Of a stretch of DNA of 64,000 nucleotides, positions 1 through 64,000 are shown one piece after another. Origin of the DNA: Candidatus Woesebacteria bacterium GW2011_GWA1_39_21 (GTDB lineage Bacteria > Patescibacteriota > Microgenomatia > UBA8517). Below the pieces are notes generated by a model. It worked only from the letters and a program-made list of their open reading frames with translations. It ran no database searches and had not been told where the DNA came from. Location of the stretch: the NCBI GenBank assembly GCA_000993685.1, contig LBWP01000003.1:6196-70195 (forward strand). Reading direction: 5' to 3'. Numbering within the stretch: position 1 is the stretch's first letter; the number at the start of each line of letters is the position of its first letter. A program made the position numbers and the translations under genes.

Positions 1-29
1 TATTTTTTAGCGGTTCGTCTCTGGCCTAC

Positions 30-2039
30 ATGATAGGTGTACCATCTGTCGATTTTCAGTTGAATAACCTGATATCTTTGATACATAACGAAGATACAGG
101 AGGCGTAAAGAAACTATTTGGGTCTTTAAACGTTGGTTGGATCGTCGTACATAATGAAACCCAATCGCAAAGAAGAAAGCTCGAATCTCTTGATAAAATC
201 AATGATTGGTTAAAAAGTGCTCCGAAATATTTGGAGCATGAGATTGATTTTGGACCTCTATCGATCTGGAAAGTAGCTCTTGGAGACAAGGGTAGACATT
301 TTTATTCTCCTTACGCGCCATTTACACTTATCGAAGGAACACCTGACACAATGTATTCTTATTGGAAAAACCAAACGGGGGAGGATTCAATGTTTGTAGT
401 TTCGAACTCTCAAGACTCCGACATTGTTGATAAACTTAACAGTGCGTTTTTTTCAGAACAGATTTATCCCGTAAAAACTGTAAAATACTCAGATCAAAAG
501 ACCGTCGATACCGGTACGTTGCCATATGTAAGTAAACTTCCTGGTTCTCCGCTTTATCCATTCATTCGTTTCAAGGAGTTTGTCGAAAAAATCTATACAA
601 ATAAGCCACCCTTGATAGAATGTCTAGATTTTGCGAGCAAAAGGTTAAGTGAAGCCGTCGCATTAAAAGATCTTAATATAAATGCATCTAAATCCAGTAT
701 GGAAGAGTATAAAAATATACTTGAGAATTGTTCTTTTTTGGCCGAAACTTCCCCGCTAAGCGGTTGGTCTGTGAACAGATTGTTGCTTTATGATAATTTG
801 TACGCGTTACAAAACAATTTTGGATTGTATGGCAAGGACGACATCTTGGAAGAATCTGTGGGTTTACTTAAGAAAATTATGTACATTTTTGAAGTAAGTC
901 CTTCGTATGATCGTGTTATTACAGACGATAATAGCAATGTGATTGCGTATACATATCAGGTACTATCCGATGGTGTTTATTCCCTAGAATTTGATGAATA
1001 CAATCTCGGACTATTTTCAACTCCCCGCTTAGTTAAAATTAATGACCGGGGATACAACCTTGAACCTGAAGTCGAGGAAAATAAACTGACTTTTCCAAAC
1101 TTAAGTTTGAAGGCTGGAAATAATGAAGTCCAAATTAAATATTTTAATAAAAATATTTTTTCTATCGACAGGGCGAAATTCATTAACGCCACTGTTACTA
1201 ATAACAAAGTTGTTGGCGAAGGTTATGTCATCGATGTTTCTTCAGAAAAAGATAGATTAGGAAAATTTGAATTTAGCTTAGGTAATGTCAAGGATATATA
1301 TAGTTATGACATCGTTTCGGATTACTTTGTGGAGAGGGGATCTGCCCCCGTAGTAAAAGTAAATCAGGATAGTGATTACGTGGATTCAGAAACTGAAATA
1401 GAACACGGTAACACCTGGCCTTTGGATTTAAGCGTTTATAATCGCCACTGGTTGCATCGGGGCAATACCTATATACCTTCTGGTAACGCAAACAGCGCAG
1501 TAGTTAGGTTTGAGTTACCGTTATGGAACGATTGTACGGATTTTAATTCTAAAAGCGCATGTAAAAACAAGGACCTGTATAAGATTTTTGATCGACCCAG
1601 TAAGGTTGTGCTAAAAAATATTCAAATTATTGCGAACTACGACAGTTACCCAACTTTAAACAGAGAAATATTAAATTCAGGTTATAATTTACATCAGGCA
1701 GTTTTGACGTACACAAAAATAACTTCTGAGGAGTATAGGCTTGGTTTATCAGAGCAGCAAGCTCCTTATGTTATAGTTTTTTCGGAAACATATCATCCCC
1801 AATGGAAGGTGTTTTCTGGAGACGGAAAAGAAATCCACGTTCAGCATTTTCAGGCTAACGGTTATGCAAACGGGTGGTTGGTTGAAGAAAATCTTCCAGA
1901 TACTGTATTTGTGAAATTTGGCCTCGAGAAGTACAGGAGATATGGTAACATTGTGTCCGGTCTATCTTTAATTGTCTTATTGCCGCTGATCATATACATT
2001 AATAGAAGGAGTAATAATGTCTTCAAAAAAGTCAGATAA
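30..2039 (+). CDS. Large cell-surface/membrane-anchored protein with a YfhO/AftD-like C-terminal module. It may continue upstream of the window, since there is no in-frame stop between position 3 and 30.
   Basis: 669-aa ORF. The C-terminus reads FSETYHPQWKVFSGDGKEIHVQHFQANGYANGWLVEE followed by a hydrophobic anchor LSLIVLLPLIIYINRR. The same module (FSESFDSFWEANG...NGF...TM) ends the next large ORF. No in-frame stop lies between the window start and the first ATG. Confidence 0.4.
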   Translation: MIGVPSVDFQLNNLISLIHNEDTGGVKKLFGSLNVGWIVVHNETQSQRRKLESLDKINDWLKSAPKYLEHEIDFGPLSIWKVALGDKGRHFYSPYAPFTLIEGTPDTMYSYWKNQTGEDSMFVVSNSQDSDIVDKLNSAFFSEQIYPVKTVKYSDQKTVDTGTLPYVSKLPGSPLYPFIRFKEFVEKIYTNKPPLIECLDFASKRLSEAVALKDLNINASKSSMEEYKNILENCSFLAETSPLSGWSVNRLLLYDNLYALQNNFGLYGKDDILEESVGLLKKIMYIFEVSPSYDRVITDDNSNVIAYTYQVLSDGVYSLEFDEYNLGLFSTPRLVKINDRGYNLEPEVEENKLTFPNLSLKAGNNEVQIKYFNKNIFSIDRAKFINATVTNNKVVGEGYVIDVSSEKDRLGKFEFSLGNVKDIYSYDIVSDYFVERGSAPVVKVNQDSDYVDSETEIEHGNTWPLDLSVYNRHWLHRGNTYIPSGNANSAVVRFELPLWNDCTDFNSKSACKNKDLYKIFDRPSKVVLKNIQIIANYDSYPTLNREILNSGYNLHQAVLTYTKITSEEYRLGLSEQQAPYVIVFSETYHPQWKVFSGDGKEIHVQHFQANGYANGWLVEENLPDTVFVKFGLEKYRRYGNIVSGLSLIVLLPLIIYINRRSNNVFKKVR

Positions 2040-2382
2040 ATTTCCTTACCGGTTAATTTTTACCGAGATAGCCCTATATATTTTGGTTGCATTGGCCTGG
2101 TATATCGCCAAAGAGTCACTAAATTTGAGTATCGAAAACGAATATTTAATTGATGGGATTTTCATTTTTGGATTTATCGGGATGGTTATAAGAAAAAATG
2201 CGCACCATCGTTTTTACTGGTATGCTTTTTCTGCAATTGTTTTATCCGCAATATCCGATACTTTAGGCGCCACTACGATTACTTTTTATTTTAGTAGTCT
2301 TGCAATTTCATTTCTAATTCTAGGCGTTTTAAATACACTCCTTTTTAATAAGAATTTTCAGAAAGCTAATGACCAGTCATAA
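2017..2382 (+). CDS. Small integral membrane protein with three predicted TM helices, function unknown.
   Basis: 121 aa, very hydrophobic (IALYILVALAWYIA, GIFIFGFIGMVI, FSAIVLSAISDTLG). A good SD, agaaGGAGtaataATG, precedes the start. It overlaps its neighbours by a few codons, which suggests an operon. Confidence 0.45.
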   Translation: MSSKKSDKFPYRLIFTEIALYILVALAWYIAKESLNLSIENEYLIDGIFIFGFIGMVIRKNAHHRFYWYAFSAIVLSAISDTLGATTITFYFSSLAISFLILGVLNTLLFNKNFQKANDQS

Positions 2383-5104
2383 AAAAGTTGCAATATTTGC
2401 GCTTCTTACCGCGTTGATCTTCAAATTTTGGATTTTTACAAGCAAGTCAAATCTTGGTTCCGATATTAGTTATCGTTTTTTGCCAATCGTTAATGGTATC
2501 TATCTGCCTTTTACGTGGAATAATGTTCAAACCGGAGACGGAATGGGCGTGTATGCCGTAAATACTTTGTGGTCATACCCTTCGGAGCTATTTTATGAGT
2601 CATTGACGAGATTTGGGCTGCCGTATTGGTTTCAAATTAAATATTTGATGCTTTTGCCGGCAATTCTAATTTCCACCTTAGGTTTCATCAAACTTTCAAA
2701 ATTTTTTAAAGGTGATTGGCTCGTTTCGTCTGTTTTATACGTCTTAAACACTTACTTTATTTTGCTTTTAGACGGTTCGCAAATGAACATCGTTTTGGCG
2801 TACAGTGTTTTCCCACTCACATTCTACTTTTTTTTAAGTGTTTGCGAAAAGTTGAGTGTTTACTTACTTTTAAAATTCGTCTTCAGTGTTTGGTTGATCG
2901 GCACTTTCGATTTGAGAATAGTCTGGATATTGGCATTCGTCGTGTTAATAAAATTTATTTTTGATTTTCTCACCGTTAAGGGTGGTGGTCAAAGGTTTTG
3001 CCTTTTCAAAAACTATATTGTCATTGGCTTAACGACTACAGTTTTTCTGGTTCTACTTAATCTGTATTGGATTTTACCGGCTAAATTTTCCGAAGGTGTG
3101 CATCTTCCTGCAGGGTACGACTCCGCCCAACAGGTAACCAATTTGAGTTTTTCAACGATCACACATGCTCTTTATTTATTTCAACCGCATTGGTATATCA
3201 ATAGCTTTGGCAAGGTAACAAACCCCGTGTGGTATTTTGCCATTGTTCCAATTTTCGCATTTGTTCCGGTTCTTCTTTCCAGAAAAAAGCAGTATTTGTT
3301 TTTAATCTCAATAGCATTTGTCGGGATATTTTTGACAAAAGGATCACAACCGCCTTTGGGGGAAGTATACCTGCAACTTTTCCAGAAAGTGCCGGGGTTT
3401 AACTTGTTTCGAGATCCGAGCAAGTTTTTTTTCTTAATTGCTTTCTCCTACTCGATATTGGTGGGGATTACTTCAAAATTAATTTCCAAAAAATCATATC
3501 TGCCTTCGCTCGTTTTCATCATCTATTTGGTATTTCTCATGAACCCCGTTTTGCGCGGCCAAATGACGGGATCTTTTTCTCCGGTCCAAAACGAAGATAA
3601 ATACTGGTCTTTTGCGCAATTGTTAAGTAGTCAAACCGATTTTTTTAGAACTTTCTCAATCCCGGTCAAGTTGCCGCTAGGTTATGTCTCATTTACGCAC
3701 CCATCAACCGAGGCATTTTCGATCGCAGAAAAAAGACCGTTCGAAATAGGCACTGTGGGAACATATGAGAAATTTAATTTCTTACGAGAAGCTCCTTTTA
3801 TGGGAGAGCTTATAAATGTTGCCGGAATAAAATATCTTATTTATCCTTTTCCCGACGCGCGGCGTAAAGCTTTGAAACAGGACAACCTCGATTACTACAA
3901 CACTTTCTTGCAACAGTTGACAAATTTACCATGGATAGAAAAGAAAATTTCAGATTCACCCGTTGCTGTGTTACAGACAAAAAAACACCAAGACCATTTT
4001 TTTATTACTCCTAGAACCTTTTATGTTGTTGGTTCGGATAGGATTTATTCGGACTTAGTTAATGTTACCGGATTTGATTTGTCCAAATTGGCGTTGGTCT
4101 TTGCGGAAGAACGGCCAGGTGTAGTTGGTAAGCCTGACAATCTCCCTATTACAAATATTCTTCTCTACCACAAAAGTGAGACTGATTTGGCAGCAAGTTT
4201 TATTGATAAGGCCCTCTATATTTTTCCTGCCCAAAATCTTAAGCGTGACCCAACTGATGTTAGCCCGTGGTGGAAGCGGGAGGCGAATGATTTTTTATCG
4301 ATGAGAAATTTTCTGCAAACCAAATATCAAATTGACAATCAAGATTTTGATTATCAGGGTGGCTATGCAGTAGCGGAAGGCGACCAACAGCTTGTCGTGC
4401 AAGATTTGAAGTTTAAATCTGGGAATTTATTGTTGGTACGCGTGATGAGAAGCTCTAAAAGCGGGAGCATCCAGTTTTGGCAGGATAATTCAAAGATCGG
4501 CGAAGTTGATACGCTTGATCAAAATCCTGAACAAGTAGAAATTAAGCTCACTGGTTATAACGATGTGCCAGATCGAATTTTCACTTATGATTCGGCCGCC
4601 TTTGACTGGCATCTTGTTGGAAAATTAAATTCGCAGCATCCCCTAAATGTCAAAACTTCCGGTGAGATTAATATTGTCAATGCGCTTGCCTCTGTATCCG
4701 AGCAAGATTGGAACCGGGTAAATAGGTTAACTGGCCCATACAACATTCTCGACTGGGACAAACTTTCAGACAAGGACAAACAACGATTAGTCGAAGTTTC
4801 AAGTGATGCAAAAGTAACCTATACCCGTCTTTCACCGACGGAATATAAAGTTAACATTTCAGGTTTGAAATCTCCGATAACACTTGCGTTTTCTGAGAGC
4901 TTTGATTCTTTTTGGGAAGCAAACGGTGTGGGTTCTTATCCCTTGTATAGTTTTATAAACGGTTTCAGAATCGATCAAGATGGGACGTATGACATCTACT
5001 TTTCTCCACAGAAATACGTTTTCGTACCTTTGGCAATTTCGGCTGCTTCATTGGTTATTATAGTCTTAATCTTGATTTACCCTACACTTCGAAAAAAGTT
5101 ATAA
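2369..5104 (+). CDS. YfhO-like (GT-C fold) polytopic membrane protein, a putative membrane glycosyltransferase.
   Basis: 911 aa. The N-terminal ~400 aa contain at least 10 hydrophobic helices. A large extracytoplasmic domain follows, and the C-terminus (ITLAFSESFDSFWEANGVGSYPLYSFINGFRIDQDGTYDIYF) ends in a TM anchor. This architecture matches YfhO/AftD-type proteins, from memory of the family. Confidence 0.5.
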   Translation: MTSHKKVAIFALLTALIFKFWIFTSKSNLGSDISYRFLPIVNGIYLPFTWNNVQTGDGMGVYAVNTLWSYPSELFYESLTRFGLPYWFQIKYLMLLPAILISTLGFIKLSKFFKGDWLVSSVLYVLNTYFILLLDGSQMNIVLAYSVFPLTFYFFLSVCEKLSVYLLLKFVFSVWLIGTFDLRIVWILAFVVLIKFIFDFLTVKGGGQRFCLFKNYIVIGLTTTVFLVLLNLYWILPAKFSEGVHLPAGYDSAQQVTNLSFSTITHALYLFQPHWYINSFGKVTNPVWYFAIVPIFAFVPVLLSRKKQYLFLISIAFVGIFLTKGSQPPLGEVYLQLFQKVPGFNLFRDPSKFFFLIAFSYSILVGITSKLISKKSYLPSLVFIIYLVFLMNPVLRGQMTGSFSPVQNEDKYWSFAQLLSSQTDFFRTFSIPVKLPLGYVSFTHPSTEAFSIAEKRPFEIGTVGTYEKFNFLREAPFMGELINVAGIKYLIYPFPDARRKALKQDNLDYYNTFLQQLTNLPWIEKKISDSPVAVLQTKKHQDHFFITPRTFYVVGSDRIYSDLVNVTGFDLSKLALVFAEERPGVVGKPDNLPITNILLYHKSETDLAASFIDKALYIFPAQNLKRDPTDVSPWWKREANDFLSMRNFLQTKYQIDNQDFDYQGGYAVAEGDQQLVVQDLKFKSGNLLLVRVMRSSKSGSIQFWQDNSKIGEVDTLDQNPEQVEIKLTGYNDVPDRIFTYDSAAFDWHLVGKLNSQHPLNVKTSGEINIVNALASVSEQDWNRVNRLTGPYNILDWDKLSDKDKQRLVEVSSDAKVTYTRLSPTEYKVNISGLKSPITLAFSESFDSFWEANGVGSYPLYSFINGFRIDQDGTYDIYFSPQKYVFVPLAISAASLVIIVLILIYPTLRKKL

Positions 5105-5255
5105 CATCCTCCACTATCTCTGCTTAAGGTTTTTTACAAAATCACTTTAAGGGAGGATGACATATAAGCAAAGCTTAACTCTGTTTGCACATTTTCAGCA
5201 TTCGATTCATCCCTAATCTAAAACTGAGGGTTTTCTCGAATGCTGTTATAATTAA
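5104..5255 (+). repeat. Copy 3 of a modular, structured repeat element (three copies in this window), a candidate sRNA or miniature mobile element.
   Basis: acatcctcc at 5104-5112 pairs with ggaggatgacat at 5152-5163. Next comes the module ataagcaaagcttaactctgtttgcacattttcag, then cattcgattcat, then a weak hairpin ccctaatctaaaactgaggg, then the conserved tail ttttctcgaatgctgttataa. It aligns module by module with 47338-47450 (same strand) and the reverse complement of 58972-59155. Confidence 0.6.
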
Positions 5256-6549
5256 ATTTGTGAGAAGGCTCTTGAAACTCAACTTTTTTTCTGTTGTAAA
5301 AACCAATACTTTTCGTCAATCAACTTTGACATTTACGGCAACCGTAATAAACGGAATTTTGGGAATGGTTTTTTACATTCTTCTTGCACGCGAGCTTGGC
5401 GTGTTTGATTTCGGCTTATTTTCATTGTCAATTACGGTCTTGGCGGTGGTTGCCGATATCGGAAATCTGGGGATTAATACTGGGATTGTAAATTTTGTAT
5501 CAAAGTATCTTAAATCCGACTACCACAGGTCGATGGGGTTTCTTAAGTTAGGGCTCTTGTCAAAAATTTTGATTGCACTCGTAGTTATTATTTTTGGTTT
5601 TTTATTGTCGCCATTTTTGTCAAAACAAGTTTTTAATAAACCGGAACTTGTTTTTGGACTGCGATTGGTTTTCATAGGTGTTGGTACAACTTGGCTGTTT
5701 TCATTTACAACTTCATACTACCAAGCCTCGCAAAAATTTATTAGCTGGGGGTTAATTCAGATCTTCACCAACTCATTAAGACTTGCGGTTGTTGTCTATT
5801 TGACGGCTAGTTTACAACTTAATTTAACAACAGCGATTATCAGCTATATCGTTGCGCCTTTGCTGGGATTTTTGTTGAGTTTTGTTAACATCTCAGTTGA
5901 CTTTGTCAAAGAAAAAATTAATTCAGAAGTTCGTGGTGAGTTTTTTAATTACAACAAGTGGGTTGCTATCTCGAGTGGAATTGCTGCTTTTTCATCACGC
6001 ACGGACATATTTGTGTTGGGAAGATTGGTTACAGCTTCCGGTATCGGGATTTATTCGGCAGCTAATCAGCTGGTATCAGTTGTTCCGCAACTAATCGGCG
6101 CAATGGGGACAGTTGTTGCCCCAAAATATTCTTCGTTCACCAATGACCAACAAATGCTAACTTATTTTAAAAAACTTTTACTGATGGTTGTCGCCGTGGC
6201 GTCTTTTATTCTGTTATGCACGCCTGGAGTGAGGTTAATAATTAATCAGTTTTTCGGAGTTGAGTATAGGAATTCGTTTCCAATTTTTATGGTTCTATTG
6301 GTCGCAATGTTATTCTTTCTGATTTCGGTCCCGTTCCATAATGCCATAATCTACTACTACTCATACCCGAAGCTATTTTCTTATCTGTCAGTGATCAATT
6401 TCATAGTAATTGCTTCACTTTCGGTGTTTTTAACACTGAATTTTGGTTACCAGTCAACAGCATATGCGATAATGGCTGGAAACATTGTCAATTTTATAGT
6501 TCCGGCTTTATGGTTTTGGCGAAGGGTGAGTGGTGTTAAAAATAAATAA
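5185..6549 (+). CDS. Wzx-like polysaccharide biosynthesis protein (MOP-superfamily oligosaccharide flippase). The true start is probably downstream, at GTG 5260 or ATG 5365.
   Basis: 12-14 predicted TM helices. The N-terminal region FYILLARELGVFDFGLFSLSITVLAVVADIGNLGINTGIVNFVSKY is typical of Wzx/RfbX flippases. The first ~25 codons (from a TTG) are the translated tail of the repeat element (…FSNAVIIKF = ttctcgaatgctgttataa), so they are not believed. Confidence 0.55.
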   Translation: MHIFSIRFIPNLKLRVFSNAVIIKFVRRLLKLNFFSVVKTNTFRQSTLTFTATVINGILGMVFYILLARELGVFDFGLFSLSITVLAVVADIGNLGINTGIVNFVSKYLKSDYHRSMGFLKLGLLSKILIALVVIIFGFLLSPFLSKQVFNKPELVFGLRLVFIGVGTTWLFSFTTSYYQASQKFISWGLIQIFTNSLRLAVVVYLTASLQLNLTTAIISYIVAPLLGFLLSFVNISVDFVKEKINSEVRGEFFNYNKWVAISSGIAAFSSRTDIFVLGRLVTASGIGIYSAANQLVSVVPQLIGAMGTVVAPKYSSFTNDQQMLTYFKKLLLMVVAVASFILLCTPGVRLIINQFFGVEYRNSFPIFMVLLVAMLFFLISVPFHNAIIYYYSYPKLFSYLSVINFIVIASLSVFLTLNFGYQSTAYAIMAGNIVNFIVPALWFWRRVSGVKNK

Positions 6550-6558
6550 GTTGTAAAA

Positions 6559-7404
6559 ATGCAAATTTGGGGACATGCATTGGTTAAGAATGAAGATCGC
6601 TACCTTTGGTATGCAATAAGTAGCGTGATTAAGTTTGTTGACAAGGTATTGCTTTGGGACACAGGAAGCTCCGATGATACTCTCAAGATTGTCGAAAGTC
6701 TAAAACAAAGATACCCGTCTAAAATCAAATTTAGGGAAATAGGTGAGGTAAATCCAGAACAATTTACAGTTGTCAGGCAAAAGATGTTAGAAGAAAGTGC
6801 TTGTGATTGGGTAGTGATTGTCGATGGAGATGAGGTTTGGTGGGAAGACAAAATAAAAGAAACAACTGATTTGATTCATACAAGGGGCCAAGGACTTGAT
6901 TCACTTGTTTCACAATATTATAACGTTATTGGTGATATCTATCACTTTCAGGATGAACTTGCAGGCAGGTACAATATTGATGGAAAAGTTGGTAATTTTA
7001 ATATCCGTGCTTTTAACAGAAAAATTAAGGGCCTGAAGTTTAAAAAGCCACACGGGCAACAAGGACTTTTTGATTTTGCCGACCGGCTTTTACAGGAGCG
7101 TGAGCAAAGCAAACGTTTCTGGGTGATGGGATATTCCTATCTTCATTTTACGAATATGCCCAGGTCACGTGCGCGTTCAAGCGATTTAGCTGTCCCAAAA
7201 AGAGCCTTTAAGTTGAAGTATGAATTAGGAAACAGTTTCCCGCTTGATTTCTACTACCCGGAAGTTTTCTTTGAAGATCGACCTGAGTATTTGAAATCGG
7301 TTTGGACCAATATGGATTTGAAGTACCAGGCGCGTTCATTTGTTGAGACACCCTTTAAAAAAGTAAAAAGACAACACTTTTCTTCAGAAAAATCAGGATA
7401 TTAA
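6559..7404 (+). CDS. GT-A fold glycosyltransferase, family 2-like (Glyco_tranf_2_4-like).
   Basis: The N-terminus HALVKNEDRYLWYAISSVIKFVDKVLLWDTGSSDDT and a later VIVDGDE (DxD-like) match GT2-like nucleotide-sugar transferases. It sits within the glycosyltransferase island. Confidence 0.45.
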   Translation: MQIWGHALVKNEDRYLWYAISSVIKFVDKVLLWDTGSSDDTLKIVESLKQRYPSKIKFREIGEVNPEQFTVVRQKMLEESACDWVVIVDGDEVWWEDKIKETTDLIHTRGQGLDSLVSQYYNVIGDIYHFQDELAGRYNIDGKVGNFNIRAFNRKIKGLKFKKPHGQQGLFDFADRLLQEREQSKRFWVMGYSYLHFTNMPRSRARSSDLAVPKRAFKLKYELGNSFPLDFYYPEVFFEDRPEYLKSVWTNMDLKYQARSFVETPFKKVKRQHFSSEKSGY

Positions 7405-7413
7405 GTTTTTTAG

Positions 7414-8988
7414 ATGATGGATAAAATTATTAAATTTAAGACGCACTACATTGTCTTTCTGCTTTTTGTTATTGCAATTGTTCCCAGGATTTACCGTTTT
7501 TCGCAACAACCGATTTACACTGACGAAATAACATGGATGGTCAGAGCGAAAGAAACATTCCTTGCGTTACGAACCTTTAATCGGCAGCATATAAAAAACT
7601 ATTTTCAAAGTAGTAACGCTTGGTGGGTTAATGACAACGACACTGAGGCAATAGCGCTTCCTTTGACTGCTGCGACTGGACCGTTTATCGCATATCTGGG
7701 AATTGGTCAAAGCGTTTTAACTAGAAATGTTGCGAGAGATTTTGTCGTTGCCCGTTTCCCGCTTATTGTGATTAATTCGTTTACGGTTGTGATTGTTTAT
7801 TTATTAACCAGAAAAATTACAGATAAAAAAACGGCACTTTTGACGGGAGTTTTGTACGCGTTGGATCCCGTGGCTATCAGTTACAGTCGTTTAATCATTA
7901 ATGATGGGCTTTTGACATTGTTTATCCTTTTTGGCATATATAGCTTTTTTTATATCGAGAACGTTAAGACGTCAATTATTTTGTCATCACTCTCAATCTG
8001 CTTTGCTTTTCTGACAAAGCCGATTGGACTACTTCCTCTGATAATATTTTTCTTTTACGCAATCTTTTCCGACAAAAAAATGAAGAATTTTATTAAGTTT
8101 ACTCTGATCGGATTAGTAAGTTTTGTCCTGATTCACTTTTTTTGGCCGGAAGCTTGGTTTCATCCATTCACTTCAGTGTTTGAATATCTGACGCGTCAGT
8201 TTAAGCTTATAGAAAATTCTACGGAAATGTTTTTTGCGGGAAGTGTTTCGCACCAGGTTCCCTTTTACTATTACTTTATTTTGATTTGTTTGCGTGTACC
8301 TTCTTACATTTTCTTCGGCCTTTTAGCCTCTTTGTATTTCTTTTTTACAAAAACTGGACGGAAAAAATTGATTTTGATAAATTTAAAAACCCTTTCGCAA
8401 ATAATTTATGTTTTTGTCTTTTTCTTATTTTTGTCGTTTGCCTCAAAAAAATCCGGAGTCAGGTATTTGCTTCCCATCTGGCCATATATTTACATTGGAG
8501 CATGTTGTGCGATTTTTCGTTTTGTCAAAAAACTACCGGAAATATTCGGAGGATTCGTTTTGCTTGCAATTATCTCGCTTTCTCTTTTTAATATTTACAA
8601 ATATGAACCAAATTATGATTACTACTACAACGAAATATTCGGTGGACCGGCGGTTGCCAAGAATTATGTGTCAACATCACTTTGTTATGGTGCAAAAGAG
8701 TCCGCCGATACATTGAAAAAGTGTTTTCCACAGGTTACGCAGATTTCTTATGTTGGTTGTGCAAGATCAACTTTACCATACTATTTTTCAGGAATTATAA
8801 ATTCACAGATAGACCCCAATCAACCCGTTGTAATCGAAGCCTATTATGAACAAATGAAATATGTGACAACGAAAACAGCAAAGCTAGTTAAAAATAAAGA
8901 TGTGATAAATGTTACAAAAAATGGTGTCGATCTGGCAAAGATCTACCTTAATTTGAAGCAGTTTCCCAAAAGTTGCTCTCTGAACTGA
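7414..8988 (+). CDS. GT-C fold membrane glycosyltransferase, ArnT/PMT-like (polyprenyl-phosphate-sugar dependent, GT39/GT83-like).
   Basis: 524 aa, polytopic. The first extracytoplasmic loop carries PIYTDEITWMVRAKE, the DE motif of the PMT/ArnT family. About 11 further TM helices follow. Confidence 0.55.
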   Translation: MMDKIIKFKTHYIVFLLFVIAIVPRIYRFSQQPIYTDEITWMVRAKETFLALRTFNRQHIKNYFQSSNAWWVNDNDTEAIALPLTAATGPFIAYLGIGQSVLTRNVARDFVVARFPLIVINSFTVVIVYLLTRKITDKKTALLTGVLYALDPVAISYSRLIINDGLLTLFILFGIYSFFYIENVKTSIILSSLSICFAFLTKPIGLLPLIIFFFYAIFSDKKMKNFIKFTLIGLVSFVLIHFFWPEAWFHPFTSVFEYLTRQFKLIENSTEMFFAGSVSHQVPFYYYFILICLRVPSYIFFGLLASLYFFFTKTGRKKLILINLKTLSQIIYVFVFFLFLSFASKKSGVRYLLPIWPYIYIGACCAIFRFVKKLPEIFGGFVLLAIISLSLFNIYKYEPNYDYYYNEIFGGPAVAKNYVSTSLCYGAKESADTLKKCFPQVTQISYVGCARSTLPYYFSGIINSQIDPNQPVVIEAYYEQMKYVTTKTAKLVKNKDVINVTKNGVDLAKIYLNLKQFPKSCSLN

Positions 8989-9048
8989 GTTTTGTTTTCT
9001 TCGTTTGTAGAATGATTTAGTAGTCTGGTTTAGATATAATTACCCAAT

Positions 9049-9726
9049 ATGGATAAAGTTGGGGAATACACGCTGGCTGTGATGAAGAAAGCCAAATGGT
9101 ATAACACGTGGATTTTGTCGTTTTTTGGGAAATATCTCGAAGGTGAGATTTTGGAAGTCGGATCGGGAACAGGAAATTTTTCTAGTCTACTAAAAAGTTA
9201 TGGAAAATTAAGTGCGGTCGATATTAAGAGAAATTATTTTCGTAAATATAACGACCCTCAAATAAGTGTTGGATATGGTGACATTGAAAAAGGCCAATAT
9301 TTTTTTAAAAATAAAAAGTTCGACGCGATTGTATGCCTAAACGTGATTGAACATATTAAAAATGATACAGTGGCAATCAAAAATATTCACAAGCTTTTAA
9401 AAAGTGGTGGGGCTGTCGTAGCCTTGGTTCCGGCAGGGGATTTGCTTTACAGCGATTATGATAGGTTGTTGGGCCATTACCGGCGTTACACGGTCTCCTC
9501 ATTTAGGAAAAAATTTCAAAGTGCAGGATTTAAGATCAAAAGCAGCCGATATCTTAACTGGTGGGGAGCGGTTGGGTGGTTTGTTTATCTTAAATTGTTG
9601 CGTAAATCAGTATTCCCGAAAAATGAGGTTGGTATTTTTGATTTTTTTGGAAGGTTTTTTCTTTGGCCTGAAAAGATTTTCTGCTTTCCCTTTGGTTTAT
9701 CGGTCTTGTTGGTTGCTGAAAAATGA
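9049..9726 (+). CDS. Class I SAM-dependent methyltransferase.
   Basis: Motif I EILEVGSGTGNFSSLL, an acidic-loop LSAVDI, and motif post-II FDAIVCLNVIEHIKND. Confidence 0.65.
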   Translation: MDKVGEYTLAVMKKAKWYNTWILSFFGKYLEGEILEVGSGTGNFSSLLKSYGKLSAVDIKRNYFRKYNDPQISVGYGDIEKGQYFFKNKKFDAIVCLNVIEHIKNDTVAIKNIHKLLKSGGAVVALVPAGDLLYSDYDRLLGHYRRYTVSSFRKKFQSAGFKIKSSRYLNWWGAVGWFVYLKLLRKSVFPKNEVGIFDFFGRFFLWPEKIFCFPFGLSVLLVAEK

Positions 9727-10448
9727 AACTTTCAATAATTATTCCTGTTTATAACGAAGAGTCGACGATCGAGACACTTTTGAGTAAGGTGTTAAGTGCC
9801 AAACTTCCGGCTAAAGTTGATAGAGAAATTGTGATTGTTGACGATGCTTCAAAAGATCTCTCTTATGATAAGATTTTGAAATTTAAGACCGCTTTGGATA
9901 AAAAAATTTCCACAAAGGTTATCCGCCACAACTTCAATCAGGGTAAAGGCGTTGCTGTGGTAGACGGAATCAATTTGTCAACAGGTGATTTTATTGTTAT
10001 TCAAGATGCCGATTTAGAGTACGACCCAGATGACTATCAAAAGCTGATCAAACCCATTATGGATCGAAAAACAGATGTTGTTTTTGGTACGCGTCTTAAG
10101 AATTATCCGCTGAAACTGTTTGGAAAAAACAAAACTCCACTTGTCAGTCATTATCTTGGCAATAAGTTTTTAACATTGGTTACTGAAATACTCTATCAAA
10201 GGAAAGTTAGTGATATGGAAACATGTTACAAAATGTTTCGTCGCGAGGTTATAAAAAACATAACGATACATGCTAAAAGATTTGATTTTGAACCAGAGTT
10301 TACCGCAAAGATTATTAAAAAGGGTTTCCGCATTTTTGAAGTTCCGATTAAAGTTAAGCCTCGTGGTTACGCTGAAGGAAAAAAGATTTTTTGGAAGGAC
10401 GGGTTTGTCGCTCTTTGGACACTTATCAAATACCGATTTGTTGATTAA
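9723..10448 (+). CDS. GT2 polyprenyl-phosphate sugar synthase (dolichyl/polyprenol-phosphate mannose synthase DPM1/Ppm1-like).
   Basis: MKLSIIIPVYNEESTIETLL, VIVDDASKD, QGKGVAV, and a DAD(LEYD) catalytic motif. At 241 aa it has no TM domain, like DPM1/Ppm1 catalytic domains. Its start overlaps the upstream stop (ATGA). Confidence 0.65.
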   Translation: MKLSIIIPVYNEESTIETLLSKVLSAKLPAKVDREIVIVDDASKDLSYDKILKFKTALDKKISTKVIRHNFNQGKGVAVVDGINLSTGDFIVIQDADLEYDPDDYQKLIKPIMDRKTDVVFGTRLKNYPLKLFGKNKTPLVSHYLGNKFLTLVTEILYQRKVSDMETCYKMFRREVIKNITIHAKRFDFEPEFTAKIIKKGFRIFEVPIKVKPRGYAEGKKIFWKDGFVALWTLIKYRFVD

Positions 10449-10563
10449 TAAGTCCAGACTCATTTAAAAAAACGATTACGCGATTACCCTTTAACTGTTT
10501 TTTTAAGTTCTGGTTATAAATTTAAAGAAGGCGAAATTATCGATTTTTGACTATAATAAAATA

Positions 10564-11640
10564 ATGAGGATCGCAATTCTCTCTTTCTACAGTGGAATAA
10601 ACCAAAGAGGTGTGGAACGTTGGGTTTATGATTTAGCTTCAAGGCTGTGGGTTACCCACGAAGTTACGGTTTTTCAAAATAACCCGTTAGGGATTAGGAC
10701 TAACTATAGTATTAGAACTTCTGGTATTAATTTTAATGAAGGTAAAACGCTAAGTGGGTGGATTGCGCGTCATTTATTTATTGATTACAAAAGTTTGAAG
10801 GTTTTGCATTTTACCTTGGCAATTTTAAAAACACTGTTTAAAGAAAATTTCGACATCGTAATTCCGACAGATGGTGGATGGGAACCAGCTATTGTCAGGA
10901 TTATAACCTGGCTAAGAAGAAAAAAAATGGTTGTTATTGGCCATGCTGGTATAGGATGGGACGACACCAATAATTTGTTATGTTTTCCTGATACTTTTGT
11001 CGCCCTGTCTTCGTATGCAAAAGTGTGGGCTGAAAAAACAAATCCCTTTGTCAAAACTGTATATATTCCAGACGGCGTAGATATGAAACTATTCAGACCC
11101 GACGGAGATAAAATTGATTTTGGTTTGAAAAGACCTTTGCTTCTGTGCGTTTCTTCGCTGGAAAAAGGCAAGAGGGTTGACTTAGTAATAAAAGCGGTTT
11201 CGCTTTTGAAAAATTATAATCTATTAGTGTGTGGGAGGGGAACACTGGAGAGAAAAATTTATAAATTTGGCCAAAAACTTTTGGGGAAAAGGTTCAAACT
11301 TAAAAGTTATGATTTTGATAAGATGCCTTTGGTCTATCGCTCGGCCGACGTTTTACTTTCTGCCTCGCTTCCGTCATATTCTTTTGAAATGGTTCTTGTT
11401 GAAGCAATGGCGAGCGGACTTTCTGTTATCGCAAATAACGATCCTATTCGAAGTGAAATTGTCGGAAAGGCGGGTTTTCTTATTGATGTGCGGGACACGC
11501 GACGGTTTTCTGAAGTAATTGGCAAAGTCCTTCAGAAACAAAACGCTCAAGGTTATTCTCTACATCAGGCGGGTAGATATTCGTGGGACAAGATATTATC
11601 CGAGTATGTAAGTTTATTTGAACGTTTGCAACAAAGTTAA
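10564..11640 (+). CDS. GT-B fold glycosyltransferase, family 4 (GT1 clan).
   Basis: The C-terminal EX7E region FEMVLVEAMASGLSVIANN is typical of GT4 retaining glycosyltransferases. Confidence 0.65.
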   Translation: MRIAILSFYSGINQRGVERWVYDLASRLWVTHEVTVFQNNPLGIRTNYSIRTSGINFNEGKTLSGWIARHLFIDYKSLKVLHFTLAILKTLFKENFDIVIPTDGGWEPAIVRIITWLRRKKMVVIGHAGIGWDDTNNLLCFPDTFVALSSYAKVWAEKTNPFVKTVYIPDGVDMKLFRPDGDKIDFGLKRPLLLCVSSLEKGKRVDLVIKAVSLLKNYNLLVCGRGTLERKIYKFGQKLLGKRFKLKSYDFDKMPLVYRSADVLLSASLPSYSFEMVLVEAMASGLSVIANNDPIRSEIVGKAGFLIDVRDTRRFSEVIGKVLQKQNAQGYSLHQAGRYSWDKILSEYVSLFERLQQS

Positions 11641-11649
11641 TTCAAGGTT

Positions 11650-12405
11650 ATGGCTCGATTGACAGTCACAATTATTACGTTGAATGAAGAAAAAGATCTT
11701 CCACGTTGTCTGGAATCGATAAAAAAGCTTGCCGATGAGATTGTTGTTGTTGATTCGGGAAGCACCGACCACACCGTTGATATCGCGCGGAAATATACTG
11801 CGAAAGTGTTTAAAAGGAAGTTTGATAACTATGCAAACCAAAAAAACTTTGCAGCACAAAAAGCATCAGGGGTATGGATTTTGTCTTTGGATGCGGATGA
11901 GGAAGTGGAATCCCAGTTGGCATCTGAGATTGCCTCTTGTATTAATAATAAGACTTTGAAATATTGCGCTTATTCGATTCCAAGAAAAAATATTATCTTT
12001 GGGAAGTTAATCAGGCACTCTCGTTGGCAAGCAGAGTTGGATAGACATGTCTGGCTGTGGAAGAAAGGTTTTGGGCAGTGGAGAGGTGATGTTCACGAAG
12101 AAGTTGAAGTCGATGGTTATGTTGGAAAAATGAACGGTGCAAAAATCCATCATCAATACCGAACTCTTAAAGAATTTTTCGCGATGATGAATCGTTATTC
12201 CGAATTTGAGTCCGAAGAGATTATTCGAAAAGGGGGGAATTTTTCATTATTCAAAATGATCTGTATACCCAAGTATAACTTTTTAGTTAGATATTTCTAC
12301 CGACTTGGATTTTTGGATGGCTGGAGAGGTTTTATGTTGTCATACCTTATGGCGATATACCATCTGATTGTTTGGGTAAAGGTTTGGACGAAAAGGAAAA
12401 TATGA
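11650..12405 (+). CDS. GT2 family glycosyltransferase (WaaE/KdtX-like).
   Basis: LTVTIITLNEEKDLPRCLESI, VVVDSGSTDHTVDIA, and a DADE motif (SLDADEE). Confidence 0.65.
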   Translation: MARLTVTIITLNEEKDLPRCLESIKKLADEIVVVDSGSTDHTVDIARKYTAKVFKRKFDNYANQKNFAAQKASGVWILSLDADEEVESQLASEIASCINNKTLKYCAYSIPRKNIIFGKLIRHSRWQAELDRHVWLWKKGFGQWRGDVHEEVEVDGYVGKMNGAKIHHQYRTLKEFFAMMNRYSEFESEEIIRKGGNFSLFKMICIPKYNFLVRYFYRLGFLDGWRGFMLSYLMAIYHLIVWVKVWTKRKI

Positions 12406-13880
12406 TTTATCTGGTAGTTTTTATAGGATTGATACTAAGACTTATTACGATAAATCAGTCTCTGTGGCTTGATGAAGCAATTGGAGCGATTGCGGCGAGA
12501 GAGATGTCGGTCTATCAAATGTTTGAAAGTTTTTTTACTGTCGATAATCATCCGCCTTTATATTATTTACTATTAAAGCTTTGGACAAGCATTTTTGGTT
12601 ATAGTGAATTTTCCTTAAGGTTTCCATCGATCCTGTTTTCCCTTTTAACGATTTATCTTGTATATAAAATTGCCCTTCTTATTCAACGGTTGGAAAAAGA
12701 CGATCATAAACCGATGCGAAGTGTCGGCTTGTTTACTTATCCGACTGTCGCAGCCTTACTCTTGGCAATTTCGCAGTTTAACATCTACTTTTCTCAGGAA
12801 GCAAGAATGTATTCGATGGCAGCTTTTTTTGCGTCGCTTCTCGTTTATTTTTTTATCAAACTTTACACCGTTCGGGTAAGTTGGTTCTACATGTTGGGAT
12901 TCTCTTTGGCACTCTTATGTCTCGGTACAACCGATTACTTGCCATACTTTCTTATTTTAACTATAGCTTTGTTTGCACTTGTCAAAAAATCGAGCTGGAA
13001 GTGGCTTTTTAATGTTTATACTTGCTTTATCCCGCTAGCAGTTTTTTGGGTGTTTTGGTTCACAACTTTTTCCAGGCAATCCCAGGGTGGATCTTGGTTG
13101 GTGACAACACTTCCCGCGTGGAAAAATCTCGCTGGCGGAGCAACTTTGAAACAGCTAATTCTCGTTTGGATCAAGTTTATTTTGGGAAGAGTGTCATTTG
13201 TGAATAAATATGTTTACGTTGCATTAGCTTTTCTATTTTCACTTCCCTACGCCACTTCTCTTATTTTGGCTTTTCGAAATCGTAATAAGAGAGGGATTTT
13301 ATGGTTATGGATGACGGCCCCTCTATTTTTAAGTTATTTAACATCTTTTGTGGTGCCATCTTTTGCATACTTCCGATTTTTGTTTGTGTACCCTGCTTTT
13401 GTACTTATTGTCGCTTGGGGGTTAGTAAATATAAAAAACGAACTTGCGAAGAAACTGGTTTTTTACTCGATAGTTATTTCAGCCTTGTTTTCGTGTATTT
13501 ATTATTATGGCAATTCTTCGCAGCAGAGAGAAAATTGGAGGGGGGCGGTCGCATTTGTTGAGGGTAATATTCAAAGGTCTGAAGTCGCCATCTTTGAATA
13601 CCCAGAACCGTTTGCGCCGTATAGATGGTATGAAAAAAGGCCAGCCTTCTCAATTGGTGTTACAGACTCTATTTCCGCGGGAAGTGAGGAAACACGCGAC
13701 ATTCTTATAAAAACAATTAATACGAAAACAGGGATCTACTATTTTGATTACCTTCATGACCTTTCTGACCCTCAAGACATAGTTCGAAAAACACTTACAG
13801 AACAGAAATTTTCAGCCAAGGAGATTGTTAGTTTTAGTGGTGTTGGACAGATATATCATTACAGAAAAGATTCATTATGA
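12372..13880 (+). CDS. GT-C fold membrane glycosyltransferase, PMT/ArnT-like (GT39/83-like).
   Basis: 502 aa, polytopic. It has the loop-1 DE motif NQSLWLDEAIGAIAAREM. About 11 hydrophobic helices and a C-terminal soluble domain follow. Confidence 0.55.
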   Translation: MGKGLDEKENMIYLVVFIGLILRLITINQSLWLDEAIGAIAAREMSVYQMFESFFTVDNHPPLYYLLLKLWTSIFGYSEFSLRFPSILFSLLTIYLVYKIALLIQRLEKDDHKPMRSVGLFTYPTVAALLLAISQFNIYFSQEARMYSMAAFFASLLVYFFIKLYTVRVSWFYMLGFSLALLCLGTTDYLPYFLILTIALFALVKKSSWKWLFNVYTCFIPLAVFWVFWFTTFSRQSQGGSWLVTTLPAWKNLAGGATLKQLILVWIKFILGRVSFVNKYVYVALAFLFSLPYATSLILAFRNRNKRGILWLWMTAPLFLSYLTSFVVPSFAYFRFLFVYPAFVLIVAWGLVNIKNELAKKLVFYSIVISALFSCIYYYGNSSQQRENWRGAVAFVEGNIQRSEVAIFEYPEPFAPYRWYEKRPAFSIGVTDSISAGSEETRDILIKTINTKTGIYYFDYLHDLSDPQDIVRKTLTEQKFSAKEIVSFSGVGQIYHYRKDSL

Positions 13881-15370
13881 AAACGGGTTTTGTTGCCACT
13901 TTGCTTAAAACCACGGTATTTATGCCGTGGATGAAGCAAATTTTCGCATTTAACGTATCTAATCGCAGGAAACAAACTTCCACAGCTTTCAAACCGTGGA
14001 AGTTTATTAATTGGGTGAAAACACACGTTACAGAACTAGTACTATTTCTGATAATTGCTCTCCATATCTCACTTCTTTTGCATCTGATATTTTTTCCATA
14101 TCCAGAACTTTTCGTATATTCGTTTCTATCCTCAAAAGGCTTATTGCCTTACAGAGATATTTTTGATCAGCACTTTCCCGGGATTATGCTTTTTCCGATT
14201 AATCTGTATTCGCTTGGCCTGGCAACTTTTGCAAGGATAAGAGTAGTTCATTTACTCTTAGTTGCCCTTAATCAGATTCTTTTGTATAAAATCGGTTGTA
14301 GAATAACAAACTCCAATAAAAAAGCGCTTCTGATGAATTTTTTTTATCTCCTCTGGCAACCTTACTTTGAGGGAAATGTTTTGTGGATTGAATCGTTTGT
14401 TACACCTCTTCTTCTTTTTTCTTACTACTTCCTCGACGCGAATTGCAGGAAACGGCTTTTCATTAGCGGTTTATTAATGGGTTTGGCACTGGTATTTAAA
14501 CAAGTTGTTTTCCCACTTATCTTGTTTGTTGTCGTCTACCTTTTTGTTAAAAATAGTAAAAAAATGTTTTTAGTTTATCTTTTTGGACTATCATTTTTCC
14601 CAATTTTGATGATAATGTTTGTTTTCTCAAAAGGTATTTTTGGTGAATTTCTTTATTGGACCGCAACTTTCAATCTCACGGTTTTTTCACAAATGGGCCG
14701 TAAGGATCCCAATTTAGCTGGTTTAATCCAGGCCGCACCCCTTTTCGCGCTGGGTTTTCTTTCTGCGTTTTTTGTGTTGGTCAAATTTGGGAAAAAATAT
14801 TTACCGCTTTTACTATTTGCAGCTGCGACCTTATTTTTTGCGTACGCTAGATATGATTTTATCCATCTCCAGCCGTCCCTGCCTTTTTTTATTTGCCTGA
14901 TAACTCTTTCTTTGTTTAGTATTAACCGTAGGTTACTAGTTATTTTTATAATTGTTTATATAACTCTTGCGTCATTTTTTATTATTCGCTTTTACAAGCT
15001 TAATTTTGGAAGTACAATCGTCTTTTGGGGAGAGACAGAGAAACTTGTTACCACTATTGTCAAGGAGAACACGAATCCTGACGATAAAATTTTTTCATAT
15101 GGCTCGATACCTGACATTTACTTCTTAACCAACAGACTTCCTCCGGGCAATAAGTTCGTATTTCAGTTTCCTTGGTTTATGAAAGTGGCAGAAAAAGACA
15201 TTTTAAAGGGTATAATACAAGATAGTCCGCAGATTGTTGTTGAAGAAGAAGGTGTTTATGTTCAAGGTTACAACTTAGATGATTATATGCAGAATATCCG
15301 TATGTACCTAGGTAGCAACTATGTACAGATTGGTAAAGTGGGAGAAATCAAAATTCTCAAAAAACTATGA
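13877..15370 (+). CDS. Polytopic membrane protein, a putative GT-C-like glycosyltransferase or polymerase.
   Basis: 497 aa with at least 10 hydrophobic helices. It has an acidic first loop (LPYRDIFDQHFPG) and a C-terminal soluble domain. It sits between GT-C and GT4 genes. No unambiguous family motif was recognised. Confidence 0.35.
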   Translation: MKTGFVATLLKTTVFMPWMKQIFAFNVSNRRKQTSTAFKPWKFINWVKTHVTELVLFLIIALHISLLLHLIFFPYPELFVYSFLSSKGLLPYRDIFDQHFPGIMLFPINLYSLGLATFARIRVVHLLLVALNQILLYKIGCRITNSNKKALLMNFFYLLWQPYFEGNVLWIESFVTPLLLFSYYFLDANCRKRLFISGLLMGLALVFKQVVFPLILFVVVYLFVKNSKKMFLVYLFGLSFFPILMIMFVFSKGIFGEFLYWTATFNLTVFSQMGRKDPNLAGLIQAAPLFALGFLSAFFVLVKFGKKYLPLLLFAAATLFFAYARYDFIHLQPSLPFFICLITLSLFSINRRLLVIFIIVYITLASFFIIRFYKLNFGSTIVFWGETEKLVTTIVKENTNPDDKIFSYGSIPDIYFLTNRLPPGNKFVFQFPWFMKVAEKDILKGIIQDSPQIVVEEEGVYVQGYNLDDYMQNIRMYLGSNYVQIGKVGEIKILKKL

Positions 15371-16452
15371 AAATTGCAATTGACGCTTCCCAGGTAATAT
15401 ATGATACCGGAGTTTCCGTTTATACACGAAATCTAATCGGATCTATTCTTAGTATCGATAAAAAGGATAATTTTCTTTTGTTTGGCGGTTCTTTGAGAAG
15501 AATTCCAAAACTTGTTGACACATTTTCTAAATTGACGCAATTAAGCAATAATGCCCGTAGTATAGTTTTTCCAATACCACCTTTTTTATCAGATGTTTTG
15601 TTCAACCGTTTGGGTTGGAGTATAGATCCGCTAATTGGAAAAGCTGATATCTTTCACTCTTCAGATTGGACTCAACCTAGCAGCAGTGCCTTTAAAGTTA
15701 CTACAGTTCACGATTTAGTACCAATACTTTTTGAAAGAATGTCCCACCCTAAGATTGTTGAGGTGCATAAAAGGAGGCTTGAGAGGGTAATGAAATATGC
15801 TGATAGAATAATTGTGCCGTCGCAAACAACCAGAGATGATCTGCTGAAACTGGGGTGTCCTGAAAAAGTGATTAATGTTATTCCCGAAGCCGTTGACCCA
15901 AGTTTTCACAAGTGTACTCGTGAAATAGTGGAAAGTACAAGGAGAAGATATAATCTCAACTCAAAATATTTATTGGCGGTAGGCACAAGTTACAGGAAAA
16001 ACATTGAACGTATTATCCAGGCATTTGAAAAAGTCAGAGTGGGTCGAAGGTTGAAGCTTGTGGTAATCGGCGAAGTACGTAAACCTATGCATTTTGTTAG
16101 GAACGTTGTGTATTTGGGTAGCGTTACGCAACGAGACATTGTTCCGATGTATGCTGGGAGTGAAGCGCTTCTCTATCCATCGCTGTACGAGGGTTTTGGT
16201 TTACCGATTCTGGAGGCTTTTTCACTAGGTGTGCCAGTTCTAACCTCCAATCGTGGAAGCATGGGGGAAATTGCCGGAGACGCCGCAGTTTTAGTTGACC
16301 CGGAAAATTTGGACTCTATATCTAGGGGAATCGAAAAGTTGCTGGAAAACAAGAATTTTTATGCGAGGTTGGGCAAAAAGGAGATAAAGAAATATAGCTG
16401 GAGGAGTACTGCTTTATTGACCTTAAGTTTGTACAAAAATCTTGTTAAATAA
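15367..16452 (+). CDS. GT4 family glycosyltransferase (GT-B fold).
   Basis: YPSLYEGFGLPILEAFSLGVPVLTSNRGSMGEIAGDAAVLVDP (EX7E motif). Confidence 0.7.
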   Translation: MKIAIDASQVIYDTGVSVYTRNLIGSILSIDKKDNFLLFGGSLRRIPKLVDTFSKLTQLSNNARSIVFPIPPFLSDVLFNRLGWSIDPLIGKADIFHSSDWTQPSSSAFKVTTVHDLVPILFERMSHPKIVEVHKRRLERVMKYADRIIVPSQTTRDDLLKLGCPEKVINVIPEAVDPSFHKCTREIVESTRRRYNLNSKYLLAVGTSYRKNIERIIQAFEKVRVGRRLKLVVIGEVRKPMHFVRNVVYLGSVTQRDIVPMYAGSEALLYPSLYEGFGLPILEAFSLGVPVLTSNRGSMGEIAGDAAVLVDPENLDSISRGIEKLLENKNFYARLGKKEIKKYSWRSTALLTLSLYKNLVK

Positions 16453-17593
16453 TATGATTATTGGTATTGACGGAACTGAGGCAAATGAAGAAGTGAGAGT
16501 CGGGTCGTCGGAGTATGCCTATCAACTTCTCCATTCAATCTATAGGATATCGTCTCGCTCTGAGTCTCAAAATAAGTTTTTAATTTTCCTTAAACAGGAC
16601 AAGATTAATGGTTTACCCCCTGAAAATAAGCGGTGGAGTTACGAGATCATTCCGTCCGACAGGTTTTGGGTATTTAAGAAGTTGTTACCAAGACTTATTT
16701 TCGGCAGCAAAATAGATCTTTTTTTCAGTCCAACGCATTACTTGCCGATTTTTACAACGGTTCCGCAGATTTGCACAATACATGACTTGGGTTACCTCAT
16801 GTTCTTGGAACAATTTAGACGCTACGACTTTTGGCAGTTGAAGTATTGGAGCGCTATTTCCATAATTATATCAAAATGTATCATCGCTGTTTCAAAAACA
16901 ACAAGGGATGACATTGTACGACATTACCCTTTTTCTTCTAATAAAATAAAAATAATATATCACGGGTTAGATCATCACCTTTTTAATCAAAATATTCCTG
17001 ATATTCTTGTGCGACATATTCAAGATAAGTTTAAAATTGGTAAATACTATATCCTTCATTTAGGAACACTCAAGCCTTCTAAAAATATTGAAGGGATTAT
17101 CAAAGCATTCTCTCTTTTTGTAAAGGCGGGACACACTATGTCGACGGGATTTCAATTGGTGATTGCCGGAAAAAAGGGTTGGATGTATGAAAATATTTTT
17201 CAACTGGTTAAGGAGCAAAATTTGGAAAACAGAGTTGTTTTCACTGATTATGTAACAGAGGAGGAAAAGAGGGCTCTTTATAAAGGGGCATATGCATTGA
17301 TTTCTCCGTCATATTGGGAAGGTTTTGGAATGCATGCTCTTGAAGCAATGGCCTGTGGAACACCCGTAATTGTTAGCGGAAGCGGTAGTTTGCGTGAAAT
17401 TGCAGGTTCGGCGGGCATTTACGTTGACCCATACAGTGTGGAAAGTATTTATGGGGGCATTGAGAAACTGGTTTCGATGAAGATTTCGGAATATAATAAA
17501 CAATCGAGGATGTGTTTTGAGCGTACGAAAGCCTATACTTGGGAAAGTACAGCAAGGAAAACACTAGATCTGTTTGAAGGTTTCTCAAAGTAA
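16442..17593 (+). CDS. GT4 family glycosyltransferase (GT-B fold).
   Basis: SPSYWEGFGMHALEAMACGTPVIVSGSGSLREIAG. Confidence 0.7.
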   Translation: MLNNMIIGIDGTEANEEVRVGSSEYAYQLLHSIYRISSRSESQNKFLIFLKQDKINGLPPENKRWSYEIIPSDRFWVFKKLLPRLIFGSKIDLFFSPTHYLPIFTTVPQICTIHDLGYLMFLEQFRRYDFWQLKYWSAISIIISKCIIAVSKTTRDDIVRHYPFSSNKIKIIYHGLDHHLFNQNIPDILVRHIQDKFKIGKYYILHLGTLKPSKNIEGIIKAFSLFVKAGHTMSTGFQLVIAGKKGWMYENIFQLVKEQNLENRVVFTDYVTEEEKRALYKGAYALISPSYWEGFGMHALEAMACGTPVIVSGSGSLREIAGSAGIYVDPYSVESIYGGIEKLVSMKISEYNKQSRMCFERTKAYTWESTARKTLDLFEGFSK

Positions 17594-17596
17594 AAA

Positions 17597-18232
17597 ATGA
17601 AGATTGCTAACTTAAATGTATCGTTTAAAGGGTTTTATTTTACGGATAAATATGGAGATACACTCACGCGTGCGCAAGCAACCCAAAAAATTTTCAGTAG
17701 AGTAAATAATATATTCATTGATATGGGGTTATTTTTTGTTCATAATGTAGGTTACATTCCAAGTCATCACATTAGAAGCATTGTCTATAAACTTGCTGGT
17801 GTAAAACTTGGAAAAGGAAGTGTTATTCACACTGGTTGTAAGTTTTTTGCGCCAACCGGTGTTGAAATTGGAAACGACTCGGTGATTGGATACAGAGCGT
17901 TTTTGGATGGGAGAGGGAAACTAAAAATTGGAAATCATGTTGATGTTGCAAGTGAAGTGATGGTTTATAATTCAGAACACGACATGAATGACCCAAAGTT
18001 TGAAGCAAAAATCGAGAGCGTGGAAATTGAAGACTATGTATTTATTGGACCTAGAGCTATTATTCTTCCAGGTGTCAGAATTGGATATGGCGCAATTGTT
18101 GCTGCTGGGTGTGTCGTAACAAAAAATGTTCCCAACTTTGCAGTTGTTGGTGGTGTGCCTGGGAAAGTGATCGGTGAAAGGAAAAATAAAAATCCAAATT
18201 ATATTTTGGGAAGACCGAGGCTTTTTCAATGA
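17597..18232 (+). CDS. Hexapeptide-repeat (left-handed beta-helix) acetyltransferase, sugar O-acetyltransferase-like.
   Basis: Repeated [LIV]G-x-x-x-x hexads: [24 protein letters not shown], and [49 protein letters not shown]. Confidence 0.7.
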
Positions 18233-18235
18233 CAA

Positions 18236-18790
18236 ATGAAAAAACTGGCAACAGCGGTATTTATCATAGGGTCCACAGCCCTACTTCTCTATTTGGTTTT
18301 GCCAAATCAACCCTTTCCAGCTGTTGATAACGCATCACTTCGGTCAAGTGAACCCGGCGATGTTGAATCTGATTTACGGCGTGGTTACTATAATAACAGC
18401 AACAGACAGGAGACGATTTCACTTTATCGTAGCAAGTTCAATCAACTCTCAATTTTTGGTAAAAAGTTAAACTATTTTTCTTTTACATTAAATTATCCGT
18501 CGGAAGAAGCACAAACACTAATTAGGGATCAGACAAGAAGTACGTACTTAGAGGAAATAGTCCACCCCATGCGCGAGTCGCTGTTTGTGAACGGTTTCGA
18601 ACCGAAAAAGGATAGCGATGTTATTTTTGTTAATGGTCAGAGTTACTTACAAAAGAACATTATTAAATTAGTCAATTCGACACTGTTTTTCAGACTTTTA
18701 CTAGGTATATTTGCCTTACTTTCAATTTTTCTTATCACAAAAGCTTGGACCAGTTATTATCAAGAATTTAAAACCAGTTTGTTGAAGTAG
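18236..18790 (+). CDS. Hypothetical bitopic membrane protein.
   Basis: 184 aa with an N-terminal TM (LATAVFIIGSTALLLYLVL) and a C-terminal TM (LLLGIFALLSIFLI). No recognised motif. Confidence 0.35.
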   Translation: MKKLATAVFIIGSTALLLYLVLPNQPFPAVDNASLRSSEPGDVESDLRRGYYNNSNRQETISLYRSKFNQLSIFGKKLNYFSFTLNYPSEEAQTLIRDQTRSTYLEEIVHPMRESLFVNGFEPKKDSDVIFVNGQSYLQKNIIKLVNSTLFFRLLLGIFALLSIFLITKAWTSYYQEFKTSLLK

Positions 18791-18808
18791 AATCAGCTGA
18801 AAAAGCGT

Positions 18809-19738
18809 ATGGCTAATAAAAAAAACATAATGTTGTCGATTATCATTGTTAGTTTCAACACCAATAAAATATTAAAAAGTTGTATTGATTCGGTTATTAA
18901 AAATAGCGGCAATTTAAAGTACGAATTCGTTATCGTTGATAATAACTCAACAGATGGATCTGTTGCCTATTTGAAAAGACTTTCCCAATACAAGAATGTA
19001 AAGGTTGTTTTTAATCGAACCAACGTTGGTTATGGTGGTGCGAATAACCAGGGAATTAATCGGGCTTTGGGTGATTACCTACTATTTCTTAACTCAGACA
19101 CATATTTCGAAAAAAATATCTTAAAGAAAATGGTTGATTATTTAAAAAAACATCCCCACATTGGTTGTATAAGTTGTATGCTCAAAAATTCCGACGGTAC
19201 CATTCAAGGTACAGGAGGATATTTCCCAAATCTCTTAGGAGTTTTTTCATGGATGTTGATTCAGGATTTTCCTTTTATTGATAGACTTATCAAACCTTTT
19301 CATCCCATGAAGTCACGTTCATTTTTTAAGGGAACTGGATTTTATCTACATGAGAAAGAGCTTGATTGGGTAACGGGGGCGTTTATGCTGATGAGAAAAA
19401 AAGCTGTGAATGATACAGGCCTTTTTGACCCGCATTATTTTATGTATATGGAAGAAGTTGATTATCTTTTCAGAATGAAAAAGAAGGGTTGGAAAGTTTT
19501 ATATAAGCCGGATTGGTCAATTGTTCATCTGGGTGGAAAAAGTGGATCTGCAGGTTCTGGAATCCTTCTTGAATTTGAGGGTGTAAAGATATTTTACAAA
19601 AAACATTACCCTAAATGGCAATACGCGCTTTTAAGGGTTATTTTAAAAACAGGTGCGTTTTGGAGAATGTGTATATTTGGTTTACTTAAAGGTAAGGTGG
19701 ATTTTACGGTATATGCAAAAGCTTTCCAACAAATTTAA
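18809..19738 (+). CDS. GT2 family glycosyltransferase (rhamnosyltransferase-like).
   Basis: MLSIIIVSFNTNKILKSCIDSV, VIVDNNSTDGS, and DxD-like NSDTYF. Confidence 0.65.
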   Translation: MANKKNIMLSIIIVSFNTNKILKSCIDSVIKNSGNLKYEFVIVDNNSTDGSVAYLKRLSQYKNVKVVFNRTNVGYGGANNQGINRALGDYLLFLNSDTYFEKNILKKMVDYLKKHPHIGCISCMLKNSDGTIQGTGGYFPNLLGVFSWMLIQDFPFIDRLIKPFHPMKSRSFFKGTGFYLHEKELDWVTGAFMLMRKKAVNDTGLFDPHYFMYMEEVDYLFRMKKKGWKVLYKPDWSIVHLGGKSGSAGSGILLEFEGVKIFYKKHYPKWQYALLRVILKTGAFWRMCIFGLLKGKVDFTVYAKAFQQI

Positions 19739-21074
19739 TCAAATTAATAAATACTTAGTGGCAGCTCTGATACTTACGATTCCGTTATATCAGAAATTTC
19801 CCTTTATTGGCGTTCCCGGAACTTTTGTATCAATAAGGATGGAAGATTTTCTGGTTCTGCTTTCGGTTACCGTTTTTATTATTATCAACTTTAAAAATGT
19901 TGTCAGATATGCAGAAAACCCGATTTTTAAGTCTGTGTTTTTGTTTTTCGCTCTTGCGTCCTTTTCACTGTTGTCTGCTATATTGATTACTAAAACAATT
20001 AGCCCAACAATTGGCGTTATACATCTCATCAGACGTGTCGAGTACATGAGCATGTTGTTTATTGGTTATTCCGCGATTTTTAACAATCGTAATAACCTTT
20101 CTTTTTACGTTAAATTAATATTAATCGTCGTCTTTTTATCTTTCACATACGGCTTGGGGCAACGCTACTTTGAATGGCCAATTATTATCACCCAAAACGA
20201 GGAATACTCCAAAGGAATTGCGTTGAGATTTGTGGAAGGTGGTCACATTAACTCAACGTTTGCCGGACATTACGACCTAGCAACTTACTTGGTAATGGTC
20301 ATGCCTTTGATTTTGAACATCTTCTTCTTTATTAAAAGGGGAGTTGGGAAATATATATTTTTTGTTGCCTATCTTTGCGGATTGTGGTTGTTGGTTAATT
20401 CGGCCTCGCGGATAGCGATGGTGTCGCTTCTGCTTTCTGCAAGCCTTGCACTTCTATTGACGAAAAAGTTTGTTAAAGCGATTCCGATTTTGATCTTAAG
20501 CATATTATTTATTGGATTTTCATCAAATTTGATTGTTAGGTACGAAAGACTGTTTACGATTGTCGGCGATGAAGCAAAACGTATTTTCAGCTACCAGATC
20601 ACGTCTGTGTATGCCCAGGGTGAAGATGGTCTAGAGAGGCGCGAAAGTGCACTACCAACACCAACTCCACTTCCTATATTTGAGGACAGATCGACATCGA
20701 TTAGATTAAATGTCGAGTGGCCGAGGGCAATTAGGGCGTTTGTCAAAAACCCGCTTTACGGAACTGGATATTCATCAATTACTTTGGCAACCGACAATGA
20801 TTATCTGCGGGCTTTAGGGGAAACGGGTCTATTGGGTTTCATTTCGTTTGCACTTGTAATTGCATGGCTTGTACTTAATTTTATAAAGATTTATCGAGAG
20901 AGTTTCGGATTTGAAAAAGTTTTTTTGAGCGGAATTTTCGGATCTTTGTTTGGAGTTTTGTTAAATGCGATGTTTATTGACGTTTTTGAAGCATCCAAAA
21001 TTGCACTTTCATTTTGGTTATTTATGGGAATGGCTCTGGCATTGAAGGTGAAAAAATATGAGAAAACTATTTAG
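19713..21074 (+). CDS. O-antigen ligase / Wzy-like polymerase family membrane protein.
   Basis: Polytopic protein with a large loop reading GTGYSSITLATDNDYLRALGETGLLGFISFALVIAWLVL. This resembles the O-antigen ligase (Wzy_C) signature, from memory. The start is moved to the internal ATG at 19713 to avoid an 85-nt overlap with the upstream GT2 gene. Confidence 0.5.
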   Translation: MQKLSNKFNQINKYLVAALILTIPLYQKFPFIGVPGTFVSIRMEDFLVLLSVTVFIIINFKNVVRYAENPIFKSVFLFFALASFSLLSAILITKTISPTIGVIHLIRRVEYMSMLFIGYSAIFNNRNNLSFYVKLILIVVFLSFTYGLGQRYFEWPIIITQNEEYSKGIALRFVEGGHINSTFAGHYDLATYLVMVMPLILNIFFFIKRGVGKYIFFVAYLCGLWLLVNSASRIAMVSLLLSASLALLLTKKFVKAIPILILSILFIGFSSNLIVRYERLFTIVGDEAKRIFSYQITSVYAQGEDGLERRESALPTPTPLPIFEDRSTSIRLNVEWPRAIRAFVKNPLYGTGYSSITLATDNDYLRALGETGLLGFISFALVIAWLVLNFIKIYRESFGFEKVFLSGIFGSLFGVLLNAMFIDVFEASKIALSFWLFMGMALALKVKKYEKTI

Positions 21075-22485
21075 GTTTTTACTAAAAGAAAAGGTGCTTC
21101 TTGTTGCGATTCTTATTGTTGGGTTTATTGTGCGTTTGTACAAGATTAATTCTCCAATTGCGGATTGGCATTCCTTCAGGCAAGCGGACACTGCGGCGGT
21201 TGCGAGAGTCTATTTAGAAAAAGGGATAAATCTTTTGGAACCAACGTACTACGATATTTCCAGAGTGCAAAGTGGGCATTTCAATCCGATTGGCTACCGT
21301 TTTGTCGAGTTTCCAATTTACCAGCTTTTACATGTTGAATTTTATCGAGTGTTACCCTTGTTTTCTTTTGAAGAAATAGGGAGAATGTTATCGGCCGTTT
21401 TTGCAGTAGTTACAGCATACTTTTTATTTCAAATCGCAAAACTGATTTTTGGGAAATATATTGGATTACTGACTGCTTTTATATACTTAATTCTTCCCTT
21501 TAATATATATTTTACGCGTGTAATTTTACCAGAGCCACTTTCGGTCATGCTGGGGGTTGTCGCTTTGTGGTTTTTTCTAAGGTATGAAAAGAGCAATCGT
21601 TTAAGTTTTCTTGTCTTGTATAGTATTTGTATGTCAGCAGCACTTTTAGTCAAACCTTATTTAGTTTTTTATAACTTTTATCCTTTATATTTCTTTCTGA
21701 AAAAATATCGGCTTAAAAAACTGTTTTTGAACAGGGAGACATTAATTGTTTCCATAATTGTTCTTGTTCCATTCATACTTTGGCGCATATGGATTTCACG
21801 CCATCCGGAGGGGATACCTTTCTGGAATTGGACCTTCAATGGCGATGGTGTGCGCTTTAAGCCAGCTTTCTGGTATTGGATATTTGGAGAACGTATTGGC
21901 AAGCTTATTTTAGGCATTTGGGGAATTTATCCATTCCTGCTTGGTCTTGCAAAAGTTAGGAAAAACGCATTTGTTGTCTCAATGCTTGTGGGATCACTAA
22001 CATATCTTTGTGTCGTTTCCACAGCAAACGTCCGACACGATTATTATCAAACGTTGATCATTCCCTCCATTGCACCGGTTGTTGCCATTGGTTTTGGAGA
22101 AATGATAAATTCCGCGAAAAAGAAATTAACAGAATTGGGTTTTCCACTTGTGATATTTCTGCTTATGATTCTGATATCCGCCTTTCAAGTAAAAGAGTAT
22201 TACAAAATCGATCACCCAGAAATTATCGAAGCCGGGGAGGCTGTCCAACAATTGACGCCACCCGATGCTTTAGTTATTGCCAGTTACAACGGCGATACGG
22301 CATTTTTGTACCAAACAAATAGGAAAGGTTGGCCAGTTGTAGAGCTTCCGATTGACGAGTTGATTAATGAAGGCGCTTCTTATTATGCCTCCGTAAATCT
22401 TAATGATGCGCAGACGATTGAATTTATGAAAAGATTTCAAATTTTGAAAAGGACAAACAACTATGTCGTACTTAAACTAAAATAG
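21058..22485 (+). CDS. Polytopic membrane protein, a putative GT-C-like glycosyltransferase.
   Basis: 475 aa. N-terminal TM, then the loop ADWHSFRQADTAAVARVY, then about 10 TM helices and a C-terminal soluble domain. It is ArnT/PMT-like in architecture only. Confidence 0.4.
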   Translation: MRKLFRFLLKEKVLLVAILIVGFIVRLYKINSPIADWHSFRQADTAAVARVYLEKGINLLEPTYYDISRVQSGHFNPIGYRFVEFPIYQLLHVEFYRVLPLFSFEEIGRMLSAVFAVVTAYFLFQIAKLIFGKYIGLLTAFIYLILPFNIYFTRVILPEPLSVMLGVVALWFFLRYEKSNRLSFLVLYSICMSAALLVKPYLVFYNFYPLYFFLKKYRLKKLFLNRETLIVSIIVLVPFILWRIWISRHPEGIPFWNWTFNGDGVRFKPAFWYWIFGERIGKLILGIWGIYPFLLGLAKVRKNAFVVSMLVGSLTYLCVVSTANVRHDYYQTLIIPSIAPVVAIGFGEMINSAKKKLTELGFPLVIFLLMILISAFQVKEYYKIDHPEIIEAGEAVQQLTPPDALVIASYNGDTAFLYQTNRKGWPVVELPIDELINEGASYYASVNLNDAQTIEFMKRFQILKRTNNYVVLKLK

Positions 22486-22488
22486 AAG

Positions 22489-23697
22489 ATGAAAATTTTA
22501 ATGCTTGTTCCCTACTTACCGACGATCACGATGAGTGGCGGGCAAACACGCTGGTACAATATCATAAAGTATTTAGCAAAAAAACATGAAATTACCCTCT
22601 TTTCCCTGATTAAAGACGAATCTGAAAGAGAGTTAGTTCCTGAACTTTTGAAGTATTGTAAAAAGGTTAAAGTTTTTAAACGTCCACAAAAACCTTGGAC
22701 GATTAGAAACATTCTTTTATCTGTTTTGGGGCCTTTTCCACTCCTTGTTGTTCGCAATTGGTCGTTTGATGAAATGAGATCGCTTCAAAGAGAGTTAGTT
22801 ATGGAAAAGTATGACCTGATTCACACAGAGACTTTTTATGTTATGCCGCATTTGGGAAAAACGAAAGTGCCGGTTATTCAGGTGGAACAGACTATTTGGC
22901 ATGAAGTATATAAACATCACGTGGAGAGTGAAATACCGTTTTTTTTACGACCGTTGTTCCTTATTGATGTCGCAAAAATTATTTTTTGGGAAAAGTTTTA
23001 CTGGAAGAAGGCAGATAGATTATTCGCTGTCTCGGAAGAGGACCGTGATCTTATGAAAAATCTTCTACCCGATAAGAAAATTGGAATCATCCCCAATGGG
23101 GTGGACAGTAAATATTACACAAGTTCGAAAATAAAAAGACATGACCCACCACGAGTTTTGTATGGTGTTTCTAATTTTGAGTGGTTGCAAAACCAGGAGG
23201 CAGTAAAACTTTTATTGGATGAAATCTGGCCACAGATTAGAAAAATATATAAGGCTCCACTTAAGCTATGGATTGTTGGGAGGAAAATGCCGGAGTGGAT
23301 TAAAAACAGCGCGCGCCAAAACAGTGACGTATTCATTACCGAAAATATTAAAGACGCAAGAGACGCATATGCTTCTGCGACAATTATGATAACGCCAATA
23401 AAAGGAGGCGGTGGAACCAGGATAAAAATTCTGGAGGCAATGGCTGCTGGATTACCGGTTGTTTCTACAAGTATTGGGATTGCTGGACTCAAAGTTGAAA
23501 ACGGCAAAAATGTATTAATTGCTGACACTTCTGAAGACATCGCCGAAAACGCGGTAAAACTACTTAACGACGAGAATCTCTTGAGAAAAATCGGTAAGAA
23601 TGGCCAACTTCATGTTGAAAAATACTTTGACTGGAAATCGATTGTCATGATGCACGAACCGGTATATAGGGACCTGATTAGTATCAAAAATGATTAA
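22489..23697 (+). CDS. GT4 family glycosyltransferase (GT-B fold).
   Basis: GGGTRIKILEAMAAGLPVVSTSIGIAGL. Confidence 0.65.
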   Translation: MKILMLVPYLPTITMSGGQTRWYNIIKYLAKKHEITLFSLIKDESERELVPELLKYCKKVKVFKRPQKPWTIRNILLSVLGPFPLLVVRNWSFDEMRSLQRELVMEKYDLIHTETFYVMPHLGKTKVPVIQVEQTIWHEVYKHHVESEIPFFLRPLFLIDVAKIIFWEKFYWKKADRLFAVSEEDRDLMKNLLPDKKIGIIPNGVDSKYYTSSKIKRHDPPRVLYGVSNFEWLQNQEAVKLLLDEIWPQIRKIYKAPLKLWIVGRKMPEWIKNSARQNSDVFITENIKDARDAYASATIMITPIKGGGGTRIKILEAMAAGLPVVSTSIGIAGLKVENGKNVLIADTSEDIAENAVKLLNDENLLRKIGKNGQLHVEKYFDWKSIVMMHEPVYRDLISIKND

Positions 23698-24592
23698 AAA
23701 ACAGTTGGCGATTGTCGTCCTCAATTACAATACACGCGACCTACTTGATGGATGTTTGACTTCACTTAAAGCTCTCGTAAACGAACTTTTGTTTGAGGTG
23801 ATTGTTGTTGATAACGGTTCAACCGACGACTCTGTAGAGATGGTTAAAGAAAAATATCGTTGGGTCAAACTGCTTGAAACCGGGGGAAATCTTGGATTTG
23901 CCCGTGGTAATAACGCAGCCAGAAAAGTTATCAAAAACGATTATATTTTATTTTTGAATTCGGACACGTTAGTTGGCCGTGGTGTGCTAGTAAAGTGCCT
24001 AAAATACCTAAAAGATAACAATTTAGGAGCGCTGACCTGTAAGCTCCTTCTCGAAGACGGTTCTTTAGACCCGGACTGCCGAAGATCGTTTATCACGCCG
24101 TGGATTGGCCTTTCGCACCTGTTTTTGAAATTGGACAGAATCTTTCCCAGGTCGAAATTGTTTGCGAAGTACTGGTACGGATACCTGTCGCAGGATTTAA
24201 TCCATGAGGTCAATGCAATACAGGGTGCGTTTTTTTTAACGTCGAAAACAGTTTTGGATGAAGTAGGGTGGTTTGACGAGGACTATTTTTTGGATGGTGA
24301 AGACATTGACTTGTCATGGAAGATTAAAAGCCACGGTTATAAAATTGTCTATTATCCAGAGGCCTCGATTACACATCTAAAAGGAGCAACTAAAGGTAAG
24401 AACCGTAAAGATAAAAAATACATCAGTTTTCAAGATAAATTAAAGTATAGATTGTCTGGGGTAAACTCGATGGAGATTTTCTATAGAAAGAGGCTTTGGA
24501 ATAACTATCCTACTTATCTGAATTATCTGGTCATTTTTGGCATCAAATTTCTTAAACTCATACGTACAGTGAAAATACTAATTTTCAAATGA
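23690..24592 (+). CDS. GT2 family glycosyltransferase.
   Basis: LAIVVLNYNTRDLLDGCL, VIVVDNGSTDDS, and NSDT. Confidence 0.65.
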   Translation: MIKKQLAIVVLNYNTRDLLDGCLTSLKALVNELLFEVIVVDNGSTDDSVEMVKEKYRWVKLLETGGNLGFARGNNAARKVIKNDYILFLNSDTLVGRGVLVKCLKYLKDNNLGALTCKLLLEDGSLDPDCRRSFITPWIGLSHLFLKLDRIFPRSKLFAKYWYGYLSQDLIHEVNAIQGAFFLTSKTVLDEVGWFDEDYFLDGEDIDLSWKIKSHGYKIVYYPEASITHLKGATKGKNRKDKKYISFQDKLKYRLSGVNSMEIFYRKRLWNNYPTYLNYLVIFGIKFLKLIRTVKILIFK

Positions 24593-25734
24593 GAATACTT
24601 ATTGACGCGAGAATGTATGGTTTGGAGCACACAGGGATTGGAAGATATCTTATTAATTTAATTGAGCAGCTTAAAAGAGAATCGTCGAATTCGATAGAAA
24701 CAAAACATCACTTTATTATTCTTTTAAGAAAAAAATATTTTGAGACGTTAACCTTTTCCAAAGGTTGGGAAAAAATTCTGGTAGATATCCCACATTATGG
24801 TATAAGGGAACAACTTTTACTTCCAGGCATAATTGAAAAACATAAACCTGATCTTGTTCATTTTCCACACATTAATGTCCCAATTTTTTATAAAGGCAGA
24901 TACGTTGTAACTGTACATGATATAACAATGCAAAAACAGGGGATCGCAGCGACTAAACTACCGCTTCCAATATATTTTCTCAAACGGCTGCCTTTTTTAT
25001 GTATCAGCAAGTTTGCTGTAAAAAACGCCAGTAAGATTATCGTACCTAGTAAAACTACAGCAACAAATGTTGCAAACTTTTATAACATGTCGATACAAAA
25101 AATCGTCGTGATTTATGAAGGTTTTGACGATCGGATTTCAATTGCGACAAAGTATTTAAACGAGATTGATGTTTTGTCAAAATATGATTTGCTCAACAAA
25201 GATTATTTTTTCTACGTTGGTAATGCATATCCACACAAAAATTTGCCGATTGTTATTAGGGCAGTGAAGGATCTTAACGAAAATAAAAATATGCACATTT
25301 TCTTTGTAATTGCGGGACTGAAAGACGACTTTCATCAACAACTGTCGGATTTTGTAAATGACTTGGGCGCAGGCGGGCATATAAAACTTGTGGGGTATGT
25401 TAAGGATGAAGAACTGGCAATTATTTACAGGAATTCAGTTGGATTTGTTTATCCATCGCTGTCGGAAGGTTTTGGTTTGCAGGGACTTGAAGCAATTTCT
25501 TCGGGAACCTTTCTGGTGTGTTCGAATATTGGCGTTTTTAAAGAAGTTTATGGGTTTCACGCATTTTATTTTGATCCGAAGAGTGTTGATTCTATTTCTG
25601 GAACACTCTATTCAATTTCCAATATGAGCAAAGTTGATAAGAATAAATACATTAGAGCTGCCCAGGCATATATTAAAAAATATTCCTGGAAAAGAATGGC
25701 TGAAGAGACACTGAAGGTCTATGAAGGCGTATGA
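24589..25734 (+). CDS. GT4 family glycosyltransferase (GT-B fold).
   Basis: YPSLSEGFGLQGLEAISSGTFLVCSNIGVFKEV. Confidence 0.65.
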   Translation: MRILIDARMYGLEHTGIGRYLINLIEQLKRESSNSIETKHHFIILLRKKYFETLTFSKGWEKILVDIPHYGIREQLLLPGIIEKHKPDLVHFPHINVPIFYKGRYVVTVHDITMQKQGIAATKLPLPIYFLKRLPFLCISKFAVKNASKIIVPSKTTATNVANFYNMSIQKIVVIYEGFDDRISIATKYLNEIDVLSKYDLLNKDYFFYVGNAYPHKNLPIVIRAVKDLNENKNMHIFFVIAGLKDDFHQQLSDFVNDLGAGGHIKLVGYVKDEELAIIYRNSVGFVYPSLSEGFGLQGLEAISSGTFLVCSNIGVFKEVYGFHAFYFDPKSVDSISGTLYSISNMSKVDKNKYIRAAQAYIKKYSWKRMAEETLKVYEGV

Positions 25735-26843
25735 AGACGGCAATTGTCTACGATCGGGTAAACAAGTTCGGTGGGGCAGAGCGTGTCCTTCTTGTTCTGC
25801 ATGAAATCTTTCCGAAAGCACCTTTGTATACATCAGTTTATTCTCCACAGAACGCAACTTGGGCGAAGGTTTTTCCTAAGGTATATACGAGTTTTTTAAA
25901 TAGGTTTCCCTTTTTGAGAAATAACCATGAAATTTTGAGTATTTTTATGCCTCTAGCTTTTGAGTCTTTCAATTTTGATGACTACGACTTGGTGATTTCG
26001 GTAAGTTCTGAAGCAGCAAAAGGAATTATTACTAAGCCAAAGACAAGACATCTATGTTATTGTTTAACTCCGACCCGTTATTTGTTTAGCGGTTTTTCGC
26101 AGTATAGAGACAATCCTCCCGGGGGACTAAAACTAATTCCTTTTTACAAAAACATCTCGAACCCATTTATTAGTTATCTGAAAAAATGGGACCAAATCGC
26201 TGCCGGAAGACCGGATGTGATGATTGCCATTTCGAAAGAGGTGCAAAACAGAATAAAAAAATATTATCACAGAGATAGCAAACTGATATTCCCACCTGTT
26301 GATGTAGTAAAATTTAGGAATAAATCGGATTTTAAACCAAAAGAGAAAAATTATTATTTGATTGTCAGTCGGCTTGAACCATATAAAAAAGTTGACTTGG
26401 CGATCGACGCTTTCGTAAAGCTAAAGAAGAATCTGGTTGTAATTGGTATTGGCAGTCAACTGGGAACTTATAAATCGAAGTACAAACAAAACAAAAACAT
26501 TTTATTTGAAGGTTTTGTTCCCGACGACGAACTGCCTGGGTATTACCAAAACGCCAGGGCATTTATTTTTCCCCAGGAAGAGGATTTTGGAATTACAGCA
26601 GTTGAGGCGCAGGCTTCTGGATCTTTGGTAATTGCGTATAAAAAAGGCGGTGCGTTGGATACAGTTGTTGATGGAATTACCGGCGTCTTTTTTGATAAGC
26701 AAGACGTGGAGAGTTTAATCACAGCTATTAAAAGACACGAAAGAACAAAATTTGATAAAAATATCCTCTGGAGAAACGCAAAAAAATTTGATTGCAAACG
26801 CTTTAAGAAAGAAATTGTAGACTTGTTGGAAATAAACGTTTAA
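25731..26843 (+). CDS. GT4 family glycosyltransferase (GT-B fold).
   Basis: FPQEEDFGITAVEAQASGSLVIAYKKGGALDTV. Confidence 0.65.
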   Translation: MKTAIVYDRVNKFGGAERVLLVLHEIFPKAPLYTSVYSPQNATWAKVFPKVYTSFLNRFPFLRNNHEILSIFMPLAFESFNFDDYDLVISVSSEAAKGIITKPKTRHLCYCLTPTRYLFSGFSQYRDNPPGGLKLIPFYKNISNPFISYLKKWDQIAAGRPDVMIAISKEVQNRIKKYYHRDSKLIFPPVDVVKFRNKSDFKPKEKNYYLIVSRLEPYKKVDLAIDAFVKLKKNLVVIGIGSQLGTYKSKYKQNKNILFEGFVPDDELPGYYQNARAFIFPQEEDFGITAVEAQASGSLVIAYKKGGALDTVVDGITGVFFDKQDVESLITAIKRHERTKFDKNILWRNAKKFDCKRFKKEIVDLLEINV

Positions 26844-26856
26844 TATTGGTATTACA

Positions 26857-27915
26857 ATGATACCAGTGATGATTTGTGGCGGTTTTGGTACAAAGATGTG
26901 GCCTTTAAGCCGTGAACATAAACCAAAACATTTTCTGCCGTTGATCGGCGAAAAATCTCTCTTTCAGCTGAACTACGAAACATTAAAAACACATTTTAAA
27001 CCAGAGGAAATTTACATTTCTACTAATGAAGATCAGTTCGAATTGGGAAAGTTGAATGTGCCCGAGATTCCGCCGGAGAATTATATTCTTGAACCTGAAA
27101 TGAGGAATCAAGGACCTGCAACAGGACTGGTAGCAGCGTTTTTATATAAGAAAGGTCTAATGGACGAACCTTTTATGCTCGTTCAAACCGACGTTATCAG
27201 AGAGCCTGCTGAGGCGTTTATAAAAATGATGTTGGATTGCGATGTGGTTGCGCGCAAAGAGAGTAAGTACTTAACCGGGGGAAAACGAACCGATTACCCT
27301 GCGATGGGAGTGGATTATCTTATAAAAGGTGAGAAAGTTTCGGACGAGGGGTCTGTTGGGATTTATAATGTGGCTAAGTTTGTCTGGAGAAGTACAAAGG
27401 AACAGACGGAAGAGCTTATTAAACAACAGGGGGCGTTGATACACACAAACCATACTTGTATGACTCCCAAAAACCTTTTGAGTATGTTGCAGAAGTATAA
27501 ACCGGAATGGTATGAACCTTTGATGAATTATGTCAACGGATCTGATTTGAGAATTGAGTATCAAAAAATGCCTCCAGGCCCGATTGAAGATGTAACCCAG
27601 CAAGTTCATGCAAATGGCGAGTCATTAGTTGTTGAGTTACCTTTCCAATGGTTTGATTTTGGAACGTTTGACAACTTGTACGAATATTTGAAATTAAGAG
27701 GTCTTTACAAAACACCGGAGAATGTTGTTGATTTAGACGGGCACGACAATTTTGTTCGTCTGGATGATGCAAATAAGGTTGTTGGAATTGTTGGAGTTGA
27801 CAACTTAGTTGTAGTCGATACTGGAGATGCACTACTTATTTGTGATAAGAAAATGGCGAGCCGTGTCAATGAAGTTTTGAAGGAGGTTAAGAATAGAAAT
27901 ATCGCGCTGACATAG
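26857..27915 (+). CDS. Sugar-1-phosphate nucleotidyltransferase (mannose-1-phosphate guanylyltransferase ManC-like N-terminal domain).
   Basis: MIPVMICGGFGTKMWPLSREHKPKHFLPLIGEKSLFQ matches the GGxGTRLWPLS nucleotide-binding loop of ManC/GMP-type enzymes. Confidence 0.55.
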   Translation: MIPVMICGGFGTKMWPLSREHKPKHFLPLIGEKSLFQLNYETLKTHFKPEEIYISTNEDQFELGKLNVPEIPPENYILEPEMRNQGPATGLVAAFLYKKGLMDEPFMLVQTDVIREPAEAFIKMMLDCDVVARKESKYLTGGKRTDYPAMGVDYLIKGEKVSDEGSVGIYNVAKFVWRSTKEQTEELIKQQGALIHTNHTCMTPKNLLSMLQKYKPEWYEPLMNYVNGSDLRIEYQKMPPGPIEDVTQQVHANGESLVVELPFQWFDFGTFDNLYEYLKLRGLYKTPENVVDLDGHDNFVRLDDANKVVGIVGVDNLVVVDTGDALLICDKKMASRVNEVLKEVKNRNIALT

Positions 27916-27953
27916 TCGGAATTTGAAAGCGATATATAAATCGTGGGCTGAGT

Positions 27954-28607
27954 ATGAATTACGAGGTAGCAAAGCGAATAATTGATGTAGTTGGCGCAGT
28001 AATTCTTCTTATCGTTTTTTCTCCAGTGATGTTGGCGGCAGCGATTGCAATAAAATTGACTTCACCAGGTCCGATATTTGTTGAAAAAGACAACTTGCAT
28101 ATGAGAAGACTTGGAAAAAACAGGAAGCTGTTTCGGCTTTTCAAATTTCGTTCAATGATGGTTAAGGCCGACGTTTTGGAAAAAACAGATCCTCGTTTTA
28201 AAAATGTCTATATGGAAAAAAGAAAAAGTGGAAATTACAAACCGGTAAACGATCCGCGAATTACTCCAGTCGGAAAATTTATTAGAAAACACTCGATTGA
28301 TGAGATGCCTCAACTGATTAATGTTTTAAGAGGGGAGATGAGTATTGTTGGCCCGCGTGCTTATCTTCCTGATGAACTCCAAGAACAACAAAAAAAATTC
28401 CCAGGTACACAGAAGTATGTTAAAGAGATGTTGACCGTGAAGCCTGGAATAACTGGGTTTTGGCAGGTCAATGGTAGAAGTGAGGTCAATTTTGACAAAA
28501 GGATTGAGATGGATGCATATTATGCTAGAAAGAAATCTATAGTTTTTGATGCTCTGATTATGCTCAAAACTCCAATGGTTATGGTTTCTGGGCGGGGAGC
28601 AGTCTAA
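27954..28607 (+). CDS. Small monotopic polyprenyl-phosphate phosphoglycosyltransferase (bacterial sugar transferase, PglC/WbaP C-terminal-domain type), the priming enzyme.
   Basis: One N-terminal helix (VVGAVILLIVFSPVMLAAAIAIKL), then KFRSM, PRITPVGKFIRKHSIDEMPQLINVLRGEMSIVGPRA. This is the canonical Bac_transf signature. Confidence 0.7.
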   Translation: MNYEVAKRIIDVVGAVILLIVFSPVMLAAAIAIKLTSPGPIFVEKDNLHMRRLGKNRKLFRLFKFRSMMVKADVLEKTDPRFKNVYMEKRKSGNYKPVNDPRITPVGKFIRKHSIDEMPQLINVLRGEMSIVGPRAYLPDELQEQQKKFPGTQKYVKEMLTVKPGITGFWQVNGRSEVNFDKRIEMDAYYARKKSIVFDALIMLKTPMVMVSGRGAV

Positions 28608-28696
28608 TTACAAAATATTTTAAGTGCCGTTAGTGGTAGTTAACTTACTGTTGCGTGCTTCTTTTATAAGTTCTTGTTTTTGTGTAACATAAAAAG

Positions 28697-30763
28697 ATGG
28701 AGAGTATTCCGAAAATCACACCGGGTGAGCCTTTAGTTTCCGATAAAGATGTGTATAATGTCAAAAGTGCTGTAGACCCGAGCCAAAAAAGACAAGAAAC
28801 TGTTTTGATTCCAAAAATAAATATGGAGGAAAATAGTGCAAATCTGAACTCAACCATTTCAAACACACCCGCTACCCCTATGTCTCGGAGTAAGTCGCGT
28901 TCAAAACTGCTTCGCATTTTATTACCGGGTATGCTGGTGCTAGTCGTGCTTCTACTTGTTTTTGGATTTTTGTCGTGGGGGGTTTATAAAAGTGCGCTTA
29001 GCGTAAAGGATCACGCAACAAAGGTGAAAGATAGTTTAATCCAAAAAGATTTGAATTTGACTTCCGACGAGTTGGGAAAATTCAAAACATCAATTGAAGA
29101 TCTTAATAAATCTTACTCCAGACTTGTTTTCATTAAACCGATACCTTTCATCGGATCTTACTATCGCGATGGCACTCACATGATAAACGCAGTGCTTGAT
29201 GGCGTTGACGCCGGAGGAATACTTTTAGATTCTGTAAAACCTTATGCAGATATTATTGGTTTTAAGAGTGATGGAGGTGCAAACCCGGCAATTCGAACGG
29301 CGCAAGACAAAATTGACTTCGTAATTAAAACTGTCCCCGAGATAGTTCCCAAGATCGATGAACTTTCGGAAAAGGTGAATTTGGTGAATCAAGAACTTTC
29401 CGGAATTGATCCCAACCGGTACCCGCAAAACGTAAAAGGCTTTGCATTAAGACAAAACATGGTAAGTGCATTTGAACTACTTGACTCTGTTGATCATTTG
29501 ATTTCGGAAGGTAAGCCACTACTTTCAAAGTCCGATTACTTTTTAGGTGTTGAAAGCCCGAGGACTTATATGATCATTTTTCAAAACGATAAAGAATTAA
29601 GGCCGACGGGCGGATTTATTACTGCGTATTCGATTGCGAGAGTTGATCGAGGAAGGTTTATTCCAGTAACTTCAAGTGATATTTATGATCTTGATAACAG
29701 ATACCAGCCGACAATCAAAGCGCCTGACCAGTTTCCGAAATACCTAAAAGGAATTTATGTTGCTCTGAATCGTTTCCGCTTGAGGGATATGAACTGGAAC
29801 CCAGATTTTGAGCAGTCGATGAATGTTTTCTCACAGGAAATTAAGAAGGCGGGAATATCAGATATTGATGGAATAATCGCCGTAGATACACAGATGCTTG
29901 TTAATTTGTTGGAGGTCTTGGGGAAAGTTAACGTTCCAGGTTACGGTGATTATTCCGCGGACATTACGCCGGAGTGTAAATGCCCCCAGGTTATTTATGA
30001 ATTGGAAAGTTTTGCTGACACAGAAGGGGCGATTGTTTGGAGTGAGAATGAGCCGGGAAAAATTGTTTATGCACCACCAAATTACGACGACAGGAAAAAA
30101 ATTATCGGACCACTTATGAACTCCATACTTTCGGCAACCTTGGGCCAACCAGATAATAGATTTCCACTTCTTTTTGAAGCCGCAGTTAAATCCTTTACAG
30201 AAAAACACGTTCTCTTTTATCTTTTCGACAAAGACGCAGAGGATGCAGTAAAGGCCTTTGGTGTTGGTGGTAACATAAAGGACTATGGTGGTGGCGACTA
30301 TTTGTACATTAACGATGCGAATTTGGGCGGAAGAAAATCAAATTTGTATGTGACACAAGAAGTAACACAGGAGGTTGCATCTAAAGGCGATCGTTTGGAA
30401 AAAACCCTAACAATTACATACAAGAACCCTGAGAAACAAGATGGGTGGCTGAACTCGGTTCTTCCCAACTGGATCAGAATTTATGTTCCAAAAGGTAGCG
30501 AGGTGTTAGAAAAAGACGGATTTGAAGAGTTTGTCGATCCGTATGAAGAATCGGGAAAGACAGTCTTTGCGGGATTTGTTAGTATCAGGCCTCAAGGTGT
30601 TGCGAAGGTAAGTGTTAAATACAGTGTCCCGGTAAATTTCGGTAAGGAGTACCGTCTTTTTATTCAAAAACAACCCGGAAAAGATGCACCTTTATATAGC
30701 ATTTCCTTTGGAAGGAAGAATAAAGAATTTGCACTAAAAACTGATCAGGAAATTAGATTATAG
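28697..30763 (+). CDS. Large membrane-anchored extracytoplasmic protein, DUF4012-like (recalled from memory).
   Basis: 688 aa. A Ser/Thr/Pro-rich N-terminal region, one TM (LLRILLPGMLVLVVLLLVFGFL), and a long extracellular domain with MIIFQNDKELRPTGGFITAYS and other conserved-looking blocks. Confidence 0.35.
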   Translation: MESIPKITPGEPLVSDKDVYNVKSAVDPSQKRQETVLIPKINMEENSANLNSTISNTPATPMSRSKSRSKLLRILLPGMLVLVVLLLVFGFLSWGVYKSALSVKDHATKVKDSLIQKDLNLTSDELGKFKTSIEDLNKSYSRLVFIKPIPFIGSYYRDGTHMINAVLDGVDAGGILLDSVKPYADIIGFKSDGGANPAIRTAQDKIDFVIKTVPEIVPKIDELSEKVNLVNQELSGIDPNRYPQNVKGFALRQNMVSAFELLDSVDHLISEGKPLLSKSDYFLGVESPRTYMIIFQNDKELRPTGGFITAYSIARVDRGRFIPVTSSDIYDLDNRYQPTIKAPDQFPKYLKGIYVALNRFRLRDMNWNPDFEQSMNVFSQEIKKAGISDIDGIIAVDTQMLVNLLEVLGKVNVPGYGDYSADITPECKCPQVIYELESFADTEGAIVWSENEPGKIVYAPPNYDDRKKIIGPLMNSILSATLGQPDNRFPLLFEAAVKSFTEKHVLFYLFDKDAEDAVKAFGVGGNIKDYGGGDYLYINDANLGGRKSNLYVTQEVTQEVASKGDRLEKTLTITYKNPEKQDGWLNSVLPNWIRIYVPKGSEVLEKDGFEEFVDPYEESGKTVFAGFVSIRPQGVAKVSVKYSVPVNFGKEYRLFIQKQPGKDAPLYSISFGRKNKEFALKTDQEIRL

Positions 30764-30798
30764 TTGATAAATCCGCCAAATTTTCTCTATCTTCAAAT

Positions 30799-31344
30799 AT
30801 GTCTAGAAGTTCGTTTTCTACAGAGGGAATTGTTCTTGCAAGAAAAAATTATGGGGAAGCAGATCGCCTATTAACTATTTTTTCTAGGCACTACGGAAAA
30901 ATATTTTTGTTGGCGAAAGGTGTTAGAAAACCGAAAAGCAGAAAAAGAGGACATATTGAGATTTTTTCCAGAGTCAGATTTTCATTTGCGAAAAATGACA
31001 ACTTTGTATTGATGAATGAAGCGGAGTTGATCGATTCTTACCAGCAGATAAGAACAAATTTGAAAAAGGCCACGCTTTCCTACTATTTCGTCGAGGTTAT
31101 TACAAAGATCATTCCGGGTGAAGAGAAACACGAGGAGCTTTACAACAAATTAATTGAATACCTTCAACATTTAAAGTCATCCTCAAAACTTAAACTGCTA
31201 AGGCTCAATTTTGTCGAGGAAGTTTTGGTGCTTTTAGGTTATTGGCCGCGGGGTAAAGTATTTATGGATGCAGATAGAGTTCTTGACGCGGTTTTGGAAA
31301 GACAAATAAATTCCAAAAGGGTTGGGGAAAAGATACTTCATTGA
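30799..31344 (+). CDS. recO: DNA repair protein RecO (short form).
   Basis: The N-terminal OB-fold signature FSTEGIVLARKNYGEADRLLTIFSRHYGKIFLLAKGVRKPKSRK. At 181 aa it lacks a long C-terminal domain. Confidence 0.6.
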   Translation: MSRSSFSTEGIVLARKNYGEADRLLTIFSRHYGKIFLLAKGVRKPKSRKRGHIEIFSRVRFSFAKNDNFVLMNEAELIDSYQQIRTNLKKATLSYYFVEVITKIIPGEEKHEELYNKLIEYLQHLKSSSKLKLLRLNFVEEVLVLLGYWPRGKVFMDADRVLDAVLERQINSKRVGEKILH

Positions 31345-31409
31345 TCGCAAGTAAGTTTTGTGCAACATACACCAAACTGTGTTTTAAAAATATATAAATC
31401 TGATATAAA

Positions 31410-32558
31410 ATGTCGGGGATGGCTAATATTATAAAATGTCCGCATTGCAACAAGACTTTTGAGCTGACCGATGTGCTGCAGCATCAAATTGAAGAAAAGC
31501 TGACCGCCGATCTTTTCAAAAAACATCAAGAAGAACTCGAAACGGTTAAAAAGGAAGCAGAGCAAAAAATTAGGAAAGATCTTGAAGAAAAAACAAGTTT
31601 GGAAATGAGTGATCTTCAAAAACAGCTTTCGGAAAAAGAAGAGAAGGTTAATGAAATGCGCGGTAATGAATTGAAGTTACGTGAGGAGAAAAGAAAACTT
31701 CAAGAGAAGGAAAAAGATTTAGAGTTGGAAACGAAAAGAAGGATTGACGATGAAAGAAAAAAGATAGAAGAGTCTGTGTTGAAACAAGCTGTTGAAGAAC
31801 ATAGATTTCAGGATTTAGAGAAAGAACAAAAGATCGCGGCATTACAAAAACAATTGGAGGAGGCACTGCGTAAATCAAAAGTCGGATCACAGCAGCTTCA
31901 AGGGGAGGTCTTGGAATTAGATATCGAAGGTTTATTGAGGGACAGTTTTCCCTCAGACGAAGTTGCCCCGGTTGCAAAAGGAGTTAAAGGAGCAGATGTG
32001 CGCCAAATTGTTAAAAGCCCCAAAGGATATGCTGCAGGGGTTATCCTATGGGAGATCAAAAGGACAAAGGCATGGACGGATTCTTGGACCTCAAAGTTAA
32101 AAGAAGATTTGCGTGCTGAAACGGCCAATATCCCTGTAATTGTAACAACAACATTACCAAAAGATATTGACTCGGGTTTTGGCTTATACGATGGAGTTTG
32201 GGTTGTGTCGTTTAATTTGGTTGTGCCTGTGGCGACAATAATCAGAAAAAATTTACTTGATGTTCTCTTTGAAAAAGCAGTCTCATCGCACAAAGGGGAA
32301 AAGTCAGAGATCTTATACGAATATATTACCTCACATGAATTTCAACAACAAGTTGAGGCGATAGTTGAGGTTTATAACGAAATGAAGGGTCAGATTGAAA
32401 AGGAGAAGGCTGCGTTTGAGAAAATATGGAAGGCACGAGAAGGGCAAATGCAGCGCTTCATAAGTTCAACAGCTAATGTCGTTGGTTCAATTCAGGGGAG
32501 GATTGGTCAAACCGCTCTTCCGATAAAAGGGTTGGAACTTCTCGAAGATGGGGAGTAA
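31410..32558 (+). CDS. Zinc-ribbon / long coiled-coil protein with a C-terminal PD-(D/E)xK-like region (DUF2130-like).
   Basis: N-terminal CPHCNKTFELTD, about 150 aa of E/K-rich coiled coil, and a C-terminal block GADVRQIVKSPKGYAAGVILWEIKRTK (D…E-x-K arrangement). Confidence 0.4.
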   Translation: MSGMANIIKCPHCNKTFELTDVLQHQIEEKLTADLFKKHQEELETVKKEAEQKIRKDLEEKTSLEMSDLQKQLSEKEEKVNEMRGNELKLREEKRKLQEKEKDLELETKRRIDDERKKIEESVLKQAVEEHRFQDLEKEQKIAALQKQLEEALRKSKVGSQQLQGEVLELDIEGLLRDSFPSDEVAPVAKGVKGADVRQIVKSPKGYAAGVILWEIKRTKAWTDSWTSKLKEDLRAETANIPVIVTTTLPKDIDSGFGLYDGVWVVSFNLVVPVATIIRKNLLDVLFEKAVSSHKGEKSEILYEYITSHEFQQQVEAIVEVYNEMKGQIEKEKAAFEKIWKAREGQMQRFISSTANVVGSIQGRIGQTALPIKGLELLEDGE

Positions 32559-32562
32559 TAAT

Positions 32563-33156
32563 TTAACTTTGAATTAGCTTCAGAAGAGATAGAAGCTGCA
32601 CGCGGTGGTAAGCGACAAACCATATCAGATATACGATTACCCCGGGGAAAATTAATACTTTTTCCACGAATTTTCCAGTCGTGATTCTCAGTGCTTTAAT
32701 AGGTGGAAAACCGATTTTAAATGGCAACGGAAAAAGAAGCGGAACACCTTCTTTGGTCAACATATCTGCACAGACGTGGGCTACGAAACCGACCATAATA
32801 CTAATGGTCACAAGCTCTATGTCGACGTAATTTGGATTTATTAGATGCAAAATGACAAAAGAAAGAATTTTGTAAAGAATGTACCCTCCAAGTATCGAGT
32901 GGGAAATCGTTCGATGTTCGAGCATCAGGTTTCGAAAAATTCTTCCTAAAAAATTTCCCGCGGGAAGAAGATCCCAAAGTCGGTTGGTAGCTTGATCCAT
33001 ATCAGGAATAAGCGATCCTATTGTGCAACCAATTAAAGATGCAATTGCAGTGTTTACGTTAAGGTTTTCTGGAGGAAAATTTGCTGCAACTGTAATTAGC
33101 GATGCAAAACCAATCATATCGTGAGTTCGCGATGTCATAATAAGAAATATTAACAC
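32563..33156 (-). CDS. Membrane-bound metal-dependent hydrolase (YdjM/DUF457 family). The start may be the internal Met 18 nt downstream.
   Basis: MTSRTHDMIGFASL…SLIPDMDQ and hydrophobic helices typical of LexA-regulon YdjM-like membrane hydrolases. Confidence 0.5.
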   Translation of the reverse strand: MLIFLIMTSRTHDMIGFASLITVAANFPPENLNVNTAIASLIGCTIGSLIPDMDQATNRLWDLLPAGNFLGRIFRNLMLEHRTISHSILGGYILYKILSFVILHLINPNYVDIELVTISIMVGFVAHVCADMLTKEGVPLLFPLPFKIGFPPIKALRITTGKFVEKVLIFPGVIVYLIWFVAYHRVQLLSLLKLIQS

Positions 33157-33218
33157 ATTATAGTTGACGGTTTATTCGATGTAGAAATTAAACGTTACTT
33201 CGGATTATAATTACAAAT

Positions 33219-34598
33219 ATGGCTGACACCAATTCTTCAGGATTGATAGATAAGATAACAGCGCTTTGTAAAAGAAGAGGCTTTGTTTTTCCTTCGTCAG
33301 AGCTTTACGGAGGTTTAGCTAATGTCTGGGATTTTGGACCGGTTGGAATTCTTTTGAAAAATAACATCCGTGATCTCTGGTGGAAACATTTTGTTTCGGA
33401 CCGTGATGATATGGTTGGAATTGATGCCTCGGCAATTCTCCGCCCGGAAGTTTGGGCTGCTTCTGGACATGTGTCAGGTTTTAATGATGCGATGGTCGAT
33501 TGCAAGGAATGTAGAAATAGGCTTCGGGCTGATCATTTGATTGAGGATGTGATTCCTGAGAAAAAAGTTGAGGGTTTGTCGTATCCACAGTTAGATAAAA
33601 TAATTTCAGAAAACAAAATTAAGTGCCCCAAGTGTGGTAAATCGAATTGGACGAAAGTTCGAAAGTTTAGCCAGCTCGTTGAAGTAAAAATCGGTGTTTT
33701 AGAGGAAGGTAAAGATTTGGCGTATCTTCGCGGTGAGATTGCGCAGGGCATTTTTTTAAATTTTAAAAATGTTGTTAACTCAACAAGAGTGAAAATTCCT
33801 TTTGGTATTGCACAAGTTGGGAAGGCATATCGTAATGAGGTCACCATGGGGCAGTTTATACACCGTACTTTTGAATTTGATCTGATGGAATTCGAATATT
33901 TTATTAAGTCTGAAAATTGGGAAGAGATCTATGAAATGTGGCGTGATGAAATGTGGAAATGGGCGCTTTCTTTGGGAATTAAAGAGGAAAATCTGCGCTG
34001 GCGCGAACATGGGGAATTTGAAAGATCGTTTTATTCAAATAAGACAATGGATATTGAATATAAATATCCGTTCGGCTGGAAAGAAATGTTTGGAATTGCT
34101 TATCGCTCTGACTATGATTTGTCAAACCATACGGAAAAATCAGGAAAAGATTTGTCATACAACGATCCGATAACTGGTACGTCATTTATTCCACATGTGG
34201 TTGAACCGACTTTCGGGTTATCACGATTAACTGGAATAACTTTATTTAACGCTTATACAGAAGTGGGAGATCGAGTTTTATTAAAGTTAGATCCAAAGCT
34301 GGCGCCGTACAAAGTTGCCGTTTTTCCACTATTGGCAAACAAGCCCGATTTGGTCGTTAAAGCAAAAGATATTTACCATAAGCTAAAGACAAATTTTGTC
34401 TGCGTTTGGGATGATCGGGGGAATATTGGAAAACGCTATTTTGCACAGGATGAAATCGGTACGCCCTGGTGTGTGACAGTTGATTTCCAAACTCTTGAAG
34501 ATGACACAGTTACGGTGCGTGACAGAGATACTTCAGAACAGGAAAGGGTGAGTGTTGAAAAATTGCCGGAATACTTTACGAGCAAGTTAGAAAAGTAA
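33219..34598 (+). CDS. glyQS: Glycine--tRNA ligase, alpha2 dimeric type.
   Basis: GFVFPSSELYGGLANVWDFGPVGILLKNNI…WWKHFV is the hallmark of GlyQS class II synthetases. 459 aa, with the anticodon-binding domain present. Confidence 0.8.
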   Translation: MADTNSSGLIDKITALCKRRGFVFPSSELYGGLANVWDFGPVGILLKNNIRDLWWKHFVSDRDDMVGIDASAILRPEVWAASGHVSGFNDAMVDCKECRNRLRADHLIEDVIPEKKVEGLSYPQLDKIISENKIKCPKCGKSNWTKVRKFSQLVEVKIGVLEEGKDLAYLRGEIAQGIFLNFKNVVNSTRVKIPFGIAQVGKAYRNEVTMGQFIHRTFEFDLMEFEYFIKSENWEEIYEMWRDEMWKWALSLGIKEENLRWREHGEFERSFYSNKTMDIEYKYPFGWKEMFGIAYRSDYDLSNHTEKSGKDLSYNDPITGTSFIPHVVEPTFGLSRLTGITLFNAYTEVGDRVLLKLDPKLAPYKVAVFPLLANKPDLVVKAKDIYHKLKTNFVCVWDDRGNIGKRYFAQDEIGTPWCVTVDFQTLEDDTVTVRDRDTSEQERVSVEKLPEYFTSKLEK

Positions 34599-34650
34599 CG
34601 CTTATGTCCTTGACTAGGAGGGTATCGACATTTAAAAATATAAGTAGTTT

Positions 34651-35394
34651 ATGAGAAAATTTATCCCCTTTGCAGTTTTAATTTTGGGAGTTGTTGTTGT
34701 TGCCGGAGCCTTTTTGTTTTTGAAAAACAGAGGTCGCGGGATGGTGGACGATCAGCAAATATCTGATGCAGACGTTGCACCGGCTGTTTCGTTGGATAAA
34801 AGACCAGTTGTTTCACTAACGCCGTCATCAGATGGGCACTGGTTGAAAATGGAAATTAAAAAGATTTCAATTGATGCGGCAACTTTGGATTATGAACTGA
34901 CATACAAAGTTCCTGATGGGCGAACTCAAGGAGTTCCTGGAACTTGGAAATTGGCAACAAAAGACGATATTGCAAAAGACATGCTTTTGGGATCTGAATC
35001 TTCTGGGAGGTTCCGCTATGACGAGGGTGTTGAAAATGGAAATTTGACACTTCGTTTTCGTGACACTAATGGTAAGTTGGTTGCTAAATTCGAAACTAAT
35101 TTTAAGTTGTACTCCAATGTGGAAAATCTTGCGTCTGAAGATGACGTTTTTTCGCTGACTTTGGGTAGAGCTAACGCTAGGGCGTTTTTTGTGGTGATGG
35201 GCACCGTCGGTTATTCTGGAAACGATAAATTGAGTGATTCAACCAAACTCTATGGATTTTTTACGTCATCGTCTGATAAGTACCCCGCAGTAGTCAAAAT
35301 GGAGGGCGCATCCAACTTAAAATATTGGGATGGAAGTAGCTGGACGAGCAGCTTTGATAAAGTGGGTAGCGGAATTTTTGCAGGTTCCTATTAA
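34651..35394 (+). CDS. Hypothetical secreted/membrane-anchored protein.
   Basis: N-terminal anchor FIPFAVLILGVVVVAGAFLFL, then a hydrophilic domain. No recognised motif. Confidence 0.35.
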   Translation: MRKFIPFAVLILGVVVVAGAFLFLKNRGRGMVDDQQISDADVAPAVSLDKRPVVSLTPSSDGHWLKMEIKKISIDAATLDYELTYKVPDGRTQGVPGTWKLATKDDIAKDMLLGSESSGRFRYDEGVENGNLTLRFRDTNGKLVAKFETNFKLYSNVENLASEDDVFSLTLGRANARAFFVVMGTVGYSGNDKLSDSTKLYGFFTSSSDKYPAVVKMEGASNLKYWDGSSWTSSFDKVGSGIFAGSY

Positions 35395-35530
35395 TTTTCT
35401 TCAGTTAATTTAATCATCGATACGTTGGCAACAATTACCTGTGAAACACCTTAGTGCTTTTGGGCAATTTAATCTTACACTGTTGTCTCTTCGGGTTCTT
35501 TCTGCCTTGACAGAGCTGTGAAAATATATA

Positions 35531-35560
35531 AGAATGGTGTAAAGTGGTGAAAAGTGGTAA
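35531..35560 (+). promoter_or_regulatory. Putative MraZ operator: three direct repeats with 10-bp periodicity just upstream of mraZ.
   Basis: agAATGGTGT / aaAGTGGTGA / aaAGTGGTAA at 35531, 35541 and 35551. A TTGACA sits at about 35505-35510 upstream. MraZ is known to bind three direct GTGG-containing repeats spaced 10 bp apart in its own promoter. Confidence 0.5.
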
Positions 35561-35580
35561 ATTATATATAGCTTTACTAC

Positions 35581-36027
35581 ATGTTGATCGGACAATATAT
35601 TTCAAAGATTACCGAAAAAAACAGAATTTCGCTACCAAAGAAATTTAGGAGTGAGCTTGGAGATAGGGTGATTATCGCAAAATGGTACGAAGGCTGTTGC
35701 GTGATTGTTTCTGAGGTCAGTTGGAATCAAATATTAAAGATGTTGACGGGAAGAATGAGTACATTAACAAGAGCAGTGAGAGATACTGACAGATTTATTT
35801 TAGGTTCAGCCTATGAATTAGACCTTGATCTTCAGGGAAGGTTTGTAATTCCAGGTACTCTTAAAGATTATGCAGATCTTTCCGAGGATGTGGTCTTTTT
35901 AGGTTTGGGGAACAGAATAGAATTATGGAATTTGGATGTCTGGGTGAAGAAGGAAAAGAGTGTTCAGGGAAGCGCTGAAGAAGCGCTCGAATCAATGGCT
36001 GTCCAAAGTACGTCAAATGAAGAATAA
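35581..36027 (+). CDS. mraZ: Transcriptional regulator MraZ.
   Basis: 148 aa. MLIGQYISKITEKNRISLPKKFR, and a second half with DLQGRFVIPGTLKDYADL (duplicated MraZ/SpoVT-AbrB-like halves). Confidence 0.85.
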   Translation: MLIGQYISKITEKNRISLPKKFRSELGDRVIIAKWYEGCCVIVSEVSWNQILKMLTGRMSTLTRAVRDTDRFILGSAYELDLDLQGRFVIPGTLKDYADLSEDVVFLGLGNRIELWNLDVWVKKEKSVQGSAEEALESMAVQSTSNEE

Positions 36028-37021
36028 TTTAATAGGGGTTTTGGAGCCTGTTCATAAACCAGTCCTGTTGAAAGAAGTGTTGGCAGCTTTTGAACATATT
36101 GCACCTTTAAATAATCAAGCTCACAAGGGTAATAAACCGATTGTTGTTGATGCGACATTGGGAGCTGGAGGACACGCGAAGGAGTTAATCCGACGCGGTT
36201 TTTACGTTTTGGGGATTGATGCAAATAGGAAGATGGTAAAAATTGCCGGGGAAAATTTACGAAATTTTGTTACAAGTGAATTTGCTCATCGGGCCGAGAG
36301 GCTCTCTGAGCCAGAGGCCTGCCCAACCGGAAATTTTGATGAATTCTTCAAAATCGTAACAAGTAATTTTGTATCTATTGATCGCGTTGCTCATGAAAGC
36401 GGATTTGAAAATGTTGATGGGATACTCTTTGATTTGGGAATTAGCTCGTATCACTATCAATTTTCAAGCGGATTTTCTTTCCAAAATCCAGATCTTGCCC
36501 TTGATATGCGTTTGTCCGATTCACAAAACGTTACGGCGGCAGATTTGTTGAATGCGCTTCCATATAAAAAGTTAGCGGAGTTATTCGCACAAACAATACC
36601 TGGGAAAGCAAAAAGATTGGCGAGATGTGTGGAACAGTCCCGCAGAAATCGTAAGATTGAAACAGTCGGCGACTTTTTGAAGATTGTCGACTCTGCAATT
36701 TTTATTACAAAGCGAATGGTCGGTAAGAACCAAAGCCCTTACACGCTGCCGTTTTTGGCCCTAAGAATTGCGGTAAATTACGAGCTTGATAATTTAAAAA
36801 TAGCACTGAATAAGTCATGCGGAGTTTTAAAAGATGGAGGTGTGTTAGCCGTTATCAGTTTCCATTCAGGTGAAGATAAAATCGTGAAGGATATTTTTAA
36901 AGACCTGGTGGAAAAAAAACTGATGAAATGGAAAGAAAAGTTAGTTATACCAAGTACAATTGAAATTTTAAACAATCCGAGGTCGAGGAGTGCAAAGTTG
37001 AGGGTAATTTCGAGATTATGA
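36017..37021 (+). CDS. rsmH: 16S rRNA (cytosine1402-N4)-methyltransferase RsmH (MraW).
   Basis: HKPVLLKEVL…VVDATLGAGGHAKELI, and DLGISSYHYQ. It directly follows mraZ. The start is set at the ATG at 36017 rather than the overlapping upstream ATG. Confidence 0.8.
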   Translation: MKNNLIGVLEPVHKPVLLKEVLAAFEHIAPLNNQAHKGNKPIVVDATLGAGGHAKELIRRGFYVLGIDANRKMVKIAGENLRNFVTSEFAHRAERLSEPEACPTGNFDEFFKIVTSNFVSIDRVAHESGFENVDGILFDLGISSYHYQFSSGFSFQNPDLALDMRLSDSQNVTAADLLNALPYKKLAELFAQTIPGKAKRLARCVEQSRRNRKIETVGDFLKIVDSAIFITKRMVGKNQSPYTLPFLALRIAVNYELDNLKIALNKSCGVLKDGGVLAVISFHSGEDKIVKDIFKDLVEKKLMKWKEKLVIPSTIEILNNPRSRSAKLRVISRL

Positions 37022-37308
37022 AAAATAACGCGGCGAAAGTAAAATTATTTTTGACAGCGACTTTACTTATTGGGTTTGTCGTAAATGGTGTGATTATTAC
37101 AATTTATAACGTTGACAAATCAACAGATACGGCTTCGATTACTTCACAAATTGACAAATTAAAAATGAAAAACAGTAAATTAACAGAGCAAATTTCGCAA
37201 GCGGATTCATTGACGGATTTGATGCGACAATCGAACGAGATTGGTTTTCAGGAAAGTTCTGATATCTTATACTTCAAACAAAGAGATACAATAGCTCAGG
37301 CGCGTTGA
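37018..37308 (+). CDS. ftsL: Cell division protein FtsL-like (small bitopic protein).
   Basis: 96 aa. TM (LFLTATLLIGFVVNGVIITIY), then a coiled-coil stretch. It lies in the canonical position between rsmH and ftsI. Confidence 0.55.
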   Translation: MKNNAAKVKLFLTATLLIGFVVNGVIITIYNVDKSTDTASITSQIDKLKMKNSKLTEQISQADSLTDLMRQSNEIGFQESSDILYFKQRDTIAQAR

Positions 37309-37309
37309 T

Positions 37310-39043
37310 ATGCAGCTAAGATTGAGAATTTACACAATTGTATCATTTGTCCTGTTTATAGTGCTTATTTCTCGTTTCTTTTATTGGCAAATAATCAGAT
37401 CGAAGGACCTATCAGATGAGGTTCGTCCACAACATGAGAAGAAATCGATTGAAGTTGCTTATCGCGGGAAAATTCTTGCGTCCGATGGGACGGTTCTTGT
37501 TGGTCAGGCAGATTCTTGGAATTTATTTGCCGAACCCAAAAGAATGATCAATTCTAATTCCGATGCGGAGAAGTTGTCGCAACTACTTGTTGAAGATGTT
37601 TATGACACGAAAATGCTCGGCGAAGAAGTAAGACGAATAGAGTCTTTGGTTTCAGATAAAAATAAATCTTGGGTACCTTTGAAAAACAGACTAACTACAG
37701 AAGTTAAAGATCAGATTGAAGCGCAAAAAATTGAAGGAATTGGTTTTGATAGAGACGAGGTAAGAGTCTATCCTGAAGCCTCAGCTGCAGCACAACTTCT
37801 TGGATTTCTTGGAAAAAATGATATAAGTGAAAATCAAGGTTATTTCGGTATAGAAGGTTTTTACCATACGACGCTGTCTGCATCGTATGGTATCGAGAAG
37901 CGGGAAACTGATCTTCGTGGTTTACCAATTCTTTTCGGTCAGAGCAAAAGCGTCCCTTCTTATTCTGGCGCTGATTTAGTTACTTATATCGACAAGGGTG
38001 TTCAACTTATGGCTGAAGAAGAATTGAAAAATGGTGTTGAGAAATACGGTGCTGTCAATGGTTCGGTGGTTGTTATTGATCCTTCAACCGGTGGTGTATT
38101 GGCGATGGCTTCTGTCCCTTCATTTGACCCGCGAAAATATTGGGAGTACGCCAACGACTTGTTTTTAAATCCCGTGATTTCCGCCTCGTTTGAACCTGGG
38201 TCAGTCTTCAAGATTATTACGATGGCTGCGGGACTGGATTCTAACGCAATAGATGTTGATACAAAATGTGACATTTGTTCTGGTCCGCTTCGGATGGGTG
38301 AATACACGATTCACACGTGGAACGATCAATATTTTCCGGAGTCTTCAATGACAGATATTATTGTTCATTCCGATAATGTTGGTATGGTGTTTGTTGCGCA
38401 AAAGACGGGGATTGATAAAAATTTACAGTATTTGGAAAAGTTCGGGCTTGGTAAAAAAACAGAAATCGACCTCCAGGGTGAGATGACGCCACAGTTGAGG
38501 AAAGAGAAAGATTGGAAAGAGATTGACTTGGCAACATCAAGTTTTGGGCAGGGAATAGCTGTAACACCAATCCAGATGATTAGTGCTGTCAATGTCATTG
38601 CAAATGACGGTGTGTCTATTAAACCAAAAGTTGTTAAACAAATTACTGTTGGTGATAAAGTTTATACAGTACAAGATTCGGAAACAGGACATCGCGTGAT
38701 ATCAAAAAATACTGCGGATGAAATTACGCAAATGATGGTGGAAGCTGCAAAATATGGTGAGTCAAAATGGACGTATAAAAGGGGTTACGGTGTTGCTGGA
38801 AAAACTGGTACTGCGCAGATACCCATTTCCGGCCACTATGATGCAGAAAAGACTGTTGCGAGTTTTGTTGGCTTTGCCCCTTACCGGAACCCTAAATTTA
38901 TTATGCTTGTAACTTTGAGAGAACCCAAAAGTTCCCAGTGGGCTTCCGAAACTGCAGCACCGCTCTGGTATAATATTGCTGAGAGATTATTTTTACATTT
39001 TGGCATAACTCCACAACCGGAGTATAATCGAGTATTACCGTGA
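37310..39043 (+). CDS. ftsI: Peptidoglycan D,D-transpeptidase FtsI (class B penicillin-binding protein).
   Basis: N-terminal TM, a dimerisation domain, and transpeptidase motifs SVFK (SxxK), SDN (HSDNVG) and KTGTA. Confidence 0.8.
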   Translation: MQLRLRIYTIVSFVLFIVLISRFFYWQIIRSKDLSDEVRPQHEKKSIEVAYRGKILASDGTVLVGQADSWNLFAEPKRMINSNSDAEKLSQLLVEDVYDTKMLGEEVRRIESLVSDKNKSWVPLKNRLTTEVKDQIEAQKIEGIGFDRDEVRVYPEASAAAQLLGFLGKNDISENQGYFGIEGFYHTTLSASYGIEKRETDLRGLPILFGQSKSVPSYSGADLVTYIDKGVQLMAEEELKNGVEKYGAVNGSVVVIDPSTGGVLAMASVPSFDPRKYWEYANDLFLNPVISASFEPGSVFKIITMAAGLDSNAIDVDTKCDICSGPLRMGEYTIHTWNDQYFPESSMTDIIVHSDNVGMVFVAQKTGIDKNLQYLEKFGLGKKTEIDLQGEMTPQLRKEKDWKEIDLATSSFGQGIAVTPIQMISAVNVIANDGVSIKPKVVKQITVGDKVYTVQDSETGHRVISKNTADEITQMMVEAAKYGESKWTYKRGYGVAGKTGTAQIPISGHYDAEKTVASFVGFAPYRNPKFIMLVTLREPKSSQWASETAAPLWYNIAERLFLHFGITPQPEYNRVLP

Positions 39044-40332
39044 ACATTAGAATTCAAGGTGGGCAAAAGTTAAACGGTGTAATTAAGCCTTCAGGTAGTA
39101 AAAACTCTGCTGTTTCAATCATTCCCTCCACATTGATGTTTGATACCCCAGTGACTTTGATGAACGTTCCAGAGATAACGGACGTAAATAAACTAATTGC
39201 CATCATGCAGAAACTGGGAAGCAAAATTGATTGGCAAAAAAAAGAAGGCGTGATGAAAATTGATAACCGAAAAATTTCTTTCGAAAAAGTTACGCGTGAA
39301 GATTGGAATGCAATGCGTGGAACATCACTTTTATGGGGTCCAATGCTTGCGCGATTTGGGAAAGTTGATTTTGGGGGATTACCTGGAGGTTGTACTCTTG
39401 GCTTTAGGACGCTTTCGCCACACTATAAAGCTTTTGAGGATTTGGGAGTGGAAGTCAAAGAGGGGGAAAATGGAATAAGAATGGATGCAGCTCGCGCCAA
39501 AGCTGGGAGTATTTGGCTTCGTGAAATGAGTCCGACTGCAACGGAGAACGCGATTATGCTAGCGCTGTCCTTGAAAGGAAATACGCAAATCTACGGTGCA
39601 GCATCAGAGCCACAAGTTCAAGATTTATGCATGTTTTTGAATAATGCCGGTGCTCATATTTCTGGTGTTAGTTCGAGTATCTTGAATATTGAAGGCGGGA
39701 ATACTTTGAGAAAAGTGGAATATGCAATGTTCAGCGATCATTACGAGATAGCTACTTTTTTGGCTATGGCGGCAATTACGGGTGGTCGTATTGAAGTCCA
39801 AAATTCGCAACCAGAACTTTTTGAGCATATCAACTATATTTTTTCCCGTTTCGGGGTTGTGGTTGATTATCACAAAACTACAGCGGTGGTTGAAGCCAAT
39901 CAGAAGATAAGGGTCATACCTGAAGATAGTGGAAGAAATTACTTAAGCATCAAGGCGCAGCCATGGCCATCGTTACCAGTTGATCTTCTTCCAATATATA
40001 TACCCATCTCTCTAAAAGCAAAAAGTGGTGTGACGCTTTTTCACAATTGGATGTACGATTCAGGGCTTTTCTGGACAAGCGAATTAACAAAACTGGGTGC
40101 AAATATTATCATGTGTGATCCGCACAGAATAATTACAATTGCCGGGGAGAAGCTAAGAGGAGCAACTATCGAGGCACCATATATTATCCGAGCTGTAGTT
40201 TCAATGGTTTTAGCATGTATGATTGCCGAGGGAGAATCAACAATTTTAAACGCGGATGCTCTCTATCGTGGCCATCCATATTTTGCCGAGAACCTTCAGA
40301 AACTGGGAGCAAAAATTGAAGAAGTGAAATGA
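39040..40332 (+). CDS. murA: UDP-N-acetylglucosamine 1-carboxyvinyltransferase MurA.
   Basis: MNIRIQGGQKLNGVIKPSGSKNSAVSIIP. 430 aa, EPSP-synthase fold length. Confidence 0.85.
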   Translation: MNIRIQGGQKLNGVIKPSGSKNSAVSIIPSTLMFDTPVTLMNVPEITDVNKLIAIMQKLGSKIDWQKKEGVMKIDNRKISFEKVTREDWNAMRGTSLLWGPMLARFGKVDFGGLPGGCTLGFRTLSPHYKAFEDLGVEVKEGENGIRMDAARAKAGSIWLREMSPTATENAIMLALSLKGNTQIYGAASEPQVQDLCMFLNNAGAHISGVSSSILNIEGGNTLRKVEYAMFSDHYEIATFLAMAAITGGRIEVQNSQPELFEHINYIFSRFGVVVDYHKTTAVVEANQKIRVIPEDSGRNYLSIKAQPWPSLPVDLLPIYIPISLKAKSGVTLFHNWMYDSGLFWTSELTKLGANIIMCDPHRIITIAGEKLRGATIEAPYIIRAVVSMVLACMIAEGESTILNADALYRGHPYFAENLQKLGAKIEEVK

Positions 40333-42578
40333 GAGCGCAAGACATCGTTGGGTTACTTCGTGAAGCATCTTTGTTGAAGAAATCAAACGTTATCCAAAAT
40401 GTAAATATTGTTGGAATTTCTGACGACTCCAGAAAAATCGCGAGAGGATTTTTGTTTGTTGCTGTAAAAGGCCTGAGGACAGACGGAAACAAGTATCTTG
40501 AAGATGCTATAAAAAGTGGAGCATCGACAATTGTTAGCGAACGCCCTTTCAAAAAAGCAGTTGTCGGTGAAAGGGTAAACTACATTCAGGTGCAAGACTC
40601 TAGAAAGGCTCTTTCACTTATTGCTGCGCTTTGGTATGAAAACCCGGCTGAAAAACTTAAAATTATTGGACTAACCGGGACTAAAGGAAAGACGACTGTT
40701 GCTCATCTTCTTCATCATATTTTTAACAAAGTAAAAATCGGGGTAGGTATGATTTCGACCGTGAATGCCGTAATTGCCAACGAAGTATCTGATACCGGAT
40801 TGCATGTAACCAATCCCGAACCGCTTCTTTTCCAATCGTTTCTAAAAAAGATGGTAGATAAAGGGCTAAAGTATGCCGTGTGTGAAATAACCTCACATGG
40901 GTTGGATCAGGAAAGGGTCTATGGGATTAATTACGAGGTGGGAGTTTTGACAAATATTACGCCAGAGCATCTGGATTACCACAAAACTTTCGCTAATTAC
41001 CGCCGTTCAAAACTGAAACTTTTTGAGAGGTCGAAAAAGTTAGTTGTTAATCGTGACGATCCGTCGTACAGAGTTATAAGACAAATGTTTAAGAACGACA
41101 AAAAGATGGCAAGCTACTCACTAAATGCAGATGCAGACATTGTTGGAAAAATACATCGGATGACAGAAGACTATATGGATTATGGAGTAGTCAAAGATGC
41201 GAAAGTGTACAGGGGAAGAATTAAGCTTTTGGGAAAATATAATTTATACAATGTTTTAGCTGCGGTTTGTGTTGCACAGCTGGAAGGAATAGGATTGAAA
41301 GCGTCAATGCGTGCGTTAGAGGATTTTCAACCTCCGGAAGGGCGCTTGGAGAAAGTGAATAATGAATTGGGAATTAATATTTATATTGATTTTGCGCATA
41401 CTCCAGATTCGCTTGAAAACTTACTACTTCTTTTAAAGAAAATGACAAAAAAACGACTAATCTGTGTTTTTGGTTGTGCGGGTGAAAGGGATAAAAGGAA
41501 GCGTTTTCAAATGGGTAAAATTTCAGGACGCTTGGCGGATTTAAGTATTATTACGGCGGAAGACCCCAGAACCGAGGATGTAAATGGAATATGTAGTCAG
41601 ATAAAAAGAGGAGCGTTGAAAGCGTTGGCAAAAGACTACTTTTCGAAAGATAATGCTGAAAGGAAATATTTGATTGTCCCCGATAGATATGAAGCAATAT
41701 ATTACTCGATTAAAAGTGTTGCTCAAACCGGCGATACGATTGTTATTTGTGGAAAGGGTCATGAAAACAGCATGTGTTATGGGAAAATTGAACATTTATG
41801 GAAGGATAGAATAGCGATTGAGAATGTGTTAAAAGCTGAGTACGGAAAGAATGCGATTATCTTAGCTGCCGGTAAAGGAAAGCGTCTAAACTCAGAAGCC
41901 CCAAAAGTGATTCTCGACATTGCGGAAAAACCAATAGTTAGTTATTGTGTGACTAATCTAAGGAGATCCGGTTTTTCAAACATTACTTTGGTGGTTGGAT
42001 ATCGAGCTTCAGATGTAATTAAAGAAATTGGCCCGACTGTAAATTATGCATTCCAAAGGACCGCTTTGGGTACTGGACATGCTGCTTGGCAAGGAATGAA
42101 AAATCTGAAAAGTGAAAGAACTATTTTAGTCGTTAACGGCGATGACAGTGCTTTCTATAAACCAGAAACTTTTGCCGCGGTTTTCCAAAGCCATCTTGAA
42201 TCCAAGGCAAAGTTGACCTTTACGAGTACGATTTTGGAAAATCCAACAGGAATTGGGAGATTGGTACGAGATATTAACGGAACACTGCTTCGTATTGTTG
42301 AGGAGAAAATCGCAAGCGAATCTGAAAAGAAAATTAAAGAATGCAATATTGGAATGTATGTATTTGATCGGGGATGGTTTTTGAAAAATATAAAGAAGGT
42401 GAAGAAAGGTACGGTTGGTGAGTATTATATTACTGACTTGATTGAAATTGCCGTAAGGCAGAATGATTTTATTAATGTTTTTCGTCTGAACGATTCGAGG
42501 CAGTGGTGTGGCATAAATACATGGGATGAACTTGAGCATGCAAATAAGAAGATGAATGAGGAAATTAATAAAACTTAG
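40329..42578 (+). CDS. murE: MurE (UDP-MurNAc-L-Ala-D-Glu:diamino-acid ligase) fused to a C-terminal GlmU-like sugar-1-phosphate nucleotidyltransferase domain.
   Basis: Residues 1-~495 carry IIGLTGTKGKTTVAHLL, DFAHTPDSLENLL and other Mur ligase motifs. Residues ~500-749 carry AIILAAGKGKRLNSEAPKVILDIAEKPIV…ALGTGHAAWQG…LVVNGDDSAF, which matches the GlmU N-terminal uridyltransferase domain (LAAGKGTRM…KVL…GTGHA…GD). Confidence 0.75.
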   Translation: MRAQDIVGLLREASLLKKSNVIQNVNIVGISDDSRKIARGFLFVAVKGLRTDGNKYLEDAIKSGASTIVSERPFKKAVVGERVNYIQVQDSRKALSLIAALWYENPAEKLKIIGLTGTKGKTTVAHLLHHIFNKVKIGVGMISTVNAVIANEVSDTGLHVTNPEPLLFQSFLKKMVDKGLKYAVCEITSHGLDQERVYGINYEVGVLTNITPEHLDYHKTFANYRRSKLKLFERSKKLVVNRDDPSYRVIRQMFKNDKKMASYSLNADADIVGKIHRMTEDYMDYGVVKDAKVYRGRIKLLGKYNLYNVLAAVCVAQLEGIGLKASMRALEDFQPPEGRLEKVNNELGINIYIDFAHTPDSLENLLLLLKKMTKKRLICVFGCAGERDKRKRFQMGKISGRLADLSIITAEDPRTEDVNGICSQIKRGALKALAKDYFSKDNAERKYLIVPDRYEAIYYSIKSVAQTGDTIVICGKGHENSMCYGKIEHLWKDRIAIENVLKAEYGKNAIILAAGKGKRLNSEAPKVILDIAEKPIVSYCVTNLRRSGFSNITLVVGYRASDVIKEIGPTVNYAFQRTALGTGHAAWQGMKNLKSERTILVVNGDDSAFYKPETFAAVFQSHLESKAKLTFTSTILENPTGIGRLVRDINGTLLRIVEEKIASESEKKIKECNIGMYVFDRGWFLKNIKKVKKGTVGEYYITDLIEIAVRQNDFINVFRLNDSRQWCGINTWDELEHANKKMNEEINKT

Positions 42579-44022
42579 CCGATCAGATAAAATCAGAATG
42601 AGAAGCCCCGATAAAGTTAAAAAAGTTCACTTGACTGGAATTAAAGGTGTAGGGATGACCGCACTCGCGACATATTACCAGGACATGGGAATGTTTGTTA
42701 CTGGCAGCGATGTTCCAGAAGCTTTTGTTACCGATGAAATATTGAAAAAGCGAAATATTGGTTGGAGTTTGGGGATAAGTAAAAAACATGTAAAACTTGG
42801 TTTTGATCTTTTGGTCACAACAGCCGCACATGGTGGACTTGAAAATGAGGAAGTCAAAAAGGCAAAACAATTAAAGATCCCCGTTTTAACGTATGCGGAA
42901 GCATTGGCACAGGCAAGCCTCGAGAAGGAAACAATTTGTGTTTGCGGGGTTGGTGGAAAAACTACTACTTGTTCGATGTTGTCAGTACTTCTTGATACAG
43001 CAGGATTAAACCCATCCTTTTTAGTCGGGGTGGGCAATATTTTTCCACTCGGAGTTTCCGGACGCTATGTAAAAGAAGGCAGAGTTTTTATTTGCGAGGC
43101 TGATGAGTACGCCGTTTCTCCCGGAGTTGATAACCGACCGAAATTCTCTCTTCTCAAGCCAAAAGTAATCATTGCTACCAATATTGAATATGACCATCCA
43201 GATATTTACCCCGATTTTGAAAAAACCAAAGAAACGTTTTTGCAATTTTTCAATAAACTTGGAAAGTATGGATATTTACTTGCTGACGCCGATAACAAAA
43301 ATACGATTGAGGTTGCAAAAAAATCAGATGCATATTTAATTACTTATGGCTTCGAAAAGAGTGCTGACTACCGAATTAAAAAAGTAAAGTATGCTGAACA
43401 AAGAACGAGCTTTGACCTCTATATAAAAAAGAAACGCCTACTTGTTGAAAACTTGACGATTAATGTTCCAGGAGAATTTAATATCAGAAACGCCGTGGCT
43501 GCTTTCGCAGTAGGGGATTTATTGGGAGTTGAGCAGGAAATATTAGTAAAGGGATTGCGACGATATTTGGGCTGCAGGCGCAGATTTGAAGAAATGATTT
43601 TTTATAAAAACGCAAGATTTTATGATGACTATGCACATCATCCGTCAGAAATAAAGGCGACATTGCAAGCTGCCCGTGAGTGGTTTCCCAAAAGGAGGAT
43701 TGTAGCTATTTTCCAACCACATACTTACTCAAGAACCAAAGCTTTATTCGAACAATTTGCCCAAAGTTTTGCTGATGCTGATGTTGTTGCATTAATGGAT
43801 ATTTATGCGTCTGCGAGAGAAAAATATGATCCAACGGTATCCTCAAAATTGTTGACGGAAGGTGTACATAAATATAATAAAAATACACATTATGTTGCTG
43901 ATCAAAAAACTACAGTAGCTTGGGTAAAGACAAACGTTAAGGCGGGGGATATTGTTTTAACAATGGGTGCGGGGAACATTTTTCACCTCTATGATTTGTT
44001 GAAGAAAAATCCAGTTAAATAA
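42556..44022 (+). CDS. murC: UDP-N-acetylmuramate--L-alanine ligase MurC.
   Basis: VHLTGIKGVGMTALATYYQDMGMFVTGSD, ICVCGVGGKTTTCSML, and DDYAHHPSEI. Confidence 0.8.
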   Translation: MRKLIKLSRSDKIRMRSPDKVKKVHLTGIKGVGMTALATYYQDMGMFVTGSDVPEAFVTDEILKKRNIGWSLGISKKHVKLGFDLLVTTAAHGGLENEEVKKAKQLKIPVLTYAEALAQASLEKETICVCGVGGKTTTCSMLSVLLDTAGLNPSFLVGVGNIFPLGVSGRYVKEGRVFICEADEYAVSPGVDNRPKFSLLKPKVIIATNIEYDHPDIYPDFEKTKETFLQFFNKLGKYGYLLADADNKNTIEVAKKSDAYLITYGFEKSADYRIKKVKYAEQRTSFDLYIKKKRLLVENLTINVPGEFNIRNAVAAFAVGDLLGVEQEILVKGLRRYLGCRRRFEEMIFYKNARFYDDYAHHPSEIKATLQAAREWFPKRRIVAIFQPHTYSRTKALFEQFAQSFADADVVALMDIYASAREKYDPTVSSKLLTEGVHKYNKNTHYVADQKTTVAWVKTNVKAGDIVLTMGAGNIFHLYDLLKKNPVK

Positions 44023-45082
44023 TGTTTACCTCGGGCGTGAGATCGATGCTGTAGGCTTTTTTAACATCCAACTTCATTTTTTCGGCAAATTTGAGAATCT
44101 CCTGCGCAGTTGCTCCTTTTTGTGTCATGACAACAAGAGATTGGTTTGGCGACGTTCCCACTTTTCCGATCCATTTTCCCTTCCAACCCAATTCTTCCAG
44201 AAGCCACCCGGCGGGTATCTTAACGTAATCCGAATATATAAACTTTGGGTCGTCGGGTTTTGGGTATGATAATTTGTCTATCGGATAGAACTGGATATTA
44301 GGAACTTTTTTTTGAATCCCGACAAGCTCCTTTTTGGTTATAACAGGATTTAAGAAAAAACTACCTGCTGTTCCTATTTTTTCCCAATCAGGAAATTTCC
44401 GTTCGCGAATTAGTGTTACAGCTTTTGAAGCATCCCTGATGTTGTAGGGAGGATTTGAAATTTTTGCCAACTCGTCTTCCAGTGACCCATACCGTGAATG
44501 GTATGAAGTATTTATTTCATCATTTTTCGCTAAGCGAAGGTTTACTTTGGTAATGATGAACCTATTTCTATAATCTTTTTTAAAAATACTTTCCCGGTAC
44601 CCGAATTTGCAAGCCTTTTTATCGAAGGAAATGGTCTTACCTGAAGCCATTTCGATTACTTCCAAAGAAACAAAGACGTCTTCGAAATTTTCACCATAAG
44701 CGGCGATGTTTTGGATGGCACCTGCCCCGACAGTGCCGGGAATCAAAGCCATATTTTCAACTCCGGAAAAACCGTTGTTGACAGCCCAAGCAACAAACCC
44801 GCTCCAGGATTCACCTGCCTGGATTTCGACTGTAATTTCTTTTTCGTCCTGATCAACAACAGCAATTCCTTTTGTCGCGATTTGGAGAATTGTCCCTGGG
44901 TAATCTTTGGTAAAAAGTGTGTTAGTGCCACTTCCGAGTACAAGCAGGTTATTGTTATATTTTTTATTTTGAAGAACTTTAACTATATCTTCGATTTTAC
45001 TAATAAGGATAAAACATTTTGCCTTGACGTCGACCTTAAACGAGTGCTTGTTTTTTAAGGAGAAGTTATGAAGAATTTTCAT
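44015..45082 (-). CDS. murB: UDP-N-acetylenolpyruvoylglucosamine reductase MurB (FAD-binding). The only dcw gene on the - strand here.
   Basis: LVLGSGTNTLFTKDYPGTIL, ALIPGTVGAGAIQNIAAYG, and the C-terminal KIPAGWLLEELGWKG. The ORF runs on to 45199, but that would overlap the murD start, so the start is set at the internal ATG at 45082. Confidence 0.75.
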   Translation of the reverse strand: MKILHNFSLKNKHSFKVDVKAKCFILISKIEDIVKVLQNKKYNNNLLVLGSGTNTLFTKDYPGTILQIATKGIAVVDQDEKEITVEIQAGESWSGFVAWAVNNGFSGVENMALIPGTVGAGAIQNIAAYGENFEDVFVSLEVIEMASGKTISFDKKACKFGYRESIFKKDYRNRFIITKVNLRLAKNDEINTSYHSRYGSLEDELAKISNPPYNIRDASKAVTLIRERKFPDWEKIGTAGSFFLNPVITKKELVGIQKKVPNIQFYPIDKLSYPKPDDPKFIYSDYVKIPAGWLLEELGWKGKWIGKVGTSPNQSLVVMTQKGATAQEILKFAEKMKLDVKKAYSIDLTPEVNII

Positions 45083-45134
45083 TATTTTGAGGTAATTATA
45101 ATATTGTACATCTGATGATACAATACTTGTATCG

Positions 45135-46505
45135 ATGTTGACTTTGAAATCTAAAATCGCCGTTTTGGGTTTGGGTGTTGAAGGGAAAGATACAATCAAT
45201 TATCTACAGAAAAAAGGTATAAATGACATTACTGTCTTTGACAAAAAAACAAAGAGCGATTTAGATTTGTCCGGTATTAATACTTCAGATTTAAAATTCA
45301 TTACAGGAGCGGATTATCTTAAAACTGGCTTGACAGTTTATAAAACAATTTTCAGATCGCCTGGGGTATACCGATTTTTGCCGGAAATTATCACGGCTGA
45401 AAAGTCAGGTAGCGTAATTACGAGCAATATTAAACTTTTCTTTGAAAAATTTAACGGTGTAAGTATTGGAGTTACTGGTACGAAAGGGAAGGGGACAACG
45501 TGCACTTTGATTTATGAGATGCTCAAAAAAAGCGGGAAGAATGTATATTTAACAGGGAATATTGGATCTCCCCCGTTATCGGTTTTGGACGAGGTTGGGG
45601 AGAGCTCAGTTGTTGTTTTAGAACTTTCTTCATTTCAACTTATTGATTTGCAAAAAAGTCCCGACATTGCGGTTGTCTTGAATGTTACAAGCGACCACAT
45701 GGATTGGCATAAAAATCAGAAAGAGTATGTCGATGCTAAAAAAAATATCGTGAAACAACAAGATGAAGACGACTTTAAAGTAATTAATTTTGACTACAAA
45801 ACCTCAAAAGATTTCGCCGACCTCTCCCCTTCTAAAAATTACTTTTTTAGTAAAAATGAAAAAGTTGTTGGCGGGTATGTTGAGAATGGAGTAATTTATC
45901 TGAAAATTGAAGGGAAGTTGTCGAAAATCGGAAACACTAAAGACTTACTTTTACGGGGAAAACATAATTGGGAAAATGTTTGTGCCGCAGCTTGTACGTC
46001 TTATCTTGCGGGTGCGGATCTAAAGAGTATTGAAAAAACAGTTTTTTCCTTTAAGGGTTTGGAGCACAGACTAGAACTGGTTGGTGAGGTGGATGGTGTA
46101 AAATATTACAACGACTCTTTTTCAACAAACCCTCAAACAACAATTGCTGCAGTTGATTCTTTTTTTGAACCGACGACTTTGATTATAGGGGGCTATGATA
46201 AGGGATTAGATTTTAATCAAATGGCCAAACATTTATCTAAAACCAAAAATCTAAAAAATATTCTTCTTATTGGTGATCTTGAAGATAAGCTTTACGAATT
46301 GTTAAAAAAATATAAATCTGAAAACTTAATTATAAGGATGGGTAAACCTGGAATGTCGCAAATTTTAGAGAAATGTAAAGAGGTTACTAAAAAAGGTGGT
46401 GTAGTTTTGCTCTCGCCTGCATGTGCTTCTTTTGACATGTTTGAAAATTACAAGGAGCGTGGAAATCAATTTAAAAAATGCGTGATGAACCTAATTGGAA
46501 GCTAA
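45135..46505 (+). CDS. murD: UDP-N-acetylmuramoyl-L-alanine--D-glutamate ligase MurD.
   Basis: IAVLGLGVEGKD (Rossmann start), GVTGTKGKGTTCTLIYEML, and DSFSTNP in the C-terminal domain. Confidence 0.8.
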   Translation: MLTLKSKIAVLGLGVEGKDTINYLQKKGINDITVFDKKTKSDLDLSGINTSDLKFITGADYLKTGLTVYKTIFRSPGVYRFLPEIITAEKSGSVITSNIKLFFEKFNGVSIGVTGTKGKGTTCTLIYEMLKKSGKNVYLTGNIGSPPLSVLDEVGESSVVVLELSSFQLIDLQKSPDIAVVLNVTSDHMDWHKNQKEYVDAKKNIVKQQDEDDFKVINFDYKTSKDFADLSPSKNYFFSKNEKVVGGYVENGVIYLKIEGKLSKIGNTKDLLLRGKHNWENVCAAACTSYLAGADLKSIEKTVFSFKGLEHRLELVGEVDGVKYYNDSFSTNPQTTIAAVDSFFEPTTLIIGGYDKGLDFNQMAKHLSKTKNLKNILLIGDLEDKLYELLKKYKSENLIIRMGKPGMSQILEKCKEVTKKGGVVLLSPACASFDMFENYKERGNQFKKCVMNLIGS

Positions 46506-46509
46506 ATCA

Positions 46510-47460
46510 TTACCACTTACCTTTTTCTACGAAATTTCTAAACAGTTGTATCACATCTTTAGTGACGTGTCCGACTTTTCCGTTACCTATCTTTTTCTTA
46601 TCAACTTTCACAACTGGCATGACCTCTTTGTTGCTTGCAGTTAAAAAGACCTCATCGGCAGAAAAGATGTCGGATAATTTTATCGGTCTTTTTATGACCG
46701 GATAAATTATATGACAAAGACTGATGACCAGGTCTCTTGTAATACCGAAAAGAATCTTATTGTCGCTCGTGTAGATTTGCTTATTTTTGACGATAAAGAC
46801 ATTACTTGTAGTTGCCTCTGTAATATTACCTGATTTTTCGTCGTAATAAACTGCTTCAATACATCCGCTTTTTTTCGCTAAATTTAACGCCCTAATTGCG
46901 ACTGAATATTCGAGAGATTTGATTTCAGGGAAAGGACGGGAATATTTGTACGAGAGGGCTTTTGCACCATTTTCAAAAAGCGCATTTGGGTAAAAGTGAC
47001 GGTCCTCGACGATAACAATAATTGAGGCTTTAGCAGAAGGTTCGGTCGATGAATTTCCAACACCGCCGGTTATTAGAATACGAATTGTTTTTTCTTTTCC
47101 GTTTATGTTTTTTGAAAGCGTGTTGTTGACGATGCTTTCAATTTCTCTTTTTGTCTTTCCAATCGTTAAACCCAATATCTTTGCAGAATTAAAAAGTCGG
47201 TCAATGTGCCGGTCGATAAGAAATGGCCGATTATTATAAGTGACAAGAAAATCAAAAACGCCAAAGCCGCGAAGCAGTCCGATATCTAAAACACTAATTA
47301 CCGCCTTACTTTCAGGCAAATAATTTCCATTTATATAATGACATCCTCCCCGCCTTAAAAGGCGGGGTTTCTCCAAGGAGGATGACATATCAGAGTTCAA
47401 TTCATCCCCACCCTGAAGGGTGGGGTTTTCTTGAACGCTGTTATAAATTGGCACACTCAT
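46510..47460 (-). CDS. Class IV (fold type IV) aminotransferase, D-amino-acid or branched-chain aminotransferase-like. The N-terminus is uncertain: the first ~40 codons are encoded by the repeat element.
   Basis: INGNYLPESKAVISVLDIGLLRGFGVFDFLVTY aligns with the N-terminus of Dat/IlvE enzymes (xNGxxxxxxeAxIsxxDxGxxxGDGVFE). There is no canonical start codon right before this block. The ATGs at 47460 and 47388 both lie inside the repeat copy. Confidence 0.6.
   Translation of the reverse strand: MSVPIYNSVQENPTLQGGDELNSDMSSSLEKPRLLRRGGCHYINGNYLPESKAVISVLDIGLLRGFGVFDFLVTYNNRPFLIDRHIDRLFNSAKILGLTIGKTKREIESIVNNTLSKNINGKEKTIRILITGGVGNSSTEPSAKASIIVIVEDRHFYPNALFENGAKALSYKYSRPFPEIKSLEYSVAIRALNLAKKSGCIEAVYYDEKSGNITEATTSNVFIVKNKQIYTSDNKILFGITRDLVISLCHIIYPVIKRPIKLSDIFSADEVFLTASNKEVMPVVKVDKKKIGNGKVGHVTKDVIQLFRNFVEKGKW
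47338..47450 (+). repeat. Copy 1 of the modular structured repeat element. This is the compact version.
   Basis: atgacatcctcc-CCGCCTTaaaAGGCGGGG-tttctccaa-ggaggatgacat, then atcagagttcaattcat, then ccccaccctgaagggtggggttttctt, then gaacgctgttataaattg. It shares a 14-mer with copy 3 (ggaggatgacatat) and most of its length with the reverse complement of 58972-59155. Confidence 0.6.
47406..47432 (+). terminator. Intrinsic-terminator-like hairpin inside repeat copy 1.
   Basis: CCCCACCC-tgaa-GGGTGGGG followed by TTTTCTT. No + strand gene ends nearby, so it is more likely the 3' end of the element's own transcript, or a bidirectional insulator. Confidence 0.35.
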
Positions 47461-47572
47461 TTAACATGTTCTAACAACTACAGATTATTATATAGGTAGA
47501 TTAAGTTAAAATAACAATCAATCTATCCTCCTAAGTCCGGCTGCTTCTGCAGCCTTTAATATATTTGCACCC

Positions 47573-47701
47573 TTACTTCTCTTTTTTGGGTAGTTTGCCT
47601 AATTCTTTTTGAAGCGTTTGTACTTGGACATCTGGTTCGATAAGAGTTTTAGAATTTTCTAATGAAATGGGTTTGGTTTGAGCAAGTGCCTCGCCTGTCA
47701 T
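47573..47701 (-). CDS. Unannotated 42-aa small ORF with a strong SD. Low confidence.
   Basis: Minus strand: GGGGGGTGAtacttATG ACA GGC GAG… gives MTGEALAQTKPISLENSKTLIEPDVQVQTLQKELGKLPKKEK*. It is too short for the supplied ORF track and lies in a ~430-bp region otherwise lacking genes. Confidence 0.25.
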   Translation of the reverse strand: MTGEALAQTKPISLENSKTLIEPDVQVQTLQKELGKLPKKEK

Positions 47702-47889
47702 AAGTATCACCCCCCCTTAAACAATTAGTAGATAATACCACATATTCAAGTAATTTATGAGGGGACGCGAAAAGATGTTAAAATAAACCAATACTGACAG
47801 TTAAGCCCAAGATCTTGTGTCGACAAGAAGGTTTTTTCTTCAACCACGGACGCGTAGTCCCCGGCTTTGAAGAGAAATTTAATATAAAC

Positions 47890-48603
47890 ATGATAGACAA
47901 AAATATAGTAGTTCTTCACGGATGGGGGGCACATCGACAAAGATTAGCTCCGCTTGTATCAGAATTAAGGAATAAAAGATGGAACGTTTTTTTTCCTAAA
48001 TTGCCTGGGTTTGGCGGTGGAGAACTAACCAGAGCTTACAACTTGGAAGATTATGTTTTACAGGTTGTGAATGAATCTGCAAAAAGATTTGCCGGAAAGA
48101 AGTATTTTGTTTTTGGTCACTCTTTTGGCGGGCGAATTGCTATTAAGCTTTCACTTTCTGATCAAAATTTGTCTGGTTTGATTCTTTGTGCGTCGGGAGG
48201 AATATCGAGAGGAAAATTTATCAAAAGAGCGGTATTTTACATGCTTGCAAAAACAGGCAGGGTGTTTCTTTTCCATAAACCGCTAGCCGACCGTTTTAGA
48301 AAAATTTTGTACAAAGCTGCCAGAGAGCATGATTATGAGAAGACCTCGGGATATGTTAAAGAGACATTTAAAAACGTAGCCTCAGAAGATTTGAGAAAAT
48401 TAGCTAAAACAATTAAGACCCCGACACTGATCTTGTGGGGGAAAAATGATAAGATGACTCCGTATAAAGATGCTTTATATTTGAACAGGAGCATAAAAGA
48501 CAGTGAGCTTGTCAGCTATACAAACGACGGACATACGCTGCCCTATGTTGAACCTGAAGAAATATCCAAAAAAATTGAAATATGGTATCAGAATTTGTCT
48601 TAA
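47890..48603 (+). CDS. Alpha/beta-fold hydrolase.
   Basis: IVVLHGWGAH…(nucleophile elbow) FVFGHSFGGRIAIKL…LILWGKNDKMTP…DGHTLPY (Ser-Asp-His triad context). The track's upstream extension from 47815 is not believed. Confidence 0.6.
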   Translation: MIDKNIVVLHGWGAHRQRLAPLVSELRNKRWNVFFPKLPGFGGGELTRAYNLEDYVLQVVNESAKRFAGKKYFVFGHSFGGRIAIKLSLSDQNLSGLILCASGGISRGKFIKRAVFYMLAKTGRVFLFHKPLADRFRKILYKAAREHDYEKTSGYVKETFKNVASEDLRKLAKTIKTPTLILWGKNDKMTPYKDALYLNRSIKDSELVSYTNDGHTLPYVEPEEISKKIEIWYQNLS

Positions 48604-49469
48604 TACTTTATTTTTTGATTATCTACCTTTTGTGGTTATTAACTTGTGTGTTACAGGTTTTGGTGTGGACTTATTGGGTTCAGGTTAAGGAATACAGATT
48701 CGATCGCTTATGGTCATTTTTTAAAACCTCTGATGGTAAGAGTAAATTATTTTTCTACTTTTTCTTACTTAAAAGCGTGTCGTTACCGTTGGGATTTTTG
48801 TCGAAGTTTTTAGTGCCGTTTACTGTCCCATACCTCACTATTTTGTTGATGATAATTATTTTTAAAAGTAAAGCCATTGGTTTTCGAAAACCAGTTCTGA
48901 CAAAAAGAATGCAAATTATTTTATTATTTTCTTTTTTGCCTCTCTTGATGCCACTAATTCTGCCGTTAAATCTCGGAATTATTTTAGGTGAATTTCTGCT
49001 GCCTATTGGCACTGTATGTGGCGTAGTTGTAACTAGCTATTTAACGAGGAAAACCAAGTTGAAGGAAAAACTGGAAGCCGTTGAAAAATTAAGAAAAGTT
49101 AATCCGTTTGTAATTGCAATAACTGGAAGTTACGGGAAGACTACAACAAAAGATTTTGTTACACATTTTCTGTCACAAAAATACAAAACTCAAAAAACGG
49201 AAAAAAGTGAAAATACTTTTTTTGGAGTTGTTCGGACAATTAATAACAAGTTAACTAACGATACAAGATACTTCGTTTGTGAAATAGGTGCGTACAAAAA
49301 GGGAGAAATTAAAGAACTTGCTGAGGTGGTTAAACCTAAAATGGCAATTATTACGGGAATCGAACCACAACATGTTGATCTTTTCGGCTCAATGAATAAT
49401 CTTAAGGATGCGAAATTTGAAATCGTTGATAGCTTGAAAAATGAAGGATTTGCAATTTTCAATCTCTGA
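48582..49469 (+). CDS. murF: MurF-like Mur ligase, N-terminal and central-domain fragment. It has an unusual ~170-aa polytopic membrane N-terminus, and the frame is broken before the C-terminal domain.
   Basis: Residues 1-~170 are hydrophobic helices. Then come VIAITGSYGKTTTKDFV (P-loop) and CEIGAYKKGEIKELAEVVKPKMAIITGIEPQHVDLFGS (Mur ligase central domain). The ORF ends at 49469. The C-terminal domain continues in another frame from 49475. Confidence 0.55.
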   Translation: MVSEFVLILYFLIIYLLWLLTCVLQVLVWTYWVQVKEYRFDRLWSFFKTSDGKSKLFFYFFLLKSVSLPLGFLSKFLVPFTVPYLTILLMIIIFKSKAIGFRKPVLTKRMQIILLFSFLPLLMPLILPLNLGIILGEFLLPIGTVCGVVVTSYLTRKTKLKEKLEAVEKLRKVNPFVIAITGSYGKTTTKDFVTHFLSQKYKTQKTEKSENTFFGVVRTINNKLTNDTRYFVCEIGAYKKGEIKELAEVVKPKMAIITGIEPQHVDLFGSMNNLKDAKFEIVDSLKNEGFAIFNL

Positions 49470-49474
49470 ATGAG

Positions 49475-50050
49475 GTGCAGTTTAGTGTGCTGGAAAACGG
49501 GAAACAAGTTAACAATAAGTTCACAGTAAAAACAACGGGGGTACATTTTATTGAAAATATAAGTTGTGCGATATTAATCTCAAGGATTTTAGGTTTGTCG
49601 TGGGTAGAAATTGAGAAAGCCATGTCTTCGCTTATAACTCCCGAAGGTACGATGTCTCTTATCAAAACAGTGACTGGTGCCATAATAATAAACGATAGTT
49701 ATAACAGCTCGCAAAAAAGTTTCACTGCAGCGCTTGACTATTTGTCATTTTTTAAAAATAAAAAGAAGGTTGTGATAAGTAGCGGAATAATAGAGCTCGG
49801 AGAGTTTTCTCAAAAAATACATGAAGATTTGGGAGTGAAGATGTCCGAATTAATCGATAAAGTTATAGTTACAAATAAAGATAACGCTTTATATATTTTA
49901 AATGGCATGGCAGACAAGAGCAAAATTAAGTATGAAGCCAATCTCCAAATTTTGAAAAAAATGTTTCTGAAGTCTATTGACGACAGCGATGTAATTTTAC
50001 TTGAAGGAAGACAACCCTCGGCGATTATGGATGTAGTTAAAAGTTTATGA
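49475..50050 (+). CDS. murF: MurF-like Mur ligase, C-terminal domain fragment. It is in a different frame from the upstream fragment, so this is a split gene or a frameshift.
   Basis: IINDSYNSSQKSFTAALDYL…VVISSGIIELGEFSQKIHEDLG matches the Mur ligase C-terminal domain (DSYNANPxS…LGxMxELG…H). It starts with GTG in the track. Confidence 0.5.
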   Translation: MQFSVLENGKQVNNKFTVKTTGVHFIENISCAILISRILGLSWVEIEKAMSSLITPEGTMSLIKTVTGAIIINDSYNSSQKSFTAALDYLSFFKNKKKVVISSGIIELGEFSQKIHEDLGVKMSELIDKVIVTNKDNALYILNGMADKSKIKYEANLQILKKMFLKSIDDSDVILLEGRQPSAIMDVVKSL

Positions 50051-51297
50051 AGCCTGTTGTAATTTCGATTTCACCAAATACAGAGAAGGATGATATTTTA
50101 TTGTCTTTACGTGTGCTACTTTCGCCGTGGAAATGGTTTGATGAAAAAGCTGTTTCTGACTTCGAAAATAAATTTGCCTCGTATTTTGGAAAAAATTATA
50201 AAGCCCTTGCTGTAAATAGCGGAAGGTCGGCGGAGTTTCTCATTTTAAAAGCGATGGATATAAGAAAAGGTGACTTTGTAGCAATACAGGCGCTTACTTG
50301 TATCGCTGTTTCAAATCCTATTTTATGGAACGATGCGTTGCCACTATACGTTGATGTTGATGATTCCTACAACATGGATGTTGGGGACCTTGAGAAAAAG
50401 TTAAACGGCGATGTAAGGTGTGTTATTGTTCAGCATTCTTTTGGTGTACCCGCGAAAGTTGAAGAAATTGCAAGAGTGGCAAAGAAGCATAATATTTCAG
50501 TCATTGAAGACTGCGCGGTTTCGATGGGGGGTAAATATAATGGTAAAAAATTAGGAACTTTTGGAGATATTTCCTTTTTTAGTTTTGGAAGAGATAAGGT
50601 AATTTCATCGGTGTTTGGTGGAATGATACTGACATCTAACCAAAATTATTATAAAAAACTCAGATTGTTAAGGGACAATTTGGCAGAACCGCCAAAATCT
50701 TGGGTGATACGTCAACTACTACACCCAATACTTTTTTCGTTTATTAAACCTTCATATTTTTTGGGTTTTAGAAAATACTCAATTGGAAAAATGCTTTTGT
50801 TTGTTTCTCAGAAGTTAAGGATTTTAGACAAAGCTGTTTACGAAAAGGAAAAAAGAGGTAAAAAACCAGAACTTTTTCCCTCGAAAATGCCGGGTGCTTT
50901 GGCTGTGTTGGCTTTACACCAGTTTAATAAACTCGATAAATTTAACAAAAGAAGGATTGGTTTTCATAATAGTTATTTAAAAATGTTGGAAGGAACTAAT
51001 TTCCGATGTCCAAGCGGTGTCGAAGGGGCAATTTGGCTTCGTGTTCCTATTCACGAGTTAAAGTCAAAGGAAATAATAGAATTTGCTAAACGTCAGAATA
51101 TTTTATTGGGTGATTGGTACAATAAAGTTGTAACACCAGCGTTAGATCTAGAAGTTATCGGTTATAGAAAAGGAAGTTGCCCGGCGGCCGAGATGTATGC
51201 AGGGTGTTTACTTAATTTACCAACATACCCATTGATGGAAAATTCTGACGTTGAAAATGTTGTTTCAGTTTTGAAATTATGGGAAAGTACGAAGTAA
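50047..51297 (+). CDS. DegT/DnrJ/EryC1/StrS-family PLP-dependent aminotransferase (sugar aminotransferase-like).
   Basis: ALAVNSGRSAEFLILKAM, VIEDCAVSMGGKYNGKKLGTFGDISFFSFGRDKVISSVFGGMIL (contains the Schiff-base Lys). Confidence 0.6.
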   Translation: MKPVVISISPNTEKDDILLSLRVLLSPWKWFDEKAVSDFENKFASYFGKNYKALAVNSGRSAEFLILKAMDIRKGDFVAIQALTCIAVSNPILWNDALPLYVDVDDSYNMDVGDLEKKLNGDVRCVIVQHSFGVPAKVEEIARVAKKHNISVIEDCAVSMGGKYNGKKLGTFGDISFFSFGRDKVISSVFGGMILTSNQNYYKKLRLLRDNLAEPPKSWVIRQLLHPILFSFIKPSYFLGFRKYSIGKMLLFVSQKLRILDKAVYEKEKRGKKPELFPSKMPGALAVLALHQFNKLDKFNKRRIGFHNSYLKMLEGTNFRCPSGVEGAIWLRVPIHELKSKEIIEFAKRQNILLGDWYNKVVTPALDLEVIGYRKGSCPAAEMYAGCLLNLPTYPLMENSDVENVVSVLKLWESTK

Positions 51298-52301
51298 AAG
51301 AAATTAGTAGCAAAAATTTGTGGGAGAAGTTTGTTTTACAAAATGACCCTAAGTCATTTCTGCAATCTTGGAATTGGGGGGAGACAAATAAAATTTTGGG
51401 GAAGAAAATCTTCAGACTTGGATTTACTAAAGACAAAAAACTTGTTGGTGTGTGTTTGGTAATAGAAGAAAAAGCAAAAAGAGGGCCGCATTTTTTAATT
51501 CCCGGTGGACCACTTTTTGATTGGGAAAACAAAAGACTAGTTTCATTCTTTTTGAAGACGATAAAAAGTTATGCAGTAAAACAAAAAGTTTGGTTTGTGC
51601 GTATAAGGCCGGAACTCTTCGATAATCAAAAAAATCGAAAATTATTTAGTAGTTTAGGTTTGTTGCCGGCACCGATGCACCTTCATGCTGAAAACACGTG
51701 GGTTTTGGAAATAGATCGAAACGACGATGAACTGCTTTCAGGTATGAGAAAGACAACAAGATATCTAATTAAAAAAAGTTTGGACATGAATCTTAGCGTG
51801 AAGGTTTATAGTGTTCCTGACAAAACTGAAATATTGGATAAACTTCAGGGTGAAACAGTGAAAAGGCATAAGTTTAAGGGTTTTTCAAACTCGCTTTTTA
51901 CGGCACAACTGGCTACTTTTGCGAAGGATGGCCAAGCGGAATTGGTTGTTTGTGGGAAAGGTGAATACAACCTGGCAGCAGCAATAATCATCTTTTATGG
52001 AAGATATGCGTACTATCATCACAGCGGCTCGACATCAGACTTTAGAGAAATCCCATTTTCGTATTTTTTACAGTGGAAGATAATTCAATCTGCAAGGGAA
52101 AAAGGCATGAAGTTTTATAACTTTTGGGGAATTGCTCCAAACGATAGTCCAAAACATAGATTCGCTGGAGTAACGCTTTTTAAAACAGGATTTGGGGGTA
52201 ATAGAATTGATTGGCTACATGCATACGATCTTCCGGTTTCGCCCTTATATTTTTTTACTCATGTCTTTGAAACAGGTAGAAGAATTATGAGGAGATTGTA
52301 A
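51279..52301 (+). CDS. FemAB-family peptidyltransferase (peptidoglycan interpeptide bridge formation, FemX/MurM-like).
   Basis: 340 aa. N-terminal KNLWEKFVLQNDPKSFLQSWNWGE, and a C-terminal GNAT-like half with YYHHSGSTSDFREIPFSYFLQWKIIQSAREKGMKFYNFWGI. It lies inside the dcw cluster next to mraY. Confidence 0.6.
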   Translation: MGKYEVKEISSKNLWEKFVLQNDPKSFLQSWNWGETNKILGKKIFRLGFTKDKKLVGVCLVIEEKAKRGPHFLIPGGPLFDWENKRLVSFFLKTIKSYAVKQKVWFVRIRPELFDNQKNRKLFSSLGLLPAPMHLHAENTWVLEIDRNDDELLSGMRKTTRYLIKKSLDMNLSVKVYSVPDKTEILDKLQGETVKRHKFKGFSNSLFTAQLATFAKDGQAELVVCGKGEYNLAAAIIIFYGRYAYYHHSGSTSDFREIPFSYFLQWKIIQSAREKGMKFYNFWGIAPNDSPKHRFAGVTLFKTGFGGNRIDWLHAYDLPVSPLYFFTHVFETGRRIMRRL

Positions 52302-52338
52302 GCGAAAATTATAGGCGTTATAATACTTAATACTACTT

Positions 52339-53394
52339 ATGACTTTGCCAAACGTACTGCCCTTGGCGTTAGGACTGATATTGTTTTCATTTTTTGTAAC
52401 GAGCATTCTAATCATTCCCTATATCAATCTTCTTTACCGACTACATTTAACGCGTAGAAAAGAAGCGCCAAGAAGGGGTAAGGTGCCGATTTTTGATGAG
52501 TATCACGATGTCAAAGCAGGGACTCCTGTTGGCGGTGGAGTGTTAATAATTCTCGTTGTGCTTCTTTTGTTCTACCTATTGTTTCCGTTTGCCTCACACA
52601 TGGGAGTTTATATCCGAAGCTCCCATGATTTTAAGTGGGAGCTATTTGCAATCTTCTTTACCTTTTTGTCGTTCGGGCTTTTGGGGTTATCGGATGACTT
52701 GATGAAGATGTTTTCAAAACCTAAACCGGGGGTACTTGGGTTATGGTTTGGAATGACTCGGAAAACAAAATTTATTTTGCAATGGGTGTTAGCGTTTATT
52801 GTCGGCGCAATTTTGTATTACAAGTTGGGAATTCACTTTCTCCATTTGCCCTTTGTTAACGTCAACATCAATCTCGGTTTTTTTTATCTTTTCTTTTCTG
52901 CATTTGTCATCGTTACTTTCACCAACGCTTTTAACATTACCGACGGGTTGGATGGTTTATCGAGCGGATTGTTTTTAATTTGTCTTGTAGCGTTTGGAAT
53001 AATTTCTTCTGCTTCTTTGGACACACCGCTTTCGTTGTTCATAGCACTACTTTTGGGATCGTTATTCGCTTTTCTGTATTTTAACGTTTGGCCAGCGAGA
53101 ATATTTTTGGGCGATGCCGGCGCGTTGTCTTTTGGAGCAACGCTCGCCGTTGTTGGTTTGCTTACTGGGAGTATTGTTGCACTGACGATCGTTGGTGGAG
53201 TATTTATCATCGAGCTCGTATCATCATTTGTCCAGATTGTCGGCTGGAAATTTTTAAAAAGGCCTTTACTGCCGCTTGCACCCTTACATAACAGTTTCCT
53301 TTTACGTGGTTGGGAAGAGCCGAAGATTGTTTTTCGTGCTTGGCTCGTTGGTATTGTTCTGGCAATTTTCGGACTTTGGCTGTCGATGATATGA
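52339..53394 (+). CDS. mraY: Phospho-N-acetylmuramoyl-pentapeptide transferase MraY.
   Basis: NAFNITDGLDGLSSG, the MraY/WecA signature. About 10 TM helices. Confidence 0.85.
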   Translation: MTLPNVLPLALGLILFSFFVTSILIIPYINLLYRLHLTRRKEAPRRGKVPIFDEYHDVKAGTPVGGGVLIILVVLLLFYLLFPFASHMGVYIRSSHDFKWELFAIFFTFLSFGLLGLSDDLMKMFSKPKPGVLGLWFGMTRKTKFILQWVLAFIVGAILYYKLGIHFLHLPFVNVNINLGFFYLFFSAFVIVTFTNAFNITDGLDGLSSGLFLICLVAFGIISSASLDTPLSLFIALLLGSLFAFLYFNVWPARIFLGDAGALSFGATLAVVGLLTGSIVALTIVGGVFIIELVSSFVQIVGWKFLKRPLLPLAPLHNSFLLRGWEEPKIVFRAWLVGIVLAIFGLWLSMI

Positions 53395-53409
53395 CCTTTT
53401 TTTATATTT

Positions 53410-54516
53410 ATGAAGAGAAAGAAAGCTTCTGCAAAACATTTGTTTTTCTTTATTGACTACAGATTGTTTATTCCGCTTTTGGTACTTATTTTAATCGGAT
53501 TGTTTGCGATTATGGATGTCTCCGCGCCACGGGCGATGGAAATTTTTTCTGATCGTTTTTATTTTGTTAAACAACAATTGGTTTGGGTGATTGTGGGACT
53601 TTTTGTTTTTTTGATTATCTCGCAAATTAATGTGACTATCTGGAGCAAGTTCGCTCTCTACATCTATCTTCTCTCGATAATTTTTCTAATATTGGTTTTG
53701 ATTCCTGGAATCAGCGCCAAAACGTTGGGTGCACGTCGTTGGCTAAATCTTGGTTTTTTTGGGTTTCAACCGTCTGAATTTGCAAAATTGGCACTTTGCA
53801 TATATCTTGCAAAACTTGCGGCTAACAAGAGAAAGTTAATATCGTTTCTTCTTCCGATAATTCTGACTTCGTCACTAGTGATGTTGCAGCCGGATTTGGG
53901 TACAACGATTGTTATTGGGATAATTGCTTTTTCACAGCTTGTTTTTTCGGGTGTCGACTTACGTAAAATACTAATAATCGGAATTTGCGCTATCGTTGTT
54001 GTATTTCTATTGATTATCATGTCAGACTACAGAAGGGAGAGGTTGCAGGCCTTTTTGAACCCGATAACAAGCGACCAAAGTGACAACTACCATATAAAAC
54101 AGATTTTATATTCATTGGCGATTGGTGGTGTTAGTGGTTCTGGTATCGGGCAATCTAAACAAAAATATTTATTTTTGCCGGAGGCAACAACGGATTCAAT
54201 TATGGCGATTGTAGCTGAGGAGACCGGTTTTCTAGGTGTTTCAATTATACTTGGTATTTATATCTTTATTTCACTTCGGATGGCAACTAGTTTGAAAAAA
54301 GTAAAAGATGATTTTTTAATAGTCCTTGCGATTGGCATTTCATCATGGTTTACCGGTCAGGCGTTTATTAACCTTGGGTCGGTGTCTTCACTCCTACCGT
54401 TTACTGGTGTTCCGCTTCCATTTATTTCTTACGGGGGATCTACATTGCTCACAATGTTAACTGCTTTTGCAATTTTTAATTCGGTGTTAAAGTATTCGCA
54501 AAGGTATGAATGGTAA
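53410..54516 (+). CDS. ftsW: SEDS-family peptidoglycan glycosyltransferase FtsW.
   Basis: RRWLNLGFFGFQPSEFAKLALCIYLA and C-terminal FISYGGSTLLTMLTAFAIF. It lies between mraY and murG. Confidence 0.8.
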   Translation: MKRKKASAKHLFFFIDYRLFIPLLVLILIGLFAIMDVSAPRAMEIFSDRFYFVKQQLVWVIVGLFVFLIISQINVTIWSKFALYIYLLSIIFLILVLIPGISAKTLGARRWLNLGFFGFQPSEFAKLALCIYLAKLAANKRKLISFLLPIILTSSLVMLQPDLGTTIVIGIIAFSQLVFSGVDLRKILIIGICAIVVVFLLIIMSDYRRERLQAFLNPITSDQSDNYHIKQILYSLAIGGVSGSGIGQSKQKYLFLPEATTDSIMAIVAEETGFLGVSIILGIYIFISLRMATSLKKVKDDFLIVLAIGISSWFTGQAFINLGSVSSLLPFTGVPLPFISYGGSTLLTMLTAFAIFNSVLKYSQRYEW

Positions 54517-55612
54517 ACTGTTGATTGCAGCGGGACACGCTGGTTCAACGGCGTATGCGACAATTGAGGAGTTCAAAATACAAAATCCCAATTGGGGGAT
54601 TGTCTTTGTGGGATCTTCAAGCGCCATGGAGGGTCGCAAGTCCTCCACAATTGAAAACGCCTACATGCCAAAAATCGGGATAAAATTTATCCCAATTGTC
54701 AGTGGAAGATTGCAAAGGAAATTTACACTTTGGACGCTTCCGTCACTTTTGAAAATACCGATCGGGTTTGCCCATGCACTTTTCATTCTTCTTTCAGAAA
54801 GACCGAACGCAATTCTTTCATTTGGAGGTTTTTCCGCTTTTCCGATCGTTGTGATTGGCTGGTTACTGCGCATACCTGTTATCATTCATGATCAAACAAC
54901 ATCAGCAGGCAGGTCTAATTTAGCATCTGTGCCCTTCGCAAAGAAGATTGCCCTTTCGCGGGATGATAGTCTCAGGTATTTTCCAAAAAACAAATCCGAA
55001 GTGGTTGGAAACCCAATCTCAAAAGAGGTCATAACTTGCAAAAACAAAAAGTATGCAAAAAGAACAAGTGCTATCTTTATTGCCGGTGGTTCGCGAGGTT
55101 CGATTTCGCTTAACCGCCTTGCGATAACAATTCTTCCCGAACTTCTTCATGATTTTGTTGTCTATCATCAGACTGGTGACGTTGATTTTCCGGATATTAA
55201 AAAGTTTTTGTTAACATTAGACAGAAAAAGTCGAAATAGATATCACCCTTTCCCAAAGGTTGAGATGTGGAATTGGTACAAATATTTACGCGACAGTGAT
55301 ATTCTCGTTTCAAGGTCCGGTGCAAACATTGTTTCCGAAGCGTTGCAAATTGGCATACCGTCGATTTTTATTCCCCTGCCTTTTGCCTATAATGACGAGC
55401 AAAGAAAGAATGCGAAATACGCAGAGGATTTAGGTCTGTCAAGGGTGCTTGATGAAAAAGATTTAGATCCCAAGCGGCTTTATGTGGAAATTCTCGGGCT
55501 GTCGCGAAAGTGGGATAAAATTGTAAAATCTTACCAAAAACCAAAAATTGATGATAGTAAGGCTGCAGAAAAATTGTGTAAAATTATTTCCGAGTATGCA
55601 TTGGTTTTTTAG
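54506..55612 (+). CDS. murG: UDP-GlcNAc:lipid I N-acetylglucosaminyltransferase MurG.
   Basis: C-terminal SRSGANIVSEALQIGIPSIFIPLPFAYNDEQRKNAKYAEDLG (the MurG G-loop/HQ-N region). GT28 length. Confidence 0.75.
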   Translation: MNGKLLIAAGHAGSTAYATIEEFKIQNPNWGIVFVGSSSAMEGRKSSTIENAYMPKIGIKFIPIVSGRLQRKFTLWTLPSLLKIPIGFAHALFILLSERPNAILSFGGFSAFPIVVIGWLLRIPVIIHDQTTSAGRSNLASVPFAKKIALSRDDSLRYFPKNKSEVVGNPISKEVITCKNKKYAKRTSAIFIAGGSRGSISLNRLAITILPELLHDFVVYHQTGDVDFPDIKKFLLTLDRKSRNRYHPFPKVEMWNWYKYLRDSDILVSRSGANIVSEALQIGIPSIFIPLPFAYNDEQRKNAKYAEDLGLSRVLDEKDLDPKRLYVEILGLSRKWDKIVKSYQKPKIDDSKAAEKLCKIISEYALVF

Positions 55613-56285
55613 AATTCTTGCAGTTGTGGTCTTTTTGGCCGGGTCTTTTTTATCCTACTCATTCCTAAAAATAAAAAAAATTGAATGTGTGAGCCAGTAT
55701 ACAAAATGCAGTTCGGATTTAGGTGTGGGTTTGGACAAGATTCGTAAAGACAAGATCTTCTCAACACAAAATGAGATTCGCAACTACTTGAGCGTTGAAC
55801 CGTTGGTAAAAAAATACTCTATTCAATTTATGCTTGATGGTACGTTTATTGTTCGCATTCAAGAGCGAAACGCTAAGTATTGTTTAAGTTCTGGTGACAA
55901 AAGTTATTACACTGACGAGGAAGCTGTTGTGATAAAAATTGATAGCGCTAAAAAAACGAATTGTGTATCCGAAGAAGGTGTTGATTATCAGAAAGGAGAT
56001 AGATTAGAGTATAAAGAGTTGCAGTTTCAAAAGCTGTTTTATGAACTTCGTGATCTACCCGGTATTGGCGAAGCGAAGATCGAGGGAGATGCGATGAAGG
56101 TTCAATTCCGGGACGGAGTGAAAATGTTTTTTTTATACAACACTGATTTGGAATTGAGTGCGGGAAAGGCCTATTACATTGCGTCACAGTTTGATATTAT
56201 TAAAGAGTATATAATTAATAAAGGCTACACGAGTGTGTCAGAGGTAGATTTTCGTTTTAACAATCCGATAATTAGAGCTATATGA
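55596..56285 (+). CDS. ftsQ: Cell division protein FtsQ/DivIB (POTRA-containing).
   Basis: N-terminal TM (FFRILAVVVFLAGSFLSYSFL), then a beta-rich periplasmic domain. It is in the canonical murG–ftsQ–ftsA order. The start is set at the ATG at 55596 to avoid overlapping murG. Confidence 0.55.
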   Translation: MHWFFRILAVVVFLAGSFLSYSFLKIKKIECVSQYTKCSSDLGVGLDKIRKDKIFSTQNEIRNYLSVEPLVKKYSIQFMLDGTFIVRIQERNAKYCLSSGDKSYYTDEEAVVIKIDSAKKTNCVSEEGVDYQKGDRLEYKELQFQKLFYELRDLPGIGEAKIEGDAMKVQFRDGVKMFFLYNTDLELSAGKAYYIASQFDIIKEYIINKGYTSVSEVDFRFNNPIIRAI

Positions 56286-57562
56286 TGAAATCTAGATCGA
56301 CAATAATTGCTGCCATTGATATAGGATCAGAAAAAGTTACAACGTTGATAGCTAATGTTCAGACAGAACTAACTGATTTATCAAAAGTGATTAATGTCAT
56401 TGGAGTTGCGGCGAGCGAGTCGGGTGAAGGCAGAGGAATTAAAAAAGGTCAAATTGTAAATTTAGAAGAAGCAGTTGATGCTGTGATCGAGTCGGTAGAG
56501 TCTGCAGAAAGAATGGCTGGCCACAACGTCACCAAAGCATATCTTGCTTTAGGTGGTGCGCATATTCTCTCACAGAACTCACATGGGGTAGTTGCAATTT
56601 CAAACCCTGAAGGAGAGATTACACAAGCAGACATTAATCGAGTAATCGATGCCGCTTCGGCCGTTTCTTTGCCGCCGTCGCGTGTACTGATACACGTTAT
56701 TCCTAAAGAGTTTATAGTGGATGGTGACTCTGGTATTAAAGATCCCTTAAGAATGGAGGGTGTCCGTTTGGAAGCTGAGGCTCACTTGATCACTGCTTCT
56801 TCCTCTGCAGTTAAAAATATTGAAAAAGTGTTGGATGAGGTTGGGATAAAAGTGGAAGAGTTTATATATTCCGGTATCGCCTCTTCAGATGCGGTTTTGA
56901 CGAAGACAGAAAAGGAGCTTGGTTGTGTGATGATTGATATCGGTGCAGGAACGACTTCAATTGCGGTTTACGAAGAGGGTTCGTTAACATATTCTTATGT
57001 TCTTCCAATTGGTTCACGCAATGTTACAAAAGATTTGGCGACTGGGCTGCGGGTCTCCTTGGAGGCTGCTGAAAAAATCAAATTATCCCTCAATCCACTT
57101 CGTGAAAAAAAAGGTACGGAAGCTGAAGAATATCTTGATCTGACCAAGTATGACGCCGGTGAAGACAAAAAAGTTTCCAGAAAAACTGTATTAGAGGGAA
57201 TAATCCGCCCCAGGCTGAATGAAATATTTTCAATGGTCAAGACACAACTTGAGAAAGAAAAGTTGATTAATAAAATTCCTTCAGGTGCGATTATTACAGG
57301 TGGAGGAGCGCAAGTTTATGGAGTTGAAGAATCGGGCAAGAGACTCCTTTCTTTACCCGTACGAATCGGAAAGCCACATGGCGTTGAAGGTTTGGTTGAT
57401 GAAATCCTTAATACTTCTTTTTCTGTTCCTATCGGAGTACTGATAAATGCTTCAAAAAAGGAACCTAAAGATCACTTGACAAGTATATCAAAAAGGTTAA
57501 AACTACCAACTATAGGAATACTTGCAAAACTAGCAAAAATTTTTAAAGATCTCCTGCCCTGA
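56282..57562 (+). CDS. ftsA: Cell division protein FtsA (actin-like ATPase).
   Basis: IAAIDIGSEKVTTLIA (phosphate-1), DIGAGTTSIAVYEEG (phosphate-2), ITGGGAQVYGV (adenosine). Confidence 0.85.
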   Translation: MMKSRSTIIAAIDIGSEKVTTLIANVQTELTDLSKVINVIGVAASESGEGRGIKKGQIVNLEEAVDAVIESVESAERMAGHNVTKAYLALGGAHILSQNSHGVVAISNPEGEITQADINRVIDAASAVSLPPSRVLIHVIPKEFIVDGDSGIKDPLRMEGVRLEAEAHLITASSSAVKNIEKVLDEVGIKVEEFIYSGIASSDAVLTKTEKELGCVMIDIGAGTTSIAVYEEGSLTYSYVLPIGSRNVTKDLATGLRVSLEAAEKIKLSLNPLREKKGTEAEEYLDLTKYDAGEDKKVSRKTVLEGIIRPRLNEIFSMVKTQLEKEKLINKIPSGAIITGGGAQVYGVEESGKRLLSLPVRIGKPHGVEGLVDEILNTSFSVPIGVLINASKKEPKDHLTSISKRLKLPTIGILAKLAKIFKDLLP

Positions 57563-57732
57563 ATTAACTTAACTCACAAGATATTTCTAATTTGGGGGTA
57601 ACTAAATAACTACAGACCGAAAGCTTTTATTTGCTAAAAAAATTGCAAATTTTTAAAATATGCATTGTTGTCATATTTGGACTGCGAGTTGTTTTTTACA
57701 TTGCCCCATAATAAAATCACGGAAATAGATAT

Positions 57733-58896
57733 ATGGCATTAGTAAAACCGGATTCAGGTAGAATCGCAAAAATAAAAGTTATCGGAGTTGGTGGAGGAGG
57801 GGGAAATGCTGTTAGTTCGATGGTCGAGAGCGGCAACATCAGCGGTGTTGAATTCATTGCTGTTAATACCGATGCGCAGGTACTTTTAGCAAATAAAGCT
57901 TCAACGAAAATTCAGATAGGCGAAAAAATAACTAAGGGTCTAGGTGTTGGTGGTAACCCGGAAATCGGGACGCAGGCGGCGGAGGAATCTCAGGAGAAAC
58001 TCAAAGAGCTCATGATTGATTCCGACATGGTGTTTGTTACAGCTGGAATGGGAGGGGGTACGGGAACGGGAGCGGCGCCAACAATCGCCCGCTTAGCCAA
58101 AGAGTCTGGTGCCTTGACTGTAGCGGTTGTTACGCGTCCTTTTCATTTTGAGGGTACAAGACGCGCTGTTGTTGCGGATGACGGTGTTGACAAGTTAAGA
58201 AACGAGGTCGATACATTAATCGTTATTCCTAACCAGAGATTAATGGATGTAATTGATCGGAAGATGACACTTGTTGACGCCTTCAGAATTGTTGATTCTG
58301 TTTTGGCACAAGCTGTTGGCGGAATTTCAGAGATAATTACGGTTCCCGGACTTGTTAACGTCGATTTTGCCGATGTGAAGACTATTATGAAAGAGGCGGG
58401 CTCCGCGCTTTTGGGAATCGGGACGGGCGTTGGTGAGAATCGGGCGCAAATGGCGGCAAGGGCGGCAATTGCCTCTCCACTGCTTGATCTGTCAATTGAA
58501 GGTGCAACTGGGGTACTTTTTAATATCACGGGTGGACCCGATCTCACAATGTTTGAGGTTGATGAGGCGGCAAGAGTAATATCATCTTCAGCAGAACCCG
58601 ACGCTAATATTATCTTTGGAGCGGTGATTAAAAATGATATGGCCGACCAAGTAAGAATTACAGTTGTCGCGACCGGTTTTGATGAAGCAAAATCGAGACT
58701 TGCGAAAATGAGTCAGAAAACTGAGCCGCAATTTCAGGGCGTTGTCAGCGAAAGAGGAGAAGAGCAAAAAGGTGAAGAGATAACTCAGACAGATAGCCGC
58801 TCGTTTGAAGAAAGTGTTGAGGCTGATGATGAAATTGATGAGTTCGGTAAAAAGTTTGAGATTCCTGCATTTTTAAGAAGGATAAAGCAAGGATGA
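57733..58896 (+). CDS. ftsZ: Cell division GTPase FtsZ.
   Basis: [14 protein letters not shown], the tubulin signature [10 protein letters not shown], and NTDAQ. An acidic C-terminal tail ends in [15 protein letters not shown]. Confidence 0.9.
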
Positions 58897-58971
58897 GTTC
58901 TGAAAGTAAATTAATTGTCTGACCTTTCATCTTCGGGCTTTGTGAAATCTATTGTCTTCGAGAGAGAAAAA

Positions 58972-59155
58972 ACCGTCATTTTATAACAACGTTCAAGAAA
59001 ACCCCACCCTTCAGGGTGGGGATGAACCGCCTGCTTAGCTGCGCAAGCTAGCGGGCAGGATTGAACTCTGAAAATGCGTAAGCGGAGTCAAGCTTTGCTT
59101 TTATGTCATCCTCCTTGGGGACACCCCACCTATTAAGGCGGGGAGGATGTCATTA
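58972..59155 (-). repeat. Copy 2 of the modular structured repeat element. This is the expanded version, with two inserted hairpin modules.
   Basis: Read on the - strand: atgacatcctcc-CCGCCTTaataGGTGGGG-tgtccccaa-ggaggatgacat, aaaagcaaagcttgactccgcttacgcattttcag, agttcaat, [cctgcccgctagcttgcgcagctaagcaggcgg], ttcat, ccccaccctgaagggtggggttttctt, gaacgttgttataaaatg. The aaagcaaagctt… module is shared with copy 3 and absent from copy 1. Confidence 0.6.
58995..59021 (-). terminator. Intrinsic-terminator-like hairpin inside repeat copy 2 (- strand).
   Basis: On the - strand, CCCCACCC-tgaa-GGGTGGGG followed by TTTTCTT. It is identical to the hairpin in copy 1. Confidence 0.35.
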
Positions 59156-59205
59156 AAAGACTTGACCTTATTCAAATAGGAAGAAAATTGTTGTAAAATT
59201 TCCCC

Positions 59206-62106
59206 ATGATGAGCAATAAACCTCGTTTTGAAGATATTTCGACAAATTGCAATTTTGTTGAAGAAGAAAAAAAATTGATTAAACATTGGTACCAAGACGG
59301 TGTCGTAAAAAAATATTTAGATAAAAACAAATCTGCGAAAGAGTTTTTTTCCTTTTTAGATGGTCCAATTACGGCAAATAACCCGATGGGTGTCCATCAT
59401 GCTTGGGGTAGAACTTACAAAGACCTTTTTCAGAGATACAAAAATATGAAGGGATTCAAGCAACGATTTCAAAATGGCTTTGACTGCCAGGGTCTTTGGG
59501 TTGAGGTGGAAGTTGAAAAAGAACTTGGTTTTAAAAGTAAAAAGGATATCGATAAGTACGGGGTGGCGAATTTCATCAATAAATGTAAAAAGCGAGTCAA
59601 TAAATATTCAGCCATGCAAACACAACAAACAATCAGGTTGGGTAATTTTATGGATTGGGACAATTCCTACTACACAATGAGTGATGACAACAATTACATG
59701 ATTTGGCATTTTCTCAAAGAATGTAAGCAAAAGAATTTAATCTACAAAGGGATAGACGTTGTTCCCTGGTGTTACCGTTGCGAAACCGCAATTTCAGAAC
59801 ATGAGATACTTACCGAAGACTATAAAGACGTCGAACACACCTCTATCTACTTTCGACTGCCGATAACTGGTCGGAAAAATGAATTTTTACTGGTCTGGAC
59901 AACTACACCATGGACTATCCCTGCAAATATCGCAGTTTCAGTTGATGGAGAAAATAATTATTCATTGGTTGATTTTGAAGGTAAATATTACTGGGTGATG
60001 AATAAACTTGTTCAGAAAATATTTATTAGAGACTACAAGATTTTAAAAACAGTTAAGGGTACTGATTTGGATGGGTTTGCTTACACATCTGCGTTTGACG
60101 ATCTTCAGTCAAATAAAGCACTTTCTAAAGATAAACTGTTTCATACTGTAGTTATAACAGACTCAATGATTATGCCTATTACCGAAGAAGAAGGAACAGG
60201 GCTTGTGCATACCTCAACGGGAACCGGAGCTGAGGATCATAGGCTTGGTAAGAAGATCGGTCTTCCGATTATGCCTGCAATTAAAGACAATGCGGATTAT
60301 ATTGAAGGTTTTGGCGATCTTTCTGGAAAAAATGCAAAGCAAAACCCTGAATTAATTTTTGATATTTTGAAAACAAAGAAAGATGGTCTGTTTTTGTTTA
60401 AGTTAGAAAATTACCGTCATAGATACCCAGCGTGTTGGCGCTGTAAAAGTGAACTGGTGTGGAAATTAACCGACGAATGGTATATCGCCATCGAACCAGT
60501 CAGGGAAAAGATGAAAAAAAACGCGAAGGCGATTAGTTGGATCCCCGAGTTTGGTTTGAAAAGGGAATTGGACTGGCTGTCGAACATGCACGACTGGTTG
60601 ATTTCGAAAAAAAATCGCTATTGGGGTTTAGCTTTGCCAATTTGGGAATGTGATTGCGGTAATTTTGAGGTTGTCGGTGGCTTTGACGAACTGAGGCAAA
60701 AAGCTGTAGAAGGCTGGAACGTGTTTGAAGGGCACACTCCACACAAGCCTTTTATCGATAAAGTTAAGATCAAATGTGGCAAGTGTGGAAAAACTATCAG
60801 TAGGATTTCCGATGTTGGTAATCCATGGTTGGACGCGGGTATAGTTCCATTCTCGACAATCTCTTCTAACAATCGATCAAAACCACTTTATATTACAGAT
60901 AAGGAGGAATTCCACCGTTGGTTTCCAGCAGACTTCATTACTGAAAGTTTTCCTGGTCAATTCAAAAATTGGTTTTACTCGGTTCTCGCAATGAGCACAA
61001 TCTTAGAGAACAAAATTCCCTACAAAACAGTGTTTGGTTTTGCCACTTTGGTTGCCGAAGACGGTAGGCCGATGCATAAAAGTTGGGGGAACTCGATTGA
61101 ATTTAATGATGGAGCCGAAAAAATTGGCGCCGATGTTATGCGCTGGATGTTTGTTTGTGCCAACCCGGCGGATAATTTACTTTTTGGTTATAAAAATGCC
61201 GATGAAGTTAGAAGAAGGTTTTATTTGAAGTTGTGGAACAGCTATAACTTTTTTGTGACATATGCCAACTTAGATCTCTATGCTCCGACCAAAAGTGTTG
61301 ATTTCAAAACTGGTAGTTTAACAATTCTTGACAAGTGGATACTGACTAGGCTTAAGGAAACGTTGACTGGTGTTGATACGATGTTGGCGGAATACAACAG
61401 CGCGTCGGCAGCGTTGAAAATAGAAGATTTTGTTAACGACTTCTCGAATTGGTATATTAGAAGATCTCGAAGTCGGGTTGGTATCGCTGCCTCGGATCTT
61501 AATGATAAAAAAACTTTTTATGACGTTTCATATACAATCCTTCTGACACTGTCGAAAATGCTTGCGCCGCTTTTACCTTTTTTATCAGAACTTATTTACA
61601 CGAATTTGACAAAAAACGAAAGCGTCCACTTAGAAGACTGGCCGGATTTTCACTATGAGATCGACATTTTTATGACAGAGCAGATGTCTGTTGTCCGCAA
61701 AGCTGCCGAGGCAATCCACTCAGAAAGAAAGAAAAAAAATATTGCAATCAGTCAACCGCTTTTGGGAGCAGAGATTTACGGACCTTCCCAAAAACCTGAT
61801 AGCCGATATCTACAGATTTTGCTTGAAGAGACTAATTTGCTCAGCCTTAACTGGGTAAAAAAGGGTGCGGTTTACCAGGTTACCCTCAACGAAAAAATTA
61901 CTCCCGAGTTGGAGGAGCAGGCAAAGACAAGAAAACTTGTTCGAAAGATCCAAAACGCGCGAAAAGTTCTTGGCGTGAAGCTTAATGAAAAGGTCGAGGT
62001 TATTTCCGATTGGCTGCCGAGCGACAAAAAACTTCTTGCTTTTATCAAAGAGAAAACCCTTGCCACCGAATTAGTCTCTGGCGATGAGTTCAAAGTTGAA
62101 AAGTAA
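59206..62106 (+). CDS. ileS: Isoleucine--tRNA ligase.
   Basis: 966 aa class I synthetase. The editing-domain motif LLVWTTTPWTIPANIAVSV (the IleS WTTTPWTLP signature), CWRCKSELVWKLTDEWYI, a KMSKS-region variant PMHKSWGN, and Zn-knuckle CGKCGK. It sits downstream of ftsZ, as in many Gram-positive dcw regions. Confidence 0.7.
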   Translation: MMSNKPRFEDISTNCNFVEEEKKLIKHWYQDGVVKKYLDKNKSAKEFFSFLDGPITANNPMGVHHAWGRTYKDLFQRYKNMKGFKQRFQNGFDCQGLWVEVEVEKELGFKSKKDIDKYGVANFINKCKKRVNKYSAMQTQQTIRLGNFMDWDNSYYTMSDDNNYMIWHFLKECKQKNLIYKGIDVVPWCYRCETAISEHEILTEDYKDVEHTSIYFRLPITGRKNEFLLVWTTTPWTIPANIAVSVDGENNYSLVDFEGKYYWVMNKLVQKIFIRDYKILKTVKGTDLDGFAYTSAFDDLQSNKALSKDKLFHTVVITDSMIMPITEEEGTGLVHTSTGTGAEDHRLGKKIGLPIMPAIKDNADYIEGFGDLSGKNAKQNPELIFDILKTKKDGLFLFKLENYRHRYPACWRCKSELVWKLTDEWYIAIEPVREKMKKNAKAISWIPEFGLKRELDWLSNMHDWLISKKNRYWGLALPIWECDCGNFEVVGGFDELRQKAVEGWNVFEGHTPHKPFIDKVKIKCGKCGKTISRISDVGNPWLDAGIVPFSTISSNNRSKPLYITDKEEFHRWFPADFITESFPGQFKNWFYSVLAMSTILENKIPYKTVFGFATLVAEDGRPMHKSWGNSIEFNDGAEKIGADVMRWMFVCANPADNLLFGYKNADEVRRRFYLKLWNSYNFFVTYANLDLYAPTKSVDFKTGSLTILDKWILTRLKETLTGVDTMLAEYNSASAALKIEDFVNDFSNWYIRRSRSRVGIAASDLNDKKTFYDVSYTILLTLSKMLAPLLPFLSELIYTNLTKNESVHLEDWPDFHYEIDIFMTEQMSVVRKAAEAIHSERKKKNIAISQPLLGAEIYGPSQKPDSRYLQILLEETNLLSLNWVKKGAVYQVTLNEKITPELEEQAKTRKLVRKIQNARKVLGVKLNEKVEVISDWLPSDKKLLAFIKEKTLATELVSGDEFKVEK

Positions 62107-62114
62107 ATAATTTC

Positions 62115-63182
62115 GTGAAGTTTTTTCCAAAACCCTTTTTACAGGAGCCGATTGTAATTTTTTGCGCCTTAGTCCTTTTAACGACTGGTGTCTTCATCCT
62201 GAATTCACTTTCCCCAGATCTATTTCCGCAGTACTACATCTACATTTTGGTGGCTTTAAGTGTTTTTTATCTACTCTATCTATTTGGGTTTGATATCGTG
62301 AAGTATTTTACAACCCATCTGTACGTTTTTTCTATTGTACTTCTCGTATTAACCTTAGTAATTGGGCGGGTAACGAGAGGCGCTGTTAGGTGGATTCCTT
62401 TGGGAGACTATTCTTTTCAAGCCTCTGAAGTTGTCAGACCGTTTTTGCTTTTGTTTTTTGCGCAGAGGCTTTCTGGTGTCAGAAAGAGTATTGCAAAAAT
62501 TGCAAAACTTGGTTTACTTGCGATGCTTCCCGTTTTGTTGATTGCGATTCAACCTTCATTCGGGGTTGCACTTTTGACGACGATTGGTATTTCCGTAATA
62601 TTTGCCTTTAAATTGCTGCGCGGAAAAAGTTTTATTGCAATTTTATTTATTGTCCTTTTGGGAGTTCCCTTAGTGTGGACTTTTTTTAAACCTTATCAAA
62701 GAGAACGTATATCAAACTTTTTTATCTACGAGTCGGATCCGTCGGGATCTGGTTACAACACAATTCAATCAATCATCTCAACAGGTTCCGGAGGACTGCT
62801 TGGAAGAGGTTTTAAGAAGGGGTTCCAGACTCAGCTACGGTACTTACCAGAAAAACATACGGATTTTGTCTTCGCTGGAATTTCTGAAGAATTGGGTTTT
62901 GTAGGCGCGTCGATTGTTTTAGCCGCACTTTTTATTTTGTATTTTCGGATAATTTCACTTGCTTGCAACTCTGACGACGAAGCTTATACTCTGTTTGCAA
63001 TTGGTTCAGTTGTTGTTTTGATTGGTGAGACAGTAATTAATGTTGGGATGAACTTGGGGTTACTTCCGATAACAGGTATACCCTTACCTTTGGTCTCCGC
63101 GGGCGGGTCGTCGCTGCTTTCCTCTTTCATAACGCTGTCACTTATCATGAGCGGGAAAAGTGTAAAGAAAGTCTTGAGATAA
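62115..63182 (+). CDS. Second SEDS-family protein (RodA/FtsW-like peptidoglycan glycosyltransferase).
   Basis: Ten TM helices, and a C-terminal GIPLPLVSAGGSSLLSSFITLSLIMS (SEDS signature). Confidence 0.7.
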   Translation: MKFFPKPFLQEPIVIFCALVLLTTGVFILNSLSPDLFPQYYIYILVALSVFYLLYLFGFDIVKYFTTHLYVFSIVLLVLTLVIGRVTRGAVRWIPLGDYSFQASEVVRPFLLLFFAQRLSGVRKSIAKIAKLGLLAMLPVLLIAIQPSFGVALLTTIGISVIFAFKLLRGKSFIAILFIVLLGVPLVWTFFKPYQRERISNFFIYESDPSGSGYNTIQSIISTGSGGLLGRGFKKGFQTQLRYLPEKHTDFVFAGISEELGFVGASIVLAALFILYFRIISLACNSDDEAYTLFAIGSVVVLIGETVINVGMNLGLLPITGIPLPLVSAGGSSLLSSFITLSLIMSGKSVKKVLR

Positions 63183-63210
63183 TTAACAAATACGCGTAAA
63201 ATAGCATGAT

Positions 63211-63507
63211 ATGAAATACGCAGTAATCAAAATTTCTGGCAAGCAGCACAAAGTTGTTGAGGGAGAACGTTTACTTGTTGATAAGTTAAACGAAGAAAAA
63301 ATAGACACACTTCTTGTTCGGGACGGAGACGAGACAATTATCGGGAAACCATATGTAAGCAGGGCGAAAGTAAGTTTTAAAAAAGAAGAAGTCGTAAAAG
63401 GTAAAAAAATTGATATCCTAAAATACAAGGCAAAATCGAGATATCGAAAACATCTCGGCTTTCGACCCCAGTATACTCCGATTGTAATTGAGAAAATATC
63501 TTTATAA
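63211..63507 (+). CDS. rplU: 50S ribosomal protein L21.
   Basis: MKYAVIKISGKQHKVVEGERLLVDKL, the canonical bL21 N-terminus. 98 aa. Confidence 0.85.
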   Translation: MKYAVIKISGKQHKVVEGERLLVDKLNEEKIDTLLVRDGDETIIGKPYVSRAKVSFKKEEVVKGKKIDILKYKAKSRYRKHLGFRPQYTPIVIEKISL

Positions 63508-63537
63508 CTATATACTTTTATAACATACTGCATACTC

Positions 63538-63566
63538 TTGACAAGCGTGAAAATATTGACTATAGT
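63538..63566 (+). promoter_or_regulatory. Near-consensus sigma70-type promoter for rpmA.
   Basis: TTGACA (63538-63543), a 17-nt spacer, TATAGT (63561-63566). The rpmA ATG is ~90 nt downstream. Confidence 0.45.
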
Positions 63567-63654
63567 CTAGATATTCATTTTTTCCTTTTTAAAATAGTTG
63601 ATAATTAACTTTTTTCTAAGTTAATATATTCATACAGATATAGAATAGAAAAGT

Positions 63655-63903
63655 ATGTCAAAGAAAAAACAAGGCGGAAAACTTGTACAACAAAAGAGAA
63701 CGCAGCCTAAGTATTTAGGTGTAAAACTTCATGACGGCCAAAAAGTTACAACCGGTGCAGTTATTGTTCGGCAGCGAGGAACAAAATATTTGCCTGGAAT
63801 GTCAGTTTCTGTTGGGAAAGATCATACTTTGTTTGCAATGGAAAGCGGAGTCGTTAAGTTTAAAACACGATTGGGCAGGAAAATGGTTAGTGTCGTTTCA
63901 TGA
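63655..63903 (+). CDS. rpmA: 50S ribosomal protein L27.
   Basis: MSKKKQGGKLVQQKRTQPKYLGVKLHDGQKVTTGAVIVRQRGTKYLPG. The bL27 signature. Confidence 0.9.
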   Translation: MSKKKQGGKLVQQKRTQPKYLGVKLHDGQKVTTGAVIVRQRGTKYLPGMSVSVGKDHTLFAMESGVVKFKTRLGRKMVSVVS

Positions 63904-63924
63904 GAAAGTAGTTTATTAATCAGT

Positions 63925-64000
63925 ATGGCCGACGAAATAGTCCAAATTCCAGTTGATCAACTTCAAGCGAATCCCTTACAACCTCGGGGGGCAATTACCC
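63925..64000 (+). CDS. ParB/Spo0J-like partition protein, N-terminal fragment only (runs off the window).
   Basis: MADEIVQIPVDQLQANPLQPRGAIT resembles the ParB N-terminal box (IPIDxIxPNPxQPR). Confidence 0.45.
   Translation, partial: MADEIVQIPVDQLQANPLQPRGAIT

Follow-up and report, generated by a model that had tools for sequence, protein, structure and literature searches.

A mobile hairpin repeat inserted in frame near the start of a class IV aminotransferase gene of a Woesebacterium

Background

The gene for a class IV aminotransferase in this DNA of Candidatus Woesebacteria bacterium GW2011_GWA1_39_21 begins with an N-terminal extension that overlaps a repeat, which raises the question of whether the extension is coding and how it arose. 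A sequence-only reading had left two options, namely that the repeat was inserted in frame and now supplies the start codon, or that the real start is non-canonical and the extension is an artefact of ORF calling. We analysed the window, which is the whole stretch of 64,000 nucleotides, and related loci from other genomes. It is highly probable that a small non-coding mobile repeat was inserted in frame between codons 5 and 6 of the aminotransferase gene, and this explains the odd N-terminus of the protein.

Results and discussion

The aminotransferase gene and its repeat copy

The ORF reads straight across one copy of the repeat (copy B), which overlaps its 5' end. The features of the locus are as follows.

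46510-47460, minus strand: class IV aminotransferase ORF, 316 aa with the insertion counted, core fold from residue 40
47487-47492, minus strand: TATAAT, a -10-like hexamer found by sequence inspection, 26 nt upstream of ATG 47460
47446-47460, minus strand: ancestral ATG (47458-47460) and codons 2-5 (MSVPI), 5' of the insertion, with a stop codon directly upstream of the ATG
47386-47388, minus strand: internal in-frame ATG (Met25) inside the element, the Met of DELN-x-DMSSS; a possible, unnecessary alternative start
47338-47446, plus strand (alignment orientation): repeat copy B, full unit ATGA...TTATAA, 109 nt (covariance model 118.6 bits, E 2e-26)
47338-47442, minus strand: DNA actually added in the best reconstruction, 105 nt or 35 codons, from in silico excision that is gap-free against homologues
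47443-47446, minus strand: TTAT (ATAA on the plus strand), putative pre-existing target tetranucleotide, from a net insertion of unit minus 4

The protein belongs to the class IV (fold-type IV) aminotransferases, as 727 homologues carry PF01063 and matches to BCAT and DAAT structures in the PDB (E 1e-44) span residues 42-312. The alignments to these structures begin at query residue 41-42, which corresponds to their own residue 5-7. In the AlphaFold model of the 316-aa protein, residues 1-36 have pLDDT <50 and the remainder is confident (mean 83, pTM 0.80), with the first beta-strand at residues 40-43. Inspection of the ORF agreed with the sequence-only reading that the only in-frame ATGs 5' of the conserved core are those at 47460 and 47388; further in-frame candidate starts are GTG 47454, TTG 47400 and TTG 47376.

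Homologues and the gene before the insertion

The homologues are about 280 aa long (range 259-317 aa), and their alignments span no more than 82-89% of the ORF. Their N-termini follow the pattern M-x(1-8)-[IY]-[YF]-[VI]-N-G, and 2-9 residues precede Y-[VI]-N-G. The sequence-only reading had named orthologues that conserve the repeat-encoded residues as evidence against an inserted element, and such orthologues were not seen: just one of the 120 best homologues covers the extension, and this one (P0001) is a 99%-identical strain variant. With 105 nt excised in silico, the ORF encodes 281 aa that begin with MSVPIYYINGNYL, and this start matches the IYYVNG N-termini of homologues with no gap (17 sequences), whereas a 1-aa gap is needed if 108 nt are excised instead. 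The gap-free alignment indicates that ATG 47460 and codons 1-5 (MSVPI) are ancestral and that the insertion follows codon 5. The extension is therefore an internal insertion, because the original ATG and five codons lie upstream of the repeat. Hence the idea of an inserted element in frame with the gene holds, while the element need not supply the start codon.

Because 'AT' is present at both junctions, the insertion could equally be shifted by 2 nt (as far as 47340-47444). The target tetranucleotide may have been TTAT rather than TCAT; excision that retains TTAT restores IYYING in the aminotransferase and Y-F-I-S-K in the second case described below (Dtd), and excision that retains TCAT is almost as good. 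The empty site can be reconstructed from the sequence as a predicted ...CCAATTTAT|TATATAAATGG... A metagenome scan for the empty-site allele or a close orthologue (>65% identity) returned none, the best match having 61% partial identity. The insertion, with an identical element, is also present in a separate contig (L066) from a near-identical strain, and the aminotransferase genes of the two strains are 4 substitutions apart, 2 of them altering the protein.

A family of structured repeats in Woesebacteria and Patescibacteria

The repeat that had been noted at the 5' end of the aminotransferase gene was recovered by repeat search as one of three copies (A, B and C), and a covariance model built from relatives found only these three in the window. 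The structure of copy B and the positions of the other two are listed here.

47338-47388, plus strand: helix P1, 47338-47349 pairing with 47377-47388 (ATGACATCCTCC / GGAGGATGACAT) and enclosing P1a, from the MFE fold
47350-47355 with 47360-47365, plus strand: hairpin P1a, compensatory changes in 5 of 5 pairs
47391-47441, plus strand: helix P2, 47391-47400 pairing with 47432-47441, enclosing P2a and then a T-run, from fold and covariation
47406-47413 with 47418-47425, plus strand: hairpin P2a, compensatory changes in 7 of 8 pairs, with the T-run at 47426-47431
5101-5251, plus strand: repeat copy A, which differs in its P1a insert and has an additional linker
58981-59153, minus strand: repeat copy C, which has the linker plus an additional nested palindrome, between ftsZ (stop 58896) and ileS (ATG 59206)

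The plus strand of copy B at 47338-47446 reads ATGACATCCTCC[CCGCCTTAAAAGGCGG]GGTTTCTCCAAGGAGGATGACATATCAGAGTTCAATTCATCC[CCACCCTGAAGGGTGG]GGTTTTCTTGAACGCTGTTATAA. Both of its strands fold at -52 kcal/mol, far below shuffled sequences (z -6.1 and -7.4). The left end of copy A overlaps the stop codon of the gene at 2369-5104, and its right end (TGTTATAAT) lies 7 nt ahead of the GTG (5260) of a polysaccharide-biosynthesis gene of the flippase type. Unlike copy B, copy A does follow a plus-strand gene. Elsewhere in the window, the region 47755-47875 showed an ordinary fold as a candidate structured RNA (z -0.3 and -1.3), and the tRNA/tmRNA scan found none.

An exact-pattern scan located the element in 62 loci of 25 Woesebacteria/Patescibacteria genomes, and the covariance model placed it at 74 sites in 63 loci (these 62 and the strain-variant contig L066). 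Genomes rich in copies include CP066686.1 and DATDRP01, the latter with about 25. With units of 106-190 nt and copies at non-homologous sites, the family is an interspersed non-coding mobile repeat, or a MITE in the broad sense. Four helices are supported by 96.5% paired cells, against 35-44% in slid controls, and by 174 double-change cells, against 14-36 in the controls; none of 500 shuffles reached the observed values. Helix P1 is invariant among 38 copies, and P1 and the linkers are unchanged over 25 species. Copies A, C, L036 and L047 provide examples of optional modules, such as a linker (AAGCAAAGCTT...) and nested GC palindromes. A possible covariation of the terminal ATGA vs ATAA with the nucleotide that follows each hairpin (GTTTCC vs GTTTTC; 5/5 vs 50/55) was rejected as evidence, as all five cases represent one subfamily in one genome and there are two exceptions. 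The whole window has no Rfam match at gathering thresholds, viral contigs lack the element, and our literature search met no description of it in CPR bacteria. These copies define a family of structured repeats, not filed before, in CPR bacteria with ultra-small genomes.

In-frame copies in other proteins

Most copies are located at gene boundaries, and about 5 of the 74 are intragenic. For instance, a 112-nt unit adds 36 aa to Dtd (locus L008), where the PDB alignment is split into residues 1-115 and 146-180. The same element lies in frame inside a P-type ATPase of 839 aa, and in a DUF4153 protein it is in frame within a single domain and read in the other orientation. The copies in the aminotransferase, Dtd, the P-type ATPase and a glycosyltransferase have the peptide core DELN-x-DMSSS in common. 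A protein database search with a profile of the element-encoded peptide returned only 18 small spurious ORFs and no host proteins. Where ORFs of 34-77 aa have been called on intergenic copies, they are likewise spurious. Since copies occupy non-homologous sites, including the coding sequences of conserved enzymes, insertion events are required to account for them.

Origin of the extension

In the explanation that we prefer, a unit of about 110 nt, composed of two GC-rich hairpins that each lie within a longer helix, inserted and enlarged the gene by 105 nt or 35 codons. The only antisense frame of the element without stop codons happens to match the phase of the gene, and the ORF therefore remains open from ATG 47460 into the core. 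Its most likely product would be a 316-aa protein made of MSVPI, 35 element-encoded residues and a normal fold-type IV enzyme, with initiation presumably at ATG 47460. In the predicted structure the inserted segment most likely forms a disordered N-terminal loop before the first beta-strand, and the interrupted enzyme probably still works.

Translation could instead begin at ATG 47388 within the repeat, giving an 18-residue leader encoded by the element. This codon is in frame, AlphaFold places no structure upstream of residue 37, and in a genome without SD use the sequence leaves the choice of start unsettled. We nevertheless consider it improbable, because the ancestral ATG and five codons are intact and in frame with TATAAT 26 nt ahead, no -10-like motif precedes 47388 within the element, and the same ATG is an internal Met in the Dtd, ATPase and glycosyltransferase copies. 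The claim that the element supplies the start codon is accordingly not the best reading. The other early suggestion, of an ORF-calling artefact with a non-canonical or downstream start right after the element, is consistent with the lack of the extension in homologues, but we regard it as very improbable indeed. Just TAT ATA AAT separates the element from the invariant N44-G45, and the first canonical downstream start, TTG 47319 (codon 48), would remove the first beta-strand and invariant residues. Moreover, the frame is open over all 36 element codons and is joined to MSVPI, which resembles the starts of homologues.

A further reading takes the gene to be inactivated, or on its way to inactivation, as a young pseudogene whose ORF is open by chance. 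A random insertion of copy B stays open and in phase in about 1 of 6 cases, strong hairpins (-52 kcal/mol) now follow the ATG at 15 nt, and the 4 differences between the two strains carry no selection signal. However, the 316 codons contain no other lesion, the core is predicted with high confidence and the identical allele occurs in two samples. In-frame copies also persist in Dtd and the P-type ATPase, as they do in the case of the Rickettsia RPEs (PMC10969869), and a decaying gene seems improbable to us. The in-frame insertion into a gene that retains its own start remains the preferred explanation.

Mobilisation of the repeat

The repeat may be a non-autonomous element of the IS200/IS605 type (PATE), an assignment we make tentatively. 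The minus strand of the window at copy B would then be the transposon top strand; the strand label (+) of copy B denotes the alignment orientation, and its HgcC-like or IS-like orientation is the minus strand. The element would insert 3' of TTAT with no target duplication, in the manner of IS200/IS605 elements, whose insertion point lies 3' of a tetra- or pentanucleotide that is not duplicated (PMC8612924). Its right end (...GGGGAGGATGTCAT) would be related to the transposon right-end RNAs that are filed in Rfam as HgcC and come from IS1341/tnpB right ends and PATEs (PMC4615843, PMC4247193).

Of 47 copies, 46 have ATGA as the left tetranucleotide, and on the right ATAA predominates, beside ATGA and ATAG, so that these are not copy-specific duplicates. 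Target site duplications of 2, 3, 4 and 5 bp were considered and rejected, as the left and right tetranucleotides differ systematically and a 5-nt match (TATAA) exists in copy B only. In two independent cases, the aminotransferase and Dtd, the net insertion equals the unit length minus 4. The subterminal imperfect hairpins P1a and P2a (12 of 13 pairs compensated), together with the lack of TIRs and TSDs, are as described for PATEs. The HgcC model (RF00062) matched 9 of 9 tested copies on the same relative strand with 26-34 bits (E 2e-6 for 201 nt to 1e-3 for 63 kb); copy B scored 33.4 bits and the eight others 26.5-33.7, all below the gathering score of 50 and hence outside formal membership.

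This shortfall (33 vs 50 bits) counts against the IS200/IS605 assignment, and so does the search for a partner: 463 kb of loci contained neither an ORF resembling TnpA, RAYT or TnpB nor a full-length IS that shares the ends of the repeat. The search used phmmer with IS608 TnpA, IS200 TnpA and RAYT queries, and a zinc-ribbon ORF filter for TnpB-like proteins; the 20-kb neighbourhood of another copy contained only housekeeping genes and no partner transposase. The excess of G·T over A·C pairs lies on the complement of the proposed top strand (42:15, or 25:15 minus one dominant column); as the counts are not independent, it is a hint of strand at most.

The ends match when inverted (TTATGACA vs TGTTATAA, 7/8), weakly and partly through flank or target bases, and this would also suit a classical MITE that depends on a DDE transposase, has a TA/TWA target and ends in very short, imperfect TIRs. 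Such an origin would agree with the AT-rich, TTATAA-like target, with the equal folding of the two strands and with the failure of the phmmer queries to detect a Y1 transposase in the 463 kb. It is, however, an unlikely alternative in our judgement, given that the flanking tetranucleotides are not duplications, the added DNA is the unit length minus 4, covarying subterminal hairpins occur instead of long TIRs, and the HgcC similarity is consistent between copies.

A more speculative extension of the IS200/IS605 assignment, which we rate as improbable, is that the family represents a bacterial (CPR) branch of right-end guide RNAs (HgcC or reRNA-omegaRNA type) surviving as solo PATEs. A TnpB encoded elsewhere in the genome would load the scaffold; in the aminotransferase mRNA, copy B would be the scaffold, followed by UAUAUAAAUGGAAAU... 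as guide, and cleavage of TTAT-flanked empty alleles by TnpB would ensure that the insertion is kept. In a still more remote variant, ribosomes could bypass the hairpin block between the two junctions, where codons 6 and 42 are both UAU. Precedents for ribosome bypassing are T4 gene 60 and the mitochondrial 'byp' elements.

Association with gene starts

The genome is devoid of SD motifs, and in some genes TATAAT stands 5-8 nt ahead of the ATG. Many copies of the repeat abut gene starts (a co-directional start lies within 21 nt of the right end in 18 of 47 copies), and their end TGTTATAA(T) restores a -10 box, with TGTTATAAT 5-10 nt ahead of many start codons. The element end (GCTGTT + ATAA) would in this way rebuild an extended -10. 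We propose that copies cluster at gene starts because TTATAA-like targets coincide with -10 boxes in an SD-less genome.

The repeat could accordingly be thought of as primarily a host regulatory cassette, with a terminator and outward -10 promoters, or as a small RNA gene, rather than a selfish mobile element. The rebuilt motifs before many starts and the unchanged P1 and linkers over 25 species point in this direction, as does P2a with its U-run, which fits the terminator pattern. The sequence-only reading had described the latter as a plus-strand terminator-like hairpin facing away from any plus-strand gene. A pattern scan matched the hairpin at 47406-47425 with the following TTTTCTT, and no plus-strand gene ends upstream of copy B; both observations stand, but the hairpin is P2a, a conserved part of the element, and not a rho-independent terminator placed for this locus. 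Neither flank of copy B holds a co-directional gene that it could terminate or drive, and copies are found at non-homologous sites in different genomes, including the inside of conserved enzyme genes. A primarily regulatory cassette is thus improbable, although a regulatory role and mobility are not mutually exclusive. On sequence grounds, the mobile family appears to insert at -10-like TTATAA sites, to rebuild the promoter that it hits and to be tolerated occasionally within essential enzymes.

Comparison with known repeats

A close parallel by description is found in Rickettsia, where RPEs are hairpin-forming repeats of about 100-150 bp that lie in frame in conserved protein genes and encode peptide segments with a conserved core (PMC10969869). 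The present family likewise combines a hairpin repeat, a small genome and repeated in-frame insertion with a shared encoded peptide, and it is the same phenomenon that made the RPEs notable. The likeness is one of description, the host phylum is different (Patescibacteria/Woesebacteria), and about 5 of 74 copies are intragenic here, compared with nearly half of the RPEs. For annotation, it follows that Woesebacteria ORFs containing ...DELN-x-DMSSS... carry an insertion of the repeat.

Modular repeats such as REP/BIME, BOX and SPRITE share the mosaic build, optional modules and terminator-like hairpins, but have other sequences and other hosts, and a RAYT, the protein that recognises the GTAG-type head of REPs, was not found here in the 463 kb of loci. 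Correia elements possess 26-bp TIRs, a TA duplication and a DDE-type origin; such TIRs and the TA duplication are not features of the present repeat. In Neisseria, these Correia/NEMIS elements are small structured repeats just upstream of genes, with ends that create sigma-70-type -10 boxes and with mRNA hairpins (PMC10969869). The present repeat also occurs upstream of genes and yields putative -10 boxes from its ends.

The PATE, HgcC and sotRNA group (RF00062 and RF02656) resembles the repeat in having no long TIRs or TSDs, subterminal hairpins and a putative insertion site next to a conserved tetranucleotide. The similarity to the HgcC model is weak and consistent, with shared motifs GAUGAnnUGAAC and CCCCGCC-UUUA-GGCGGGG-AGGAnGUCA. 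HgcC was, however, described from archaea, its model is without the long-range helices P1 and P2, and a tnpA/tnpB partner of the present repeat was not found in the 463 kb of loci. In Thermococcus, the 5' part of one protein gene contains an HgcC copy, and a second copy is transcribed from within a protein gene (PMC4247193). If the link to HgcC is true, a bacterial repeat would be tied to the right-end RNAs of IS200/IS605/TnpB elements, and its copies would be natural solo guide-RNA scaffolds.

The aminotransferase N-terminus

The open reading frame of the class IV aminotransferase has a stop codon immediately upstream of its ATG at 47460 and spans one repeat unit (copy B) uninterrupted. A covariance model of the repeat finds three copies in the whole window, A, B and C only:

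46510-47460, minus strand: aminotransferase ORF, 316 aa
47338-47446, read on the plus strand: repeat copy B
5101-5251, plus strand: repeat copy A, with extra internal modules
58981-59153, minus strand: repeat copy C, with extra internal modules

The plus-strand sequence of copy B is ATGACATCCTCC-[CCGCCTTAAAAGGCGG]-GGTTTCTCCAA-GGAGGATGACAT-A-TCAGAGTTCAA-TTCATCC-[CCACCCTGAAGGGTGG]-GGTTTTC-TTGAACGCTG-TTATAA, with a folding energy of ~-52 kcal/mol on both strands (z-scores -6.1 and -7.4), and the second outer helix shows compensatory changes in copies A and C. This sequence, the ORF running through it and the two further copies bear out the sequence-only reading, which had placed a repeat copy at the N-terminal extension; the extension peptide it gave is the exact translation of the minus-strand ORF, where 47460 and 47388 are indeed the only in-frame ATGs. 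Another hairpin resembling a terminator (GGCTGCTTCTGCAGCC+TTTAAT, z -3.9), distinct from copy B, lies at 47539-47554 (+) between the aminotransferase and alpha/beta hydrolase genes, and is adjoined by a 45-aa ORF without a Pfam match (47573-47710, -).

The best 120 homologues range from 259 to 317 aa (most are 275-285 aa) and span no more than 82-89% of the ORF; none is conserved through the repeat-encoded residues except P0001, a 99%-identical strain variant and the sole homologue with the same extension. The homologue alignment that had been proposed for fixing the N-terminus gives the pattern M-x(1-8)-[IY]-[YF]-[VI]-N-G-K, which places the first conserved strand 2-9 residues after the start, and alignments to solved BCAT/DAAT structures open at query residue 41-42, their own residue 5-7. 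AlphaFold, run with the homologue alignment, assigns pLDDT <50 to residues 1-36 and opens the fold with a strand at 40-43, the remainder being confident (mean pLDDT 83, pTM 0.80). In silico excision of 105 nt (47340-47444, equivalently 47338-47442) yields ATG AGT GTG CCA ATT TAT TAT ATA AAT GGA and a 281-aa product with the N-terminus MSVPIYYINGNYLPESKA, which aligns gap-free with the IYYVNGKFLP N-termini of 17 homologues, whereas with 108 nt excised the N-terminus reads MSVPIYING and aligns only if a gap of one residue is allowed. Because of the homologue N-termini, the structures and the excision alignment, ATG 47460 and codons 2-5 are reconstructed as the ancestral 5' end, and the element interrupts the coding sequence after codon 5 and before codon 6. 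A TATAAT is located 26 nt upstream of this ATG.

Hence the sequence-only reading stands in part. Its inserted in-frame element is supported, and the "N-terminal extension" is, on these comparisons, an in-frame insertion of a Woesebacteria-wide hairpin repeat after codon 5; neither of its start-codon alternatives is favoured. A supply of the start codon by the element appears at odds with the homologue-like 5' end (ATG 47460, codons 2-5) lying upstream of it, and an ORF-calling artefact with the homologue-like, gap-free N-terminus that the 105-nt excision would restore. A second, independent contig, from ENA and belonging to a near-identical strain (L066), has the same insertion and an identical element, the two aminotransferase genes differing at four positions only. 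The pre-insertion state is a reconstruction, because neither a close orthologue nor an empty allele was found (best in JGI metagenomes, 61% partial identity). Past the aminotransferase stop (about 46247-46424), similarity between L066 and the window drops abruptly within the 3' end of murD, the adjacent gene, which holds 60 of 64 mismatches; the cause may be a recombination breakpoint or an artefact at the end of the assembly.

The repeat family

An exact-pattern scan (CATCCTCC-N12-42-GGAGGATGACATA, one genome per species) returned 65 loci, 62 of them in 25 Woesebacteria, Microgenomates or Patescibacteria assemblies; three were chance matches in unrelated bacteria. With the covariance model, 74 distinct places were found in 63 loci (these 62 plus L066), and the canonical unit is 106-116 nt long. 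Eight of the 25 assemblies are titled 'uncultured Gammaproteobacteria' (CAYTZB01, CAZBTH01, CAYIKF01, CAYISM01, CAZRJH01, CAYTOP01, CAZGHY01 and CAZVJU01; loci L007, L008, L012, L017, L021, L023, L027, L028, L033, L034, L040, L043, L048 and L056-L058), a label that is probably wrong.

Four helices are supported by 38 distinct copies, aligned with MAFFT without fitting to any structure: the outer P1 (11 pairs, invariant) and P2 (compensatory changes in 4/10 pairs), and the enclosed hairpins P1a (5/5) and P2a (7/8). Paired cells reach 96.5% against 35-44% with slid partners, double-change cells number 174 against 14-36, and none of 500 shuffles attains the observed pairing values. Further modules occur in some copies:

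5162-5190 (copy A) and 59085-59115, minus strand (copy C): optional linker AAGCAAAGCTTGACTC..GCATTT joining the two halves, missing from copy B
about 59019-59052, minus strand (copy C region): nested second GC-rich palindrome

Part of the linker recurs within the P2a loop of locus L063. The nested palindrome (e.g. CCGTGCCCGCCGGCAGGCAGG), also seen in L036, L047, L052, L058 and L054, lies between ACATA and TCAG or within P2, and may be a smaller hairpin element invading the repeat.

Genomic placement

Shine-Dalgarno motifs are almost absent from this genome, and several window genes have TATAAT or TAAAAT 5-8 nt ahead of the ATG (starts 9049, 10564, 22489, 33219, 59206 and others), which suggests leaderless mRNAs. 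A co-directional gene starts within 21 nt of the repeat's right end in 18 of 47 copies, typically as TGTTATAAT-N5-9-ATG, and one copy shows this layout 11 nt before a tRNA gene. Copy A occupies a former 8-nt gap between two genes, with TGTTATAAT rebuilt 7 nt before GTG 5260. In the subfamily ending in TATGA, the terminal ATGA supplies the ATG of the downstream gene, while the TGA of the left-end ATGA is the stop of several upstream genes. From these sequences we infer that the target is TTATAA-like, often coincident with a -10 box, and that the repeat end restores the box.

At two loci, copies lie near structured RNAs. Locus L020 has a glmS ribozyme (54.8 bits; 7070-7279, -) 13 nt from a copy at 7293-7404 (+), and in locus L056 the 16S rRNA gene at 5734-7436 begins 184 nt downstream of a copy (5436-5550) and, compared with the Rfam model, has 181 nt inserted close to its 5' end.

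In-frame copies in other genes

In relatives, a stop-to-stop analysis revealed further genes read through the element. In a D-aminoacyl-tRNA deacylase (Dtd) the PDB alignment is split into 1-115 and 146-180, and there are therefore 36 extra residues; an 839-aa P-type Ca-ATPase homologue has the element in a cytoplasmic-domain loop, a family-4 glycosyltransferase is confirmed for its N-terminal domain only, and a DUF4153 protein carries it in opposite orientation within one continuous domain match. The core DELN-x-DMSSS is common to every antisense case, since TGA occurs in both remaining antisense frames of the central part, owing to the sequence GGATGAATTGAAC; the Met at 47388 is the M of this core. 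Moreover, the 34-77-aa 'proteins' P0121-P0138 of a public collection, deposited via gene callers, are the open antisense frame of intergenic copies.

Element ends and mobility

The repeat ends depart from the classical type. Of 47 copies, 46 carry ATGA as the left tetranucleotide, preceded by T (77%) and T/A (77%); on the right, copies terminate in YTATAA, apart from minor variants ATGA and ATAG, and copy-specific flank duplications were not seen in these 47 copies. In both cases with a homologue-fixed length the added DNA equals the unit minus 4 (105/109 nt in the aminotransferase, 108/112 nt in Dtd), and therefore one tetranucleotide pre-existed. Elements of the IS200/IS605 type integrate directly 3' of a constant tetra- or pentanucleotide, do not duplicate the target, and encode the guide-RNA scaffold of TnpB in their right end (PMC8612924).

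At permissive thresholds, Rfam HgcC (RF00062) matched 9/9 copies tested (E of 2e-6 on 201 nt, about 1e-3 on 63 kb), always antisense to our alignment orientation and sharing, outside the stems, hairpin-GAUGAnnUGAAC ... CCCCGCC-UUUA-GGCGGGG-AGGAnGUCA. IS1341-type tnpB genes give rise to HgcC RNAs from their 3' ends; these RNAs are similar to those derived from PATEs, non-autonomous IS200/IS605-type elements, and one HgcC copy is encoded in the 5' region of a Thermococcus protein gene (PMC4615843, PMC4247193). We tentatively regard the repeat as a PATE, at slightly under even chances, with its mode of movement judged from sequence. Copy B in PATE orientation (window minus strand) would then be TTAT/AACAGCG...GGGGAGGATGTCAT/ (slashes at the boundaries), and precise excision leaving TTAT would give the best-matching aminotransferase N-terminus, IYYING. 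However, the HgcC scores (26-34 bits) fall below the gathering score of 50, G·T pairs are more frequent on the opposite strand (42:15, falling to 25:15 minus one column, counts that are not independent), and neither a TnpA, RAYT or TnpB-like ORF nor a full-length element occurs in 463 kb of repeat-bearing loci, all of which argues against a PATE. The weak inverted match of the repeat ends (7/8) would allow a short-TIR MITE instead.

The architecture of the Woesebacteria repeat is possibly PATE-like, and its behaviour is, by analogy, that of the Rickettsia palindromic elements, which are likewise read through in frame within genes (PMC10969869).
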